Assembly: GCA_045589955.1 (NCBI GenBank)
Contig: JAZNQD010000009.1
Location: 184,876 to 248,875 of the forward strand
Reading direction: 5' to 3'
Origin: Bacilli bacterium
GTDB lineage: Bacteria > Bacillota_I > Bacilli_A > ML615J-28 > CAG-313
Length of the DNA: 64,000 bases
Within the stretch, counting starts at the first letter, position 1. Each line of letters starts with the position of its first letter. Below, piece by piece: positions 1-64,000 of the stretch. Position numbers and translations under genes: made by a program. The notes under the pieces are model-generated. The model saw only the letters and a list, made by a program, of their open reading frames with translations. It was not told where the DNA came from and did no database searches.

Positions 1-1313
1 ATGCTCAACAGGTTTGAAAGGTTAATATTTTCTAATACACGGTAATTCTGTCCAACTTCTGCTTTAGCTTGACTATATATTGTTGTTGGATAGTAATAGA
101 ATAAACCTTCGTCTTCATGGTATATGGATTCAATACCGATTTTTACTAATCTATCATCACTTATACCGGCATCTGTGGACTCTTGAATTTCAATTGTAAC
201 TTCTGGATAAGCACTTAAATCTTCAACACCATATGCTGGTTCAAAAGTTACATCTGATACATAACCTACTGCATCTACAGCTAAAATATTTACAGATAAT
301 CTAGATAAACCAGAAGTTGTTAAACCTGTCCAATATGTTTTATTTAATGCAAAACCACGACCAGATTTTACTACGCCGTTTGTATCATCTTTTGGCGCTC
401 TATATCTATATCTATTTTCACCGTTTGAGTAAAGAGGATACCAAGTGTCAGCGTTAGTAAAGTCATTTAATAAGAAACCTCTTTCGTCAATTTCTGTTCT
501 TACATAGTCTGATACTGCACCAGTTGTAGGATAATGATCAGGTTCAATCTTATCTCTATCTTGATCGATTATAAAATCTTTGTTAGTTGTTTGTTCGAGG
601 AATAATTGATTACCTGTATCAAATAAACTTTGTTGCCAAATTTCTGCTGTAATATTACTGAAATCACGGGCAGCTAAAACTGGACCGGTTACTGTTTCTG
701 GACGATCTTCTGGTAAGGCAACTAAATTAGAAGTATCTATATTGTCTAAGCTTGCATAGGCTAATGGCCAATCACCTTCTTCTTTACCATAGTGTAAATT
801 TGGATCAACTAAATCAGCGGTATTCATATTAGAAGTATCGGCATACGCTAAGTTACCATTATCTCCACGACCACGACCAGTTGCTAAAGTACTAGTAAGC
901 ACATTGCTCATATCTGCTAGGGCTAATTTACTAACTTCTTCTTCTAGTAAATCAACATTAACCATACCATATGCGCTTAAGGTATTAACTATATCACTTC
1001 TTGCTTCAGCGTCATCAGTTTCTTCTATATTTGATAAGTCTGCATAAGCTAAATTTTTATCATCTACGGTATTACGATTTTCAGCTAAAACTTTTGTAGT
1101 AATATTTCGCATGTCTGCACGACACATCGGAATACCACCCATGGTTACGCCATTATGTAGACGTAATGTTACATTTCCATCGATACCTAATGTACCAGCT
1201 TCTTCATAGCCTAAATCTGCAACTAATTCTCCAAGTACACCAGTAAAGTTTAAGTTTGCTGTTGTATCACCTTTTCTTAATGCGACCGCTGTTGTTTCAA
1301 TATAAGATGCCAT
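1..1313 (-). CDS. Tail fibre protein, partial (runs off left edge); Mtd_N-like N-terminus
   Basis: Not in ORF track. Hand-translated from ATG at 1313, and no stop was found in the stretches checked down to the edge. N-terminus ALRKGDTTANLNFTGVLGELVAD...LRLHNGVTMGGIPM resembles the major-tropism-determinant N-terminal module. Five LAxADxSN-type repeats follow. Confidence 0.7.
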   Translation of the reverse strand, partial: MASYIETTAVALRKGDTTANLNFTGVLGELVADLGYEEAGTLGIDGNVTLRLHNGVTMGGIPMCRADMRNITTKVLAENRNTVDDKNLAYADLSNIEETDDAEARSDIVNTLSAYGMVNVDLLEEEVSKLALADMSNVLTSTLATGRGRGDNGNLAYADTSNMNTADLVDPNLHYGKEEGDWPLAYASLDNIDTSNLVALPEDRPETVTGPVLAARDFSNITAEIWQQSLFDTGNQLFLEQTTNKDFIIDQDRDKIEPDHYPTTGAVSDYVRTEIDERGFLLNDFTNADTWYPLYSNGENRYRYRAPKDDTNGVVKSGRGFALNKTYWTGLTTSGLSRLSVNILAVDAVGYVSDVTFEPAYGVEDLSAYPEVTIEIQESTDAGISDDRLVKIGIESIYHEDEGLFYYYPTTIYSQAKAEVGQNYRVLENINLSNLLS

Positions 1314-1327
1314 AGTATTGTTATTCC

Positions 1328-3613
1328 TTAAAAGTCAATTCTTACTGAGCATTCAACTAATTTATTTGCACTCGGATGTTTATCGATAATTTTACCTAAA
1401 CATTTTCCATATTCAACGGTAGAAGCACATCCTTTTTTAACTTTAGATAAATAAATCTTATCACCAAATCTCGGCATACAGTTACCGTCCATTAATACTG
1501 GAACACGTCCAACCAATGCAACAGGCAAATGTAAATCTGATTTTTTTTCGCCCAATTGATAACCAGGTGCTGTTGATATAATACCATTACATTCAGTTGT
1601 GGCGATAGCAATTTCTTTTTCACCTTTACCGATTGTAATTAATGTACCTGGCTCATAAAATTGGTCTGCTTCATAAAATTCTGCCAAGTCAGCCCACCAT
1701 GCTCTAAACGCTGTACCATAGAAAGATATATTCGCATCATTTACATATGGATTCGCAGTAGTACTATCATATGGAGCTTTTGCACCTTTACCTAATACTG
1801 TTTTGTCAAAACGAACATATGATTCAACATTAATTGGATTAGCTAAACTACTACCTGTTTGGTTTTTATTTGTAGGTAAAGATGTTTGTAAATAGTTATC
1901 TTTTAATGTTTTTGGTGTAATTGCAGTTTGTTCACTAGAATTTATATTAGTTAAAACTTCTTTTACTTCGAAGTCTGTTGCGTATCTAGTTGTACCATAT
2001 GTAACATTACTTGCTTCGTTACGTAAGTCTAAGGCTAATCTAATTGAATTTGTACCTGTACACCAACCTAAAAATGAATCAGTTTGTGTTAATGTAATTT
2101 TACCTGCGTTTGCTGCAGAATCACAATAAATTGGTTGGTTTAACCATTCAGCAGGGAAATTCCATTGGAAAGAAGTTTGTTGTATTGCATTTACAATAAA
2201 ACGTGCCCCTGAACCATATCTAGGTAATTGTGAACGAGGATCATATACACCTGGTAAAATAATCGTATTACCTTCGATAGCAATACTACCGACACTTGGA
2301 CCAACGAAAGCAAAACTTTGAATTGTACCTAATTCATTTACACCTGTTACTTGAATTTTAAAGTTTAAACCATCAGATGCTAAGATTAATATTTCATCAT
2401 AAACAGCATAATCTACACCGCCAGTTGCTAATTCAAGAGTATATTGATATGAAGGAGCTTTATTTGTAATTTCACCTGAAAATACGATACTGTTTCCTAC
2501 TCTAATACCGATTGGCATTTTAGCATTATGACCTTTTGCATCATATGCCGTACTACCTTCTGCTAATTCATACAATAATGTTTGAGGATTCCAGTAGATG
2601 AAAGCATAGTTACCGACATTAGAAGCAAATTGAGATGCATCAGCTAAAATAAAGTTATCTGATGGTTGGAAAAATGCCCAATCAGGATCGTAAATATTCT
2701 CAGAGGTTAATGTTCTTGGAACCGCCAAAGCTGGAATACCTGTACCATACAAGCTATCTACTACATAACAGTTATATGGACGTTTTTTAGGGTCACTTGG
2801 ATAAACTAAAAGTGATTCATTCGGTACTTCTGGAATACTTGATACGTCTTCGTTTACTACATCGATATTAGATACAACACCTAAGTTACTTAAAATTGTA
2901 TTGAAGTATAATTTAATACTGTTACCGACACGGCTTACAGATGTTGCATATTTAGTAATAACATTTGGTAAAGTGGCTACACCGAAAAGAATATCTGATG
3001 TATTGTTATTTGGATCTTTAACGTATAAACCAATAGCACCAATATTCCATTTCTCTTTACCATCATCAGCGATTGCACCTAAACCTTCAGGAGGTAATGT
3101 AACGATATATTGTAAACCACCAGAAGCTGTATTAAAGCGCCATTTTAAAATTTGATTAATATATGGATTTCCGTCACTATCTACAGTCCAACGAGCGCCA
3201 CGCGTACCAGCAGAAAATACTACTTCACCTGCTTGTAAAAAGTCATTATCTGACCAGTTTATAATTGGAGTTGCAGGATCAGATACGATTTGGTTAATGA
3301 TTTTAATACCACTGAAATATAATTTAATACCGCCACGTGTAACATCTGATAATGCAGCCAAACCAGCAGTTGTAATTATTAAGCTATAGTTTGGATCTGG
3401 TTCAATAACTTTCCAGTTAACACCATTAAATTGTTCAAGTTCCCAACCGTTTGCGTCACTTCCGATTGCACAGAATAAACCCGGTTTTAATCTACCGGTG
3501 TTTAATACAAAGAATTGGTCTCTACTAATCGGTTCACCTTCACCGTGTCTTCTAGAAAAGAACAACTCGGCTGCAATATCATATTGTACAAGTTGATTAC
3601 GAGATACTAACAT
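1328..3613 (-). CDS. Tail fibre/baseplate protein with tail-collar-like N-region and C-terminal peptidase G2/IMC-like autocleavage domain
   Basis: YSLIITTAGLAAL tail-collar-like motif; C-terminal ADLAEFYEAD..YEPGT...GIIST.PGY...VALVGRVPV motif. Confidence 0.65.
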   Translation of the reverse strand: MLVSRNQLVQYDIAAELFFSRRHGEGEPISRDQFFVLNTGRLKPGLFCAIGSDANGWELEQFNGVNWKVIEPDPNYSLIITTAGLAALSDVTRGGIKLYFSGIKIINQIVSDPATPIINWSDNDFLQAGEVVFSAGTRGARWTVDSDGNPYINQILKWRFNTASGGLQYIVTLPPEGLGAIADDGKEKWNIGAIGLYVKDPNNNTSDILFGVATLPNVITKYATSVSRVGNSIKLYFNTILSNLGVVSNIDVVNEDVSSIPEVPNESLLVYPSDPKKRPYNCYVVDSLYGTGIPALAVPRTLTSENIYDPDWAFFQPSDNFILADASQFASNVGNYAFIYWNPQTLLYELAEGSTAYDAKGHNAKMPIGIRVGNSIVFSGEITNKAPSYQYTLELATGGVDYAVYDEILILASDGLNFKIQVTGVNELGTIQSFAFVGPSVGSIAIEGNTIILPGVYDPRSQLPRYGSGARFIVNAIQQTSFQWNFPAEWLNQPIYCDSAANAGKITLTQTDSFLGWCTGTNSIRLALDLRNEASNVTYGTTRYATDFEVKEVLTNINSSEQTAITPKTLKDNYLQTSLPTNKNQTGSSLANPINVESYVRFDKTVLGKGAKAPYDSTTANPYVNDANISFYGTAFRAWWADLAEFYEADQFYEPGTLITIGKGEKEIAIATTECNGIISTAPGYQLGEKKSDLHLPVALVGRVPVLMDGNCMPRFGDKIYLSKVKKGCASTVEYGKCLGKIIDKHPSANKLVECSVRIDF

Positions 3614-3628
3614 ATTTTAATAAAATCC

Positions 3629-5671
3629 TTACTCGGGAACTGGAATAAATGCTTTAATTGTTGGATTATTTGTAAATGCATATTCAATACTGTGATAGGT
3701 TGGGGTAGTCATAAGACCGAACGATGGTTTTTGTCCTTCTTCCCAAGCTTTATCTGCACCAAAGGTATATACATCAATAACATTATGTATATATAGAACT
3801 GTGGAAGCAATGTCATAAAATGTTTTTTTGAATTCGTTCATAAAGGTATCGTACTCTACTCCAGGTGGCACTTCTACAGCTACATTTACGTGGTTAGTCG
3901 GATACCAATTTGTAGGTCTATCCCATTCAAACCATTCTACCCATTCACCTTTAATTTCTTCATATACATAGCCATAATCATAGAAATCAGATGCTTTTTC
4001 AGTTTCTACTGAACCATAATCTACAGTTGGTAAGTTTGGTCCTACCATAGGTTTTACTAAGTATCTATTTGTACGAATTGGGTGCATTTCTAATACTGAT
4101 TCACCCTTTTCGTTTATTACCATTACAGGGCGTTCGTTTTTAACAACCGGTACAATATATGTTTGTTTACCAACTGTTACTGTACCTCTTGGCATATCTT
4201 CTAAAATGCCTTCACTACGAGGCATGTTCGTTAATGAATCGATTGCGTTTGCTAGTGTACCTACATCACCATAATCTTTTTTAGGAAAACGATATTCACG
4301 ATGATATTTTGCTCCTAATTCTTCGGCAGTTCTGAATGTTACATAACGCTGTACTGGATCTTTTGCTGAACTAGAATCTACAATTGGTGTAAAGAGCTGT
4401 TCAAGACTTATAATACGAGAATTTTTAGAAGTAACGTTATAGAAATTATATGATGTTTCTGTACCAACGATTTTATAGAAGTTTGTTAATTCTTCTAATA
4501 AAGCATGTTTTTCTTCTATGGTCATGTTACGAATATTTAATCGTATACCCATAAATTCAATAAGATTATTAATGTTTTGAGAGTCTACAAAATTAATACT
4601 TCTAATGTTTTTTAAACGCTGAATACTATCATAAGTTTCATTAAGTAAAACTTTTTGAAATACACCTAAAATTTCTGGAAATAATTTTTGGCTTAAATCG
4701 AATTGAGCTGCATATTTAGTAATTGATTTTACTTCTGGTACTACAAGATAATATTCATTGTTTTCAAAAGTACCTTCTCTTGAAAATGGAGATATTTCTA
4801 CACACTTTACATAATGTGTTTCGTAATCATCATCAATAATCATTATACAGCCGTCACCATTTTCTTCATGAATAAAGAAACCTGGACGAACATCATCGAT
4901 ACTAAGTCTAACGATATGTAAATTAAAACCAGCTATTACATCATATAAAACCGGTACTTTAATATTATAATTATCAACTGGACCATATGAAAAGTATCCT
5001 GGTTCTTCGGCAAATAAACAACAAGAAACATCATCTGGTAAACGATAATATTCTATGACGTCTATTCCGGGTCTAATATCAAAGTTAAATGTTAATCTTG
5101 GCTCAATATATGTCATTGTATCGTGAGGCATTAATTGGCCATTTTTGAAAAACATATATCTTTGTGGGTCATAGCCTTGTAAATCTATTGTACGATTCTT
5201 TTCATTCCAAAAATCGTTTTCATCTGCTCTTCCACAATAATATAACTCATCAGAAGTAAATATTATAATCTTAGTTGAAAATTTTGTAGCAGCGTGTGAA
5301 AAGATAGTAAGTGTATTATCGTCTGTTATTTCATATTCTTTAGGTAATAATTTATAGCCATCAACAAATACCATTATATTAGAGTTAATTAAATCTGTTA
5401 ATGTTTTACCCGAGCGGTCTTTACCTGATATTATAGTTTTACCTGTTACGATATTAGCGGTGTATTCATATGTGATTGAATTACTATTATATACATATAA
5501 ACACAAAGAATTATTTACTGGCTCTCGTACGGTAATAAAATTGTCTATAATAGAGTACATTGTTTTTGGTACCATTTGACCACCATTAAATAATAGAGTG
5601 GCCATTCCAACTTTTTGTATAGAGAGTTGGTCTTTTAAATAAATCTTATTAATATCGTTTGTATTTGTCAT
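3629..5671 (-). CDS. Baseplate wedge protein (gp7/gpI-like)
   Basis: Directly downstream of the gp6/J-like gene; FYKIVGTETSYNF resembles the Y..KGT motif of P2 gpI-type wedge proteins. Confidence 0.5.
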   Translation of the reverse strand: MTNTNDINKIYLKDQLSIQKVGMATLLFNGGQMVPKTMYSIIDNFITVREPVNNSLCLYVYNSNSITYEYTANIVTGKTIISGKDRSGKTLTDLINSNIMVFVDGYKLLPKEYEITDDNTLTIFSHAATKFSTKIIIFTSDELYYCGRADENDFWNEKNRTIDLQGYDPQRYMFFKNGQLMPHDTMTYIEPRLTFNFDIRPGIDVIEYYRLPDDVSCCLFAEEPGYFSYGPVDNYNIKVPVLYDVIAGFNLHIVRLSIDDVRPGFFIHEENGDGCIMIIDDDYETHYVKCVEISPFSREGTFENNEYYLVVPEVKSITKYAAQFDLSQKLFPEILGVFQKVLLNETYDSIQRLKNIRSINFVDSQNINNLIEFMGIRLNIRNMTIEEKHALLEELTNFYKIVGTETSYNFYNVTSKNSRIISLEQLFTPIVDSSSAKDPVQRYVTFRTAEELGAKYHREYRFPKKDYGDVGTLANAIDSLTNMPRSEGILEDMPRGTVTVGKQTYIVPVVKNERPVMVINEKGESVLEMHPIRTNRYLVKPMVGPNLPTVDYGSVETEKASDFYDYGYVYEEIKGEWVEWFEWDRPTNWYPTNHVNVAVEVPPGVEYDTFMNEFKKTFYDIASTVLYIHNVIDVYTFGADKAWEEGQKPSFGLMTTPTYHSIEYAFTNNPTIKAFIPVPE

Positions 5672-5676
5672 TATTC

Positions 5677-8600
5677 TTACTTAAAGTTTTGAATTACTTC
5701 GGTTATTTCTACACTAGATAATATTAATAGACCGTTTTTATTTACTTCAACGTTATCTAGTGGCGATAATACTCTACACCATTTTACATTTGGTGTATTC
5801 ATAACAGCAGTATAAATATCAGAAAGCTTTAAACCTTTACCAATATAATCTGGGGTTATTTCGAATAATTTTTGAACATTGTTTTTGATATTTTGTAAAA
5901 TTAAACCACTTGTCATAGTTGCAGTTTGTGATAATTCTGCTTCTATACGGATACTGACTTGTGTAATTTCAGGTTGTTTAAATTCTAAGAATGTTGTGAA
6001 GTGATTATAAGCATTAATAATTGGTTGATCTAAATTATTAATACTTTTTGTATCTATTCTGTTTCCAGTAAATGTAGCATCTACTTGTAAGTTATTTGTT
6101 GATGAAATAAAGATTGTACCACCTTTACCTGGATTTATACCGTTACCAGAAGTAGGTGTAGATATTAGGGTTATTTTTAAACCTGTACCTGTTGAACCTT
6201 CAGCGGGAACTAACAATGTTGTATCAAATTCACCTTCGTATTTTTCACCATAACTAATATCATTTAACCAAACAAGTTGTCTTACACTACCTGTTCCGCT
6301 TACTTCTGCTACTCTTAGTTTTAATTGGTTATTTGTTCCATTTACAACAACTATATCGTTTCTACGATAACCTTGACCACCTTTTTCATCATCAATTTGA
6401 CCACTTCCGTTTAAATCTAAAGAAGCTTTATATACAGGTGTTTCATCTAAAGAAGCAGGACCGTTTAAAGTAACGTATTCTGTACCTGATAATACACTAC
6501 TACCGTTCACTTTGAAATCAAATACACCATTGTCAATATTTACGATATCAACAGTAAATGGAATAACGGTATCATCTTTTCTAAATATGTATGCCAAAGT
6601 ATTTCCATCTCTATATCCATTTGCAGCTGTTACACCTTCCAATTGAATATTATAGCCATACATTGGATAGATGTTTGTGTTTAATAAATCTTCTGTTAAA
6701 TAACCTTCTTCTGTACCCCCTGGACCAGGACTACCAGCAACAGGAAAACGAATTTCAAAAATACCGTTTCTGTCGTAATATAATACAGAAGCATCATCTT
6801 CGTATAACATTTTGATTTTGTTAAAGGTTACAAAATGTTCGCCTACAGTATTATTATCATCAACTGAATAAAATTCGATTACATAATATTTATATCTATT
6901 ATATTCTGGTTGACCTGAAATATCAGCAGTGCCTTTAAAACAATTCGTTGGCATCCAATCTGACCAGTTTTCGTTTTCATTACCGTAAGGATTATTTATA
7001 AATGTTCTATCGATTACTCTATCCCAGTTTTCACTATTTCTTAAGTTATCAATACTTGGCATAGGATCAATATTTGTACCAAACATTGCTATTGTGCCTG
7101 GGAACGTACCTCTCTCTGGATTAGCAGCTTGGAATTTAATACCTGCGATTGCTTTGGCTTCATTGTATTTAATAATTATCTGTACAGGTTGTAATAGTGA
7201 TGGTTCCCACAGACTTTGATAATATAAGTTAGGGTCTTGGTCTGAACGAGCATTAATTAAAGGATGTGCTTGTGTAGGAGGCGGATTCATACCACGCTCA
7301 TCGTTTGTAAAGATAAGTGTAGAATTTTCTTGTTCGATAAATTCAAGATTTACAGTAAAGCCAGAACCTTGACCTGGGGTAGCATTATAAGCAGTAGCGA
7401 AAGGATTACCAGATTTTACAGACCAATCTTCAGTTGCTAAATACTTTTGAAGCATAGCAGATTTTACACCACCTACTTCATTTATTTCTAAGATGTTTAT
7501 GATTAATTCACTATTAGTATTTTTTACCAATAGAGTTTCATTTGCTTTGTAGCCAGAACCAGATGAAGCAATGTAGTTTTTAGGAAGTCTAGCTAAATAA
7601 CGTGTACCAATAGTATTTTTCCAATCTGGTAATAAACTATCACGTGGGTCTTTATTGTTATTATTAATAAAGAGTTGACCTCTAGCACCAGTGTCTTGTA
7701 CTAAGATTGAATTTTCTGTGTTAGTTAAGTTTTGAATACGGAATGAGAATGAACCCCAAAAACCACGTGTTGAATTAAGTAAGCCACCATAAACGTTTTT
7801 ATCGCTGATACTACCGATTGTAAAGTATGGATAAGTTTGAAATGATTTAATGCCGGTATAGTAAACCATATTCATCATTAAAGAATCATATGCACCTACT
7901 TTATCTGCTTCTTCGTATTCACCCCATACTGCAGTTGTTAAATAACCGCATTTATTTTGTAACATTGCTTCATAGTCTTGTCGTCTAATTGCTCTATCAC
8001 CAGAAGCGAATACGGCTGGAGAAGTATATTGTAAAGTTTCAAGGGTTTGTTTAGAAAATCCACCGTAAGCCGTAGTAGTTGTTGTTACTGTTACATTTAA
8101 ATTATCAACGTTACCAGTAGTATCCATGAAAGATAAGATAGTCAATAATGAACCTACTTTACCAGATTCTGCGATATTTCCTTCTTCACCTTCGTTAGCC
8201 GCATATTGAATTTGAATGTTACTACCAGATAATGGCAAGTTACCTAATTGATTGTTACCAACTTTGATATAAGATCTACCATCTGGGTCTGTATGTAATA
8301 AACAAACATTCATTTGGCTTGCGTCATATACAGAGTTTTTGTCATAAGCTAAAAATGAATTTGAAACAATCCATTCTTCACCGTTTACTTTAACTGTTAC
8401 ATAATTATGATTACATTTAAAATCTGTACTGAAATAAAATTTTTCATTTTCAATACCTGATGATACTTTATTTACAGTACGTATTTCACCTTGAACTAAT
8501 ACAATTTCAGTAACTGTTTCTACGTTAGCTGGACAAATAATTGCGGTAGGATTGAAGAATTTTTTACCATCAATAATAAATTGTGTATGAGCAGGGATTG

Positions 8601-8919
8601 TAAGAGTGATACCAATGAAATTATTTTTTGTAAGATTAACTAATACTTGTGAAGATACGTTACCGTGTAGTGTATTACCTAATGTATCAGCTAATTGATA
8701 TACACCAGCTTCTGAAAAAGCACTATCAGTATAACAGTTTGCCATAGCCGAAACTAAACAATATTGTAACATAGATCCATAAGCTGACATTACATTTACT
8801 AAAGAAGTAGCTGTATCAGATGGATACATTGCCTGGAAAGCTGTACTTTCAGCATTCCATTGTTCAGTAATAGCTTTGGCTAAAGTTTCAACATCATATA
8901 TAACGTTATCTAATTTCAT
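5677..8919 (-). CDS. Baseplate wedge subunit (T4 gp6/baseplate J-like) with internal accessory domains
   Basis: N-terminal gp6-like region, ETLQYTSPAVFASGDRAIRRQDYE motif, J-like C-terminus, large central insertion. Confidence 0.8.
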   Translation of the reverse strand: MKLDNVIYDVETLAKAITEQWNAESTAFQAMYPSDTATSLVNVMSAYGSMLQYCLVSAMANCYTDSAFSEAGVYQLADTLGNTLHGNVSSQVLVNLTKNNFIGITLTIPAHTQFIIDGKKFFNPTAIICPANVETVTEIVLVQGEIRTVNKVSSGIENEKFYFSTDFKCNHNYVTVKVNGEEWIVSNSFLAYDKNSVYDASQMNVCLLHTDPDGRSYIKVGNNQLGNLPLSGSNIQIQYAANEGEEGNIAESGKVGSLLTILSFMDTTGNVDNLNVTVTTTTTAYGGFSKQTLETLQYTSPAVFASGDRAIRRQDYEAMLQNKCGYLTTAVWGEYEEADKVGAYDSLMMNMVYYTGIKSFQTYPYFTIGSISDKNVYGGLLNSTRGFWGSFSFRIQNLTNTENSILVQDTGARGQLFINNNNKDPRDSLLPDWKNTIGTRYLARLPKNYIASSGSGYKANETLLVKNTNSELIINILEINEVGGVKSAMLQKYLATEDWSVKSGNPFATAYNATPGQGSGFTVNLEFIEQENSTLIFTNDERGMNPPPTQAHPLINARSDQDPNLYYQSLWEPSLLQPVQIIIKYNEAKAIAGIKFQAANPERGTFPGTIAMFGTNIDPMPSIDNLRNSENWDRVIDRTFINNPYGNENENWSDWMPTNCFKGTADISGQPEYNRYKYYVIEFYSVDDNNTVGEHFVTFNKIKMLYEDDASVLYYDRNGIFEIRFPVAGSPGPGGTEEGYLTEDLLNTNIYPMYGYNIQLEGVTAANGYRDGNTLAYIFRKDDTVIPFTVDIVNIDNGVFDFKVNGSSVLSGTEYVTLNGPASLDETPVYKASLDLNGSGQIDDEKGGQGYRRNDIVVVNGTNNQLKLRVAEVSGTGSVRQLVWLNDISYGEKYEGEFDTTLLVPAEGSTGTGLKITLISTPTSGNGINPGKGGTIFISSTNNLQVDATFTGNRIDTKSINNLDQPIINAYNHFTTFLEFKQPEITQVSIRIEAELSQTATMTSGLILQNIKNNVQKLFEITPDYIGKGLKLSDIYTAVMNTPNVKWCRVLSPLDNVEVNKNGLLILSSVEITEVIQNFK

Positions 8920-8927
8920 GGTAATTT

Positions 8928-9302
8928 TTACTCATTTGTAATAGTAGATTGAACAGTACTTGTTGTTCCACCTAAAGAAGGTACAGAAAACGAACAAGTA
9001 ACTAGGTATTGATTATTATTTTTCTTTTCGATAACAATATCAGAAGGGTTTAAACTTACTCTTGGTTCCCAGTCTGTAATATCCATATATAAAAACATCT
9101 TAACATCTGCTGGGTCTAAGTTATTTTCAAACAAAAGAGTTTTTAAAATTGTACCATATTGTCTGTTAAAAGGTACATCACCTTTTCCTGTAGTAAAAAG
9201 GCGTTCTAGATTCTTTTTAATCGCATTTAAATCATATAACACACTATCATTTTCTGCTGGAGAAGCTCTAAAAGATGTGTCTAAATCTCTATATTTAACC
9301 AT
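8928..9302 (-). CDS. Baseplate wedge gp25/gpW-like protein
   Basis: AIKKNLERLFTTGKGDVPFNRQYGTILKTLLFE...WEPRV is a GPW_gp25 pattern. Confidence 0.85.
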   Translation of the reverse strand: MVKYRDLDTSFRASPAENDSVLYDLNAIKKNLERLFTTGKGDVPFNRQYGTILKTLLFENNLDPADVKMFLYMDITDWEPRVSLNPSDIVIEKKNNNQYLVTCSFSVPSLGGTTSTVQSTITNE

Positions 9303-9347
9303 ATAAAAACAATATTATGAAAGGAAAACTAATATTTACTTTTTTAT

Positions 9348-9353
9348 TAGAAC
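9348..9353 (-). promoter_or_regulatory. GTTCTA box upstream of the gp25-like gene (putative phage late promoter)
   Basis: One of 11 intergenic, gene-facing copies. Confidence 0.5.
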
Positions 9354-9391
9354 TTATTATCATAAATACTAAAGGAAAATATTGAATTATA

Positions 9392-10072
9392 TTAACCTTC
9401 ACCAGGTGCGGTTGGAGTAGGACCGCCAGGACCAGGACTATATTTGTGAGTATGTGTACTTAAGTTTACACTTCCACCTTTAGCAGATACTTCGGCTTGA
9501 GATACAATGTTTCCTGTAACATTTAACTTACCTGTAATGGCCGTATCACCTTTAATATTAACGTTAGTAGCTGTAATATTAGCAGTTTGGCATTCAATAT
9601 TTACAGTGCTAGCTACTTTAATGGTCATATTTTGAATTTTATCTATATTTACATCGCCTAAAAAGAGCATTTGGAATAATTTTTTGACTTTATCTATACC
9701 AATGAATTGACCGTCTGCTCGATATATGCCATATGTATTCAAATAATCTTCTGTAATAGGTGTCTGAGGGGTTTTTTTGTATAAACAGCCTAAATATAAT
9801 AAAGAATTAATATTGTTACCCACAGCCAAAATAAGTACCTTAGAACCAATCTCAGGAATTTTATGATCAAGGTCTCCGGTATCACTCATTCCCATGAAAG
9901 CTGTATCTACTCGTGCTGCCCATGGTAGTTGTTCGGTTGTAATAGTTGTAGGGTGTAATTTTTCAATACGAACTTTTACTCTATAATTAAAAGTAGGGTC
10001 ATTATTATCTTCAACGGTACCAATGAAGAATGGATTAAAAAATTCCTTATCTACTTTTATATTAGCTCTCAT
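9392..10072 (-). CDS. Baseplate spike (gp5 OB-fold/gpV-like)
   Basis: GTVEDNNDP...RVKVRI..LH, IPEIGSKV, and C-terminal NLSTHTH (HxH metal tip). Confidence 0.85.
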   Translation of the reverse strand: MRANIKVDKEFFNPFFIGTVEDNNDPTFNYRVKVRIEKLHPTTITTEQLPWAARVDTAFMGMSDTGDLDHKIPEIGSKVLILAVGNNINSLLYLGCLYKKTPQTPITEDYLNTYGIYRADGQFIGIDKVKKLFQMLFLGDVNIDKIQNMTIKVASTVNIECQTANITATNVNIKGDTAITGKLNVTGNIVSQAEVSAKGGSVNLSTHTHKYSPGPGGPTPTAPGEG

Positions 10073-11220
10073 TAATATGTCTCTCTCGTTTTGGCTTTAC
10101 CATTTAAACCTTGCATAGCAATTTCAACCATAGCTGTTATTGAACTTAATGACATAGAAATGTGTATAGCATCGATAATATAAGTTCCTGATAAAGCATA
10201 AACCTTATTTGAAGGATCTTGTGCGTCATAATATTCAAAGTTTACTATTTGTGCAAGTCTATATGGTTGGAAGAACTGACTTTCTAGAGTCATATATGAA
10301 GAATAAGTTGACATTATGCGTTTATTTTGCTTTAAAGCATTGTAATAATTAGGATGTAAATTACCAACATCAAACGGATACCAATTTTGTCCTAATCCTT
10401 TTGCCAATTCTTTTGAAATATTGATTAAATTACTTTCTGCCACTACTTTTCTTGATGCAACTTCTTTCCATGAGTACGTTAATAAGTCAAAATATTCATC
10501 TACACCACCATAACCTTCATTTTTTAAGTTATTTGTACCTGCTTGTATTGAACCTTTAGCAGAAGTGTATCCAAATTGTTTTTGTGAAGGATTTGGTATA
10601 GGTGTTTGTACAAAAGTATAGATTTTTTCTTGTCTATTTCTAAATAAATCTGTTAAATTTTTATATAAAAGGCGTTTTTTACGGTCTAAACACCAAAACA
10701 TAGCAGAAGTTTCATTAATATAACCACGTTGAGCCATATAATTGAAAAATTGATAGATATTATTCTCACCTGCTACCCATAATTGTGAATCATTGGTAAA
10801 ATCTATATCTGATTCTAAACCGTATGCTAAAGCAATGTGTCTAAATACTTCACTAGATAAGCCATAAGCGTTATGTTCGTTTGCATGGCTATATCCATCA
10901 AAGAAATCTATTACACCTTCAATAGAAACATTTACAAAGTGTTGATTTAATTCTAATTTTTTAACATTATAGATTCTAAACGTATATTCGTCGGCAATTC
11001 CCCATTTTTTTGATACAATAGAGAATTTAATTTTGGTACCGTCTACAACTGAACGATAATCAAACCAAGAAATAGGAATAGATACTTCTAACTCACAAGT
11101 TGGTATAGGTTTCATAATAGATTCAAATATATCTGCACGTACAAAAACCACACCTTTTGCATCAAATATATTTAAGTCATCAATAAAGATATTTAAATCA
11201 TATACTTCTTGTACTAACAT
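10072..11220 (-). CDS. Baseplate hub protein (gp27/gpD-like)
   Basis: Size and position between the gp53-like and spike genes; weak motif support. Confidence 0.5.
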   Translation of the reverse strand: MLVQEVYDLNIFIDDLNIFDAKGVVFVRADIFESIMKPIPTCELEVSIPISWFDYRSVVDGTKIKFSIVSKKWGIADEYTFRIYNVKKLELNQHFVNVSIEGVIDFFDGYSHANEHNAYGLSSEVFRHIALAYGLESDIDFTNDSQLWVAGENNIYQFFNYMAQRGYINETSAMFWCLDRKKRLLYKNLTDLFRNRQEKIYTFVQTPIPNPSQKQFGYTSAKGSIQAGTNNLKNEGYGGVDEYFDLLTYSWKEVASRKVVAESNLINISKELAKGLGQNWYPFDVGNLHPNYYNALKQNKRIMSTYSSYMTLESQFFQPYRLAQIVNFEYYDAQDPSNKVYALSGTYIIDAIHISMSLSSITAMVEIAMQGLNGKAKTRETY

Positions 11221-11221
11221 A

Positions 11222-11617
11222 TTAATTCAATTCTATTGTTGTACCAATACGAGTTTCTTCTTTTGTACTGTTATTGTTATTTGAATTTTCTACAAAGTTG
11301 TTTATTTGTTCTGGCGAGTTAATAGAATAAATCCAGTTTTCATTTAATTGTGTAAATGGATCATCTAATCTATTTAATAGAAGTAACCACCACCAATATT
11401 TTTCATCACCTAAAGCAGAATGCATAGCAATTAAGTCTGGATAGTCTGCTTCATGATTAGCAACTAAATAACGCTGAACTTCATTAAAAGAATATGCTTG
11501 TTCGTTAAAGAATGAAAATAAATTAACTAAGCCGGCATTTATATCTGCTGTAGATACTTTATTATTATCTATAGTAATTTCATCAAAGAATGAATTAAAA
11601 GATGTTGTATTTGCCAT
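11222..11617 (-). CDS. Baseplate wedge gp53-like (LysM-type) protein
   Basis: DYPDLIA...LGDEKYWWWLLLLNRLDDPF pattern. Confidence 0.75.
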   Translation of the reverse strand: MANTTSFNSFFDEITIDNNKVSTADINAGLVNLFSFFNEQAYSFNEVQRYLVANHEADYPDLIAMHSALGDEKYWWWLLLLNRLDDPFTQLNENWIYSINSPEQINNFVENSNNNNSTKEETRIGTTIELN

Positions 11618-11622
11618 TTATA

Positions 11623-12627
11623 TTAACTCCGCATCCTAATCATATCTTGAATACTAGAAGCGATACTACCCGCGGTTACTTTAGAAGTATCAACGTTACC
11701 TGTACCCATATAGGTTTGGTGCTTAAGCCACAACATATTACTGTATGTATTTGCTGTCATAGCTTCGATTGTAGATAATTCAATTGTAACAACTGCTAAA
11801 AGTGGCACTAAATAATCAGAACCACTTTGACCTGGAGCTTGTGATGATGGATACCAGTGACGAATCATTGTTTTTGTATTAGGATATTCTACGTTTATGC
11901 CTTCTATAATACAATTATCTACTAATAACATACCACCAAGTTGTAACATTATTCTAGCATTAGTTGGACCAAATTCTAGATTTTGGCCGGCTTCTTCTCC
12001 ATATTGTATTTTCATTTTAAGGGGAGAAGGGGGTGGAGTATAGAAGCCGTATTCACCAAATCTACTAGGTAAGCACAAACCACCTAAAAATTCCAATGCT
12101 TCCACAAAGTTAGTGTTTATACCTGTTGCATCAGCATTGTTTTCATAACCATCATCAATTACAGGAATTCTTAAACTTAATGACAATGGTTCTGAACCGT
12201 TCCAAATCTTTAAAGTAGACGCACGGTTAACGCCTGAATCAAAGTTACCTCCTGCTTTTGTTCCTATTGTTTGCATCAAGGCATTAAACATCGGATTACC
12301 AAAATTACTTAGTGGAGCTTCCCATCTTGAACCTATTTTATACGATAGAGATTCCGGTAGATTAGCAGAGATTAAATATGTATTAGTCTCTTGTTGTACT
12401 GTGTGATGATACATTCCTCCAAAATCTTTAATGTATAACCTAGTTTGATGGAATTGTCTTAAATGTTTGTTTGTAGCTCCTCCATTTTCTGGTGCAATTC
12501 CTACATTCGAAAAGTCTAATGATTTATGTACATTTTTCTTATTTCTTATTTGGTCATAAGTGCTAATATATTCCATATTAACTACTGATGAACTCGTTGC
12601 TGCTTTGAATATAGGACTATTACTCAT
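11623..12627 (-). CDS. Baseplate tail-tube cap (gp48-like)
   Basis: Tube-like fold segments (CIIEGINVEY...VTIELSTIE) and synteny. Confidence 0.5.
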   Translation of the reverse strand: MSNSPIFKAATSSSVVNMEYISTYDQIRNKKNVHKSLDFSNVGIAPENGGATNKHLRQFHQTRLYIKDFGGMYHHTVQQETNTYLISANLPESLSYKIGSRWEAPLSNFGNPMFNALMQTIGTKAGGNFDSGVNRASTLKIWNGSEPLSLSLRIPVIDDGYENNADATGINTNFVEALEFLGGLCLPSRFGEYGFYTPPPSPLKMKIQYGEEAGQNLEFGPTNARIMLQLGGMLLVDNCIIEGINVEYPNTKTMIRHWYPSSQAPGQSGSDYLVPLLAVVTIELSTIEAMTANTYSNMLWLKHQTYMGTGNVDTSKVTAGSIASSIQDMIRMRS

Positions 12628-13179
12628 TTAATACATTCGCTTTACTTTAATTCGTTTTACATTACGTGTAGAGTATGTATCTACAATTGTTTGATAATCA
12701 AATTCATCTTGGAAAGTTTCTAATGCGTCTTTTGAAGTAAACATTGCAATAAAACCTTCTTTTGGACTATATGGATCTGGATCATCAGTGTTAATTGTAA
12801 TTAGATTGGTTATTTGATAGTAGAAATCACCATCTTCTTTACCATCGGTATAAACATAGTAGTTACTTACATCAGGTGAAGTTCCAGTTCTTCCATTTGC
12901 ACCACAGTTTCTAATTCTACCTGTGTTTGAACTATCTAAATATTCTCTATTTTTCTTATCACGAAGGAATTCTCTACAATCTTCATGACTTTCGAACCAT
13001 AAACTTGTATGATTTGCATTAAAGATAGCTCCAGAACCATCACGTAAATGCCATACTTGTTCACGTTCACATTCTAATCCATCTACTGTATACTTACATT
13101 TAGAACTTGTATTAATTCCTTCAGGTAAACTTGCACAACCTGTTAAAAATAACAAAACAACTATTAATAAATTTTTCAT
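12628..13179 (-). CDS. Lipoprotein of unknown function (moron-like insertion)
   Basis: MKNLLIVVLLFLTG-C lipobox; has its own sigma70-like promoter. Confidence 0.7.
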   Translation of the reverse strand: MKNLLIVVLLFLTGCASLPEGINTSSKCKYTVDGLECEREQVWHLRDGSGAIFNANHTSLWFESHEDCREFLRDKKNREYLDSSNTGRIRNCGANGRTGTSPDVSNYYVYTDGKEDGDFYYQITNLITINTDDPDPYSPKEGFIAMFTSKDALETFQDEFDYQTIVDTYSTRNVKRIKVKRMY

Positions 13180-13211
13180 GACACTTCTCCCTTTGTTTAT
13201 CTTATAATTTC

Positions 13212-13240
13212 ATTATGCCATGATTTACTATATATGTAAA
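13212..13240 (-). promoter_or_regulatory. Sigma70-like promoter TTTACA-N17-CATAAT
   Basis: Exact 17-bp spacer; closely similar to the promoter at 62178-62206. Confidence 0.65.
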
Positions 13241-13269
13241 ACAGTTTTTATTATTTTTTTAACATTTTT

Positions 13270-15627
13270 TTATGAATACATTAGGGTTTGTGCAAAATCA
13301 CCTACCGGATATACAGATTTATCAGATTGCATATAAACATTATTCTGATATACAGTCGGTTGTTGCTGATTTAGGTTATTAGCGTGTTGAATAGAAGCGT
13401 TTTGTTCTAATTCTACTACTTTCATGCCATTTAATTGAGCGATTTGTGTACTATTACGTTCTTCGGCTGATTGTACGTATGGAGTATCTAAAGGCAATGT
13501 AGTAGGACCATCACCTGCACCATTTGCAATTTTACCGGCTCCTAATTGTGCGTATTGACCATTTACCATAGAAGCAACTATACCACCACGTTGAGCATTG
13601 GCATCATATTCTACGTGTAACCATCTTGTATTACCACTTTTTTCTGCTATTGCTCTTGTAAATGGTATTTTGTGAGCTTGCATTATTTTAATTAATTGAT
13701 TTGGATTAATACCGTCAACTTGTAAATCAATTGCTTTTCCGGTTAAATGTTTTGAATTACTAGCACCGCCAACAGAAGCGTTATAATATTTATTTCTATA
13801 GGAACTTGTAATGCGAACGTTGTGTGAGCCAGCACCGTACATCTCGTTTAATGCATTTTGTAAAGGATTAACCACATTATCTCTTACTGCATTTACATTG
13901 TTTGCGATATTGTGTGGAATATAACCGTTTCTGTGAATTGATGTATTTAAAGGTACATCGCCTGGCGCATCTCCAAAGTTTTTATCTTCTTTTTTAAATG
14001 TTTGTTTTTGAGCTAAAGTATCAGCGGTTTCATCATCTTCCCCTGACCACCAATTTTTTACTTTGCCTACAAGAGTTTTTGATAATTCTACTAAACCACC
14101 ACCGGCAAATCCAATAAGTGCACCTTTAATTGCTCCCATTGGACCCATTTTACTACCAATTACTGCGCCTAAAATACCTGCTTCAAATACTAAAGAAGGT
14201 AAACCCATAATTGTATTTGGCATTCCATTTTCATCTGTACCAAAAGGATTTAATTTACTAAGGTTTTTTGATAATTCGATAATTGTACCGCCACCTAAAC
14301 CGATTGCGGCACCCATTGCAGCACCTTTAAGACCAGCAGCTTGACTTCCTAATGTAGCACCTAAAACAGCTAATCCAAAAGTAGGAGCTGGAATTCCAAA
14401 TATTGCCGTTTCAGCTTGGCCGTCTGCAGTAAATATTGTATCCCAATTAGCAACCATATCGGCAATTTTACCACCAGCTATACTTAAACCGGCACCGATT
14501 AAAGCTCCTCTAATACCAAATTTACTTCCGATAACAGCACCTGGTAAAGCATCTACTAAAATATCACTTACACCAGCAGAAGTAACATCACCTAAGCCTA
14601 AACTTCCTTCTAAGAAACCCGATAACATTTCTTTGGCGTTATCTCTAACACCGCTTAATAATCCCATTACAACAGTGCTACCTATTGTTGATAATAAACC
14701 TGTACCAACCATAGATACCATGCCAGAAATCGAAGACATTAATTTACTTATTAAACCGGGTTCTTCTTTCTGTTTTTCTTCTTGTTTTTCTTTTGGCTTT
14801 TGACCAAGTAATTCAATGATACTATCTAATTTAGCGTTTAATTCTGAGTCTTTAGATTTTTCAATAGCAGAAGCGCTTTCACTATGTTCCTTTTTAATAG
14901 AAGCATTTGTGAGTTTTTCTATTGTAAAAGATGCAATACCACCAACTAATTTATCTATACCTAAACTTTGTACTACCGCTGGATTTAATATGCCACCAGA
15001 TAATACAGAAACCGCAGTACTCTTCCAAGGACTAGATTCAGTAGTTCCTATATGGGCTTTTAATTGACCAAAAGGTGATTCTGTTCTACGTTCCTCTTCT
15101 AAGGCTTTGTCTAATTGTAAAGTACGTAATTCTCTTTCTTTTTCTTTAATCGGTAAATTTTGAAAGTCTGTTTCTAATGAAGCAATAGCCTTATATAACT
15201 GAATACGATTCTTTAATAAATTAGTTTCTTTATTTTCTTTTTCAATAGAAGAAGTACGCATGGTCTTAGGATCTTTCATTTTACCTAGCCATTCGTAATT
15301 CATAGCCTTTCTACGTGATTCTAAGGCAGCTTCTTCTTGAGCTTTTCTTAAATTACTTACATTCTTTAAGAAATCTTTTATGGTAGTATTTAATTCTTTT
15401 TGTTGGTCTGATAAGTTGAATAAAGTTTTTGTTTGTGCTGACGATTCTATGGCTTGAGCTTTACTTGAAGAAGCCATATTTGTAAGTGCAGAAGATTGTT
15501 TACGTAATACTTCTGTTTGTTTTAAATTCTGTTCTGCTAAATCTGCTACACTATCAGCTAATTTAGAAAGAGATTCATTAGCTTTAGGTTCATTTTCAGG
15601 TATTTTAATTTTTGTCGTATTAGCCAT
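13270..15627 (-). CDS. Tape measure protein with C-terminal peptidase M15 (D-Ala-D-Ala peptidase-like) domain
   Basis: Coiled-coil N-terminus, Gly/Ala-rich repeats, RITSSYR...NASVGGASNSKHLTGKAIDL...WLHVEY M15 motifs. Confidence 0.8.
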   Translation of the reverse strand: MANTTKIKIPENEPKANESLSKLADSVADLAEQNLKQTEVLRKQSSALTNMASSSKAQAIESSAQTKTLFNLSDQQKELNTTIKDFLKNVSNLRKAQEEAALESRRKAMNYEWLGKMKDPKTMRTSSIEKENKETNLLKNRIQLYKAIASLETDFQNLPIKEKERELRTLQLDKALEEERRTESPFGQLKAHIGTTESSPWKSTAVSVLSGGILNPAVVQSLGIDKLVGGIASFTIEKLTNASIKKEHSESASAIEKSKDSELNAKLDSIIELLGQKPKEKQEEKQKEEPGLISKLMSSISGMVSMVGTGLLSTIGSTVVMGLLSGVRDNAKEMLSGFLEGSLGLGDVTSAGVSDILVDALPGAVIGSKFGIRGALIGAGLSIAGGKIADMVANWDTIFTADGQAETAIFGIPAPTFGLAVLGATLGSQAAGLKGAAMGAAIGLGGGTIIELSKNLSKLNPFGTDENGMPNTIMGLPSLVFEAGILGAVIGSKMGPMGAIKGALIGFAGGGLVELSKTLVGKVKNWWSGEDDETADTLAQKQTFKKEDKNFGDAPGDVPLNTSIHRNGYIPHNIANNVNAVRDNVVNPLQNALNEMYGAGSHNVRITSSYRNKYYNASVGGASNSKHLTGKAIDLQVDGINPNQLIKIMQAHKIPFTRAIAEKSGNTRWLHVEYDANAQRGGIVASMVNGQYAQLGAGKIANGAGDGPTTLPLDTPYVQSAEERNSTQIAQLNGMKVVELEQNASIQHANNLNQQQPTVYQNNVYMQSDKSVYPVGDFAQTLMYS

Positions 15628-15809
15628 TATCCAAACTTATTCATTGCTTCTTTTTGTTCTTTTTCTAAATCAATTAGATGCTGTGCATGACGATTATGAA
15701 ACCACTCAAAATAATCCCAAGGCATAGTTACTACATCTTCATAGCCTAATTTTAAGTGATACATTAACCACCATTCGCGTTCTAAAATGTCATTTAAATC
15801 AAACAGCGG
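15627..15809 (-). CDS. Unannotated gp51-like chaperone C-terminal frame (probable frameshift extension of the upstream gene)
   Basis: Frame PLFDLNDILEREWWLMYHLKLGYEDVVTMPWDYFEWF...KFG-stop. It has no N-terminal ATG, and its TAA overlaps the tape-measure ATG (TAATG). Confidence 0.65.
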   Translation of the reverse strand, partial: PLFDLNDILEREWWLMYHLKLGYEDVVTMPWDYFEWFHNRHAQHLIDLEKEQKEAMNKFG

Positions 15810-16533
15810 AAAAAAATTCCTCTAGTGCTAAAATATATGCTCTAGAGCTCTCCTTTCCACACTTAGGACATTTTACAAGTATTTCTTCTTTTACACCCCA
15901 GATAGATTTTGTAAACCAATCTTCTATCGCAATAATATCTTCAGCTGTTACTACACCTTGTTCTGCCAACTCATACATTTCTAATAATGTTTTATCACCA
16001 GAGATTAAGCAAAGGTCTAATAGCAACAATCTCATTTGTGTATCAGTAGGATCGATATTTTTTAGTTTAATTAAGTTATCAATAGAAATATCGTCTTTTA
16101 TTATTTTATTGCGAATTTCTGTTTTGCCTAGATGTGTTAAGTCAACAGTATATTGCAAATCTTCAATATCGTCTGGAGTAGCAATTTGTAAATCACCCAT
16201 ATTTAAAGTTACTTGAATTGTATTATCGCACTCTTTATCTAAACATACAAAGTTTAATTTAATTGGATGCTTTTCATAAGTAGTAAAACGAATAAAATAC
16301 AATATATATTGTACATCAAACCAAAACAACTCTTCAAAAGTCATTTCTGGATTATCAAAGGTAACTAATTTTTTAATGAAATCTATATAATCTTGATTTG
16401 TTTTTTGTTGTTTTTGTGATAGAGATAATATAAATTTTTGTTCGATAGGTGTAATTTTTCTAACACTTGCACTAAACTGCTTTTTATATAGCATTTTACC
16501 CGGCAAGTCAATTGGTACGAATTGTTGTATCAT
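15799..16533 (-). CDS. Baseplate hub assembly/tail assembly chaperone (gp26-like)
   Basis: CxxxxC and CPKC pairs, ends LEEFFSAV; immediately upstream of the tape measure. Confidence 0.7.
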   Translation of the reverse strand: MIQQFVPIDLPGKMLYKKQFSASVRKITPIEQKFILSLSQKQQKTNQDYIDFIKKLVTFDNPEMTFEELFWFDVQYILYFIRFTTYEKHPIKLNFVCLDKECDNTIQVTLNMGDLQIATPDDIEDLQYTVDLTHLGKTEIRNKIIKDDISIDNLIKLKNIDPTDTQMRLLLLDLCLISGDKTLLEMYELAEQGVVTAEDIIAIEDWFTKSIWGVKEEILVKCPKCGKESSRAYILALEEFFSAV

Positions 16534-16547
16534 TTATTTCTCCTTTT

Positions 16548-17282
16548 TTAACCATAGATACTATCAGCGTCGTATTGTGAAGCTTCACTGCTTTTACTAA
16601 ATAATCCGCTGACTAATTTATCACCAATACTAAGCGGTGATGATACTAATTCACTTACAATAGCCTTATTCTTTAATGTTGAATCAAAAACGATTTTATC
16701 CATTTTAAATTTAGCCATTAAGCGTAATCTTTTTGGATCCTCTGTATATTCAAGCTTATATGTATCTTGATAATATGGAAAACATCCTTTTAATGTATAA
16801 TGTGCTACAGATAAAGAACTGACACCAACATTTCCTGGTCCAAAAAAATATACCTCTATATCTTTTTTATAAACTGACATTGGATTATAATATTCGCCGT
16901 CATCATCAAATATTAATTTTTTCCAGCTATCAAGATAATATTGTATTAACATACCAGACGAACAAAAGAATGTGATTGAAACATCTTGATAGTTTTGAAT
17001 ATCATCAGGTACATTACACCAACCTGTACGAACACGTCTTGAATTTGTACCAAAGTTTCTAACACCAAATACAATTTCTTCTACAATAGGTGTATAAGCA
17101 TTATACGCGTTTGAAGCAGCTCCAGTTACATTATCCCAAATACCACTTAAACTTGTCCAGCTATTATCTGTCTTTTTCTGTTTTCCATTTAAATATAATG
17201 TAGGCATAACAACTTCAAATTGATTATCGAGTTGTTCATCTGCAATGTTATCTATTTGTAATTGTGATTGAAAACGAAGCAT
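16548..17282 (-). CDS. Tail tube-fold protein (gp54-like tube initiator)
   Basis: DVSITFF...YLDSWKKLI...YKKDIEV...YTLKGCFP gp19-family pattern. Confidence 0.65.
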   Translation of the reverse strand: MLRFQSQLQIDNIADEQLDNQFEVVMPTLYLNGKQKKTDNSWTSLSGIWDNVTGAASNAYNAYTPIVEEIVFGVRNFGTNSRRVRTGWCNVPDDIQNYQDVSITFFCSSGMLIQYYLDSWKKLIFDDDGEYYNPMSVYKKDIEVYFFGPGNVGVSSLSVAHYTLKGCFPYYQDTYKLEYTEDPKRLRLMAKFKMDKIVFDSTLKNKAIVSELVSSPLSIGDKLVSGLFSKSSEASQYDADSIYG

Positions 17283-17287
17283 GTATA

Positions 17288-17899
17288 TTATCCAAATAAA
17301 GCTGTTACAGAATACGCATTGTCTGAGAAATAATCGTAATTAAATTCAATATCTACACTTACTGGTTCGGAACTACTAGGGTCAATTGAAGTAACTGTAT
17401 AACTAACTGGATAAAACCCTTTTAACCAAATAGTTCTTTTATCTAACTCTTTTCCTGATTTGGGATCTTTTATTCCACTACCAATAATGACCTGAGCTGT
17501 TCCAACATAAGCAGTTCTCGGTATTCTAGTTCCTAAGATTGGACTGTGTATAATATCACACCAGGCTTGTATAATATTTAATACACTACCTTCTAAATCT
17601 TCGGTTACAGTACATTTCCAAATACCTGATTTATCTTGTATTGTACCAGTTGTTCTTTTGTGCCCACCTAATACCAGTGTACTTTTTTTAATTTTTGTTC
17701 CAGGATATGAAAAAGATGTACAACGCAAACGTAATGTTTCTGCGCTTGCGACTTTTGTATTTCCAGAAAGTTTACCTACTACCTGTTGAGTCAATCTACT
17801 AAGTAATAAACCTGGTGTATCTGATATAATAAATTCTACTTGTGATTGCTTTAGCGGGTCTTGTAACTTACGTATTTCACTAAGTGTTTTTAATGCCAT
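17288..17899 (-). CDS. Tail tube-fold protein (gp19 family paralog)
   Basis: LRCTSFSYPG...IQAWCD...LKGFYP...DIEFNYDYF. Confidence 0.65.
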   Translation of the reverse strand: MALKTLSEIRKLQDPLKQSQVEFIISDTPGLLLSRLTQQVVGKLSGNTKVASAETLRLRCTSFSYPGTKIKKSTLVLGGHKRTTGTIQDKSGIWKCTVTEDLEGSVLNIIQAWCDIIHSPILGTRIPRTAYVGTAQVIIGSGIKDPKSGKELDKRTIWLKGFYPVSYTVTSIDPSSSEPVSVDIEFNYDYFSDNAYSVTALFG

Positions 17900-17948
17900 A
17901 GTATAAAATAAAAATGTGGGAAAATTAATTAAATAAATACTTATTAAT

Positions 17949-17954
17949 TAGAAC
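17949..17954 (-). promoter_or_regulatory. GTTCTA box upstream of the tube paralog operon
   Basis: Recurrent motif followed by an A/T run. Confidence 0.5.
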
Positions 17955-17993
17955 TGATTGGATACATAATTAAAAATGTATCCTTAATTAAAA

Positions 17994-18026
17994 ATAATGC
18001 CCTAAACATAAAGCTCAGAGCATTAT
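17994..18026 (-). terminator. Intrinsic terminator after the major tube gene
   Basis: 14-bp stem whose G-U pairs form only in the minus-strand RNA, followed by a U-run. Confidence 0.65.
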
Positions 18027-18057
18027 TATAACTACGTGAAAACAACAATATTAAAAA

Positions 18058-18609
18058 TTAGTCGTTTTCATCACCCATTAAGAAGTAGTTGTAACTTAAT
18101 GTAGTTGTAATCTCAATTGGATCAGAACTTGAAGCGTTAATTGTTGGGAATGATACTTCTGATGGGAATACGTCGAACAATCTCATATCATAACGAGTCA
18201 AGCCTTCTGGTTTTGGTTCGTATACATCAGGGTTTACTAATGCAACGTTAACATCTGCTGTATAAGATTCAAGTAAAGAGATAGTACCGTTTTTATAGTT
18301 GTGGTACATATTACACCAAACTTTAAAAGCTTCTGTAATTGAAGAATCCCAAACTTCAGTAAAGGTAACTGTCCAATCACCAGCACGAGTTTGTTTACCG
18401 GCGTAACGTCTTTCGAAGCCACCCCATTGTACAGTTGTTTTATCACCTGTAATTTTTGGTAAGCCAAATGTTTGACAACGTAATTCGAGGTTATCTGTTT
18501 TAATTAATGATGTTAATGGCGATCCAGCTTTGAAAACAATCTGGAATGTAGCCACAAACATTTTCAAAGGATCCTTAAGATTCTGTACCTTACTTAATGG
18601 ATGTAACAT
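18058..18609 (-). CDS. Major tail tube protein (T4 gp19-like)
   Basis: LRCQTFGLP...YAGKQTRAGDWTVTFTE...LFDVFPSEV...TTTLSYNYF. Confidence 0.8.
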   Translation of the reverse strand: MLHPLSKVQNLKDPLKMFVATFQIVFKAGSPLTSLIKTDNLELRCQTFGLPKITGDKTTVQWGGFERRYAGKQTRAGDWTVTFTEVWDSSITEAFKVWCNMYHNYKNGTISLLESYTADVNVALVNPDVYEPKPEGLTRYDMRLFDVFPSEVSFPTINASSSDPIEITTTLSYNYFLMGDEND

Positions 18610-18679
18610 ATGTTTGTTTCCTTATCGTTAATGTTAAAATTTTTAAATAGTAGACCGCCACTTGGTGTTCTTATTTAAA

Positions 18680-18685
18680 TAGAAC
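18680..18685 (-). promoter_or_regulatory. GTTCTA box upstream of the major tail tube gene
   Basis: Recurrent motif followed by an A/T run. Confidence 0.5.
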
Positions 18686-18754
18686 GATATAAATTTTTTG
18701 TTTTATTTTTATGCATACTTCTTTATAATTAAAAAAATATTAGGAGATGATTTT

Positions 18755-20272
18755 ATGTTAAAGACTTTTATTTGTGAATATTGCGGAAAAGAATATCAAG
18801 CCGATCCAGATTTAGGAGTTTGGCAAAAAGATGATACACAGAAAAAAAGTCAAATTGGAGTTTCTTGTAAGAGATATTGCTGTTATAAATGCGGTAAAAA
18901 AGCTCGCGCAGAGAAAGTTTCAGCTCAATGGCAAAATAAATCTATAGATGAAGTAAATGCCGTTGTCAGTAAGCGAAAAAAGGCTGTTAAACCACGTATT
19001 TGTAAAGTGTGTGGTAAAGAGTTTATTCCAAATGGTCCAACAGGTAATGCAAAAGGCGTATATTTATGTTCAGACGAATGTAGAGAGAAACATTTTCGCT
19101 TAATTCCAGATAGCGGTATAAAGAAATGCCAAAATTGTGGTAAAGAGTATCATTATGAATCTGGTCAAGGTAGTTGGGATAAAGATAATAACCTAGTAAA
19201 AGTAAATGGATTAGGACATGAATTTGTAGTTAAAAGTCATAGATTCTGTTGCTATGAATGCGGAATTAAATATAAAGAAAGAAAAAGAAAAGTAAGTAAT
19301 ATTGTAAAATACGGTAGGGTTAGCCCATTTCAAGATACCGACTTTAGAAAAAACTTTATTGAAAAACAAAAAGAAAATGGTACATTGTTTGTATCTAAAG
19401 GCGAACAAGAAATAAAAGATTGGTTAGAATCATTAGGCGTAAAAACAGAACATTATATAACTGGAAATGGATTAAATGATAAAACACCCCGTATTGAAAT
19501 TGATATTTATATTCCAGATTTAAAAATAGGCATAGAATATAATGGTGTATACTATCATAGTGTAAATGGTATTAAAAAAGATAGAATAAATACAAGATAT
19601 CATTATAATAAAAGTAAATGGGCACAAGAAAATGGTATTGAATTAATTCATGTATGGGAAGATCAATGGCTTAATAAAAAAGAATTAGTAAAAAGCATTA
19701 TAAAAGCTAGACTCAACCTAATTGATAAGAAAGTTAATCGTATTTATGCCAGAAATTGCGAATTACGTGTATTATCAACTGAAAAATATCGAGAATTTTG
19801 TGAGTTGAACCATATTCAAGGCTATAAAAAAGCAAGTATTAAATTAGGCTTATTCTATAAAGATGAATTAGTACAAATTGCTTCTTTCGGAAAAGTAAAT
19901 AATAGAGGAAAAGCCGTTACCACTAATAAAAATTATGATTATGAATGGGTACGTGGCTGTCCTGCTTCATTAAGTTATGTCGTCGGTGGTACTTCTAAGC
20001 TATTTAAATATTTTATTAAGAATTATACGCCTTCTTCTGTATTATGTTATGCAGACTGGAATCTTTTTAATGGCAGAGGATATAAAGAATGCGGTTTTGA
20101 ATTAGCGGGATATACTGGACCAGATAAATTCTATGTAACCGCAGACCATCATTATATAAGAAAAGGACGAGATCCTTATAACTACAAAGAATTAATGAAT
20201 CTCGTCCAATCTAATAAACTTTGGCTTTGCTATGGAGCTGGCTCTATGCGTTTTGTTTGGAATAAAAGCTAA
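18755..20272 (+). mobile_element. Free-standing putative homing endonuclease (Zn-finger repeats plus PD-(D/E)xK/Vsr-like nuclease and C-terminal domain)
   Basis: Probable start is ATG 18755 after AGGAG. CxxC...CxxxC repeats and IEIDIYIPDLKIGIEYNGVYYH; oriented opposite to both neighbours. Confidence 0.7.
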
Positions 20273-20292
20273 ATGTATATGATATGAAAGTT

Positions 20293-20580
20293 TTATTCCG
20301 GTAATTCAACTTTAGTAAATGTTAAAACATCTTCTGTAGTTCCATTTCCTTGTTGGCCATATTTGTTCCAACCAGCACCATAAAGATTTCCTTTATCAGT
20401 TAAATACCATGTAGTATATCGTGAAATCTTAACTTTAGCGATAATCTCTCCATCTTCTAAAACTAAAGGAGGTGTTTCACCATACATAGAGTATGTAACT
20501 ATATTATCACCACCCATTTTTTCGATTGGTGAACGGCCAAATGCTATATCGTGTGAAGTTTGTCTAAAAAGAATTGGCAT
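20293..20580 (-). CDS. Single-repeat RCC1-like protein (short paralog of the neighbouring gene)
   Basis: Shares N-terminus and C-terminus with 20600-21904 but has one TWYLTDKGNLYGAGWNKYGQQG repeat. Confidence 0.7.
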   Translation of the reverse strand: MPILFRQTSHDIAFGRSPIEKMGGDNIVTYSMYGETPPLVLEDGEIIAKVKISRYTTWYLTDKGNLYGAGWNKYGQQGNGTTEDVLTFTKVELPE

Positions 20581-20599
20581 ATTTTATTTTTCCTTTATA

Positions 20600-21904
20600 T
20601 TATTCTTTTGGAAGTTCGATTTTAGTAAAAGTTAATCTATTGGTTGTAGTCCCATTACCGAGTTGACCCTTAGTGTTTCTACCGCATGCGTATAAATTAT
20701 TATCATTATCTATATAGAAAGTCGTAACAGACGATGCAGCTATGTATTTTATATTTTCTGCGACTTTGGTAAATGTAGTAATATCTACTTTATTGCCAGT
20801 TCCTAATTGACCGTAATTGTTATTTCCATAACTATATAATTCATTTTTATTATTTGTATAGAAAACAGTCTCAGTATCCCCACAAGTGAAATCTTTTATA
20901 TTTTCTGTTACTTGTGTAAATGTAGTCACTTTATTATCGCTATCTCCACCTGTCATAAATAATATATTATCACTTGTCAAATAAAGAGTTTTAGTATTTA
21001 CACAAATAAAATCTTTAACATTAGAAGCTCTCTTAGTGAATTTCTTGACATTGGTTGTATTACCAGATCCTTGCTGACCATAGTTATTATGGCCGCAACC
21101 ATAAAGATTATTATCATTATCTAAATACCAAGTAGTGTCAAGTGAACATTTAATATCTTTTACATTTTCCGCTCTTTTGGTAAACAAAGATGCATCTGTT
21201 GTTGATCCTAAGCCTTGTTGACCGTATTCATTTCTACCTGTTCCATATAGATCATTATTGTTATCTATATACCACGTGGTATAGTCCGAACATGTTACAT
21301 ATTTTACATTCCCGGCTCTTTTAGTAAATTTGGATACATTATATTGAGTACCGGTATATCCATTGCCTTGAGCACCGTCACCCGCATTTCCACAACCATA
21401 TAAATTACCATTGTTATCTATGTACCAAGTTGTTTTTGCAGAACAAGCAAATAATTTAACATTCTCTGCTCTTTTAGTAAATTCTAATACGGATTTTACT
21501 GTATGACCTGCACTTTGTTGTTTACTATCATTCCATCCGCAACCGTATAATTCACCATCATTTGTTAAATACCACGTTACGGTTGCAGTATAAGTAGCAA
21601 AAAATGAACAATCGAAATCTTTGACGTTTTCAGCTCTTTTTGTAAAAGTATTTACTTGAGTTGTATCTCCACTTCCTTGTTGACCTGTGCTGTTATCTCC
21701 ACAGCCGTAAAGATTTCCTTTATTAGTTAAATACCAAGAATTATTTTCGACACATTTGACTTTTAATATGTATTCTCCATCTTCTAATACAACGGGTATA
21801 TTTTCTCCATACATACTATAAGTGATTGCATTTCCGCCCATTTTTTCAATGAGTGAATGACCAAAAGCGATGTCGTGAGAGGCATTATTAAAAATTATTG
21901 GCAT
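20600..21904 (-). CDS. RCC1/BLIP-II beta-propeller repeat protein
   Basis: About eight T(W/F)Y(L/I)...LYGCG.N..GQ.G.G....FTK repeats. Confidence 0.85.
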   Translation of the reverse strand: MPIIFNNASHDIAFGHSLIEKMGGNAITYSMYGENIPVVLEDGEYILKVKCVENNSWYLTNKGNLYGCGDNSTGQQGSGDTTQVNTFTKRAENVKDFDCSFFATYTATVTWYLTNDGELYGCGWNDSKQQSAGHTVKSVLEFTKRAENVKLFACSAKTTWYIDNNGNLYGCGNAGDGAQGNGYTGTQYNVSKFTKRAGNVKYVTCSDYTTWYIDNNNDLYGTGRNEYGQQGLGSTTDASLFTKRAENVKDIKCSLDTTWYLDNDNNLYGCGHNNYGQQGSGNTTNVKKFTKRASNVKDFICVNTKTLYLTSDNILFMTGGDSDNKVTTFTQVTENIKDFTCGDTETVFYTNNKNELYSYGNNNYGQLGTGNKVDITTFTKVAENIKYIAASSVTTFYIDNDNNLYACGRNTKGQLGNGTTTNRLTFTKIELPKE

Positions 21905-21957
21905 TACTAAAAAATACTCCAGATAATGATGTATATAACTGTTATTTTAGAACCTGG

Positions 21958-22542
21958 TTAACGTCCTTTACGAGCATTATTCCAACATGACCTACATACG
22001 GATTTATATGTTACATCATCTTTTTCTATAGCAACGGCCTTACCTGAGTTATCTAACTGACCATTAATGTATCTTAAATGCATGGACGCTTTGTTTTGAC
22101 AGTTTGGGGTTTCACATATTGTTTCTAGTTCTTTAATTTCATCTGCTAATACTAATAAATCGGCTGCGCCTTTAAATAAATTACCGTTAACATCTGTTTT
22201 TAAACCGTATGCAATGATATCTATTTTTTGTTTTTCTACGATATCTGTTAAAAATAATGCATCATCACGACTAATAAATTGTGCTTCATCAACTAAAATT
22301 ATACCGTAGTCTAATTTCCAAATTTCATCTTTAATACTTTCAAAATAGTATGCTGGAATAGGATCTTTTATTAGGCGAGAAGAAGTAGTACCCCAACCAG
22401 ACTGTTTTCCTTCTCTATCATCTATTTTTGGTTTTATAACAACAGGATTTAAACCTTTTCGTTTATAAATATCATATGTTTTGATAAGTTCTGTTGTTTT
22501 ACCTGCTCCCATGACGCCATAATAAAATTTAAGTTTAGCCAT
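21958..22542 (-). CDS. tdk: Thymidine kinase
   Basis: YYGVMGAGKTTELI, ILVDEAQF, YGLKTD, C-terminal zinc site (Y.SVCRSC). Confidence 0.95.
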   Translation of the reverse strand: MAKLKFYYGVMGAGKTTELIKTYDIYKRKGLNPVVIKPKIDDREGKQSGWGTTSSRLIKDPIPAYYFESIKDEIWKLDYGIILVDEAQFISRDDALFLTDIVEKQKIDIIAYGLKTDVNGNLFKGAADLLVLADEIKELETICETPNCQNKASMHLRYINGQLDNSGKAVAIEKDDVTYKSVCRSCWNNARKGR

Positions 22543-22667
22543 TTATCCCTCTTTTATTAACCAAATGAAAAGTATGCATAATTCAATAAAAAGAGTTAAG
22601 GAAAATATACCTAATAGCAGAAATATCTTCCTTAACATCTTAATATCCTTATTTTTGTTATATTACT

Positions 22668-23336
22668 TTATAATAGAATACAAAATCCAAAAAGAAAACC
22701 ATATTCAATTTCAGTTAATTTATTTGCTCTATCTATCCAAGGTAATTCCATCCATTTAAATTTATATTTTTCATAAAATCTTAAATTTAATTCATACATT
22801 GGAGCTGACATTAAGCCAATAAATATCCAAATCCAACTTTGTAAGCAAATAGCAGGGACAGTCATACATAAAGTATATCTAATCATGTGATATATCATGT
22901 CATAAGTATAACCGTATCTTCTTCCCGACCATTTTTGAAGTAACCAAGCAAAGAAGGAGTAGTTTTCTTTTAAATACAGTAATAAATCCCAAATTTTATC
23001 TAATGGCCATTTGAACCATCTGTCGTAACGTGATACATCAGGATTTACAGTTCTTCCCATATCAGCAAAGGTGCCACCATGACCCCTTGACCAAAATTGG
23101 AATTGTATCCATGCAGTGATTAAAGAGGCGAAAATAATATTAACAAGTAGAGACTGCATTGGATAAAGTATTGCAACTTTATAATAAATTACTGGTAATA
23201 AAGCCAAAAGCATGACTGTTGTTTGTAAACTTCTATTACCGAGTACTTTATATGTTTCGTCAGGGAATAATCCGCCAAACCAGCGTCTTAAAAATCCCCA
23301 TAATGCTCCGTTTAATAAGCAACCAATAAAAGACAT
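22668..23336 (-). CDS. Trp-rich multi-pass membrane protein, unknown function
   Basis: Several hydrophobic segments; directly downstream of the endolysin. Confidence 0.5.
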   Translation of the reverse strand: MSFIGCLLNGALWGFLRRWFGGLFPDETYKVLGNRSLQTTVMLLALLPVIYYKVAILYPMQSLLVNIIFASLITAWIQFQFWSRGHGGTFADMGRTVNPDVSRYDRWFKWPLDKIWDLLLYLKENYSFFAWLLQKWSGRRYGYTYDMIYHMIRYTLCMTVPAICLQSWIWIFIGLMSAPMYELNLRFYEKYKFKWMELPWIDRANKLTEIEYGFLFGFCILL

Positions 23337-23361
23337 TTTTTATATTCCCTTACGTTTAATG

Positions 23362-24144
23362 TTATACAAGTTCTTTAATTTTTCGTATTAAAGATGCCAG
23401 ATTAGTTTCCTTTTTTAATACTATTTTAGAAGTACCAGAATTCAAATATTTACATAAATCAGAGTATTCAGCTTCATATCTTGATTTATATCTTGGAAAT
23501 CTGTTCGTACGGTACTCATAAAGTCTTTTTAAGAACATTTCTTTAGTTGTAGGTTTATATATTTCTACTACATTTCTAATCATTCCAAACGCTCCACCTG
23601 AACCATGCTGAACAACAGATGATTTAATTGCTGCTTGTATAGCATTATCTGTTGAACCCCATGTAGTAACTAAGTCTAAATTAGGATTTTTTGATTCATC
23701 TAAGCGTTCGTATACCGGAATAATTTGTTTGTGTAATAAAAAGTTATCATACAATCTTTGAAAGGCTTTTTCTGCAGCAAGTTTCTTCCAAGTGAGAATA
23801 AAATTTTGTGAGCCAATATAAGCAGCTTTTTGACCGCCGGCTTTTTCTAAAATTTTATAATATTTTGGAGAAGTTTCTTGTGCATACCTTAAAAAGAAAT
23901 CAAATGTAGATGGCTTACCTTTTCGTCTTTCCGTAGATATTTGCCATTTACCATACGAATATCCGCCATAACTATCTTTACCTATAGCCTGATATCCTTT
24001 ACCACCGTGTTCATATTTTGCTGTGATTTCATGATCATTATGCAAAGCAACACGATTAGTTTTTGCCTCGATTGGTTGTGCGAATAATAAAACGAGACTT
24101 ATTACTCCCGCACTTAATCGTGACATTTTGTTTTTATATATCAT
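23362..24144 (-). CDS. Putative endolysin/muramidase (VgrG3-C-like lysozyme fold) with signal peptide
   Basis: ITAKYEHGG...KDSYGGYSYGKWQIS motif. Start is probably ATG 24144 (AGGAAG RBS) rather than 24210. Hydrophobic N-region ends IEA. Confidence 0.6.
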   Translation of the reverse strand: MIYKNKMSRLSAGVISLVLLFAQPIEAKTNRVALHNDHEITAKYEHGGKGYQAIGKDSYGGYSYGKWQISTERRKGKPSTFDFFLRYAQETSPKYYKILEKAGGQKAAYIGSQNFILTWKKLAAEKAFQRLYDNFLLHKQIIPVYERLDESKNPNLDLVTTWGSTDNAIQAAIKSSVVQHGSGGAFGMIRNVVEIYKPTTKEMFLKRLYEYRTNRFPRYKSRYEAEYSDLCKYLNSGTSKIVLKKETNLASLIRKIKELV

Positions 24145-24319
24145 ATTTATCTTCCTAGTTTCTTCCGCCTCTTTTAATGCTTTCAAAACTATTATTCTAA
24201 ATTTTGACATAATCTATAGAACCTAGGAAGGCATCTTTTTTCGAAAATTAATCTTCCAAATAGTATATTCTTTAAAATATTTATTTTCAAATCAAATACT
24301 TATGTAATTACTAATTTAT

Positions 24320-25681
24320 TTATAAGGAGATGAGATTTTCGCCTTTTTCTAAAAAATCTAAATATGAAATGGCTGTTTTTTGTGCAGCATTGGAATATTG
24401 ATATAATGGAGTTTGTTGATAAGCTAATTGTGCGTTATATATAGCTCCCACTAAAGCATCTGCCATATCTTTTAATTCAGTTGTACGTGTTACCTTGTTT
24501 TTATCTAATACCAATGCTTCCAATTCTTTTTTAAGCTTAGGACAAATTCCAACTTTTACGTGTCCTAATTCAATTAAGCTAGAAGCATTAGTATACGGCT
24601 CTAATTTAGTATCAACAGACAATTTTTCAACTTTAGTAAAACAATTAGATGCTTCAAAAGTCTGTAACATAATTAAACTATTCCATTGGTCAGCCGAAAT
24701 TGTATGAATTGGAATATTTTTTTCTACTACTAAATCAATACATAGATTTTGAATAGCACGTACATCTATTTTATTTTTTGCATTAATAGCTAAAAGTAAA
24801 TCTATTATATAAACAGTCTCTTTTTCATGTGTTGTTTCGTTTATTTGCCATTCTTTGTGTAAAATACATAATGCTGCATCACATTGACCATTTGAACCAC
24901 CTCCAGCTAAATCAATATGACAAAATCTTTCTGCTTTAGGTGCTCTTTTGAATTGCCATTTACCATTTAAATTCTGTTCAAAGATATCTTTAGGAAGACA
25001 CTCTAATAAATTAACATTATCGTGTATATTAGCGTCCAAATATAATTCAGAAGTTAAAGTAGGATCTTCTAATCGAGTTGTATCTCTAAATACAGCATTA
25101 TTATCACTAGTTGTCATACCAGCAATATCTTGAATCGATTGGTCTAATTGCAATTCAAATTTACTTTTATATATCGTAGGTACTTGAATTAACTCACAAC
25201 CAGTAGGAGGATTATAATTACCTTCTTCAATAGCTTTTAATTCACCGGGGTCAGTTATTATTTTACTCGGAATACTACCATTACCTACCATCACAGGAAA
25301 TGTTGAACCATCACCCACGAAGTTAGGATCGGGTTTTACTTCCCAAAGCATAGGTTTTAACATAAGAATGCTAGGATCATCCATTGGTAAATGTCTAATG
25401 TATTCACCCATGGCACTATTCGTAGTACGGGCAGACGATACAACCGATTGAAATACTAAATCTGAGCCTTGGAAACGTGAACTAAATCTGTTGTCTAATG
25501 TGTTTAACAGTGAGATTGCTTCTTCTACTCCCTTTTCATTGATCTCATCACAGTTATGGGCATAAAGGGCTTGACCATTATCTAAGGCTATCATAAAATT
25601 ATGATCTTCACCTTCTACTTTTAAATCATATACTGGAGTAGGCTCATTTAATACTATTTTTTCTATTTTTTTAATCTTCAT
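24320..25681 (-). CDS. terL: Terminase large subunit, C-terminal part: Int-C (43 aa) plus C-extein (Walker B Asp-Glu and nuclease domain)
   Basis: MKIKKIEK...VYDLKVEGEDHNF...AHN then CDEINEK; HIDLAGG...D and KDMADAL RNase H-like motifs; GGGAGG RBS before ATG 25681. Confidence 0.85.
   Translation of the reverse strand: MKIKKIEKIVLNEPTPVYDLKVEGEDHNFMIALDNGQALYAHNCDEINEKGVEEAISLLNTLDNRFSSRFQGSDLVFQSVVSSARTTNSAMGEYIRHLPMDDPSILMLKPMLWEVKPDPNFVGDGSTFPVMVGNGSIPSKIITDPGELKAIEEGNYNPPTGCELIQVPTIYKSKFELQLDQSIQDIAGMTTSDNNAVFRDTTRLEDPTLTSELYLDANIHDNVNLLECLPKDIFEQNLNGKWQFKRAPKAERFCHIDLAGGGSNGQCDAALCILHKEWQINETTHEKETVYIIDLLLAINAKNKIDVRAIQNLCIDLVVEKNIPIHTISADQWNSLIMLQTFEASNCFTKVEKLSVDTKLEPYTNASSLIELGHVKVGICPKLKKELEALVLDKNKVTRTTELKDMADALVGAIYNAQLAYQQTPLYQYSNAAQKTAISYLDFLEKGENLISL
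25553..25681 (-). mobile_element. Split intein C-fragment (Int-C)
   Basis: Block F VYDLKVEGEDHNF, terminal His-Asn, +1 Cys. Confidence 0.85.
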
Positions 25682-26963
25682 AAATAAACTTCCTCCCAAA
25701 TCGTTCCTCTATATAAGATAAAAAAGCTTCTATGCCTCCAACTTTATTTATAATGGTTTTCCAAATTGGTTCGGTATTTGCCAAACGTGAGCCAGTTGAC
25801 CGATGTGAGTTAAAAATACTTTCGTTAATTATTATTCCATCTATTCTTTTCAATACATTCCAAGCTCTACCCATAGATTTTGCTAGGTTTGCTTCTTGTT
25901 TTTCTTTTTCTGTTTTTTTACTCCAACATAAAGCTTGACTTTTAGCTAATTTTAGACGACTTTCTTTTGAAGAAACTTTTGGAAACAAATGATTTAGTTC
26001 AGCAGTTCTTTTTCTGTGTTTTTCGGATTTATTATAAGCAATAATCTTTTTTCTAGCTATTTCTATACGTTCTGGAGTAGATGCCGCCTGCTTTTTTCGT
26101 TTTCGTACTTCCGCTTTATGTATTTCATTTACTAGCCAAACATAATATAAATTTTTTGCATCAGATAACCAATCAAGAGTCATTAAAATTTTCTGTTGAG
26201 ATTGCTTTAACTTTGTTTCACTAATTTTTTTACTTTTTCTTAAAATAATTTCAGCTGGAAGAAAAGGAGCTCCTTCTCCACCATCACTCAAATTTGCTAA
26301 AATACCCGATCCAGTGCTTCTTTTCCCATATTGTTGTATTAATTGCTTTTCTAGGGTATATGCTTCGTTTAAAGTTAGAGCTGTTTTTACAATTTTTATA
26401 TCTGGTGTAAAATTTCTAGATAGTATATCTCTAATAATACTTTTTTTGAGAATATTTGGGTCTTGTCGTAAGGCTTTGGCAGTAAAATGTGTTGCTGCAC
26501 GGCTATATTGTGTATTAAATATAGGTGAAATTGTATTGGAATGTGAACTTACCCCAACATAAAAAGGTAAGTTAAAGTTTTTTGAGTCAGGTCTATTATC
26601 AATTAACTCATATACATAGGCTTGGTTTTCAGATGCAATTTCATCGTCTTCTGTTAAATACTGCGCTTGTTTATATGCTACACCATTTTCATATATAATA
26701 TAGGGATCATCTAGCTTAGGATTACTAATAACAAAAGGATGATCTGGTGTACATGTAATGTATTTATTATCTTCATAATAAATTTTGATTAATTCTGTTA
26801 CTTTTCGTGTTTCTTGAACATCTAGAATCTTTACTTCTTTTTTTATTCCATTTCTATCAACACTGTATGTTTTAAAATTAATTCCATTTTTAAATTGACG
26901 TAATAGACTCGCAAATGTAATTATTCCATGATTTGTATAAACTTTTGTATCACCAGTAAAACA
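25671..26963 (-). mobile_element. Intein N-fragment with fused GIY-YIG (LEM-3-like) homing endonuclease
   Basis: Cys1 codon at 26963-26961; VYELID...PFYVG...R...H...E..LI..YG...G.LANLSDGGEG at about 26621-26271. Confidence 0.8.
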
Positions 26964-27740
26964 AAATGAGTTTACAACGTTATAACCAGTGAAGTGGCCT
27001 TGATTACTACCACAAGTAATAATTATGTTATCTGGAAAATAAATATTGCCTGTACTTTTTTCACAAACAAATGGAATAGGACAATTTGGATTAGTGAGAT
27101 CGAAATTTTCAAAAGATCGTTGTGACATAACTCTTTGAAAACAAGGCATACTTTCCATTAATTTAACGAAAGGTAAAATATTTGTTTCATAAACTTGTTT
27201 CAAAGTCATTGATATTACTACATTTGCTATTGTAGCATCTTGGTCAATGTTAAAAACAGATCTGGGATATCTTAAGCATAAAATTCTATATAATGCATAT
27301 ACAAAAGCCTTGCGTGCTACAGTACTTTTTCCAGATCCAATACATCCGCTAAATATAACTTTACGGATAGGAGAGCCTTCTTTAAATATTTGATTTAATT
27401 GAGTTTTCCAAAAGTCATAGAGTGTTGCATTTGAATAACCCATAAAAAACTTATTTGATAAAAATTCTTCAATTGATGGTACAGGTCTTTTATATAATAT
27501 TATATCTGTTTGCTCAATAAATGAGTCATCTTGATTAGTCAAAGTTAAATATAAGCTAACGCGTTGATATATTTCAGGCTTTGCTTTTAATACATCGGGT
27601 AAATAATTTTCTTTATAATAATTAAAAATATCTGTAAAATCTAAAGAAGTAATAATTTTTTGAAATTCATCAGTTATATCAAATTGAACTACAGGTAAAT
27701 TCTCTAATTTTTGTGCAATGTCAAGAGGCAGTTGCTCCAT
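25671..27740 (-). CDS. terL: Terminase large subunit, N-terminal part: N-extein (259 aa, Walker A) plus Int-N plus GIY-YIG endonuclease
   Basis: FSGCIGSGKST Walker A; VVNSF then CFTGDT intein block A; ITCTPDHPF block B; ends with TAA at 25671. Confidence 0.85.
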   Translation of the reverse strand: MEQLPLDIAQKLENLPVVQFDITDEFQKIITSLDFTDIFNYYKENYLPDVLKAKPEIYQRVSLYLTLTNQDDSFIEQTDIILYKRPVPSIEEFLSNKFFMGYSNATLYDFWKTQLNQIFKEGSPIRKVIFSGCIGSGKSTVARKAFVYALYRILCLRYPRSVFNIDQDATIANVVISMTLKQVYETNILPFVKLMESMPCFQRVMSQRSFENFDLTNPNCPIPFVCEKSTGNIYFPDNIIITCGSNQGHFTGYNVVNSFCFTGDTKVYTNHGIITFASLLRQFKNGINFKTYSVDRNGIKKEVKILDVQETRKVTELIKIYYEDNKYITCTPDHPFVISNPKLDDPYIIYENGVAYKQAQYLTEDDEIASENQAYVYELIDNRPDSKNFNLPFYVGVSSHSNTISPIFNTQYSRAATHFTAKALRQDPNILKKSIIRDILSRNFTPDIKIVKTALTLNEAYTLEKQLIQQYGKRSTGSGILANLSDGGEGAPFLPAEIILRKSKKISETKLKQSQQKILMTLDWLSDAKNLYYVWLVNEIHKAEVRKRKKQAASTPERIEIARKKIIAYNKSEKHRKRTAELNHLFPKVSSKESRLKLAKSQALCWSKKTEKEKQEANLAKSMGRAWNVLKRIDGIIINESIFNSHRSTGSRLANTEPIWKTIINKVGGIEAFLSYIEERFGRKFIYED

Positions 27741-27779
27741 AATATACGCTTCCTTTTTTAATTTTATACACTAAATATA

Positions 27780-28475
27780 TTATTCGTGTTCAGTAAAATC
27801 GGCATCAACAACTTTTTTCTTTGGTAATGGTATATTGGACCAAGCACGTATTGATGTATTCATAGCAGCTACTTCTTTTAATTGACCGACTTGTTGAGGT
27901 TGAGCGTTTAAAGTATTATTTGTAACAGTAGAATTTTCTCCTGTTGCTAAATTAAGATTAACTACTGTTCCAGAACCTTGACCAGGCATTGCTCCAGCTC
28001 CACCGTTAATATTTGCCATTGCTTGTTGTGCGTCAACGCTAGATACATCAGATAAATCGTTATATATTTGAGCGGTTGTTTGTAAGTCTAGGTTATCGAT
28101 ATTATTTAATAAGCGCTCTAAAAGTTTTGCCTTTAATGTTTCTGCTACTACATTATTTCTCATACGTGAGTTCATAAAGTTTTCACACCAAGCAGTAATA
28201 ACTGTTTTTCTTTGTTCAGCTGATTCGTTACTTCTAATTAAGGCTAATGTTTCCGCAACGTTATTCATTTCAACTAAAGCTTGTAACATACCTTTATTTT
28301 CTTCATTTAAAGATGAATTTTTTACCATATCTTTTTGTTCGGATATAGTAGGTAGAGGCATTTCTTCTTCAATAGGCATTAATGCTTGGGTATTAGTTTC
28401 AATAATTTCACCGGTAATTGGATCACAATTCGGCTCAACTTCTTCAACCCACATTTTTGGTAAATCATCACTCAT
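27780..28475 (-). CDS. Possible terminase small subunit
   Basis: Helical protein directly upstream of terL; position only. Confidence 0.35.
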   Translation of the reverse strand: MSDDLPKMWVEEVEPNCDPITGEIIETNTQALMPIEEEMPLPTISEQKDMVKNSSLNEENKGMLQALVEMNNVAETLALIRSNESAEQRKTVITAWCENFMNSRMRNNVVAETLKAKLLERLLNNIDNLDLQTTAQIYNDLSDVSSVDAQQAMANINGGAGAMPGQGSGTVVNLNLATGENSTVTNNTLNAQPQQVGQLKEVAAMNTSIRAWSNIPLPKKKVVDADFTEHE

Positions 28476-28509
28476 GTTAAGTAAAACCTTTATTTTATTA
28501 CTATTTATA

Positions 28510-28515
28510 TAGAAC
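28510..28515 (-). promoter_or_regulatory. GTTCTA box upstream of the terminase genes
   Basis: GTTCTATATAAATA. Confidence 0.5.
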
Positions 28516-28522
28516 GGTGTTG

Positions 28523-29005
28523 TTAGTAATTTTTAGAAGTCCATTTTTTCCCTTTTACAGTCATTGCAATACGTCTTTTAGTATTCTGTCTGTTCATATG
28601 AAAATAATTTCTAATATCATGACCTTGATCGTGCATATATTTAGTCCAATGATCAAAAATTTCAAGTAATTCTTTTTCTTCTTCTTCAGATATATTTAAA
28701 CTTTTTCTGATATCCGCTGGTTTTGCTGGTAAATTTACATGTATCTTTTTATGCATATCACAGAATGCGTATTGTGCTGCTTTTAGACACTTTATAAATT
28801 CTTGCAGTGGGGGTATTTCTATTTTCATACCATATAAAAAGCGAATTATTTTTAAAATAATTGTTGGGTCATTTAAAATTGCCATTAGTTCAGTAAAACC
28901 TGGATAACCACGCGATTCTAACATAGTAAATGCAGTAAGAACCATCTCAGTGGATGCTAATTCTTCATTAGAAAGCGTAAAATATCCTCTTTCTTGTTTA
29001 CTCAT
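28523..29005 (-). CDS. Hypothetical protein, possibly Mor-like activator fold
   Basis: ELMAILNDPTIILKIIRFLYGMKIEIP loosely resembles the Mor family dimerisation motif. Confidence 0.3.
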   Translation of the reverse strand: MSKQERGYFTLSNEELASTEMVLTAFTMLESRGYPGFTELMAILNDPTIILKIIRFLYGMKIEIPPLQEFIKCLKAAQYAFCDMHKKIHVNLPAKPADIRKSLNISEEEEKELLEIFDHWTKYMHDQGHDIRNYFHMNRQNTKRRIAMTVKGKKWTSKNY

Positions 29006-29243
29006 TGCTACATTTCCATTTTCTACGATATTTTTCTAGTATGGGATATAATTGATATTGCCAAAGATTTAGTTTATAATTCTCTGAAGAAATTTCGTGT
29101 CTTTTATTTGGAATTTGTATAAAACCGCGTAAAAGAGTGATGAGCCACCTAATTTCATCTCTATTTGAAGTACATGTATCAAAAGTATCTTCAATTATAT
29201 CTTTTAAATCTTCTTCTGCTTGAAATTCAGTATAAATCATCAC
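28998..29243 (-). CDS. Hypothetical protein
   Basis: Overlapping, co-oriented ORF in the operon. Confidence 0.5.
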   Translation of the reverse strand: MMIYTEFQAEEDLKDIIEDTFDTCTSNRDEIRWLITLLRGFIQIPNKRHEISSENYKLNLWQYQLYPILEKYRRKWKCSNE

Positions 29244-29521
29244 TCAAATATCTTAAAGTCTGGTCCTTCTTCACAAATTTTTCTAATTAATTTAATATCA
29301 GATTTACCAATTAGTGAAATAAGACCTTGTATATCATTTTCTAATTTTAAACGATTTTTTTCATTTAAACTAAGCTTTCCAAAAAGAGTTTGTGAATTTC
29401 CATCAATTAAAACCTCTTGAAGACACCAAGTTAAATATGAATATAATACCATAGCTACTTTATACTCAGGTAATTCAGTGTCTTCAGCAATAGTTTTAAT
29501 TTTAGAGTAATTACTGCTCAT
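29240..29521 (-). CDS. HU/IHF-like DNA-binding protein (divergent)
   Basis: IAEDTELPEYKVAMVLYSYL...VLIDGNSQTLFGKLSL follows the HU helix-helix-FG pattern. Confidence 0.4.
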   Translation of the reverse strand: MSSNYSKIKTIAEDTELPEYKVAMVLYSYLTWCLQEVLIDGNSQTLFGKLSLNEKNRLKLENDIQGLISLIGKSDIKLIRKICEEGPDFKIFE

Positions 29522-29927
29522 TATCTAATTCTTCTTGTGTTTTTAACAAACCTTCTTTACGTAAACGTTTAAGATCTGTATTATTGGTAGCAATATGGTC
29601 TTGGAGTTGTTTTTGTTCTTTATATGAATTTACAACTTCATTCGCTTTTTCCCACCATAAATCGCGTACTTCTTTTTTATGAGCATATTCTTCGGCTAAG
29701 CATGAAAACATAACAATAAATTCTTGACCACCACCGAATTGAATTTTCTCGCCTTCTAAGGGTACGGTTGAATATTTGATAGGTGCCATTTTATATTTGT
29801 TATCAGCAGGGTCCCAACGAACGCCTCCTAATAAATTCATATATACACCTTTAGTATTTTCAGCCCATTCCTGTTGAGAAGCATATTCTTTTTCAGAAAT
29901 ATCGACATGTTTAGTTTCAATAGCCAT
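29511..29927 (-). CDS. Hypothetical protein
   Basis: ORF with RBS in the operon. Confidence 0.5.
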   Translation of the reverse strand: MAIETKHVDISEKEYASQQEWAENTKGVYMNLLGGVRWDPADNKYKMAPIKYSTVPLEGEKIQFGGGQEFIVMFSCLAEEYAHKKEVRDLWWEKANEVVNSYKEQKQLQDHIATNNTDLKRLRKEGLLKTQEELDNEQ

Positions 29928-29945
29928 TTATAATTTCCTCTCTTT

Positions 29946-30380
29946 TTAATAGTAATTTTTTATATATAACGGTAATTCTTTAAAACAATAAATTGAATCT
30001 TTTTGTAAAATTGTATCTGCCATATCTAAAATTTGTGACATTGTACATGGCTTATTTTCATATAAGATAGAACTTTCTGAAACGATTGTAATCTTAGATT
30101 TATAAAACTTTTTTACCACGCTGAGGGCTCTTTCATGCTTAGGTGTTAATCCTAAAACTGCCACGCTTTTATCGATTCGCCAATAATTAAAAAATTCGTT
30201 ATATTTTACATAGTTGTTTTTACGTAGATTGATTATTTTTGCTTTGGATAGCTCGTACTCTTCTGCTAAATCTTCAATAGGTATTCCGAAAGCAAGTTTT
30301 ATTAATAATTCAATCTTTGTTTCTGGATCGAGTTTGCTTTTAATTGTCATTTTTCTGTTATAATAGATAAAGTATTTCAA
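29946..30380 (-). CDS. HTH DNA-binding protein
   Basis: FGIPIEDLAEEYELSKAKIINLRK helix-turn-helix. Confidence 0.5.
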   Translation of the reverse strand: MKYFIYYNRKMTIKSKLDPETKIELLIKLAFGIPIEDLAEEYELSKAKIINLRKNNYVKYNEFFNYWRIDKSVAVLGLTPKHERALSVVKKFYKSKITIVSESSILYENKPCTMSQILDMADTILQKDSIYCFKELPLYIKNYY

Positions 30381-30453
30381 AATATTAGATAAAACGTATA
30401 ACTATTTTTCTAGAACAGCAATCATAAAATGGAAAATAAATAAAATTTTAATT

Positions 30454-30481
30454 AGTAGAAAATAAAGCGTTTATTATTCTA
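30454..30481 (+). promoter_or_regulatory. AGTAGAA-N-ATTCTA dyad upstream of glyA
   Basis: TAGAA-N16-TTCTA. Confidence 0.55.
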
Positions 30482-30511
30482 AATACTAAATTATGTAAAG
30501 GAGTATACTAA

Positions 30512-31900
30512 ATGATTGACATAAACATACAAAAAATTTTAGGTGAAGAAGTAGAACGCTTAAACCGTGATATTGAATTGATTGCTTCTGAAAATTATCC
30601 TTCTCAAGATATATTAGATTTAATGGGTTCACATTTTTCTGTTAAATATTCAGAAGGTTTTCCATTGTCAGTTTCTAAACAAGGTAGACATTATGCCGGC
30701 TGTGAAATAATTGATAAACTAGAAGAATATGCGATTGAGAATGCTTGTAAACTGTTTAAATGTAAGTATGCCAATGTTCAGCCTTGGTCTGGTTCACAAG
30801 CTAATTTGGCAGTATATGCAGGATTATTACTACCAGGTGATAAAATTTTAGGTATGGATTTAAATGCGGGTGGTCATTTAACACATGGTTCGAAAGCTTC
30901 TGATTCAAGTAAAGAATATATTGCGTATTACTATGGATTAGATAAAGATGGTTATTTAAATTATGACGAAATAAGAGATAAATTATATGAATGCAAACCG
31001 TCATTATTGATTGTAGGGGCAAGTGCTTATTCGCGAATTATTGACTTTGAAAGAATTAGAAGTCTTGTTGATGATTATAATCAGTCAGTATATTATGATT
31101 GCGGTGGTTCAAATAATCCCGATGCACCTACTAAATCTTGTTATTTAATGGTTGATATGGCTCATATTGCAGGATTAGTAGCGGCTGGAGTCCATCCATC
31201 ACCATTACCTTATGCAGATGTAGTTACTTCTACAACTCATAAAACATTAAGAGGTCCAAGAGGTGGTTTAATATTATGGAATGATGAAAAACTTTGTACA
31301 AAATTAAATAGTGGTGTATTTCCTAAAACACAAGGTGGAAGTAATCAAGCTGCCATTGCTGCTAAATGTCAATGTTTTATAGAAGCTCAACAACCTAGTT
31401 TTAGAAAATATGCAAAACAAATATTAAAAAATATGCAAGCACTTATGGAAGGTATTAAAAGTGCAGATACTGAAAATTTAATTGATTTTGTGTCTAAAGG
31501 TTCCGATAATCACCTTGTTTTATTAGATATTAAAAAAGTAGGCATTTATGGTAAAGAAGCCGAAGATAGATTAACTTCATATGGAATTATCTGTAATAAA
31601 AATATGATAGCAGGTGATACAAAACCTTCAGAATGTACAGGAATTCGTATTGGTACCGCAGCAATTACTACACGTGGATTTGATGAAGAAATGTGTTACG
31701 AACTCGGTAGAATAATTACTAAAATCTTAACTAATCCTAATTGTGATGAAAAGTCTAAAGAAGGTGTAATTGATTTAGAGCCTATTTCTATTAAAGTAAA
31801 ATTATCTAAAATGTTAGACCGAATTGGATCTTTTTATAAATCATCACTTGTAAATACTTATGTTGACACAGATTCTGATACACCAGATGATTTAGCGTAA
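30512..31900 (+). CDS. glyA: Serine hydroxymethyltransferase
   Basis: LIASENY, YSEG...Y.GCE, GGHLTHG, DMAHIAGLV, STTHKTLRGPRGG (PLP Lys), GIRIGTAAITTRG. Confidence 0.97.
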   Translation: MIDINIQKILGEEVERLNRDIELIASENYPSQDILDLMGSHFSVKYSEGFPLSVSKQGRHYAGCEIIDKLEEYAIENACKLFKCKYANVQPWSGSQANLAVYAGLLLPGDKILGMDLNAGGHLTHGSKASDSSKEYIAYYYGLDKDGYLNYDEIRDKLYECKPSLLIVGASAYSRIIDFERIRSLVDDYNQSVYYDCGGSNNPDAPTKSCYLMVDMAHIAGLVAAGVHPSPLPYADVVTSTTHKTLRGPRGGLILWNDEKLCTKLNSGVFPKTQGGSNQAAIAAKCQCFIEAQQPSFRKYAKQILKNMQALMEGIKSADTENLIDFVSKGSDNHLVLLDIKKVGIYGKEAEDRLTSYGIICNKNMIAGDTKPSECTGIRIGTAAITTRGFDEEMCYELGRIITKILTNPNCDEKSKEGVIDLEPISIKVKLSKMLDRIGSFYKSSLVNTYVDTDSDTPDDLA

Positions 31901-31982
31901 ATTCTGTTTTACTTTTTTATAAACATACGCTATTTACCGATCATAGCCAATTAAATAGTCAGATGAAAGGATATAAAAATAA

Positions 31983-32567
31983 ATGTTGGGATTTCCTGGA
32001 GTTATACATAGAGATAAAAACGGTAATGAAAGAATGATTGATTTACCCACACGTTTGCTCTGTGATAGAATTGTTATGGTAACAGGTGAAGTAACAGATG
32101 AATTAGCAGAGTCAGTTGTAGCACAATTACTTTACTTAGAGTCAGTTGATAAAGATAAACCAATTAATATGTTTGTTATGGGACCAGGTGGAGTAGTTAC
32201 TGCTGGATTTGCAATTATTTCTACAATGAATACTATTAAATGTCCAGTATATACTACTATTATAGGTCAAGTTGCTAGTATGTCATCCGTTATTGCAGCA
32301 TCTGGTGAAAAAGGTCATAGAAAAATTTATCCATTATCACGAGTAATGTTACATCAAGTATCTGGTGGTTATAGAGGTAATGTTCAAGATGCTAGAGTTA
32401 ATTATAAAGAAATGGAAAGAATTAATGATTTAGCAATGGAACATTTGGCAAAATGTTGTGGAAAAGATTTAGAAACATTAAAAGCAGATTGTGAAAGAGA
32501 CGCTTGGTTTTCTTCTGAAGAAATAGTTGCCTATGGTATGGTTGACAAAATAACTGAGCCAAGATAA
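31983..32567 (+). CDS. clpP: ATP-dependent Clp protease proteolytic subunit
   Basis: SVVAQLLYLE, GQVASM (catalytic Ser), MLHQ (His), ERD (Asp). Confidence 0.92.
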   Translation: MLGFPGVIHRDKNGNERMIDLPTRLLCDRIVMVTGEVTDELAESVVAQLLYLESVDKDKPINMFVMGPGGVVTAGFAIISTMNTIKCPVYTTIIGQVASMSSVIAASGEKGHRKIYPLSRVMLHQVSGGYRGNVQDARVNYKEMERINDLAMEHLAKCCGKDLETLKADCERDAWFSSEEIVAYGMVDKITEPR

Positions 32568-32575
32568 TTTAAAAT

Positions 32576-32604
32576 AAAGGGGATATAAAAATATCTCCTT
32601 TTTA
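32576..32604 (+). terminator. Intrinsic terminator after clpP
   Basis: AAAGGGGATAT-AAAA-ATATCTCCTTT plus T-run. Confidence 0.65.
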
Positions 32605-32607
32605 TTT

Positions 32608-32635
32608 AGTAGAAAATACAAATCTTTATATTCTA
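32608..32635 (+). promoter_or_regulatory. AGTAGAA-N-ATTCTA dyad upstream of recA
   Basis: TAGAA-N16-TTCTA. Confidence 0.55.
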
Positions 32636-32666
32636 TAAAATAGTTTCTTACAAAGAGAGGTTAATA

Positions 32667-33761
32667 ATGGCTAAAAAAGAAGAAGATTCACAATTAGATA
32701 AAGATATGAAAGCAGCATTGGCACTAATTACAAAACAATTTGGAGATGATGCTTTAATGACTTTTGATGATGCAAGTATTAAAAAGGTTGATACTATTTC
32801 AACAGGTTCACTTAATCTTGATGTTGCTCTGGGTGTAGGTGGTTTACCGGAAGGAAGAATTAATACTATTTATGGTGAAGCTTCGAGTGGTAAATCTACT
32901 ATTGCTTTACAGTTAGTTGCAAATGCTCAGAAAAAAGGATATTTATGTGCATATTTAGATTCAGAACATGCTGTTGATTTAGGATATGCAAAAGCTTTAG
33001 GTGTAGATTTAAAACACTTATTATTTGCTCAGCCTGAATCCGGTACGGTTTGTTTTTCGATTGCGGAAACATTATTAAAGCAAGGTAAAGTTAAACTTAT
33101 TGTATTTGATTCAGTTTCAACAATGTTATCTGATTCTGAAATTAATGGTGAAATGGGTGGTAACTTTATTGGACGTCAAGCCAAAATGATGTCAGATGGT
33201 TTAAAACGTATTACTCCATTAGCCGCAAAATCAAATTGTATGTGTTTCTTTATTTCTCAGACTCGTAAAAACATTGGTGTAATGTATGGTGATACCGATG
33301 TAATGAGCGGTGGTGAATCATTAAAATTTTATTCTTCGGTTATTATGAAAATTTGGAAAAAACAAAGCCCTACCACGGAGAAATTAAATGGTGAAGACAT
33401 CGCAACCTCAGTTGAAACTACTGTCAAAGTTGTTAAAAATAAAGTTGCTCCTCCTTTCCGTACGGCTAAGTTTATTATTCGCTATGGTAAAGGTATCTCT
33501 CAAGAAGAAGAAATATTAGATTTGGCATTTAAATTTGGTCTTCTTGAAAAAGCAGGAAGTTGGGTAAAATATAAAGGTGAAAATATTGCCCAAGGTAAAG
33601 AAAAGGCTATGGTATGGTTAAAAGAAGATCCAGAACGTATGGAACATTTTAAACAAACCGTGCTTGAGTATATTACCAATAAAAGTGAAGAAATGGATCT
33701 TGTTTCTGATGAGGAAGAGGAATTAGAATATGATCCAGTAACCGGTGAAATTTTAGAATAA
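32667..33761 (+). CDS. recA: RecA/UvsX recombinase
   Basis: ISTGSLNLDVALG.GGLP.GR, GEASSGKST, LIVFDSV, GGESLKFYSS, KNKVAPPF. Confidence 0.95.
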   Translation: MAKKEEDSQLDKDMKAALALITKQFGDDALMTFDDASIKKVDTISTGSLNLDVALGVGGLPEGRINTIYGEASSGKSTIALQLVANAQKKGYLCAYLDSEHAVDLGYAKALGVDLKHLLFAQPESGTVCFSIAETLLKQGKVKLIVFDSVSTMLSDSEINGEMGGNFIGRQAKMMSDGLKRITPLAAKSNCMCFFISQTRKNIGVMYGDTDVMSGGESLKFYSSVIMKIWKKQSPTTEKLNGEDIATSVETTVKVVKNKVAPPFRTAKFIIRYGKGISQEEEILDLAFKFGLLEKAGSWVKYKGENIAQGKEKAMVWLKEDPERMEHFKQTVLEYITNKSEEMDLVSDEEEELEYDPVTGEILE

Positions 33762-33772
33762 GGAAAAACTCA

Positions 33773-34108
33773 ATGATTGAATTTTTGAAGAAGTTATTTG
33801 CTTTACTTCGTGATATTTTTGCGCCAAAAAATATTGTTGTAGATGAAGCGCCTGAAATTACAGTAGAAGTTGAACGTAGAGGTGTTACAATTATTTTACC
33901 TGTAAATATTTGGGAAGAGTTAGAATCTAAGAATTATAGTATTAGTGTGGTAATGTATAAAGGTAAACCTTCATCAGTACAAGTATTAACGACTGAAGAT
34001 GGTAAAAGTAAATACATTAGTACATTAAAAGCTTATATGAACATCAAATCGTTCATTAATGGTAATCCTTGTGATTATCGTAAAGAAAACTTAATTTTTA
34101 ATGATTAA
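33773..34108 (+). CDS. Hypothetical protein
   Basis: ORF with RBS in the operon. Confidence 0.5.
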   Translation: MIEFLKKLFALLRDIFAPKNIVVDEAPEITVEVERRGVTIILPVNIWEELESKNYSISVVMYKGKPSSVQVLTTEDGKSKYISTLKAYMNIKSFINGNPCDYRKENLIFND

Positions 34109-34122
34109 TAAAGGAGATAATC

Positions 34123-34368
34123 ATGTCAGAAATCGGTGGAATTGATAACGCTCGTTTGAAATCTTTGATTGAACGTATCGAACGCTTGGAAGAAGAAAAA
34201 AAAGGCGTTGGTAATGATATTAAAGATATTTATGCCGAAGCTAAATCAGCAGGTTTCGATGTAAAAGCTTTACGCCATGTTATTAAACAACGTGCAAAAG
34301 CTAAAAACGAAAGAGATGAAGAAAGACACATTTTTGCTCTTTATGAAGCGGCCGCTGGATTAGAATAA
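34123..34368 (+). CDS. gapR: GapR/DUF2312 nucleoid-associated protein
   Basis: LKSLIERIERLEEEKK...DIKDIYAEAKSAGFDVKALRHVIKQR. Confidence 0.9.
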   Translation: MSEIGGIDNARLKSLIERIERLEEEKKGVGNDIKDIYAEAKSAGFDVKALRHVIKQRAKAKNERDEERHIFALYEAAAGLE

Positions 34369-34396
34369 AAAATTTATATTTTTTGAAAATTAAAAA

Positions 34397-34425
34397 AGTA
34401 GAATACAGGTCGAGCTTGTATTCTA
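34397..34425 (+). promoter_or_regulatory. AGTAGAA-N-ATTCTA dyad upstream of the DNA polymerase
   Basis: TAGAA-N17-TTCTA; could also act as a terminator hairpin. Confidence 0.5.
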
Positions 34426-34462
34426 TTTTTTATGATACAAATATAATGAAAGATAGGTAACA

Positions 34463-37400
34463 ATGAGTATATTTGCAGAATCTAAAGTTTTTTTAAGTAG
34501 AAGCAAATCAGATTATATCAGTCAAAACTGTCCAACTTTGATTTTGATAGCTAAGGAACCGCTCGAACGTGATAGAATGGAAATTCTTGATTCTCCACAA
34601 GGGCGTACTTACTTATCTGAATGCTTTAAAAGTAAGTATAAAGCAAGTACCACTCATATTACCTATATTAAAGATGCCGTTTCTAATTTTAGTTCAACAA
34701 TTCTACCTGAAATTTTAGCTGTATATACTGAACGATTAGGATTAAATTGTGAACAAGTTGTATTAGGCTTTATTGGACAAGAAGCTTTAGATACTTTTGA
34801 GACTGAAATTGATACTGGATATAATCCTTCTCAAATGTGTGATTATATCTTAGATAAAACGAATAAAGTCATTAGATATTCAGACCAACGTGTTACAGGT
34901 AGGTTTAGAAAAAGCATACCTTATACAGTTTTACCGGGTTTAAATGAGGCTTCTACATTAACGGCTGCTTTAAATGATATTGAGATAACTGGTTTACAGA
35001 TTGAATCTCCTTATTGTAGTACAGGTGAAATTATCAATAAATTTAATCAAATAATTGAATTATATGAAAATTCTTTTATTAAAGGCTTTTGTTTTGACTT
35101 TAAATTTAATGAAGTATCAAATAGAGTTGATTATTTTACAGTATTTGATAGCTTAACTAATGAAACATTATCTTATTGCAAAAATGATATACTTTGTGAA
35201 AATGATTCAGCACAGTTAAGAGAAGAATATGTCAATACTTTTAAAAATCTGTTAAAAAAGGTACCTGTATATAGTAATGATTTAGATATGACTAAAAAGG
35301 CATTGTCTTTGTGTCGATTTGATTTTGAAATATCCTATATTGACAAAGAAACTGGAAATACTTGCTTAGATAAATCATTTGTAATAACTGGTGATGCCAA
35401 TGGTACAGTATCAGAGTGGTATGATAATTGGAATAAAAAAGTTTTTCCAACATTAGGCTTAAAAAAGACCTCAGAAGAAGCCAAACGTTTAGGTTATTCC
35501 GATGATGTTAAATATGAATGGATATACGATATTGAGGTATTTAAACATGATTGGCTATTCGTTGCTAAATCTATGGATGGAAAGAGTAAAGTAATTTGTT
35601 GGAATGATCCTTATTCGTTACGAGATTGGATTAAAAACAAAATTTTAATTGGATTTAATAACGCAGCATACGACGATGATGTAATTAAGTATGCTATGTC
35701 TCTTCCTTATATAGATACAAAAAATCTTAAAGGACCGGTTAAATCTGTTAAAGAATATTCAGATATGTTAATTAATGATGAAGGTAAAGGTTATAGACCA
35801 AAGACAATAGGCTATAAAAATCCACCATTTTTATCATGGGACGTTAGTTTTCATATGCCATTTGATATTAGACGAAATTCATTGAAAAAATTAACAATGT
35901 CTGTATTAAATCGAAAAAATTATGATTCGTCTGTACCTTTTACAATTGAAACTAAATTAACGCCTTCTCAACGCTTAGATGTTGAAAAGTATTGCGAAAT
36001 GGACGTGGACAATACTCGTGATTTATTCTTACCAGATCCAGCCGATGTAGAAGCACAAAAAGAAAATCCTAAGCATAAGTTTAGAGAATTTGCAAGAGAT
36101 TCATATGATATTCGTTGGAATTTGATTATTGAATATAATATGACACCAAAAACTCTTATCAATAAAGCTTCTTCGTTTGCAGGAAAAGTATTATGTGGTG
36201 AGGATGCTAAACCTAATTCAGAATATACTTTTAAAATTGTAGATGGAAAAAAACAATATTATTCCATACCAGAACAAGCTCTTACTGAGTTGGCTGGTTC
36301 GCCTGTATTACAATTCTATCTTGATAATCAAAGTAATAGAGATTATATTCATGAAAAATTTGAATATTATTTAGGTGGTGATGACGACGGACATAAATAT
36401 CAATTTGGTTTTGGAGGTTTACACCAAGCACTTTTAGGTTATGGTTCAACTAATTTAGTAAACATGGACGTGGCTTCTCTATACCCATCTTTATTAGTGC
36501 AATATAATTTAATGTCACGAGGTGCTAAAAATCCAGAGTCATATAAAGAAGTGTACGAGACAAGATTGGCTGCAAAACGTGAAGGTAAAACATTACTTAA
36601 TTTAGGTCTTAAGCTTATTTTAAACGGTTCCATTGGTGCTATGTTGTCAGAATATAATCCATTATATGATACATGGTCTAATTCATCAATTTGTGTACAT
36701 GGTCAGTTATTGTTATTTATATTGGTTAAACGTTTATATGATGCTGGCTTTAATATCGTACAAACAAACACTGATGGTATTATGATAGAAAGACAAGCAG
36801 ATGTTGATTTTATGCCTATTTGTAAACAATGGGAAGAAGATTCTAGACTAGTTTTAGAGTATGATGAAATTGATATTTTACAACAAAACAATGTGAATAA
36901 CTACTATTGTAAATTTACAAATGGAAAAGTTAAATCTAAAGGCTTTTATCTATCAAATGAAAAATTTGGTAAAGCAACTTCAAAGATTTTATGTAATATA
37001 GTGACTAATAAACCAGCTCTTGAGGGTACTGAGCCTAGAGATTATGTAATTTATAAAAAGCATAGTATAGGTGAGATTTATGACGGCATAACACGTGAAA
37101 AATTAGAAGGTAGAAGTTTAGCTTTTGTTGTTGGATATGCTGATGATCCGCGTACTCAATCTTATTACAGTAGAAGTAAAAATGAACGAGAAGTGGTAGT
37201 AAAAGATGAAAGAGGTAAGCCAGTTTTAGATGAATCTGGACAAGCTGTTACAACTATAGTAAATACAGAGAGTAAAATCACAGGTTTTACAGATAATATG
37301 TTATTAGTAGACGATGTGAATACTTTAACTATGGAAGAGATCAATACTCGTGAATATATCAACTTTGCTAAAAACTTATTGAATCAGGTTGAAGATTTTG

Positions 37401-38116
37401 GTCCATATTATGATGTTGGTTTTGTAAAGTCCGAAGAGCCTACATATTTACAAGCATTGAATCCATTAAAAGATAACACAGATCCTCATCCTACAAAAAG
37501 TGGTGTTATATGTCAAAACTTCTTATTTGAATGTGATTATGCGACTAAAGAAGAACAAGAAGAGTTAATTGAGGCTTGTAAAGATAAATTATATAGAGTA
37601 GTTTGGTCAGGTAACAAATCATATCACTGCGTAGTTAGATTAGATGCTCCTGTTACATCTACAAATTATAAAAAAGTTTGGTATTATTTGAAATATAAAT
37701 TAGGTTTTGTAGGTGCAGATGAACAATGCTCTATCCCTTCAAAATATACGCGTGTACCAGATCAAATTAATCCTAAGACTGGTAATATGCAAGTTTTATA
37801 CAGCGAAGATAAAAATGTACTAAGTAAAGCTGAAATATTAGAAGCTATGCCAAAACTAAAAGATGAAATTAAACCAATAACAAGCTATAAAGGTCAAGTA
37901 ACATTAAAAGCTTTGGAAAGACATATTAAACGTCAAGATTGGGGTGAAGGTAATCGTTTTAGTGCGGTTCAAAAATTAAGTCCTATTTTAATTTCACAGG
38001 TAGAGTATGAAACTTTGTTGGGCATGATACCTGTTAAATTAGATAAAGACCATAAGCGTGTAATACGAGCAAAATATTTTTATTGGGAAAAATACAAAGA
38101 TGAAAGTGGAGAATAA
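34463..38116 (+). CDS. Family B DNA polymerase fused to a C-terminal AEP primase/PriCT domain; N-terminal extension possibly UDG-like
   Basis: Exonuclease YDIEVF and IGFNNAAYD; pol motifs DVASLYPS, KLILNGSIG and NTDG; AEP-like FLFECD, SGNKSYH and D...TRVP. Confidence 0.8.
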   Translation: MSIFAESKVFLSRSKSDYISQNCPTLILIAKEPLERDRMEILDSPQGRTYLSECFKSKYKASTTHITYIKDAVSNFSSTILPEILAVYTERLGLNCEQVVLGFIGQEALDTFETEIDTGYNPSQMCDYILDKTNKVIRYSDQRVTGRFRKSIPYTVLPGLNEASTLTAALNDIEITGLQIESPYCSTGEIINKFNQIIELYENSFIKGFCFDFKFNEVSNRVDYFTVFDSLTNETLSYCKNDILCENDSAQLREEYVNTFKNLLKKVPVYSNDLDMTKKALSLCRFDFEISYIDKETGNTCLDKSFVITGDANGTVSEWYDNWNKKVFPTLGLKKTSEEAKRLGYSDDVKYEWIYDIEVFKHDWLFVAKSMDGKSKVICWNDPYSLRDWIKNKILIGFNNAAYDDDVIKYAMSLPYIDTKNLKGPVKSVKEYSDMLINDEGKGYRPKTIGYKNPPFLSWDVSFHMPFDIRRNSLKKLTMSVLNRKNYDSSVPFTIETKLTPSQRLDVEKYCEMDVDNTRDLFLPDPADVEAQKENPKHKFREFARDSYDIRWNLIIEYNMTPKTLINKASSFAGKVLCGEDAKPNSEYTFKIVDGKKQYYSIPEQALTELAGSPVLQFYLDNQSNRDYIHEKFEYYLGGDDDGHKYQFGFGGLHQALLGYGSTNLVNMDVASLYPSLLVQYNLMSRGAKNPESYKEVYETRLAAKREGKTLLNLGLKLILNGSIGAMLSEYNPLYDTWSNSSICVHGQLLLFILVKRLYDAGFNIVQTNTDGIMIERQADVDFMPICKQWEEDSRLVLEYDEIDILQQNNVNNYYCKFTNGKVKSKGFYLSNEKFGKATSKILCNIVTNKPALEGTEPRDYVIYKKHSIGEIYDGITREKLEGRSLAFVVGYADDPRTQSYYSRSKNEREVVVKDERGKPVLDESGQAVTTIVNTESKITGFTDNMLLVDDVNTLTMEEINTREYINFAKNLLNQVEDFGPYYDVGFVKSEEPTYLQALNPLKDNTDPHPTKSGVICQNFLFECDYATKEEQEELIEACKDKLYRVVWSGNKSYHCVVRLDAPVTSTNYKKVWYYLKYKLGFVGADEQCSIPSKYTRVPDQINPKTGNMQVLYSEDKNVLSKAEILEAMPKLKDEIKPITSYKGQVTLKALERHIKRQDWGEGNRFSAVQKLSPILISQVEYETLLGMIPVKLDKDHKRVIRAKYFYWEKYKDESGE

Positions 38117-38118
38117 TT

Positions 38119-38739
38119 ATGTCTAAAGATTGGACTGGAAATACATCTATATATGCATGTAATCATCGTACAAAAGAATCTGAAGTAGCTGAAAATGATT
38201 TTTACGCGACTCACCCCGAATCAACACAATTATTTCTTAAAAAATGTAAAGAAAGAAATTTTGAATTACCGAAAAAAATTTGGGAATGTGCAGTGGGACA
38301 AGGACATATTGCTAAAGAATTGACAGCAATTGGACATGATGTATTAGGTACCGATTTAGTAGACAGAGGTTATGGTGAAGGTGGTGTAGATTTTTTAAGT
38401 CTTACAAAAGATACTTTACCAGAAACTTATAAGCCTTATCTAAAATGTATATTTACAAATCCTCCTTATGCTAATGCTAAAATTTTTGTAGAGAAAGCTT
38501 TAGAATTGTTGGATTCTGATGGTATTTGTATTATGTTTTTGAAAACTACTTTTTTAGAAACAAAAGGCCGTTTAGATTTATTCAAAAATAGAAAACTTAA
38601 ATATGTTTGGCAATATGTAAATAGACAAGGCTGTGGAAAAAACGGTGGCACTTTTAAAAATGGAGGAGCTGCTGCCTATGCTATGTTTATATGGGACAAT
38701 TCTTATAATGGTTTGCCAGAAATAGATTGGATAGAATAA
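38119..38739 (+). CDS. DNA amino-methyltransferase (N6-A or N4-C)
   Basis: IWECAVGQGHI (SAM-binding motif I) and FTNPPY (motif IV). Confidence 0.85.
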   Translation: MSKDWTGNTSIYACNHRTKESEVAENDFYATHPESTQLFLKKCKERNFELPKKIWECAVGQGHIAKELTAIGHDVLGTDLVDRGYGEGGVDFLSLTKDTLPETYKPYLKCIFTNPPYANAKIFVEKALELLDSDGICIMFLKTTFLETKGRLDLFKNRKLKYVWQYVNRQGCGKNGGTFKNGGAAAYAMFIWDNSYNGLPEIDWIE

Positions 38740-38755
38740 ATAGAAAAAATAATTT

Positions 38756-38783
38756 AGTAGAATAGATATTATCGGCTATTCTA
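38756..38783 (+). promoter_or_regulatory. AGTAGAA-N-ATTCTA dyad upstream of dut
   Basis: TAGAA-N16-TTCTA. Confidence 0.55.
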
Positions 38784-38819
38784 TAAGTAGTATGTAATAA
38801 AAAGAGAGGAAATATTAAA

Positions 38820-39329
38820 ATGCAATATACTAAAACACGTGATGTAAAAGATATTACTGGCAATAGAGATGAAGATGCTGGTTTTGACTTTTTTGTTCCT
38901 AATGATTGGAATGAAGGCAAACCATATTATCTTCGTTTGGGTGAGCAAGTTAATATTCCATCAGGTATTAAAATTAAATTAAAAAATACCCAGATGATGA
39001 AAATGGATAACAAATCAGGTGTATCTTTGAAAAAAGGTACTGTATATGGTGCAACTATTATCGATGCAGGTTATAGAGGCGAAATTCACATTAATTTATT
39101 TAAGGTGGTTTGTGGCAAAGAAGATATTCGTATTCGTCGTCGTGGATTTCTTGGTTTACTCGGATTTAAAGAATGGGCAGCTGTAATTAACCCTGGTGAA
39201 AAGATCATTCAAGGTATTATTCACACTATTTCAAATGAGCAAGCACAATTCGTATCTGAAAAAGATTATGAAAAAGGTCCAAAAACAAAAAGACAAGCTG
39301 GTGCATTTGGAAGTACAGGTACTAAATAA
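38820..39329 (+). CDS. dut: Trimeric dUTPase
   Basis: DAGFD, NKSG, IDAGYRGEI, RQAGAFGSTG. Confidence 0.85.
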   Translation: MQYTKTRDVKDITGNRDEDAGFDFFVPNDWNEGKPYYLRLGEQVNIPSGIKIKLKNTQMMKMDNKSGVSLKKGTVYGATIIDAGYRGEIHINLFKVVCGKEDIRIRRRGFLGLLGFKEWAAVINPGEKIIQGIIHTISNEQAQFVSEKDYEKGPKTKRQAGAFGSTGTK

Positions 39330-39340
39330 TATATGAGTGT

Positions 39341-39377
39341 AAGGTCACATCGTCTTATGCTTTGTGACCTTTTCTTT
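39341..39377 (+). terminator. Probable terminator after dut
   Basis: AAGGTCACA/TGTGACCTT stem plus T-run. Confidence 0.5.
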
Positions 39378-39388
39378 GATTTTTTACA

Positions 39389-39769
39389 ATGGGGATTAAA
39401 ATGGCTACTAGAAAAAAAGAATATAAGGAAGTTGTTGGTAAAAAAGATTTATCTGTAGGTATGAAGTGGGACACGGGTAAATTAGATTATTCATTGTTGC
39501 CTTGGGAAGTAATTGAAGCGGCGGTAAAACGTTTTACTGTGGGTAGTGCTAAATATGGTCCAAACAATTGGCAAAAATTGGATAATGCACAAGCTCGTTA
39601 TGAAGCAGCGATGTTAAGACATTGGGTAGAGTATAAGAAAGGTAATCGTTGGGATGAAGATCCTAATTTTGAAAATACACCTTCTACTCACTTACAAGCA
39701 GCTTTATGGAATATGATGTGTTTAGTTTGGTTTGAATTACAAGATATTGAAAAAGAAAAACCAGAATAA
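39389..39769 (+). CDS. DUF5664-like dNTP diphosphohydrolase (all-alpha NTP-PPase)
   Basis: KWDTGKLDYSLLP...GSAKYGPNNW...AAMLRH...HLQAALWN. Confidence 0.8.
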   Translation: MGIKMATRKKEYKEVVGKKDLSVGMKWDTGKLDYSLLPWEVIEAAVKRFTVGSAKYGPNNWQKLDNAQARYEAAMLRHWVEYKKGNRWDEDPNFENTPSTHLQAALWNMMCLVWFELQDIEKEKPE

Positions 39770-39846
39770 ATAAATATTGTTTTACTTTTTTACCTTTGTA
39801 CAATATATATTATATAGTTATGTATAATTGAAGGTATTGTATAACC

Positions 39847-40512
39847 ATGATAAAAAGCCAAGAAGCATTTGAACAACATATTGATTTTAGTGGATTGCTT
39901 GAATTTTGTAAAAGTGGAACAGATGTAGATTCATTGTTGCATTTACATAATTCATTACAAGTTTCTATTGAAGTTAAAAAAGATACACCAAATCATGTTT
40001 TTGAAGTAATCCATTTTACTAGACAATGGTTAGATTTAGAAACTTGGGTAGGTGCTGATCCAAATCGTATTTTAATATATGCCACACATAATCAACAAAT
40101 CGATAGAAATGTAAATATTCGTGCTTCAGAGTGTATCGTGAGAAGAGTACAAAGAGCCGGTTTTGCTATGCCTGAATTTAATGGTAAAAGATTATACGAT
40201 GTCATTCAAGATTTAAGCAAACTAGAATCATTATATAAGTACAGAGTAGAAGTAGTATATCCTAATTTAAATAAATGTTTCTGTGTTGTAAAAAATTGGC
40301 ATGTTTGTGGTAAATGGGTAATCGACACATACAATCCAACGTATCAAGATATAGAGACATTGCGTGAAGCTGAAGATTACATTTTAGAAAGATGGAATGG
40401 AAAGGCTAATGGTGAGTATATAAATCGGAGTAATCGATATATCATTTCACGTAAACTAAAAGGTAGTGAAAATTCCAAGTGGGAAGTCGTAAAACAAATG
40501 ACTTGGGCATAA
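39847..40512 (+). CDS. Hypothetical protein, PD-(D/E)xK-like N-terminal domain
   Basis: IDFSGL...TDVD...SIEVK. Confidence 0.35.
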   Translation: MIKSQEAFEQHIDFSGLLEFCKSGTDVDSLLHLHNSLQVSIEVKKDTPNHVFEVIHFTRQWLDLETWVGADPNRILIYATHNQQIDRNVNIRASECIVRRVQRAGFAMPEFNGKRLYDVIQDLSKLESLYKYRVEVVYPNLNKCFCVVKNWHVCGKWVIDTYNPTYQDIETLREAEDYILERWNGKANGEYINRSNRYIISRKLKGSENSKWEVVKQMTWA

Positions 40513-40534
40513 AATTATATAAAGGAAAAAATAT

Positions 40535-41410
40535 ATGAATACATATGACAATCAATATTTAGATTTAGTTGAAGATATTTTAAATAATGGCGAAGTAAAT
40601 CCTTGCAGAACAGGTAATAATACATTAGTTAAATTAAATCGTGTTTTAACACATGACCTAGCAGAAGGTTTTCCTATTTTAACTTTTAGACCACTTCCAT
40701 TTAAAGGCTGTAGAGTTGAATTGGAATGCTTTTTAATGGGTAATACTGATAAAAAATATTATCAAGATAGAGGTTGTCAATATTGGAATTCTTGGGCTAA
40801 TCCAAAAATAGCCGATCCAAAAGATAAAGAAGCTCAGCTTAAGGAACGTGATTTGGGTCCAATTTATGGTTATCAATGGGTTGCGTTTAATGCTCCATAT
40901 GAGAGATATGATGTAGATAATAAACATTTGGGTATTAATCAAATTAAACGTGTTGTTGATACTTTAAAAGTAAATCCATACGATAGAAGATTAATTGTAA
41001 ATGCTTGGAATCCATCTCAAGAAGATCAAATGGCTTTACCGCCTTGTGTATATGTATTTCAATTTAATTATGTAGGCGGACGTTTACATATCACTGTAAA
41101 TCAACGTTCTTGTGATTTAATTTTAGGTGTACCTACTGATTTTCAATTTTATAGTTTATTGTTACATTTAATGGCTCAAACTGTTGGTATGGTACCCGGT
41201 ACAGTTACTTTAAATCTTTGTAATTGTCATATTTATGATAATCACGTTGAATTGGTAAAAGATAACTTAATGAAATGGAGAAAAGAACAGTTTGATTTAC
41301 CAAATTTGATTTTAGAGCCTGAAGCTAATGTATTTAATTTTAGATATGAAATGGCAAAATTAGATAACTATCAGCATGGTGATAAAGTAACTTTTCCAAT
41401 TGCGGTATAA
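40535..41410 (+). CDS. thyA: Thymidylate synthase-family enzyme with a dCMP-type specificity residue
   Basis: RTG, EL, DRRLIVNAWN, LPPC, QRSCD, HIY and C-terminal IAV; but GVPTD replaces GxPFN and PCV replaces PCH. Confidence 0.85.
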   Translation: MNTYDNQYLDLVEDILNNGEVNPCRTGNNTLVKLNRVLTHDLAEGFPILTFRPLPFKGCRVELECFLMGNTDKKYYQDRGCQYWNSWANPKIADPKDKEAQLKERDLGPIYGYQWVAFNAPYERYDVDNKHLGINQIKRVVDTLKVNPYDRRLIVNAWNPSQEDQMALPPCVYVFQFNYVGGRLHITVNQRSCDLILGVPTDFQFYSLLLHLMAQTVGMVPGTVTLNLCNCHIYDNHVELVKDNLMKWRKEQFDLPNLILEPEANVFNFRYEMAKLDNYQHGDKVTFPIAV

Positions 41411-41423
41411 GGAGTAAATTTTA

Positions 41424-42128
41424 ATGGAAATAACCACTTTTGATTGTGTTCGCTGGTTTAGAAAAAGTATGCCTTATGAGCAAGTGGAACTTTTTAAATG
41501 TAGACCTTTAAGAATAAGACCTGAAAATCAAATATATAAGTGTACTAAAGGTTATAACGTTAAATTAGATGAAGCAGATGCAAAAAAGATTTTAGCTTCA
41601 GAATCAGATAATCAAAGTAGAGAAATTAATTGTGAATCAAAACCTGTTGCATTACTTTCGGTATATTCTGTTGCTCGATTCTTACAGTCAAGTTTAAATA
41701 AAAAATTGACACCATATGATACAAAGGAATCTTTTGTGATTGTTTGTCGAGATGGTGAATGGTGTAATTATAACGAAATTAAATTTGTTTCAATTGAAGA
41801 CTCAGAATTAATTACAGATGATTCCGCCGCTGATAAAAAGGCAAAAGAAAAAGTAAAAATACAACACAGTACAGCTCTAATGTTAAAATCCATTCTTGGT
41901 CCATTAGTAGATGGCTTATGTGAAAAATATGGTTTAGTTCGTAAAGATGAATCTATTTATTTCAGAGATTCCAAAGCAATAAAAGCTGCTCTTCAAAGTT
42001 ATTTAGATAATACTATTATAACGGATCTGAAAGAAAATGGCTTTACAATAAAGCTTAATAATAGGTATCAAAAGATTGATAAATATACTAGACTGTTTGA
42101 TATCATTGATGTAATTCCAGAGGAGTAA
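41424..42128 (+). CDS. Hypothetical protein
   Basis: ORF with GGAG RBS. Confidence 0.55.
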   Translation: MEITTFDCVRWFRKSMPYEQVELFKCRPLRIRPENQIYKCTKGYNVKLDEADAKKILASESDNQSREINCESKPVALLSVYSVARFLQSSLNKKLTPYDTKESFVIVCRDGEWCNYNEIKFVSIEDSELITDDSAADKKAKEKVKIQHSTALMLKSILGPLVDGLCEKYGLVRKDESIYFRDSKAIKAALQSYLDNTIITDLKENGFTIKLNNRYQKIDKYTRLFDIIDVIPEE

Positions 42129-42133
42129 ATTTA

Positions 42134-42484
42134 ATGGTTAAAGTAGCTATTGTTGGTATAAATTCATTTACTGACTATGAAAAACTAAAAGAGACTGTGA
42201 CCACGTATACTAAGTCTTTTTCGAATATTACTTTTATTGCGGGTTGTGAACATAAATTTAGTGCTTTGGTCGAGAAATTAGCAAAAGAGCTTATGCACCC
42301 AGTGGTAATTTATAAAGCAGATACAAACCGTAATGGTAAAATGGCTAAGTTTATACGTAATCAAACAATAATTGATAATTCTGAAGTATCATTAATTTTT
42401 AGTAATAAAAAATCAAAAGATATTTTAGATTATACATTACGAGCAAATCAACAATATAAGAAGTATGAGGTATTTGAAGTATAA
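42134..42484 (+). CDS. SLOG-family (YspA/DUF2493-like) protein
   Basis: VAIVG..SFTDYE.L...ADTNRNGKMAKFIRNQTIID. Confidence 0.65.
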   Translation: MVKVAIVGINSFTDYEKLKETVTTYTKSFSNITFIAGCEHKFSALVEKLAKELMHPVVIYKADTNRNGKMAKFIRNQTIIDNSEVSLIFSNKKSKDILDYTLRANQQYKKYEVFEV

Positions 42485-42691
42485 ATGTTAAAATTTGGAA
42501 CTAGATATAAAGATGGTATTATTGCAAACGTTGGTGAGTATGAGTATGTAGAAGAAAATTCTGTACCTAGTCATAATACTAAAATAAAACATCGTAAAAC
42601 TAGAAAAGAATATGTAATGAAAGAAAATTGCTCTAAAGAAAGAGAATTATATATTATAAAGAATGGAATAAAAAATTATTTGGTGTGGTAA
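42485..42691 (+). CDS. Hypothetical protein
   Basis: Short coupled ORF. Confidence 0.45.
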   Translation: MLKFGTRYKDGIIANVGEYEYVEENSVPSHNTKIKHRKTRKEYVMKENCSKERELYIIKNGIKNYLVW

Positions 42692-43269
42692 TGAAAATTT
42701 GGTTTACATCGGACTTACATTTTGGACATAAAAACTTATTACGCTTAGGCAAAGGACGTCCATTTGAAACTATTGAAGAACATGATCAAGCTTTAATAGA
42801 CAATTGGAATAAACGTGTTGCTAAAGGTGATGTTGTATATGTTTTGGGTGATGTTTCTTTACGCGGAGATATTGATTTCTTACGTGAACGTTTATCTAAA
42901 CTTAACGGAGCTAAACATTTAATCATTGGTAATCATGATAGAGCCAAAGAACACACTTGCTTATTGAATGAAAATATTTGGCAATCAATGCGTCCTTACC
43001 TCAGACTAAAAGCACAATTAGCAACTGGTGAAAAGGTTGTATGTATTTTATCTCACTATCCTATTTTAGAATTTGATGGTGCTTATCGCTCATACGTTCT
43101 ACATCTATATGGGCATATTCATGATATTGTTAGTTATGATGATATCTACAAAAAATTAGGTTTTAGAGCTATTCACGTTGGTGTAGATACAAATAATTTT
43201 ATGCCAATTAGTTTAGATGAAGCCTGGAATAAAAGTAATATATTGTTGGAGAAACTTGATGAAAACTAA
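42685..43269 (+). CDS. Calcineurin-like metallophosphoesterase
   Basis: SDLHFGH, GD, GNHD, HYP, GHIH. Confidence 0.9.
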   Translation: MVMKIWFTSDLHFGHKNLLRLGKGRPFETIEEHDQALIDNWNKRVAKGDVVYVLGDVSLRGDIDFLRERLSKLNGAKHLIIGNHDRAKEHTCLLNENIWQSMRPYLRLKAQLATGEKVVCILSHYPILEFDGAYRSYVLHLYGHIHDIVSYDDIYKKLGFRAIHVGVDTNNFMPISLDEAWNKSNILLEKLDEN

Positions 43270-43453
43270 AATAATTCCTAATCCAGATAAAGCAAAATAT
43301 GATGAAATGACACAGGCTTGTAAAGATAATGACAATTATTGTCCTTGCCTTTTGGAAAAAACCCCGGACACAAAATGTATGTGTAAGGCATTCCGTGAGC
43401 AAGAAGAAGGTTTGTGCCATTGTCAGCGTTTTTTAAAGATTAAAGTTGATTAG
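43259..43453 (+). CDS. Ferredoxin-thioredoxin reductase catalytic-chain-like protein
   Basis: CPC...CMC...CHC cysteine pattern; start corrected to ATG 43259 after GGAG. Confidence 0.75.
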   Translation: MKTKIIPNPDKAKYDEMTQACKDNDNYCPCLLEKTPDTKCMCKAFREQEEGLCHCQRFLKIKVD

Positions 43454-43478
43454 AATAAAAACATTAAAAGTATATTTG

Positions 43479-43508
43479 GCCTAGTATAAGTAATTATATT
43501 AGGCTTTT
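43479..43508 (+). terminator. Intrinsic terminator
   Basis: GCCTAGTATAA-GTAA-TTATATTAGGC plus T-run. Confidence 0.6.
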
Positions 43509-43534
43509 ATTTTGTATTATATGAAATAATTTGC

Positions 43535-43563
43535 TTTACTTTGTTTATAGTTTATATTATAAT
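43535..43563 (+). promoter_or_regulatory. Sigma70-like promoter TTTACT-N17-TATAAT
   Basis: Perfect -10 and 17-bp spacer. Confidence 0.7.
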
Positions 43564-43596
43564 AATATTAAATAAGGTAAAAGAAAGGATAACGTT

Positions 43597-43830
43597 ATGT
43601 CAAAACCACGTTCAGCAGATAGTATGTTGACGAAAATTGAGAATATGCAAGTTGGAGATGAAATTTTTACAGATAAATCAAATGGATATATATCTGATAA
43701 TTTGAATACTATTAAAAAGAAATTTCCAGAGCGCAAATATACTCAATTAAGTATTTATACACACGAAGGACCTACTTATACATCGTTAAAAGATTTTAAG
43801 AAGGTAATTTGTATTACAAGGTTAGCATAA
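43597..43830 (+). CDS. Hypothetical protein
   Basis: ORF with AGGA RBS. Confidence 0.5.
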   Translation: MSKPRSADSMLTKIENMQVGDEIFTDKSNGYISDNLNTIKKKFPERKYTQLSIYTHEGPTYTSLKDFKKVICITRLA

Positions 43831-44100
43831 ATGATTACAATTTATATAGATGGTTTTTCCATAGATGAAACGTCATTATTATTTGGCAAGCTAGATACTC
43901 TTACAGAAACTAAAAATATATGTAAAGCTAATTGGCCAGATAATACTTCAATAACCTTAACTGTTGGCGACTTGTTATTAAAACAACCTCTTTTACGAAA
44001 CTACTTTTCTAGTGAGAATCGGTTAACATTTGATTCAGTCATGTCATTGCTTCCAAAGATTTTACCGTTAAATGCTAAAATTGAATTAGATTGGAGTTAA
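43831..44100 (+). CDS. Hypothetical protein
   Basis: Abutting ORF. Confidence 0.45.
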   Translation: MITIYIDGFSIDETSLLFGKLDTLTETKNICKANWPDNTSITLTVGDLLLKQPLLRNYFSSENRLTFDSVMSLLPKILPLNAKIELDWS

Positions 44101-44178
44101 AACTTATAAAATTATATACAAAGTTCTAATAGTGTATACATGCTAATGATTTTGTATAATTAACTTATAGGTTTAACA

Positions 44179-45159
44179 ATGAAATACGCATTTATGATTG
44201 CAATCGCATTTTGTCTTGCGATTATATCTTCTATTATGACAGCATTGGGTATGACAGAACTATTTGCTGCAGCTGGAACCTTTATATTAGTTTTATTTGT
44301 TTTGATTGACTTGGGTAGATTTTTACTATTCAATTTTGTTGTTGATGAGTGGCATAATCTACGTAAAGTTAAGTATTTGATTGTGGTAATTCTAACTTTA
44401 CTTTTTGTGTACTCTGCAGTAGGTATTTTTGCCAAATTAGATTCTTTAGTGTCTCTCGAAACAAAATCTGCTATGATAAACGCCGCTGCATATAATAAAG
44501 CTGTAGAAAATGCTGAAGTTACCCAGAATAGATCTGAGGATTTAGCTGTCATTGCTCGAACAGAGTATAAAAATGCTTTAGAATGGAATGCTCTCGATTA
44601 TAATAACTGTATAAGTCGTGCCGCTGGTGATATCAATAAAGAAAATAAATGTAATAATACAAAGCGTAGATTAGATAAGACAGCTTTAGCCAATTTACAA
44701 ACTGCTTTGAAAAGTGCAGATAGTAATTTAAAAACGACTGAAGAAACTACAAAGATTAATTCTCAAAATCAGAGTGAAATAGCTAGTATCTTAACAACCA
44801 TTTGTAAATTAACGCAAAAAGATTGTACAACATATGATAGTTTGCAAAATTCAATAAGTATTTTAATATTTTTAGTTATTATTGGAACCGACTATTTACA
44901 AATTGCAATTATCTTAGCCGTAAATACTAGAAAGAATAAACTTAAAGTTGAAGATCGCAAAAAAGTTAATTTTAAACAGTTAAAAGTTACGCACAGCGAG
45001 GAAGAGCCTACTAAAAAAATTGAAAAAAATGTAGAAAATTTTTTAGAAGTAGAAAAAACGAGTAAAAGCGTTGAAATACCTAGAAAAACCCACAGTGGAG
45101 GCAGTTTTGGTCCAAAACCACGCCCTTCAACGCCTCAAAATGGAGAAATAAAGAAGTAA
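44179..45159 (+). CDS. Membrane-anchored coiled-coil protein
   Basis: Three N-terminal hydrophobic segments, a long helical region, one further TM segment and a charged tail. Confidence 0.55.
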   Translation: MKYAFMIAIAFCLAIISSIMTALGMTELFAAAGTFILVLFVLIDLGRFLLFNFVVDEWHNLRKVKYLIVVILTLLFVYSAVGIFAKLDSLVSLETKSAMINAAAYNKAVENAEVTQNRSEDLAVIARTEYKNALEWNALDYNNCISRAAGDINKENKCNNTKRRLDKTALANLQTALKSADSNLKTTEETTKINSQNQSEIASILTTICKLTQKDCTTYDSLQNSISILIFLVIIGTDYLQIAIILAVNTRKNKLKVEDRKKVNFKQLKVTHSEEEPTKKIEKNVENFLEVEKTSKSVEIPRKTHSGGSFGPKPRPSTPQNGEIKK

Positions 45160-45209
45160 TTGAAATATATGGATAATTTATAAAATCTGTTTTTCAAGAG
45201 CAAAATTTT

Positions 45210-45265
45210 AGCCTATAAGTATACTCAAAGGAATTAATTTTTGGGAAATATTTATAGGCTTTTTT
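45210..45265 (+). terminator. Long hairpin/terminator
   Basis: AGCCTATAAGTAT...ATATTTATAGGCT plus T-run. Confidence 0.5.
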
Positions 45266-45359
45266 ATACGTAAGTGTCCGTTCTATAATATACATTTCGA
45301 ATACTAAAAGCCTTGATTTCCTAGGCTATTCCTAATAAACAGTTTATAAAGGAGCGAAT

Positions 45360-45872
45360 ATGTATACTGTGCCATTAGAGGAATCTTGGCTTGATTATCC
45401 TTCACCAGATGGAAATGCTGTAGCAGTCATTTTAACAGGCTGTGAGCATCATTGTGTTGGCTGTCATAGTGTAGGTCTACAAAAAGTAAAAACCTATGCT
45501 GAGGAGCCAAAAAAACTAACTTTACGAATTAAAGAATTTTGTAAACGTGCATGCACTAATAAAATAGTTTTACTTGGTGGAGATCCGCTTTTATGCTCTA
45601 ATCTAGGTATTACCCGTTATCTTGTTGATAATTTGTCAAGTGAATATGATATTTGTATTTATACTGGTTATGATATCGAGTATGTTAAAAAATTACAAAT
45701 TACCGGTGTAAAATACTTTAAATGTGGTAAATATTTAAAAGAATTTAGTAGAGATTCACAAAAGACAGATTCAAGCTTTATATTAGCGAGTTCAAATCAA
45801 GATTTTTATGATGGTAACTATAATAAATTATCTAACAATGGAATATTAAATTTTAAAAATAGCGAGGAATAG
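45360..45872 (+). CDS. nrdG: Anaerobic RNR activating radical SAM protein
   Basis: GCEHHCVGCHS (CxxxCxxC), GGDP; adjacent to nrdD. Confidence 0.88.
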   Translation: MYTVPLEESWLDYPSPDGNAVAVILTGCEHHCVGCHSVGLQKVKTYAEEPKKLTLRIKEFCKRACTNKIVLLGGDPLLCSNLGITRYLVDNLSSEYDICIYTGYDIEYVKKLQITGVKYFKCGKYLKEFSRDSQKTDSSFILASSNQDFYDGNYNKLSNNGILNFKNSEE

Positions 45873-45877
45873 TAACA

Positions 45878-48025
45878 ATGAGTCAAGACAAAAAAGCGAT
45901 TTCAATTAAATATCCAAAATTTAATTATATGGAAGAAAACCCATATCAAGAAGAAATGGATAAATTGATTGATATTAGTCTTTCAGAGGCGAATACAACC
46001 CGAACACAAAAAAATATCGCCGAGTGTTTAACAAAATCAATTAAATCTAAATATGGTGTTAAGGATAAAGAAGAACTAAAAAGCAAAGTAGAAGATATCT
46101 TAGCATTACATGGATTATCACAAAAACATTTTGACCCATTATCTACAATTTCTACTTTAACCTTTGGTAATTTACAAACAGTTAATGATATTTCAGTTGA
46201 TGACAATGCAAACAAAACTTCTACTAATATGGAAGGTATTCAAGGTGAGGCATTTTTATCTTATAAAAAATTAGCTGGATATGATTATTTATATCAAACA
46301 TTAAAAGAATTATATGGTAAAAATGAAGCTAAAAAATGTATGGCTTCTATGTTTGATTTTTCATTAGCTTTAAACGATAGTACAAAAATTTTAGTACCAT
46401 ATTGTTATTGTATTGATGCTTCTAAAATTGTAATGGAAGGTCGTAATTTTGGTCAAGTACATTCTAGTCCAGCTCATCGTGTAGCTACTTATATTTCTGT
46501 ACTTGGTGATACAATTAGAGAAATTTCATTTAATGTTGCCGGAGCCATTGCTGTTGGTACATTTTTCTTAGATATTGCACATTTGGCTATTTATAGAGAA
46601 AGAATTACATTAGATGATTTGCGTACCGATAAGAAAGTACGTAAAGCTATGTCAAATCACTTACAACAATTTATTCATACTGTTAACCATTACTCGAGAA
46701 ATTCAGTAGAATCACCTTTCACTAACGTTTCTTGCTTTGATAGAGATAAGTTACGTGGTTTAATTGATGAAGATAACTATGATTGGTATTTCCAAAAGAA
46801 AGCTGCTATCGTAGAAGATAATAACTTAGAAAATACAAAAGAAGCATTTAAAGAATTCGTTTTAGATTATATCGAAGAATTACAACAAATGTATATTGAT
46901 ATCTTTAATGAAGGCGATCCATTGCGTAACGGTTTACAATTCCCATTCCCTGTAACTACTATTAATTTAAGTATTGATATTAATAAAGAAACAGGTGAAC
47001 GCAAATTAACTACTGAAAATAATAATCTTTTGAATTATATTGTTAAAAAAGATATTTCACGTTTTAATATCTATTGTTCAGAAGGTACTAAAGTTGCATC
47101 TTGTTGTCGTTTAATCTCTGATGCTGAAATGTTAGAATTAGGTGAAGGTGTTAACTCATTCGGTGGTTCACAAGTTTCATTAGGTTCACATCGTGTAGTT
47201 ACAATTAACTTTGCTCGTGCTGCTTATGAAGCTGAATCATATGACGACTTTAAATCAATCATTACAGACCGTGTTGAAGAGATGGCTAAAATTCTTAAAG
47301 CACACCGTGTATTGATTCATAAGTTAGAAGCATGTGGTACTCAACCTTGGATTACTAACGGTTGGATTAATATGTCTCATATGTTCTCTACATTTGGTTG
47401 TTGTGGTTATGTAGAAGCAGACGAAATTTTAAAATCTAAGTTTAATCATGCTACATTTGATTACATGAAAGACTTTTTGGTATACTTTAACGAAGAATGT
47501 AAGCGTTTAGCTAAAGAAGAAAATATTGTAATGAATATCGAAGCAATTCCGGCTGAAGGCATGGCACCAAAATTGGCTAAGGCTGATAAAATTTTGGTAG
47601 AAGGTACTTATGATATTTATGCTAACCAATGGTGTTCTTTGTGGAAAGATTATACTATTTATGAAAAGATGAAAAGAGACGGTGAAATCAATGCCCTCAT
47701 GACCGGTGGTAGTATTGTACATATCAATATTGATTCACACGTTACTTCTTCTCAAGCAAAGAATTTAATCTCTGATGCTATTAAATATGGTATGGCTCAC
47801 TTCGCATTAAATGCTGTATATGCAGAATGTGCAGAGTGTGGTCATGTACATAAAGGCAAAGTTGAAAAATGTCCTAAATGTGGATCAGAAAAAGTTTCTT
47901 ATTTGACACGTGTTATTGGCTATTTCAGTCGTGTGGCTGGATGGAATAAAACTCGTCGTGAGAAAGATTTTGCTAATAGAAAATTCCTCAATTATAATCA
48001 AATCAAAGACCAGCTTGATAGTTAA
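45878..48025 (+). CDS. nrdD: Class III anaerobic ribonucleotide reductase (SCCR subtype, no obvious ATP cone)
   Basis: ASCCRL finger loop, C-terminal CxxC...CxxC and TRVIGYF glycyl-radical motif. Confidence 0.92.
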   Translation: MSQDKKAISIKYPKFNYMEENPYQEEMDKLIDISLSEANTTRTQKNIAECLTKSIKSKYGVKDKEELKSKVEDILALHGLSQKHFDPLSTISTLTFGNLQTVNDISVDDNANKTSTNMEGIQGEAFLSYKKLAGYDYLYQTLKELYGKNEAKKCMASMFDFSLALNDSTKILVPYCYCIDASKIVMEGRNFGQVHSSPAHRVATYISVLGDTIREISFNVAGAIAVGTFFLDIAHLAIYRERITLDDLRTDKKVRKAMSNHLQQFIHTVNHYSRNSVESPFTNVSCFDRDKLRGLIDEDNYDWYFQKKAAIVEDNNLENTKEAFKEFVLDYIEELQQMYIDIFNEGDPLRNGLQFPFPVTTINLSIDINKETGERKLTTENNNLLNYIVKKDISRFNIYCSEGTKVASCCRLISDAEMLELGEGVNSFGGSQVSLGSHRVVTINFARAAYEAESYDDFKSIITDRVEEMAKILKAHRVLIHKLEACGTQPWITNGWINMSHMFSTFGCCGYVEADEILKSKFNHATFDYMKDFLVYFNEECKRLAKEENIVMNIEAIPAEGMAPKLAKADKILVEGTYDIYANQWCSLWKDYTIYEKMKRDGEINALMTGGSIVHINIDSHVTSSQAKNLISDAIKYGMAHFALNAVYAECAECGHVHKGKVEKCPKCGSEKVSYLTRVIGYFSRVAGWNKTRREKDFANRKFLNYNQIKDQLDS

Positions 48026-48046
48026 ACTGGTTGAAGAGTAAAAAAG

Positions 48047-48077
48047 AAATGGACCTTTTAATTAGGTCCATTTTTTT
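48047..48077. terminator. Bidirectional terminator between convergent nrdD and the AAA ATPase
   Basis: AAATGGACCT/AGGTCCATTT stem flanked by A- and T-runs. Confidence 0.75.
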
Positions 48078-48079
48078 AT

Positions 48080-48973
48080 TTAAAACATAATCGCATTACT
48101 ACCGGTATCTATTTCTTTTTCTTCTTGTTCTTTTAATAGATATTCGAAAATTAAATCGTTTGAATATTGACCATCGTCTAAGATATCGATTTTTGCTTTA
48201 GCTACTTTAAAATCACCAGAACAAATATGTGTTAATTTAGCTATTTGGTTTTGTGTTAATTTATATTCTTTACCAAAATATGTTTTTACGCCAGCTACAA
48301 TATTCTCAGGTTTCATATAATCATATTTTATCTTAAATATAAATCTACGTAAAGAAGCGTTATCTATCTTATCTTTTAAGTTTGTAGTCATAATAAAAGG
48401 ATAAGGATGATCTTCCATTTGTGTTAAAATTTCATTTACTGAAGAAGCTTGATGGTTTTGTTTAGCATATCTACGATCGAATAAGAATGAATCTGCTTCA
48501 TCAAATAAAAGAATAGCTTTTTTATCACGTGCTTCTTTAAAGGCCATTTTAATATTTTGTTCAGTTTCGCCTACAAATTTTGCTTCTAAATCACTAGCAC
48601 GCTTTTTTATAAATGGCATTTTTAATTCTTGAGCTAACCATTGTCCATAAAAAGATTTACCAGAACCAGATACACCATAAAGCAATAATCCATACTGTTT
48701 AATCTTTGATTTTTTAAGCTTAGTAGTTAATACTTTCAAATCTTGATTACAATTAACCATCTTATAATCAAATTTAATTTTTGGTCTTGGTGTTTCTTCT
48801 TGTTCTGAATTAGCTGATGTACTACTATTTAAATCTTTTACTATAGCATTACGCAGCTCCGGGGGTAAAAATTCTAATAAGTGCGGATCTAAATTGTTAC
48901 CATCTACATAATGTATATTGTATCTAACATTTGTAAAATTATTATTACCGTTGTTATCACCTGGAAAGATCAT
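48080..48973 (-). CDS. AAA+ ATPase
   Basis: LLYGVSGSGKS, LLFDEAD, TTN, D.ASLRRF. Confidence 0.9.
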   Translation of the reverse strand: MIFPGDNNGNNNFTNVRYNIHYVDGNNLDPHLLEFLPPELRNAIVKDLNSSTSANSEQEETPRPKIKFDYKMVNCNQDLKVLTTKLKKSKIKQYGLLLYGVSGSGKSFYGQWLAQELKMPFIKKRASDLEAKFVGETEQNIKMAFKEARDKKAILLFDEADSFLFDRRYAKQNHQASSVNEILTQMEDHPYPFIMTTNLKDKIDNASLRRFIFKIKYDYMKPENIVAGVKTYFGKEYKLTQNQIAKLTHICSGDFKVAKAKIDILDDGQYSNDLIFEYLLKEQEEKEIDTGSNAIMF

Positions 48974-48983
48974 ATTATACCTC

Positions 48984-49403
48984 TTAGAATGTCACTAATA
49001 TTTTACCTAATTTTGTTAATAATGAAATAGCATCTCCTGCGATACGTAACTTAGTTTTTGTAAACTCTAATGTACGCATAGTAGTTTCTTCAGATAAACA
49101 CATTTGATAAGCAGCAATAAAATCTGTAACTGAATCAGTTGAGTCAGAAATATAAATGTTATATGTGCTAACTAAATTTTCAATACGTTTAGCTATTTCA
49201 AATCGCTCTTTTTTAGAAGATGAAGTACAAAACTTTACTAATTGTTCGGCTTTTAAAATACCTAGACCATTAGAATATAAGAATTCTAAGCAAGTATCTT
49301 CTTCACTTGCATTTGTTACTTGTAAAGGTAAATTTTTATTAAACCACTCAAAAGTTAATTCGTTTTCATCATTATTTTTTTGGCGTTTTCTTTTCCAAAA
49401 CAT
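48984..49403 (-). CDS. Hypothetical protein
   Basis: ORF with RBS. Confidence 0.5.
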   Translation of the reverse strand: MFWKRKRQKNNDENELTFEWFNKNLPLQVTNASEEDTCLEFLYSNGLGILKAEQLVKFCTSSSKKERFEIAKRIENLVSTYNIYISDSTDSVTDFIAAYQMCLSEETTMRTLEFTKTKLRIAGDAISLLTKLGKILVTF

Positions 49404-49469
49404 CTTGCTATCCTTTTGTAATATACCATACTTTATATAAAATATACTATTACATATAAAGAGTAAAAC

Positions 49470-49503
49470 AAAAAATGCCCCATCTTAATATATAGACAGG
49501 GCA
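49470..49503 (-). terminator. Intrinsic terminator after hsp20
   Basis: TGCCCTGTCT/AGATGGGGCA stem plus U-run on the minus strand. Confidence 0.7.
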
Positions 49504-49511
49504 CTTATTTC

Positions 49512-49964
49512 TTAGTCTATAGTATAAATTTTAGGCTTTTTTTCTTCTGGAATTTCAATTTTAATATTGATTTGTAAAAGACCATTAAAATAGTTTACTT
49601 TATCTATCACTGAAAATTCTGGAAGTTTTAAACTCCATTTGAAACTTCTGCTAGCTATACCTTTATAAAGATAATCTCTCTCTGGAGTACCAGCCGTAAT
49701 ATCTTCTACATATAGCACGTTATCTTCAGTTGATACTTTTAAGCCCTCTTTAGGATAACCAGCTAAGCTTAATTCTACTGTAAATTCATCAGTAGTATCT
49801 TTGTCTTTACGATAAATATTATATTTTGGAAATGACTCTTGACGCTCTACTAAATTTAAAGGTAAAGCATTTGAAAAGAAAGCGTCGATAAAAGGTGAAA
49901 ATTGTGAGTCAATAATGCGAGAAAGTGAACCGCGCATCAACGGTGAAAGTTGCTTATTTGTCAT
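49512..49964 (-). CDS. Small heat-shock protein (IbpA-like Hsp20)
   Basis: FPKYNI, ELSLAG, YLYKGIASRSF, NGLL.I, IPEEKKP. Confidence 0.92.
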   Translation of the reverse strand: MTNKQLSPLMRGSLSRIIDSQFSPFIDAFFSNALPLNLVERQESFPKYNIYRKDKDTTDEFTVELSLAGYPKEGLKVSTEDNVLYVEDITAGTPERDYLYKGIASRSFKWSLKLPEFSVIDKVNYFNGLLQINIKIEIPEEKKPKIYTID

Positions 49965-50028
49965 TTTAAAAATCTCCTAATTTAAGCAAGATTAATGTAG
50001 ATGTAAGCCTATAAAGCACTTACATTAA
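49962..50028 (-). promoter_or_regulatory. ROSE-like RNA thermometer in the hsp20 5' UTR
   Basis: AAUCUUGCU-UAAAUU-AGGAGAUU hairpin with a bulged G opposite the SD, plus an upstream AUGUAAG/CUUACAU hairpin. Confidence 0.7.
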
Positions 50029-50087
50029 TATAGAACTATTAAATACAATCAATTGTTCTATTAATTAAGAATATATAAGGAAAAATC

Positions 50088-50573
50088 ATGATTGTAAAAC
50101 AGAAAACTAAAATGGCAAAATCACGTACTGCTACTCGAAAAGCAATAAAGAAATTTTGTAGACCAAAAAAACCTAAGATTGGATTCGTAAAAGTAGGACA
50201 AACCAAATTAAGGCATGGTACTTCTAAGAGTGAAGATGTTTGGTTATCTAATTTACAAGTTCCAGAAAGAAGTAAGGTAATATATGGCTTTAATGGTAAA
50301 GTTTATATTGTAGATGGATATAATGCCAATACTCGAACTATTTATGAGTTTTTAGGCAATTATTTTCATGGTCATCCTATTCAATATAAAGCGGTTTTTG
50401 ATAGCATTAATTCATTGACTAAAACTACATATAGATATTTATACGAAACAACTAAGGCAAGATTTCAATTATTTCATTCTCTTGGCTTTAAAGTAGTTTA
50501 TGTATGGGAATCTGATTATAAAAAGAATCGTTTTGCACAAAGAGTTTATATACCTGGAAAAGAGTTAGTATAA
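50088..50573 (+). CDS. Vsr-like/PD-(D/E)xK nuclease with a basic N-terminus (possible homing endonuclease)
   Basis: IVDGY...TIYEFLGNYFHGHP...VVYVWESD. Confidence 0.6.
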   Translation: MIVKQKTKMAKSRTATRKAIKKFCRPKKPKIGFVKVGQTKLRHGTSKSEDVWLSNLQVPERSKVIYGFNGKVYIVDGYNANTRTIYEFLGNYFHGHPIQYKAVFDSINSLTKTTYRYLYETTKARFQLFHSLGFKVVYVWESDYKKNRFAQRVYIPGKELV

Positions 50574-50929
50574 TGAGACTTGAACAAATTTTAGATGAAA
50601 CATTAGAATTATTAATAGCAAATGAACAAGATCCTAGATTTAAAAATTTCGGAGCTCTTCAGAAATCTAAATATCAGCACTCAAAACCGGAGGAAGATGC
50701 TTTTTTAAGAAGCGATATGTATAAAGGAACAAAAGGTAATTCTGAAGCAGTTAAAAAAGGACATATTAAACGAAAGACAAATCCAAAATATAAAGAAATT
50801 AATAAAAAAGCCGCCCAAAAGCGTTCCAGTTGGTACAAATCTAAGGAAAACAAAGAAAAGTTTATGGAAGCAATCAGGCGGCGTAAAAAACCAGTTAAGG
50901 CTTCGAAGACAGATTCTCAAACATCTTAA
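50573..50929 (+). CDS. Small basic hypothetical protein
   Basis: Lys/Arg-rich; coupled to the upstream gene (TAATG). Confidence 0.5.
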   Translation: MRLEQILDETLELLIANEQDPRFKNFGALQKSKYQHSKPEEDAFLRSDMYKGTKGNSEAVKKGHIKRKTNPKYKEINKKAAQKRSSWYKSKENKEKFMEAIRRRKKPVKASKTDSQTS

Positions 50930-51314
50930 AAATGCCTTCAAGCTTAGCTTGGTCTCTTATTGAAAGATGTATATTATGTTTTAACTTACTCAAAAATGGC
51001 TTAGTTAATTGATCATAATATTTAACTTTCAATTTTTTATGTGATAATTCAGCGTCTGCCTTATTATCAAAATAGCAGCTGTGCATAAAGAAATTTGATG
51101 TCTCTGGATTTTTAACTACGACATTATATGTATATTTAAGTGGCCTTTGCATAAATACATTAATATCAGCAGTTTTAACTCCATTTGGGTCATATCTACA
51201 CGTTGAAATGCCAGATAGTCCACTAATTTCATCGCCTATTCTCGGTGACGTATTAAAATGCTCTTTGTGCTGCTTATATCCAATTGTTTTGGTCATTCTA
51301 ACTCCACGCGACAA
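50895..51314 (-). CDS. Hypothetical protein
   Basis: ORF in the minus-strand cluster. Confidence 0.45.
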   Translation of the reverse strand: MSRGVRMTKTIGYKQHKEHFNTSPRIGDEISGLSGISTCRYDPNGVKTADINVFMQRPLKYTYNVVVKNPETSNFFMHSCYFDNKADAELSHKKLKVKYYDQLTKPFLSKLKHNIHLSIRDQAKLEGIFKMFENLSSKP

Positions 51315-51317
51315 TAA

Positions 51318-51716
51318 TTAATCTTCTTTAATATCCTTTCCATATACAACTTTTGTATGTGGTTCGAAGCGTTTAATTACTGTCATTATAGACCAATGAT
51401 CAAACAAGGGATTTTGTGAGGCCAAAGCGTCTAATTCTTTTTTATGTCTATTCATAAATGCTTGCGCTTCTTTTTTATTGGTAAAGCACAAACCAGAATA
51501 CAATTCTTTTCGGCCATCGATATATGAGTTATCTTCTCTTCTAGAAACTTCAGTATCCCAGGGTTTCCATTTCTTTTCGCCCTCTTTTACAAATACGGTT
51601 TTGGTTTCAGGACATAACTCAACAAAGCCTTCACGAGCAGCGATATTACGTTTAAATTTCGTATCACGCTGTCCATTTCTTTGCCAGGTATTTAATCTTA
51701 TCTTGACTAAGCCCAT
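51318..51716 (-). CDS. Hypothetical protein
   Basis: Start moved to ATG 51716 (GGAGG RBS). Confidence 0.5.
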   Translation of the reverse strand: MGLVKIRLNTWQRNGQRDTKFKRNIAAREGFVELCPETKTVFVKEGEKKWKPWDTEVSRREDNSYIDGRKELYSGLCFTNKKEAQAFMNRHKKELDALASQNPLFDHWSIMTVIKRFEPHTKVVYGKDIKED

Positions 51717-51802
51717 CAGTTTTCCTCCATATGTAGTATAGTACAATATAATATATGTTTAATCATAAAACATAATCAGTATATAGCGATATTTTTTATA
51801 AA

Positions 51803-51827
51803 TAAAGCCCGTTTTTTACAACGAGCT
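51803..51827 (-). terminator. Probable terminator
   Basis: AGCTCGTT/AACGGGCT stem plus U-rich tail. Confidence 0.5.
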
Positions 51828-51863
51828 AAATTTTTTTATAAATTTTTGTTATGATGGCTTAGT

Positions 51864-52478
51864 TTATTGTTTTTCAAGAGTTATTTTTATACCATTCATG
51901 TTAATAACTACTGCATCCTCGTTAGTAACTTTGTTGGTAACTTTATTTTCGGCCTTTTCTTTTTCAATAGTAGTATTCTCTAGTAGCCCTTTTAATTGTT
52001 TACCGGTAATATCCCATCCCCAACTTCCCGCTAAGATAGTATAAATGATTTTATCGAGTTCAGGATCTAATCTATATTTGACCAATAAACTTTGAGGTTT
52101 TTCTTCACTATTAAGCGGAATATTGTTACTAAAATTAATTTGACCAGAAAAATCTTTATATATTAACCAATTTACTTTTTCAGTATCAAGTAGTAGCTTT
52201 AATTCTTCTTCTAAACGCGAAGTTATATTATTTTGCTCGACAACAAGAGTTAAATATTTACCTATAGCAAAAGGTGTATTCATATGAGCTTCAAAAGCCG
52301 GTACAACTTGAATATCATGTACCTTACAAAATTTATCTACAACCTCTTTATCAAGTACAGTCAAACTGTTCAAGTCTGAAAGGTTTGGCTCGATTTTTTG
52401 TATTTCTGCAATTACTTCATATACAGTTTCTTTTAACTCTGGATCCATAATTGAATCGAATTCGTTATCTGACATCAT
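51864..52478 (-). CDS. Hypothetical protein
   Basis: Start moved to ATG 52478/52475 (AAGGA RBS). Confidence 0.5.
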   Translation of the reverse strand: MMSDNEFDSIMDPELKETVYEVIAEIQKIEPNLSDLNSLTVLDKEVVDKFCKVHDIQVVPAFEAHMNTPFAIGKYLTLVVEQNNITSRLEEELKLLLDTEKVNWLIYKDFSGQINFSNNIPLNSEEKPQSLLVKYRLDPELDKIIYTILAGSWGWDITGKQLKGLLENTTIEKEKAENKVTNKVTNEDAVVINMNGIKITLEKQ

Positions 52479-52662
52479 TTGTCCTTTCTGTAAAATCAAC
52501 GTGTGTTTCAATACCTTCCGCACGAGCCAAAGTTGTAACAACAGTTAAAACTTCTTCTTGACTAATTTCTTCTTTGAAAAATACTGACTTTAATATATTA
52601 TCATTGGCATCAGATATTGTTAAATGCCATTCACCATTACATTTATAAAATTTAAATTTCAT
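52465..52662 (-). CDS. Hypothetical protein
   Basis: AGGAG RBS. Confidence 0.5.
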   Translation of the reverse strand: MKFKFYKCNGEWHLTISDANDNILKSVFFKEEISQEEVLTVVTTLARAEGIETHVDFTERTNDVR

Positions 52663-52689
52663 TTTTATTACTCCTTAAAATATAATCTA

Positions 52690-52717
52690 TAGAATATAAA
52701 ATGCCTATATTTCTACT
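52690..52717 (-). promoter_or_regulatory. AGTAGAA-N-ATTCTA dyad upstream of the gene starting at 52662
   Basis: TAGAA-N16-TTCTA. Confidence 0.55.
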
Positions 52718-52726
52718 AAATTAATT

Positions 52727-53719
52727 TCAAAGATCATCAGTATTTATAATAAAGTTTACATTAAATTTAGGTAAAGTTTTAAATGGTTCGTTATATGGTA
52801 TATATCCACAAGAATTTATAATATATCGAGTTTTGTTTTTACCGATTTTAAAATCTTTTCTACAATGTACGTGTCCAGAAAAAACCAATCTAATATTTGG
52901 CATAGTATCAATCCATTTTTCTAAACTTGATACATAACTAGCATTGGAGATACTATCTTTATAGGTATCTTCTATACATTTTCCTGATAAACAATGATGT
53001 GTCATTAAAATTATTTTTGCGGTAGGATTTATTTTTAAGATTTCAGCATAGCACTCTTGTACTTTATTTTTAGCCAACTTGTTTAATTTTAAATAGGTTT
53101 CTGGTGATAAACGCATATATTCGGTTTCATGACCCCATTTAAAGTCATTCAAACGTTCAGATGCTAATAATAAATTTTCACGTATTAAACGTTGCTTTGT
53201 TAAGCGTTTGATTGGTTTAGTTTCAGTATTTCCATAACCCCAAGCATCTAATACATTTGCCCAACGTAAATTATAAGCATTATATGTTTTGGTAGTAAAT
53301 GTTTTATACTCATAATCTGTATAAAAAGTGCTTCCTATTACAGCTACACTATTATCGGTACCTGGAATCCACATCCAATTATTTTCTAAATAATGATGAA
53401 AAAGATGTGTTTCTGGAAATTCTTGCCTTAATTCATCTTTTAACTGATAAATTGTTTTGCCTTCGTGGTTATATACCAAATGATTACCGTCTATAAAGAA
53501 AACAGTTTTCTCTTGAAAAAATCCTTCTAAAAAGGCCTTAGTTTGTGTTAAACTAGCAGCTAAATCACCGGCGATTAAAGTGATACAATCAGGCTCATTA
53601 TTTAAGGCTTTACTAAAATAATGACCAAATGGAGTATGTGTTATACCCTTCTTTTTAGAAGTGTCTCCGTTTATACCATCATCAAAATGAGTATCGCTAA
53701 TTAAACGTAACTTAACCAT
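52727..53719 (-). CDS. Calcineurin-like metallophosphoesterase
   Basis: SDTHFD, AGD, GNH, THH, GHVH. Confidence 0.88.
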   Translation of the reverse strand: MVKLRLISDTHFDDGINGDTSKKKGITHTPFGHYFSKALNNEPDCITLIAGDLAASLTQTKAFLEGFFQEKTVFFIDGNHLVYNHEGKTIYQLKDELRQEFPETHLFHHYLENNWMWIPGTDNSVAVIGSTFYTDYEYKTFTTKTYNAYNLRWANVLDAWGYGNTETKPIKRLTKQRLIRENLLLASERLNDFKWGHETEYMRLSPETYLKLNKLAKNKVQECYAEILKINPTAKIILMTHHCLSGKCIEDTYKDSISNASYVSSLEKWIDTMPNIRLVFSGHVHCRKDFKIGKNKTRYIINSCGYIPYNEPFKTLPKFNVNFIINTDDL

Positions 53720-54143
53720 GTTTAATTAAATCCAATATTTGTGCAATATCCTGACGTGTTAAAGCTGGAGCTTCTCCAAAGTTATTTGCTAATTTTTCTA
53801 AGCGATGAATTAAAAGAGAAGCTCGAAATAATTTTTCTTCTAAGTCAGCTTTTTGTACACGTATAGCATCACAATAACCAGCTTCATAGGCAGGATGCTC
53901 GGATAAATTATCATCATCTATAAAATTATCTACGTATACTTGACGTATCTCATTTCGATCGACCATTACACTTGAAATATAAGCGCTTACTGTTGTTAAT
54001 CTTCCTTTTGCTTTTTTCAATAAATTAGTAAAAGCTTCTACATCAGCACTATCACTAAATAGTTCCGCTAAGTTTAAAATATTATTATCAGTAATTCGTA
54101 AGGTTACTTCATCTGTATCAGATACATCTACGCAAACAGACAT
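53712..54143 (-). CDS. Hypothetical protein
   Basis: Coupled ORF. Confidence 0.5.
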   Translation of the reverse strand: MSVCVDVSDTDEVTLRITDNNILNLAELFSDSADVEAFTNLLKKAKGRLTTVSAYISSVMVDRNEIRQVYVDNFIDDDNLSEHPAYEAGYCDAIRVQKADLEEKLFRASLLIHRLEKLANNFGEAPALTRQDIAQILDLIKHG

Positions 54144-54346
54144 TATATCTTCCTTTTCAATTTTTTCTTGTTTTGACGTCTTTCAATAGCCTTTTGTACA
54201 CGGCGTTGTTGATGATTTAAACGTTTAAAAGTTTTTGTTTCGCCGATTTCTCGAATTTCGGTTACTTTACCGTTTTCATCAAATTTCATGCCAAACAATT
54301 CAGCCAAAGAAGGAGCAATTGTTTCTATATTATCAGTATTTTCCAT
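54143..54346 (-). CDS. Hypothetical protein
   Basis: Coupled ORF with a basic C-terminus. Confidence 0.45.
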   Translation of the reverse strand: MENTDNIETIAPSLAELFGMKFDENGKVTEIREIGETKTFKRLNHQQRRVQKAIERRQNKKKLKRKI

Positions 54347-54349
54347 ATA

Positions 54350-54754
54350 TTAATCCTCAGGTGTCACTTGTGTAAAGTTTTTGTGTTTTGGTTTTAAGAC
54401 TACTATTTCATCATCAGCGATTGTGTTATCAGTAAACGGACTCCACATCAATTGATTAAAACTAGCGATAACGTGTAGTTTTTGTTCTTTGTACATTTTT
54501 GACCATTTATTTTTGGTATATACAAGATTATTAGTTAAAAAGGCGTTGATTTTTTGAATTGTACAATTATTAGCCCTAACGTTTTTATAATCATACTTTT
54601 TGTTTTCATTCTCCGCACGCAATTCTTCTAGCACAGTAGTTATACCTAAAACTTTAAACAAATCTTCATAAAATAATATACGTTTATTTTTCATTACTTC
54701 ATCTGTTATTTTAAAAGATACTGTTTTTTTACTAAATAAATTTTTAAAGAACAT
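54350..54754 (-). CDS. Hypothetical protein
   Basis: Coupled ORF. Confidence 0.45.
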   Translation of the reverse strand: MFFKNLFSKKTVSFKITDEVMKNKRILFYEDLFKVLGITTVLEELRAENENKKYDYKNVRANNCTIQKINAFLTNNLVYTKNKWSKMYKEQKLHVIASFNQLMWSPFTDNTIADDEIVVLKPKHKNFTQVTPED

Positions 54755-55991
54755 CTATTTCTCCATTATTGAGTAATTCATCATATAAGTCGCTTATCTT
54801 TTGCCAATTAAAGCCACATAAAATATTTTCTAAATACTCATCACCTTTAATACAAGCAAAAAAGTAAGTGCTGTAGGTCTTATAATTAGAATATATCCAA
54901 GCAGAGAATTCCTTCTTAATAATTTTCAAATCTGATTCGTTTTGTGCAATTTCATCATATTTTTCTTTTGCTAGTTGGCATTTTTTACGAATATGATTGG
55001 TTACAGCACGTTGAATTTCTATAATTTGTAATACTTGAGATTTTATTTCTGGAAAACAACCTATTACATCATCAACCGTGCCCGCATTTATTGCATCTAA
55101 AACTTTTTGATTTGTAAAGCCTATTTCACCTTTAAAACCTTTTAATTGCATGTAGTGTTTACATTTTATTTTGGCTCTATGGAAGTTTTTATCGCGTATT
55201 ACTACACCTTCGTGAAAAGAATCTTTATACGAATTACACAGAGTTAAAACTTCATCAATGGTTGTTAAATCAAATACTTCTGGAATTTCAAAGTTACTTA
55301 ATACATCAAAGTTAGCTCTTAAATCTTCCGGTAAAATTTCTTGATAAGTATTTATATCACGAGCACCTAATAAAACAAGCTTAGTTAAAGGATGATCACA
55401 TATTACTCGGTTTTTAGGCGAAATTAACTCAAACATATAAGTCAAGTTTTTATCCAAAGATTCTAAGCTTGCGTTATTAGTAATCTTATTCCAAGCATAA
55501 TCTTTTAATTGTTCAAAAGTAGTCATACCGTCAGTTTCTTTTTCGGTAAATGATGAAATAATGCAAACCGGTATTTCGTGATTTATATTCCAACCGTTAT
55601 TAGTTACCCAAATCCAATTATTTTTATAGTTGAAGCATTTCATTAAACTACCGTCTACTTTATCTAAAACGGTCACCGAATCCCAGTCTAAATCGTCTAC
55701 ATAACCTTCACCCCAATTACCAAATTTATAAAAAGGAGTGCAAACCATTTTAGGCGAATTAATATCTTCAACAGACACGATACAACCACGACATACTCTT
55801 ACTAACGGGTTACTAAAATTACAAGCCAATGTATTATAAGAAAGCATGTATAATTCAGGATAAAGTAAATTACCAGCATCATCAGTAAAATTACAACGTT
55901 TAGCTGTTACATAATATGGATCTTGAGCTAAATCTTCAATCCAAGTGTCTTTATGTGTTTTAATAAAATCTAATAAAATGCTATAAGACAT
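54744..55991 (-). CDS. RNA ligase (T4 Rnl1-like)
   Basis: CRG, PFYKF.N, KVDGSL (motif I), FELISP.NRVI, EGVV, KIK. Confidence 0.88.
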   Translation of the reverse strand: MSYSILLDFIKTHKDTWIEDLAQDPYYVTAKRCNFTDDAGNLLYPELYMLSYNTLACNFSNPLVRVCRGCIVSVEDINSPKMVCTPFYKFGNWGEGYVDDLDWDSVTVLDKVDGSLMKCFNYKNNWIWVTNNGWNINHEIPVCIISSFTEKETDGMTTFEQLKDYAWNKITNNASLESLDKNLTYMFELISPKNRVICDHPLTKLVLLGARDINTYQEILPEDLRANFDVLSNFEIPEVFDLTTIDEVLTLCNSYKDSFHEGVVIRDKNFHRAKIKCKHYMQLKGFKGEIGFTNQKVLDAINAGTVDDVIGCFPEIKSQVLQIIEIQRAVTNHIRKKCQLAKEKYDEIAQNESDLKIIKKEFSAWIYSNYKTYSTYFFACIKGDEYLENILCGFNWQKISDLYDELLNNGEIDVL

Positions 55992-56000
55992 GCTTACCTC

Positions 56001-56480
56001 TTATAAATAATCATTTAAGTTAAATTCATTATGCTTAACTATATATTGTTTTGTTTCGCCTTGTAAAGCAAAATTTATTTGTTTATACATTCTTTCAATT
56101 ACATCGTTTGGTACGAATCCATTAGTAAATTTGCGTTTCGCATTTTGCTTTTTACAAACTTCTAAAGGTACATCTTTTAAAGAAATAATTACCAACTGTG
56201 TAGAATACTGTTTACATAATTTATTATATTGATTCAAATAACGCTCTAAAGTAGACGTAGCATCTAAGACAGTATATTTATTTGTTTGTAAAGATTTTTC
56301 TAATAGGTCAAAAGTAGTTTTCCAGATTTCTGGTTCTGAAACGTATCCTTTTTCTTCTTTTTGCTGAAGACGTAATGTATCTGGACAAATTATATTAGCT
56401 TTGTACATAAATGTATTATTAACAAATGTACTTTTGCCCGATCCAGGTATACCTCTCATTACAAATAAATAATTAGTCAT
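56001..56480 (-). CDS. Polynucleotide 5'-kinase (kinase-only Pnk)
   Basis: RGIPGSGKST, D..R, LDAT, lid R...VP..VI.RM; no HAD phosphatase domain. Confidence 0.82.
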   Translation of the reverse strand: MTNYLFVMRGIPGSGKSTFVNNTFMYKANIICPDTLRLQQKEEKGYVSEPEIWKTTFDLLEKSLQTNKYTVLDATSTLERYLNQYNKLCKQYSTQLVIISLKDVPLEVCKKQNAKRKFTNGFVPNDVIERMYKQINFALQGETKQYIVKHNEFNLNDYL

Positions 56481-57198
56481 TTATACAAACATCCTCTGCA
56501 TTATCGTTTACTATATATCCTAAGTCTTTAGCGTATTCACGCATTAATTTTTCTGCTCTACGCTGTTCGGCTAATACATATACTCCGTTTTTAGTCAACA
56601 TTTTTTCTAAATCTAAACCCAAGGCTCTCGCTGCGTCACTATTATCGTTTACTGCAATCCAATTTAAGGCTTTTTCTTTAATATCTTTATACGAAATAGT
56701 TTGGCGTTCTTCTTCAGACAAATCTTGTGTTTCATTTAAGTATGCTTCTATAACATATATATACTTCTTAGCTGATTCTTGAGTAGTTTCTATATCTTTA
56801 CGCCATTGTGGCATAGTTATTTCTGGAGTAATTGTTTTTTGATTATTCGAAGCCATTACATTATCAACAGTTTTTGAATACGAAAGCTTTTCATTGCGTA
56901 ATTTAAGAATGTGCTTATTAATTTCAGTTAAACAGCTAGGATCTAGTATACCTTTAATTACAGCAATGATTTTATGATTTAATACAGCTTTCAAATAATT
57001 TGGATTACCATTGTCATCGTGAAATAAATCATAATTGCCCTCATAATATGTATAATGATGGCGAATATAGTTTATTTTTTCGCTAAATGATAAATGAGGT
57101 GTATTATGTATTATATCATGTATACTTTTTTTACCAATTTTAAAAGTACGCTCTTTTGAACGTTTCATGTTTTTTAAACGTTTTGAGAAATCAGTCAT
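56473..57198 (-). CDS. Hypothetical protein
   Basis: YIRHHYTYYE motif; own upstream promoter. Confidence 0.5.
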   Translation of the reverse strand: MTDFSKRLKNMKRSKERTFKIGKKSIHDIIHNTPHLSFSEKINYIRHHYTYYEGNYDLFHDDNGNPNYLKAVLNHKIIAVIKGILDPSCLTEINKHILKLRNEKLSYSKTVDNVMASNNQKTITPEITMPQWRKDIETTQESAKKYIYVIEAYLNETQDLSEEERQTISYKDIKEKALNWIAVNDNSDAARALGLDLEKMLTKNGVYVLAEQRRAEKLMREYAKDLGYIVNDNAEDVCIND

Positions 57199-57262
57199 AC
57201 TATTCTTCCTTTACATATCCTTTCTAAATTATGTGATAAAAGTCATTTTTTATCATGAATTC

Positions 57263-57291
57263 ACTATACCACAATATAGTTAATATGTAAA
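57263..57291 (-). promoter_or_regulatory. Sigma70-like promoter TTTACA-N17-TATAGT (extended -10 TG)
   Basis: 17-bp spacer. Confidence 0.6.
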
Positions 57292-57303
57292 GCAAAAAAT
57301 GTA

Positions 57304-57591
57304 CTATTCTTCTAATCTAGCTTTAAAGATTTCATCCATTTTTTCAGTTTCTTTTGTTGCATTTACATTTTCGAAACTTAATACGACTCTTCTATAATCA
57401 CCATTGTATAAGCGTAATAACGTAAGTAATTCGCCACGTTTTTCAAGAAAAGCACCACAATAAATATCAAATAGCTTTTTATAGCAAATTTGAATATCTA
57501 ATGGTGAAATGGCGTATGGTAAATTACCCGGTACACCAGTATAAGCTTCGTTTGGATTGTAATCCATATAACCAAAAACATTATCATTCAT
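57304..57591 (-). CDS. Hypothetical protein (paralog of 57584-57847)
   Basis: LLRLYNGDYRRVVLSFEN. Confidence 0.5.
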   Translation of the reverse strand: MNDNVFGYMDYNPNEAYTGVPGNLPYAISPLDIQICYKKLFDIYCGAFLEKRGELLTLLRLYNGDYRRVVLSFENVNATKETEKMDEIFKARLEE

Positions 57592-57847
57592 CGTTTAAAA
57601 TCCTACTTAATGCAATTCGCTCTTGTTTAATATTCTCAAATTCAATACTCATTACAGTTGTTCTGTAATCATAATGATAAATCCGCAACAATGCTTCATA
57701 TTCACTTTCTTTTTCTGGATATTTTCTCACATAAAAGAAGTAAATTGCTTGATAAGCGTCTGAAATGCTCTTTTCTAAATCGTTTTTGCTCAGAAATTCC
57801 TCTTCCATTGGTCTTGGTATAAAGACTATTTCATTTTCAATTGTCAT
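57584..57847 (-). CDS. Hypothetical protein (paralog of 57304-57591)
   Basis: LLRIYHYDYRTTVMSIEFEN. Confidence 0.5.
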   Translation of the reverse strand: MTIENEIVFIPRPMEEEFLSKNDLEKSISDAYQAIYFFYVRKYPEKESEYEALLRIYHYDYRTTVMSIEFENIKQERIALSRILNDE

Positions 57848-59786
57848 TTATCAAATCTTTCATTTCAGAGATAGTTAAAATTTTACAACCTGCTTTTTTT
57901 GCTTTTTCTATTTTACTAGAAGTTGCGTTAATATCTTTTACTACTAAATAATTTACATCTTTATTCCATTTATCAGAAGCTTTTCCACCATTTCTGTTTA
58001 TGTACTCCATTAAATCCTTATCTCGTATTCCTGAAAAGCAGACATTATAAGATTTACATTTATCAGATTCTTGTTCGATTTTGTTATCAATAAATGTAAC
58101 GCCGTAGTCAAATAATCGCATGTGTGCTTTTTCCATATACCAAAAATGCTCATACTCAAGATATTGTTCAATTCGTGCTTCACCAAATCCATCAATATCT
58201 TGTAATTTCTCTTTGGTCATACCCTCTAATGTACCATATCTATCCCAAACTAATTGTAATACCCTTTCACCAATATCTGGACCAAAGGTACCATTAGCGG
58301 CTGCAAATTTAACCTCCGTAAAGGTACTTTTTTTGGCTTCCAGGCTAGCTTCTATCTTTTCACCATTCTTACCTATTAGAGTAAGAATTAAGCCTTCTGG
58401 GAGTCCAAAAATCTTATATGGCTCTAATCTTTTATTTTCAGTATTTAAAATATAATTATATATCTTAGCACAATTACCATAAGCAAGCTGATCTATCTCT
58501 AATTTTGATCCAAAGTATTCTAATTTACGAATATTCATCTCTGTTTGAAAATCTTCGGTCTCTTCACTCCAGATATATTGTAAATCAACACCATTTACTT
58601 TAGTTTTACAATTAGGTAAATTAAAATCTTCAGAAGGTATTAAAACTTCTTCTAACTTAGGAATAACTAAACCAGCACGCTTAAATCTAATCTTGGCGCC
58701 TATTCCACATTTTGTCTTTATAACGTTATCATAATTATGTGCAGTAATATTAGTAATTGTGGCACCGGCTACTTCAACCGGCTCGATTTCTAATACAGGA
58801 GTAAATACGCCCCATCTACTTATTTGCCAATTTATGTTAGTTACTGTAGATTCTGCAATATTATCGTATATACCTAATTTAAATTTACGACTACGTTTTG
58901 GATTTATAGTACCACCAACAAAACCGGTTTCAACATTATCCACTTGTGTTAATATGATGCCGTCTAATTCATAATCAGAAAGTTTTATACGTGTTTTAAC
59001 ATAATCAATCATATTTTCATCATTTAAGATTTCATCAGATACGTATTGATAATAAGGTACATCGAATCCCAATGCTTCTAATAATTCAAAAGATATTCCT
59101 TGGTTAAGAGAAGTCCAATATGCAACAAACTTAGCATTCTTAAAAATATCGATTGCAGTATCTTTACGATTTAATGCTCCAGCTATAGTATTACGACCAT
59201 TTTTTTGAGCTTTACCGGTTTTTAATTCAATATCTTTTAAAATAGATTCAATCATGTTTTTCTTAAATAATAATTCACCACGAACTATTATTTTTTGTTT
59301 GCATTTAAATAATTTTGTTGGAATATTTTTAACATATTTGATATGTCTTAATATATCTTTACCTACTGTACCATGACCTCTTGTTGCTGCAATTTTTAAT
59401 TCACCGTTTTCATAAGTAAGAATTAAAGAACATCCATCTAATTTATCCGAAAGTATAAAAAGAGTATGACCTTTTTTCCATTTTAAAATATCATTTTCTT
59501 TTAGTTCTTCCATGCTACCCATTGGTATTTCATGAGTAATGTCTTGTCCAAAACCGGTATTATTAGAGGTTAATTTATTAAAAAATTGTGCGTCTGACCA
59601 TTTTTCTTTTGCGGCATTATATATATTATCATACAAAAAATCATCTACTTGACTAGAAGGTATAGAAATATCAAATGTAGTTTTTAATACATCTACTTCA
59701 TAATCTTCTAAACTATAAATTTCGCCTTTAGAATATGCTGTGTTACATTTCTCTAATATAGCTTGTATTTCAATTGGCATACTCAT
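57837..59786 (-). CDS. ligA: NAD-dependent DNA ligase
   Basis: KLDG, ATRG.G..G.D, VRGE, N.RN..AG, DG, OB fold and BRCT (VCFSG.RD); C4 zinc finger degenerate. Confidence 0.92.
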   Translation of the reverse strand: MSMPIEIQAILEKCNTAYSKGEIYSLEDYEVDVLKTTFDISIPSSQVDDFLYDNIYNAAKEKWSDAQFFNKLTSNNTGFGQDITHEIPMGSMEELKENDILKWKKGHTLFILSDKLDGCSLILTYENGELKIAATRGHGTVGKDILRHIKYVKNIPTKLFKCKQKIIVRGELLFKKNMIESILKDIELKTGKAQKNGRNTIAGALNRKDTAIDIFKNAKFVAYWTSLNQGISFELLEALGFDVPYYQYVSDEILNDENMIDYVKTRIKLSDYELDGIILTQVDNVETGFVGGTINPKRSRKFKLGIYDNIAESTVTNINWQISRWGVFTPVLEIEPVEVAGATITNITAHNYDNVIKTKCGIGAKIRFKRAGLVIPKLEEVLIPSEDFNLPNCKTKVNGVDLQYIWSEETEDFQTEMNIRKLEYFGSKLEIDQLAYGNCAKIYNYILNTENKRLEPYKIFGLPEGLILTLIGKNGEKIEASLEAKKSTFTEVKFAAANGTFGPDIGERVLQLVWDRYGTLEGMTKEKLQDIDGFGEARIEQYLEYEHFWYMEKAHMRLFDYGVTFIDNKIEQESDKCKSYNVCFSGIRDKDLMEYINRNGGKASDKWNKDVNYLVVKDINATSSKIEKAKKAGCKILTISEMKDLINDN

Positions 59787-60100
59787 TATTTAAATCTCCC
59801 TATTTGATGTAAAAATCGTTTAAAAGCTTCATTTGAATATTTAATATCATAATATTTAGCTAGTACGATTGCATCTACAATATTTGTTACTGTAATTGGT
59901 TCGCGGTGGTTATTTTCAGCATAAACCATTAAACTATTCTTAACGCAAGTATATGTTTTAGTATCAATTTCATAATATAATCCATTAACATCTCTTTTAA
60001 CTCTATTATTACCATGCTTATCACATAGAAACATGCCATCTAAAACTAATTCGTGCGTTTGTGGATCTTCTCTGTAAATCTTACGAACATACCAGCGCAT
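59786..60100 (-). CDS. Hypothetical protein
   Basis: Coupled to ligA (TAATG). Confidence 0.5.
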   Translation of the reverse strand: MRWYVRKIYREDPQTHELVLDGMFLCDKHGNNRVKRDVNGLYYEIDTKTYTCVKNSLMVYAENNHREPITVTNIVDAIVLAKYYDIKYSNEAFKRFLHQIGRFK

Positions 60101-60170
60101 TATTCATTCCTTTTTGCTTTACTTTATTAAATATATAATATATACTTTTTTTATAAAAGTAAAACAATAA

Positions 60171-60620
60171 TTGATAGAGGTAATTATGAAGTGGATAAAT
60201 CATTTTATAAAAGTAGCAGAAGTCGTATCTACTATGTCAAAAGACCCTAATCACAAAATTGGTGCGGTAATAGTAGACAAGAATAATCGAATAGTGAGTA
60301 CAGGCTTTAATGGTTTTGCTAAAGGTATTGATGACACAGATGAGCGTTTAAATGATAAAGAAACTAAGCGTTTGTTAATGTTACATGCTGAAGAAAATGC
60401 TATATTATATGCTAAACAAGATTTAACCGATTGTAGTATTTATATTTATGGTTATCCGCCTTGTGTACATTGTACTTCAATTATTATTCAGTCTGGTATA
60501 AAAACTATTTATTATAAAAATTCGAATAAACACAATACCGTTTCAGATTATTGGAAAGCCAATTTGGAGATGGCACAACGGTTAGCAAAAGAAGCAAATG
60601 TAGCGGTTGTTGATTTATAA
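60171..60620 (+). CDS. dCMP deaminase
   Basis: SKDP..KIGAVI, GFNG, HAEENA, PCVHC. Confidence 0.92.
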   Translation: MIEVIMKWINHFIKVAEVVSTMSKDPNHKIGAVIVDKNNRIVSTGFNGFAKGIDDTDERLNDKETKRLLMLHAEENAILYAKQDLTDCSIYIYGYPPCVHCTSIIIQSGIKTIYYKNSNKHNTVSDYWKANLEMAQRLAKEANVAVVDL

Positions 60621-60621
60621 A

Positions 60622-60650
60622 AAATCCCGGTTTAATCCGGGATTTCTTTT
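60622..60650. terminator. Bidirectional terminator
   Basis: AAATCCCGG-TTTAAT-CCGGGATTT between convergent genes. Confidence 0.8.
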
Positions 60651-60886
60651 TAATAATTGGTTATGCTATAAAAACCACCTGCTTCCATTGTACGATTCCA
60701 AACGGTAATAGCTTTTTGTTTACTTAAACCTAAAAATTCAAATTGATCATAATGGTTACAAGTTGGACATTTAGCATAATATAAACCGTCTACATCGACT
60801 ACATATGGATAACTTGTTTTCTTTTTTCTTTTACAATGCTTACAAGGAGCGGCTCCTTCATCGTTATATTTTATTTTACTTACCAT
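60650..60886 (-). CDS. Lar-like zinc-ribbon protein
   Basis: PCKHC...CPTC...AI..WN. Confidence 0.55.
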   Translation of the reverse strand: MVSKIKYNDEGAAPCKHCKRKKKTSYPYVVDVDGLYYAKCPTCNHYDQFEFLGLSKQKAITVWNRTMEAGGFYSITNY

Positions 60887-61449
60887 TGATCAATTCCTAT
60901 ATATACATTCTTATCATTTATTATTTTTAAAACGTCTGAATCATCTCTAAATTCATTTCTTAATAAACATATGATTTTTTCTTTACTAAGAGTTATAAGT
61001 CCAGAAGTTATACGACTTAATAATTTTGAATCTTTAGCCTTATCTTTTCTATGCTTTTTGGTATCAGTTCTTTTATTAATCGTAGCTTCTAGTTTTGGAT
61101 TAGCTACATCACATCCGACTAAATCATACACAGCATATTTATATCCATATAAATCAATATGTCCTGCGACTAAACTATATGTTGGTTTAACAACTCTACT
61201 TTTTCTAATTATTACTTGTGGACACTTTTGAATATTAATTAGATTATTATGCTTTGAATCATCTTGTGCTAATATATCATCTACCCCACAAATCCTCTGT
61301 GTTGTTTTAACAAAGTCTACTTCATCTTTTGTGTTTATAAATTTAGAAAACCGTAAAACAGCGATCGATTTTTTATAATTACCTTGTCCAGTAGATAACG
61401 TTCGACCGCTGTTTATGTAGAAATACTCAGGGAATTCATTTTTATCCAT
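60880..61449 (-). CDS. Hypothetical protein
   Basis: Coupled ORF. Confidence 0.5.
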   Translation of the reverse strand: MDKNEFPEYFYINSGRTLSTGQGNYKKSIAVLRFSKFINTKDEVDFVKTTQRICGVDDILAQDDSKHNNLINIQKCPQVIIRKSRVVKPTYSLVAGHIDLYGYKYAVYDLVGCDVANPKLEATINKRTDTKKHRKDKAKDSKLLSRITSGLITLSKEKIICLLRNEFRDDSDVLKIINDKNVYIGIDQW

Positions 61450-62144
61450 TAAATAACATCCTTTGCCAATACGTCTTTTAATTCTCGTACTGAAATACCA
61501 ACTTTAGTTTCAAATTCTTCTTTGGTTATTTCTTTACATTGTCTTTTTTGCCATTCTAATAACCAACCATCTTTTCCATATTCTGGATCAATAATTTGGT
61601 TATAAAAATGCTTTTTGGCTAAATCACAATTATATTTTTTACTTTGTGGAATACGTCTTGCTTCATTAGACACAAACTTATAAGTCGCTCTAATGTTACA
61701 AGTATTGGTTTGTTCAATGAAGGTATTTGTATAGTTACCTTCAAAATATCCGCCCCAACTATCCCTTAAATATTTTGGACCTTTACCAAAAATACCTTGA
61801 CGACATTCTTTTTTTGCTACATATGGCTCAGTACGAGTATATGTTGCGATTTCAATATAAGCAGAATATGCATAACATGCTTGTTCTACATCTTCCCAAT
61901 TTAAACCAAATGGAACATAATAAAAGCTTTCTCTTTGACTAATATTCCATCTATCTCTATCTACTAATTCATAATTGACACCACTTAAACGGTTTTCAAT
62001 TAATTCTGGTCCATACTTACATTGCAATAACAATACAGTAGGCTCTACACGTTCGATAGGCATTAAATCATCTTCATTTGCTTGTACTAAAGAAGATGTT
62101 AAAAGTAAAGCCAAAAATAAATTAATTCCGAGTATCTTTTTCAT
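61449..62144 (-). CDS. Secreted Cys-containing hypothetical protein
   Basis: Sec signal peptide MKKILGINLFLALLLTSSLVQA. Confidence 0.55.
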   Translation of the reverse strand: MKKILGINLFLALLLTSSLVQANEDDLMPIERVEPTVLLLQCKYGPELIENRLSGVNYELVDRDRWNISQRESFYYVPFGLNWEDVEQACYAYSAYIEIATYTRTEPYVAKKECRQGIFGKGPKYLRDSWGGYFEGNYTNTFIEQTNTCNIRATYKFVSNEARRIPQSKKYNCDLAKKHFYNQIIDPEYGKDGWLLEWQKRQCKEITKEEFETKVGISVRELKDVLAKDVI

Positions 62145-62177
62145 GATATAATCCCCCTTATTTCATTATATAATTAT

Positions 62178-62206
62178 ATCATACCACAGTTTACTATATA
62201 AGTAAA
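62178..62206 (-). promoter_or_regulatory. Sigma70-like promoter TTTACT-N17-TATGAT
   Basis: 17-bp spacer; closely matches 13212-13240. Confidence 0.65.
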
Positions 62207-62213
62207 ACAGTTT

Positions 62214-63593
62214 TTAATCATCTAGGAAAAAAAGATCACTATTTGTAGGATATAGTTTCTCACAATCATATACAGATAATATCCAATTTAATTCAGAATA
62301 TAATTCATATTTCGAATAACACAATTTGCTATGACTAATATATGTATCATTGTGACGTTTTTCTACTACTTTTATGTAATAACCGGTTAAATATTCATTT
62401 TCTTTGGTTATTTCTACTTGCATACCATCTTCTATTGTTAAAACTAACCTTTTTGGATCAGTAAGGTATTCCCAGGGGCTTAATTTTTTTTTATCTTTTA
62501 TGGTATTCGTATAACTAAAATACCAACCGCCAAAACTAAACAACAAGAAGAAAATTATTAAAACAAAGTAGTCTATATTACGTAATTTAATAGATAAATA
62601 AGTGTATTTTTCCATTGTATTTTCTACATACTCTTTATCTAATAACTGCTTTATTTTAGAAGAATAATCAAAAAAGTTCTTAAGTGGAATATTTAAAAGT
62701 AATGTTTGTAATTCAGCTTTTAATACTTCATTTTCTGTCCATCCAAATACTTTTATAGCATTGATTTTTATATCATCATGAATCACGCATAATACTAAAT
62801 CATTTATTTTACCACCTATCCATTTTGCTTTTAAATTTTCACATTGAGATAAGGTACCATTTTTAAAACCATATATAATTATATTGACATCTACGTCTAA
62901 TGATGAATTTAAGATTGCTAATTTAGTTTGATCTAAATTTACTCCAATTACTTTATTGAATGTAAAATTATCACGATACTCATCACTTGGGTGTAATGCT
63001 ACTTCTTCACCAACATTCGTATTACCTTTTATAATATTTTCACTTGGAGCAATATAATTTTTATAACTTTGTGTAGATGTCCAAGGTGCTATTGTATTAG
63101 GTCGTATTGTCCAGATATAATCATATTTATCCCCAGAATGATATCCATAACGGTTACCTTTTACTTTAACTGGACCGTCAAAATATAAATCTTGTAATTC
63201 TTTGCGTTTTTCATTTGATATCCAGCGTGAACCATATTTTGCTAAAGTATATGAGCTATTATCGCCTCTATCTCTATAACATTTACCATAATAAGCACAA
63301 ACTGTATGACACGATCTATGTTTACCTGAACCAGAACAACGAGTAGTGTGCATTTTACAACAAGTATATTGCTCTACCCACGGTCCTTCATATTTTAGAG
63401 TGATGACTTTATCGTTTATATATTTGGTATCATTTATTTTTATACGCCAATAAATGCCATATACAATAAGCATGCCAACCCAAACAATAAGAGATACGAT
63501 AGCAAATTCCGTATATGTAATTTTTCTAGATTTATATGCAAAAATGAATCCGAAAATGAGATTAACTATTGCTAAGCCACATACAAATTCCAT
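62214..63593 (-). CDS. Membrane protein with a Cys-rich extracytoplasmic insert
   Basis: Two N-terminal TM segments, CCKMHTTRC...C...C...C, late TM segment. Confidence 0.55.
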   Translation of the reverse strand: MEFVCGLAIVNLIFGFIFAYKSRKITYTEFAIVSLIVWVGMLIVYGIYWRIKINDTKYINDKVITLKYEGPWVEQYTCCKMHTTRCSGSGKHRSCHTVCAYYGKCYRDRGDNSSYTLAKYGSRWISNEKRKELQDLYFDGPVKVKGNRYGYHSGDKYDYIWTIRPNTIAPWTSTQSYKNYIAPSENIIKGNTNVGEEVALHPSDEYRDNFTFNKVIGVNLDQTKLAILNSSLDVDVNIIIYGFKNGTLSQCENLKAKWIGGKINDLVLCVIHDDIKINAIKVFGWTENEVLKAELQTLLLNIPLKNFFDYSSKIKQLLDKEYVENTMEKYTYLSIKLRNIDYFVLIIFFLLFSFGGWYFSYTNTIKDKKKLSPWEYLTDPKRLVLTIEDGMQVEITKENEYLTGYYIKVVEKRHNDTYISHSKLCYSKYELYSELNWILSVYDCEKLYPTNSDLFFLDD

Positions 63594-63614
63594 ATCGTAT
63601 CTCCCTGTTATAAA

Positions 63615-64000
63615 TTACCAGTTTATATCAACATTATCGTCTACGCCAGAAGCAAATGTTGATGTAGTTTGTGTAGAAGTAATTGTTTTGCACAAATCTA
63701 ATTTTTCTGGACGAGCATCTACAAACCACTTAGATGGAATACGCTCTACTAAGCGAGTATATTCTCTACAAATATCAAATAATTCAGTCATTGAACGTTG
63801 AAATTCTGCTCTGCCACCTTCAACAATATTTAAAACTCTATCATAATTTAGTTTAGGTAAATTAGTCGGATAAGCTTCTTTTAACATACTCATAAATGAA
63901 TTTCTACCGTCTAATACGTTACTATTTCTTGGTTCCATATAAGCTTTTATAACAGACATAAAGGCATCTTTTTCTTTTTCTGCTATATTACCTGATTGTT
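63615..64000 (-). CDS. LemA-like protein, partial (frame is open to the right edge)
   Basis: IVEGGRAEF...L.D..REY......P..WF pattern; no stop between 63959 and 64000. Confidence 0.45.
   Translation of the reverse strand, partial: QSGNIAEKEKDAFMSVIKAYMEPRNSNVLDGRNSFMSMLKEAYPTNLPKLNYDRVLNIVEGGRAEFQRSMTELFDICREYTRLVERIPSKWFVDARPEKLDLCKTITSTQTTSTFASGVDDNVDINW

Follow-up and report, generated by a model that had tools for sequence, protein, structure and literature searches.

A ROSE-like leader and candidate RNA thermometer in front of a phage-encoded small heat-shock protein gene

The window, by which we mean the whole 64,000-nucleotide stretch of DNA analyzed here, has a G+C content of 30.7% and derives from a large myovirus with T4-type modules, including a baseplate wedge, a UvsX-like recombinase, and a DNA polymerase. 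It also encodes an NAD-dependent ligase, an RnlA-type RNA ligase, an anaerobic ribonucleotide reductase, and homing endonucleases. On the minus strand lies an open reading frame of 150 residues that matches the Pfam HSP20 family (E 3e-10) and PHROG 432, 'Hsp20 heat shock protein' (E 6e-26); its closest NCBIfam model is IbpA (E 2e-16, below the equivalog cut-off). An intrinsic terminator follows the stop codon immediately, and the sHsp (small heat-shock protein) gene is therefore monocistronic. The gene and the features discussed below are as follows:

49512-49964, minus strand: IbpA-like sHsp gene, 150 aa (Pfam HSP20, NCBIfam IbpA, PHROG 432)
49473-49506, minus strand: intrinsic terminator directly after the sHsp stop codon, a 13-pair stem followed by a T run
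50029-50036, minus strand: GTTCTATA box, a putative promoter-type element for the sHsp transcript
50001-50025, minus strand: hairpin 1, AUGUAAGU ... GCUUACAU, supported by covariation
49971-49993, minus strand: hairpin 2, the predicted SD-masking stem-loop, AAUCUUGCU-UAAAUU-AGGAGAUU, supported by RNAalifold, covariation, and covariance model R2
49985-49989, minus strand: UUGCU anti-SD motif, in which G49987 has no partner (predicted bulge); invariant in 20 family leaders
49973-49978, minus strand: Shine-Dalgarno (SD) sequence AGGAGA, 8 nt 5' of the ATG, read directly; AGGA is invariant across the family
49950-49956, minus strand: UAAGCAA within codons 3-5, the complement of the anti-SD arm UUGCUUA; a possible competing conformer
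50055-50060, plus strand: mirror GTTCTA box for the divergent gene at 50088-50573, 33 nt upstream of its ATG

Read directly from the window, the minus strand from 50036 to 49962 is GTTCTATATTAATGTAAGTGCTTTATAGGCTTACATCTACATTAATCTTGCTTAAATTAGGAGATTTTTAAAATG, which matches letter for letter the leader quoted in a first-pass annotation of this DNA. In hairpin 2 the arm AAUCUUGCU (49993-49985) pairs with AGGAGAUU (49978-49971) across the loop UAAAUU. The stem contains eight pairs, one of them a U.G wobble, in the order A-U, A-U, U-A, C-G, U-A, U.G, unpaired G49987, C-G, and U-A. Six nucleotides separate the end of this element from the sHsp ATG (49964-49962), and the word AATCTTGCT occurs only once in the 64 kb. 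The first-pass annotation had described UCUUGCU paired with AGGAGA around a bulged G; indeed, G49987 is left without a partner both in the window's own sequence and in the RNAalifold consensus. The second, upstream hairpin that it had reported is likewise present, at 50025-50001, and covaries; it probably forms the 5' end of the mRNA or lies close to it.

Because GenBank phages, searched with 1.3 kb of nucleotide sequence surrounding the element, gave no match and no close relative, we reached related loci through the protein. The sHsp homologues form a graded series of uncultured sequences whose identity falls from 93% to about 45%. Gene order is constant among relatives: divergent gene, sHsp, small ORF, and AAA ATPase. 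A near-identical, phage-like contig (L191) is binned in a Succinivibrionaceae MAG. The sole hints about the host, this contig and nrdD, point to an anaerobe of the animal gut or rumen.

The box upstream of hairpin 1 has the placement of a promoter element. As a word, GTTCTA is not over-represented in the window (23 observed against about 43 expected). Among the 13 sites matching GTTCTAWWW, however, 10 are intergenic, where intergenic DNA makes up 7.3% of the window, and each of these 10 sits 12-80 nt upstream of a gene start on the same strand. The signal is thus one of placement rather than count, GTTCTA recurring in this phage as an intergenic box oriented toward genes. In 17 of 19 related leaders the box keeps its position, 5-7 nt ahead of hairpin 1; in the window, 64 nt separate the end of GTTCTATA from the ATG. 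Nearly all related loci carry the TAGAAC...GTTCTA pair, with one box facing each of the divergent genes. In the sHsp leaders of more distant phages the position of the box is occupied by NATAAATA, which we take to be the T4-type late-promoter sequence. Of 60 distinct leaders that extend far enough upstream, 37 contain it, where the background is 0.5 such words per kb, and it ends 54-68 nt before the ATG in leaders with two hairpins and 92-97 nt before it in leaders with three.

The first-pass annotation had suggested that the gene lies behind a phage-type GTTCTA promoter; the intergenic, gene-oriented placement of the box and its positional correspondence to the late box make this a reasonable reading. 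It had also named a transcription start downstream of the anti-SD arm as a finding that would speak against the thermometer. Such a start is unlikely: hairpin 1, further upstream, covaries as sense RNA, and since both hairpins are sense-strand RNA structures (see below), the start should lie at or upstream of hairpin 1, with the anti-SD arm inside the mRNA. A sigma-70-like TTTACA-17-TATATT is present still further upstream, at 50098-50070. Sigma-32-type and T4 MotA-type upstream boxes were rejected by eye on account of misfitting spacing.

To examine conservation of the leader within the window's phage family, we used the 20 distinct leaders for which DNA could be recovered, whose proteins diverge to about 45% identity. 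UUGCU is invariant in all 20. In the first clade, the arms AAUCUUGCU and AGGAGAU do not vary, and the loop (6-8 nt) and spacer do. In the second, the arms are (U)UAAUUGCUAA / UUAGGAUUAA or AAAUUGCUA / UAGGAUUU; here the UUGCU/AGGA core and the unpaired G are retained and the flanking pairs change on both sides, from C-G to A-U, U-A to A-U, and A-U to U-A. RNAalifold, unprompted, returned the same hairpin 2, including the unpaired G. In the alignment of family leaders, 89.4% of hairpin 2 cells are paired, compared with 41-75% when the 3' arm is slid out of register. Double changes occur at four pairs, and none of 500 shuffles reached the observed score; as these changes mostly follow one clade split, the number of independent events behind them is small.

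Within the family, the support for hairpin 1 is stronger than that for hairpin 2. Its cells are 90.4% paired, compared with 24-44% in slid registers; five pairs show double changes, spread over several lineages, with 15 further pair types, and again 0 of 500 shuffles reached the observed score. The many G.U pairs of hairpin 1 and the invariant U.G pair of hairpin 2 would all be A.C on the other strand, which identifies the hairpins as sense-strand RNA. These comparative data show both to be selected RNA structures on the sense strand of the sHsp gene. Overall folding stability gives no such signal: the leader folds with no excess stability over shuffled sequence (z = 0.16).

We then asked how far the leader extends among other phages. 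A covariance model built on the window's own family (R1) proved too sequence-specific, giving seven matches, all of them sHsp leaders. A metagenome scan yielded 79 distant sHsp loci of marine or freshwater origin, with proteins of 27-44% identity. Their upstream regions share this layout, in which a G+C-rich hairpin and an A-rich spacer lead to U(U/C)GCU, followed by a short loop and by AGGAG right before the ATG. U(U/C)GCU stands at the correct position ahead of 64 of 76 SD-bearing phage sHsp genes but ahead of only 4 of the 220 other SD-bearing genes in this DNA, corresponding to an odds ratio of 288 (p ~3e-47). The 66 distinct phage hairpins comprise 53 with UUGCU and 13 with UCGCU; loop length ranges from 3 to 11 nt across phages, and some of the distant hairpins have GAAA tetraloops.

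MAFFT alignment of the distant hairpins broke register, and we used instead an equal-length subset together with counts of pairs anchored on the motif, which avoids bias from the aligner or the model. Counted in this way, the 66 hairpins have C-G, A-U, or U-A at pair x1-y1 and U-A, C-G, or A-U at x2-y2; nine apparent C.A cases are AGGAGGA leaders counted out of register. Outside the invariant core, 0 of 2000 shuffles reach the observed level of pairing. Within the core, the U.G position is UG in 51 of 69 sequences and CG in the other 18, and the C-G pair is present in 68 of the 69.

A second covariance model (R2) was trained on 16 leaders of distant marine phages only, with the window's family excluded. 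Run on the window with filters off, R2 gave 29.7 bits for hairpin 2 (E ~6e-6), the sole significant match, with the next site in the 64 kb at 13.5 bits. Over 353 kb of sHsp loci it gave 81 matches, 80 of them directly 5' of sHsp starts, and an alignment of 81 sequences lends further support to hairpin 2. Cultured carriers of the leader include Synechococcus phages S-SM1 and S-SKS1, Prochlorococcus phage P-RSM1, and Methylophilales phage Melnitz-3. Genes preceded by the exact element in IMG/VR and GTDB genomes are all sHsp genes. A scan of bacterial genomes with the exact element produced 72 matches, 71 of which are coding or have no downstream sHsp gene; since the only real one is the phage-like contig L191, no host copy of the leader was found among them. 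The sHsp attributed to 'Campylobacter phage A11a' was set aside as probable bacterial DNA, the record being UNVERIFIED and G+C-rich, with an enterobacterial IbpA-like MRNFD start.

Taken across loci, these comparisons of sequence show that the leader is specific to sHsp genes and common to a wide range of phages. The first-pass annotation was not aware of such a leader as a standard phage feature. It does appear to be unreported, but it fronts most of the phage Hsp20 genes that we examined, including those of cultured cyanophages.

How does this leader relate to ROSE thermometers? ROSE-like elements are described as having 2-4 hairpins, the last of which holds the SD, imperfectly paired with U(U/C)GCU through a predicted bulged G and non-canonical pairs (PMC3669281, PMC11182007, PMC11342760); a crystal structure of the ROSE core contains a U.G wobble, a bulged G, and a C-G pair (PMC11342760). 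The phage element lies in the 5'UTR of an IbpA/Hsp20-class gene, has two hairpins in the window's family and two or three in related phages, and pairs U(U/C)GCU imperfectly with the SD. At the level of secondary structure, a bulged G is predicted between U.G (or C-G) and C-G. It is not a fourU element, as the anti-SD arm UCUUGCU has no UUUU.

The covariance search that the first-pass annotation had proposed as a check came out negative. At E<=10, neither Rfam ROSE (RF00435) nor ROSE_2 (RF01832) matched the leader, and the best Rfam match, ROSE_3 (RF02523), scored 14.6 bits against a gathering score of 43, so that no model passed. ROSE_3 is also the top Rfam match of a leader from a distant phage (L064; 19.8 bits). 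As controls, Salmonella ibpA scored 94.9 on ROSE_2 and P. aeruginosa ibpA 69.2 on ROSE_3, each being its own model. Across models, Salmonella ibpA scored 23.9 on ROSE_3 and the ibpB leader 22.5 on ROSE_2; genuine members thus score poorly across sub-families, which indicates that the Rfam ROSE models are lineage-specific. In the reverse direction, the phage-trained model R2 gave 23.3 bits (E 0.0025) for the Salmonella ibpB leader and 16.5 bits for the ibpA leader. The ROSE identity claimed for this leader therefore stands for all of the sequence and secondary-structure features in the literature, but not for the Rfam thresholds.

In layout, the phage leader is closest, as judged from its letters and predicted fold, to the short two-hairpin thermometers of Pseudomonas ibpA (ROSE_3; PMC3669281). 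Both have a leader of about 60 nt that forms two hairpins (the Pseudomonas UTRs are 61-62 nt), an SD in the 3' hairpin with U(U/C)GCU, an unpaired G beside U.G, an unpaired AUG, and an IbpA-class gene downstream. Hairpin II is very similar, ACUUGCUGAUAAUUCAGGAGAU in P. aeruginosa and AUCUUGCUUAAAUUAGGAGAU in the phage, although the G-C 'clamp' pairs that surround the Pseudomonas core are partly A-U in the phage, and the hairpin is weaker (about -3 kcal/mol at 37 °C compared with -4.7). The two also differ in the sequence of hairpin 1, which is unrelated, in the phage box that takes the place of a sigma-32 promoter, and in the phage carrier itself. The enterobacterial ibpA/ibpB leaders (ROSE_2, RF01832) share the UCGCU/AGGAG core and the unpaired G; unlike the phage leader, they are longer and have three hairpins, and the Salmonella SD hairpin reaches toward the AUG region. 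By the literature definition the phage leader is ROSE-like on these sequence features, and by covariance model it falls in a separate sub-family outside RF00435, RF01832, and RF02523.

To ask what temperature response the fold would predict, we computed energies for the isolated hairpins. The window hairpin has predicted free energies of -5.2, -3.1, and -1.6 kcal/mol at 25, 37, and 45 °C, and the family medians are -6.3, -4.8, and -2.9 kcal/mol at 15, 25, and 37 °C. Calculated alike, the Pseudomonas and Salmonella hairpins come to about -4.7 and -4.8 kcal/mol at 37 °C. The window hairpin is 1.6-2.3 kcal/mol weaker than these, and the phage stems in general are weaker by about 2 kcal/mol; at about 25 °C they have the stability of the validated stems at 37 °C. 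These weaker predicted stems fit the cool habitats of marine phages. They sit less comfortably with the window phage should it infect an anaerobe of the gut or rumen: in a host held at a constant 37-39 °C, the modeled stem might be largely open all the time.

In full sequence context, the predicted probability that the window SD is unpaired rises from 0.52 at 25 °C to 0.66 at 37 °C and 0.74 at 45 °C. With standard energetics this degree of masking is unexceptional, ranking 25th of 48 genes in the window. At 37 °C the corresponding probabilities are 0.15-0.19 for validated ibpA leaders and 0.12-0.61 for other family leaders, values that neither prove nor exclude function because standard parameters ignore the non-canonical interactions of ROSE elements.

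We think it probable, at roughly 0.65, that the sHsp leader is a phage sub-family of ROSE-like RNA thermometers that gates translation of the chaperone by warming. The sHsp locus would then work as a self-contained unit in which a phage promoter box is followed by the leader, about 60 nt long, by the gene, and by a terminator, with transcription presumably starting at the 5' edge of hairpin 1 or before it. Hairpin 1 probably serves as a folding or stability module. Hairpin 2 would hold AGGAGA against AAUCUUGCU in a deliberately weak stem, its weakness arising from the U.G wobble, the unpaired G, and the predominance of A-U pairs. The closed stem would block binding of the 30S subunit, and warming would open it and raise chaperone translation. 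An added layer may come from the IbpA-like protein itself, which could bind its own leader and repress translation until it is titrated by aggregating proteins.

This last step could instead be the chief one. The leader might be above all an autoregulatory operator, its 5'UTR bound by the sHsp and released when the protein is sequestered by aggregates, for example during overproduction of late gene products, with temperature secondary; such an arrangement is compatible with the thermometer reading. Bacterial precedent exists: in E. coli, Cedecea, and Vibrio, IbpA is a repressor of its own translation, acting by way of a ROSE-type 5'UTR; in E. coli this repression depends on R93, which is irreplaceable, on an aromatic residue at Y34, and on basic residues at positions 97 and 98 (PMC10474464). 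Like E. coli IbpA, the window sHsp is an IbpA-like protein with a ROSE-type leader in front of its gene, and it has Arg (R106) at the R93 position (GIASRSF compared with GIAERNF) and Phe at the Y34 position. Equivalents of R93 and an aromatic residue at 34 are present in 9 of the 10 phage homologues aligned. A weak hairpin and a possibly isothermal habitat would suit a block assisted by protein better than a purely thermal one. The late-promoter box in the wider family implies expression at the time when structural proteins are made, and self-repression is attractive given that the gene stands behind such a box in most phages. Against this, the basic pair R97/K98 of E. coli IbpA is not conserved, being replaced by Trp and Ser in the window sHsp, and two homologues that retain the leader have Gln or Lys at the R93 position. 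By analogy with these bacterial proteins, self-repression is a plausible complement or rival to thermal control; as the main function of the leader, with temperature secondary, we consider it unlikely.

Still less probable, in our judgment, is that the hairpins act without sensing anything, as a constitutive translational attenuator combined with a 5' structure that stabilizes the mRNA. Stem-loops at the 5' end commonly stabilize mRNAs, the masking predicted for the SD is moderate and shifts only slowly as temperature changes, and the fold is not unusually stable. Such a role would not account for the restriction of this design to sHsp genes, nor for the invariance of the ROSE core (U(U/C)GCU, the unpaired G, and the U.G) in very distant phages while other stem positions drift. 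We give very little credence to the idea that the inverted repeat acts as DNA, whether as the operator of a dimeric repressor or as a MotA-box-like TGCTT(A/T)A promoter element: AATCT...AGATT is an imperfect palindrome and TTGCTTAA resembles what we take to be the T4 MotA box, but the U.G (51 of 69 sequences) and the G.U pairs of hairpin 1 would be A.C on the other strand and do not match between half-sites of duplex DNA, the unpaired G breaks the symmetry of the repeat, a loop varying from 3 to 11 nt is incompatible with fixed spacing of half-sites, and one of the arms is the SD.

Returning to the thermometer reading, we note that phage RNA thermometers have precedents in lambda cIII, SPbeta blyA (a fourU element), and a fourU element in a sigma-70 gene (PMC11182007, PMC10586365). 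Like these, the sHsp leader is phage-encoded and would act at the level of translation, its temperature response being predicted from the fold. None of them is of ROSE type or serves a chaperone, and each is a single case, whereas the sHsp leader occurs in more than 60 distinct phage lineages. The two alternative structures of lambda cIII resemble two possible conformers, A and B, of the window leader. Here UAAGCAA, within the sHsp coding sequence, pairs with the anti-SD arm in the minimum-free-energy alternative; the conformers differ little in energy and are predicted to cross over at 25-30 °C. The AAG at codon 4 (49955-49953) is a rare choice in this phage, accounting for 15% of its Lys codons, yet 10 of 13 related leaders have it. 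Distant leaders show a weak excess of such an anti-anti-SD, and given the weakness of this signal we keep it as a hypothesis: speculatively, UAAGCAA may form a two-state switch in the window's clade.

The ROSE-like leader of phage sHsp genes is apparently unreported. Two papers dedicated to cyanophage sHsps make no mention of a UTR, a thermometer, or ROSE, and we found no literature joining cyanophage, hsp20, and RNA thermometer; most subscription journals lay outside this search, and a prior description is possible. A 2024 count listed three phage RNA thermometers, none of them of ROSE type (PMC11182007).

More tentatively, and as something short of an even bet, we propose that phage Hsp20 genes as a class carry an unrecognized ROSE sub-family, usually behind a late promoter, that spans jumbo myoviruses of gut or rumen, T4-like cyanophages, and the phages of marine methylotrophs, and that gates chaperone synthesis during virion production by temperature, by the load of aggregated protein, or by both. 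If so, a ROSE-type thermosensor would operate in cyanobacterial hosts; the cyanobacterial hsp17 thermometer is of a different type. Phage sHsps are widespread, especially in marine cyanophages. If the leader senses temperature, the burst size and timing of ecologically important phages could track the temperature of the water or the host. If it senses sHsp availability, these phages would have imported a chaperone together with its feedback circuit. As the current ROSE models miss the phage elements, a new Rfam sub-family is justified, and the more than 60 natural versions of the ROSE core in it, whose predicted set-points are lower, may offer insight into how thermometers are tuned.

The U(U/C)GCU/AGGAG leader of the window, with two or three hairpins, recurs 5′ of most of the phage Hsp20 genes we examined, which come from distant metagenome loci (L009-L087) and from cultured phages; S-SM1, P-RSM1, Melnitz-3, and S-SKS1 all carry it before the Hsp20 gene. 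A NATAAATA box of the late-promoter type usually precedes the phage leader, at a distance of 54-68 or 92-97 nt.

U(U/C)GCU/AGGAG leaders
L208, 338-362
L209, 319-342
L210, 370-394
L212, 401-424

The sHsp region of L211 (MG065691.1, 'Campylobacter phage A11a', flagged UNVERIFIED) is G+C-rich and encodes an IbpA beginning MRNFD behind a UCGCU/AGGAG leader; this region appears to be enterobacterial DNA and not to come from a Campylobacter phage. At the Salmonella locus L206, the start of the ibpB CDS (1685-2152) is annotated too far upstream (MKAKTRFLEGEMIMRNYD...), and the thermometer, placed at ~1625-1730 by both R2, our model of distant phage leaders, and Rfam ROSE_2, is therefore swallowed by the CDS. 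Regarding the host, a Succinivibrionaceae MAG includes the 44-kb GTDB contig JBJFGR010000097.1 (L191), which differs little from the 237-kb phage contig that carries L003 in IMG/VR. Either this phage was mis-binned, or its presence there hints weakly at a gammaproteobacterial host.

In the window, the anti-SD arm UUGCUUA (49983-49989, minus strand) is complementary to UAAGCAA, which spans codons 3-5 of the sHsp gene (49950-49956, minus strand). The AAG Lys codon within this element is rare (15% usage), yet it is retained in 10 of the 13 related leaders. Folding predictions give the SD-masking and UAAGCAA-paired conformers almost equal energies and put their crossover at 25-30 °C; UAAGCAA may act as an anti-anti-SD that turns the leader into a two-state switch.

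The GTTCTA(W)3 boxes of the window look like a promoter class of its phage, because nearly all are intergenic and, in the direction they point, the next gene begins within 12-80 nt.

GTTCTA(W)3 boxes in the window
9353, 17954, 18685, 21953, 24222, 28515, 30416, 50036, minus strand
44123, 45280, 50055, plus strand

A TATAAATA sequence overlaps with the box at 28515. Upstream of the sHsp gene and its divergent neighbor (50088-50573), two boxes stand back to back on opposite strands (TAGAAC-18 nt-GTTCTA, 50031-50060); in L005 and L200, the pair merges into an overlapping palindrome, GTTCTTATATATTGTATAGAAC. A sigma-70-like TTTACA-17-TATATT (50070-50098, minus strand) reaches into the beginning of the divergent gene and may be a second promoter, used by host RNAP, that would yield a longer sHsp leader. 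At several related loci, the TTCTAT of the GTTCTATA box lies exactly 17 nt downstream of GCTTTACA.

Downstream of the sHsp gene there is always a small ORF (139 aa in the window, function unknown), and with it a gene for an AAA ATPase of the classic type (297 aa, PHROG 10401, weakly similar to IteA and CDC48); this arrangement may be a conserved chaperone-like module. In L088, the ATPase gene contains an insertion, either an intein or a homing endonuclease (Hom_end_hint, LAGLIDADG). GIY-YIG (SegE-like) and HNH homing endonuclease genes also occur, and their insertion site near the sHsp locus varies between relatives.

Genes around the sHsp locus and homing endonuclease genes
Window 48080-49403, minus strand, small ORF and AAA ATPase
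L088, 3018-4453, corresponding region
L090, 401-1303, homing endonuclease gene
L198, 420-1346, homing endonuclease gene
Window 18698-20272, plus strand, homing endonuclease gene
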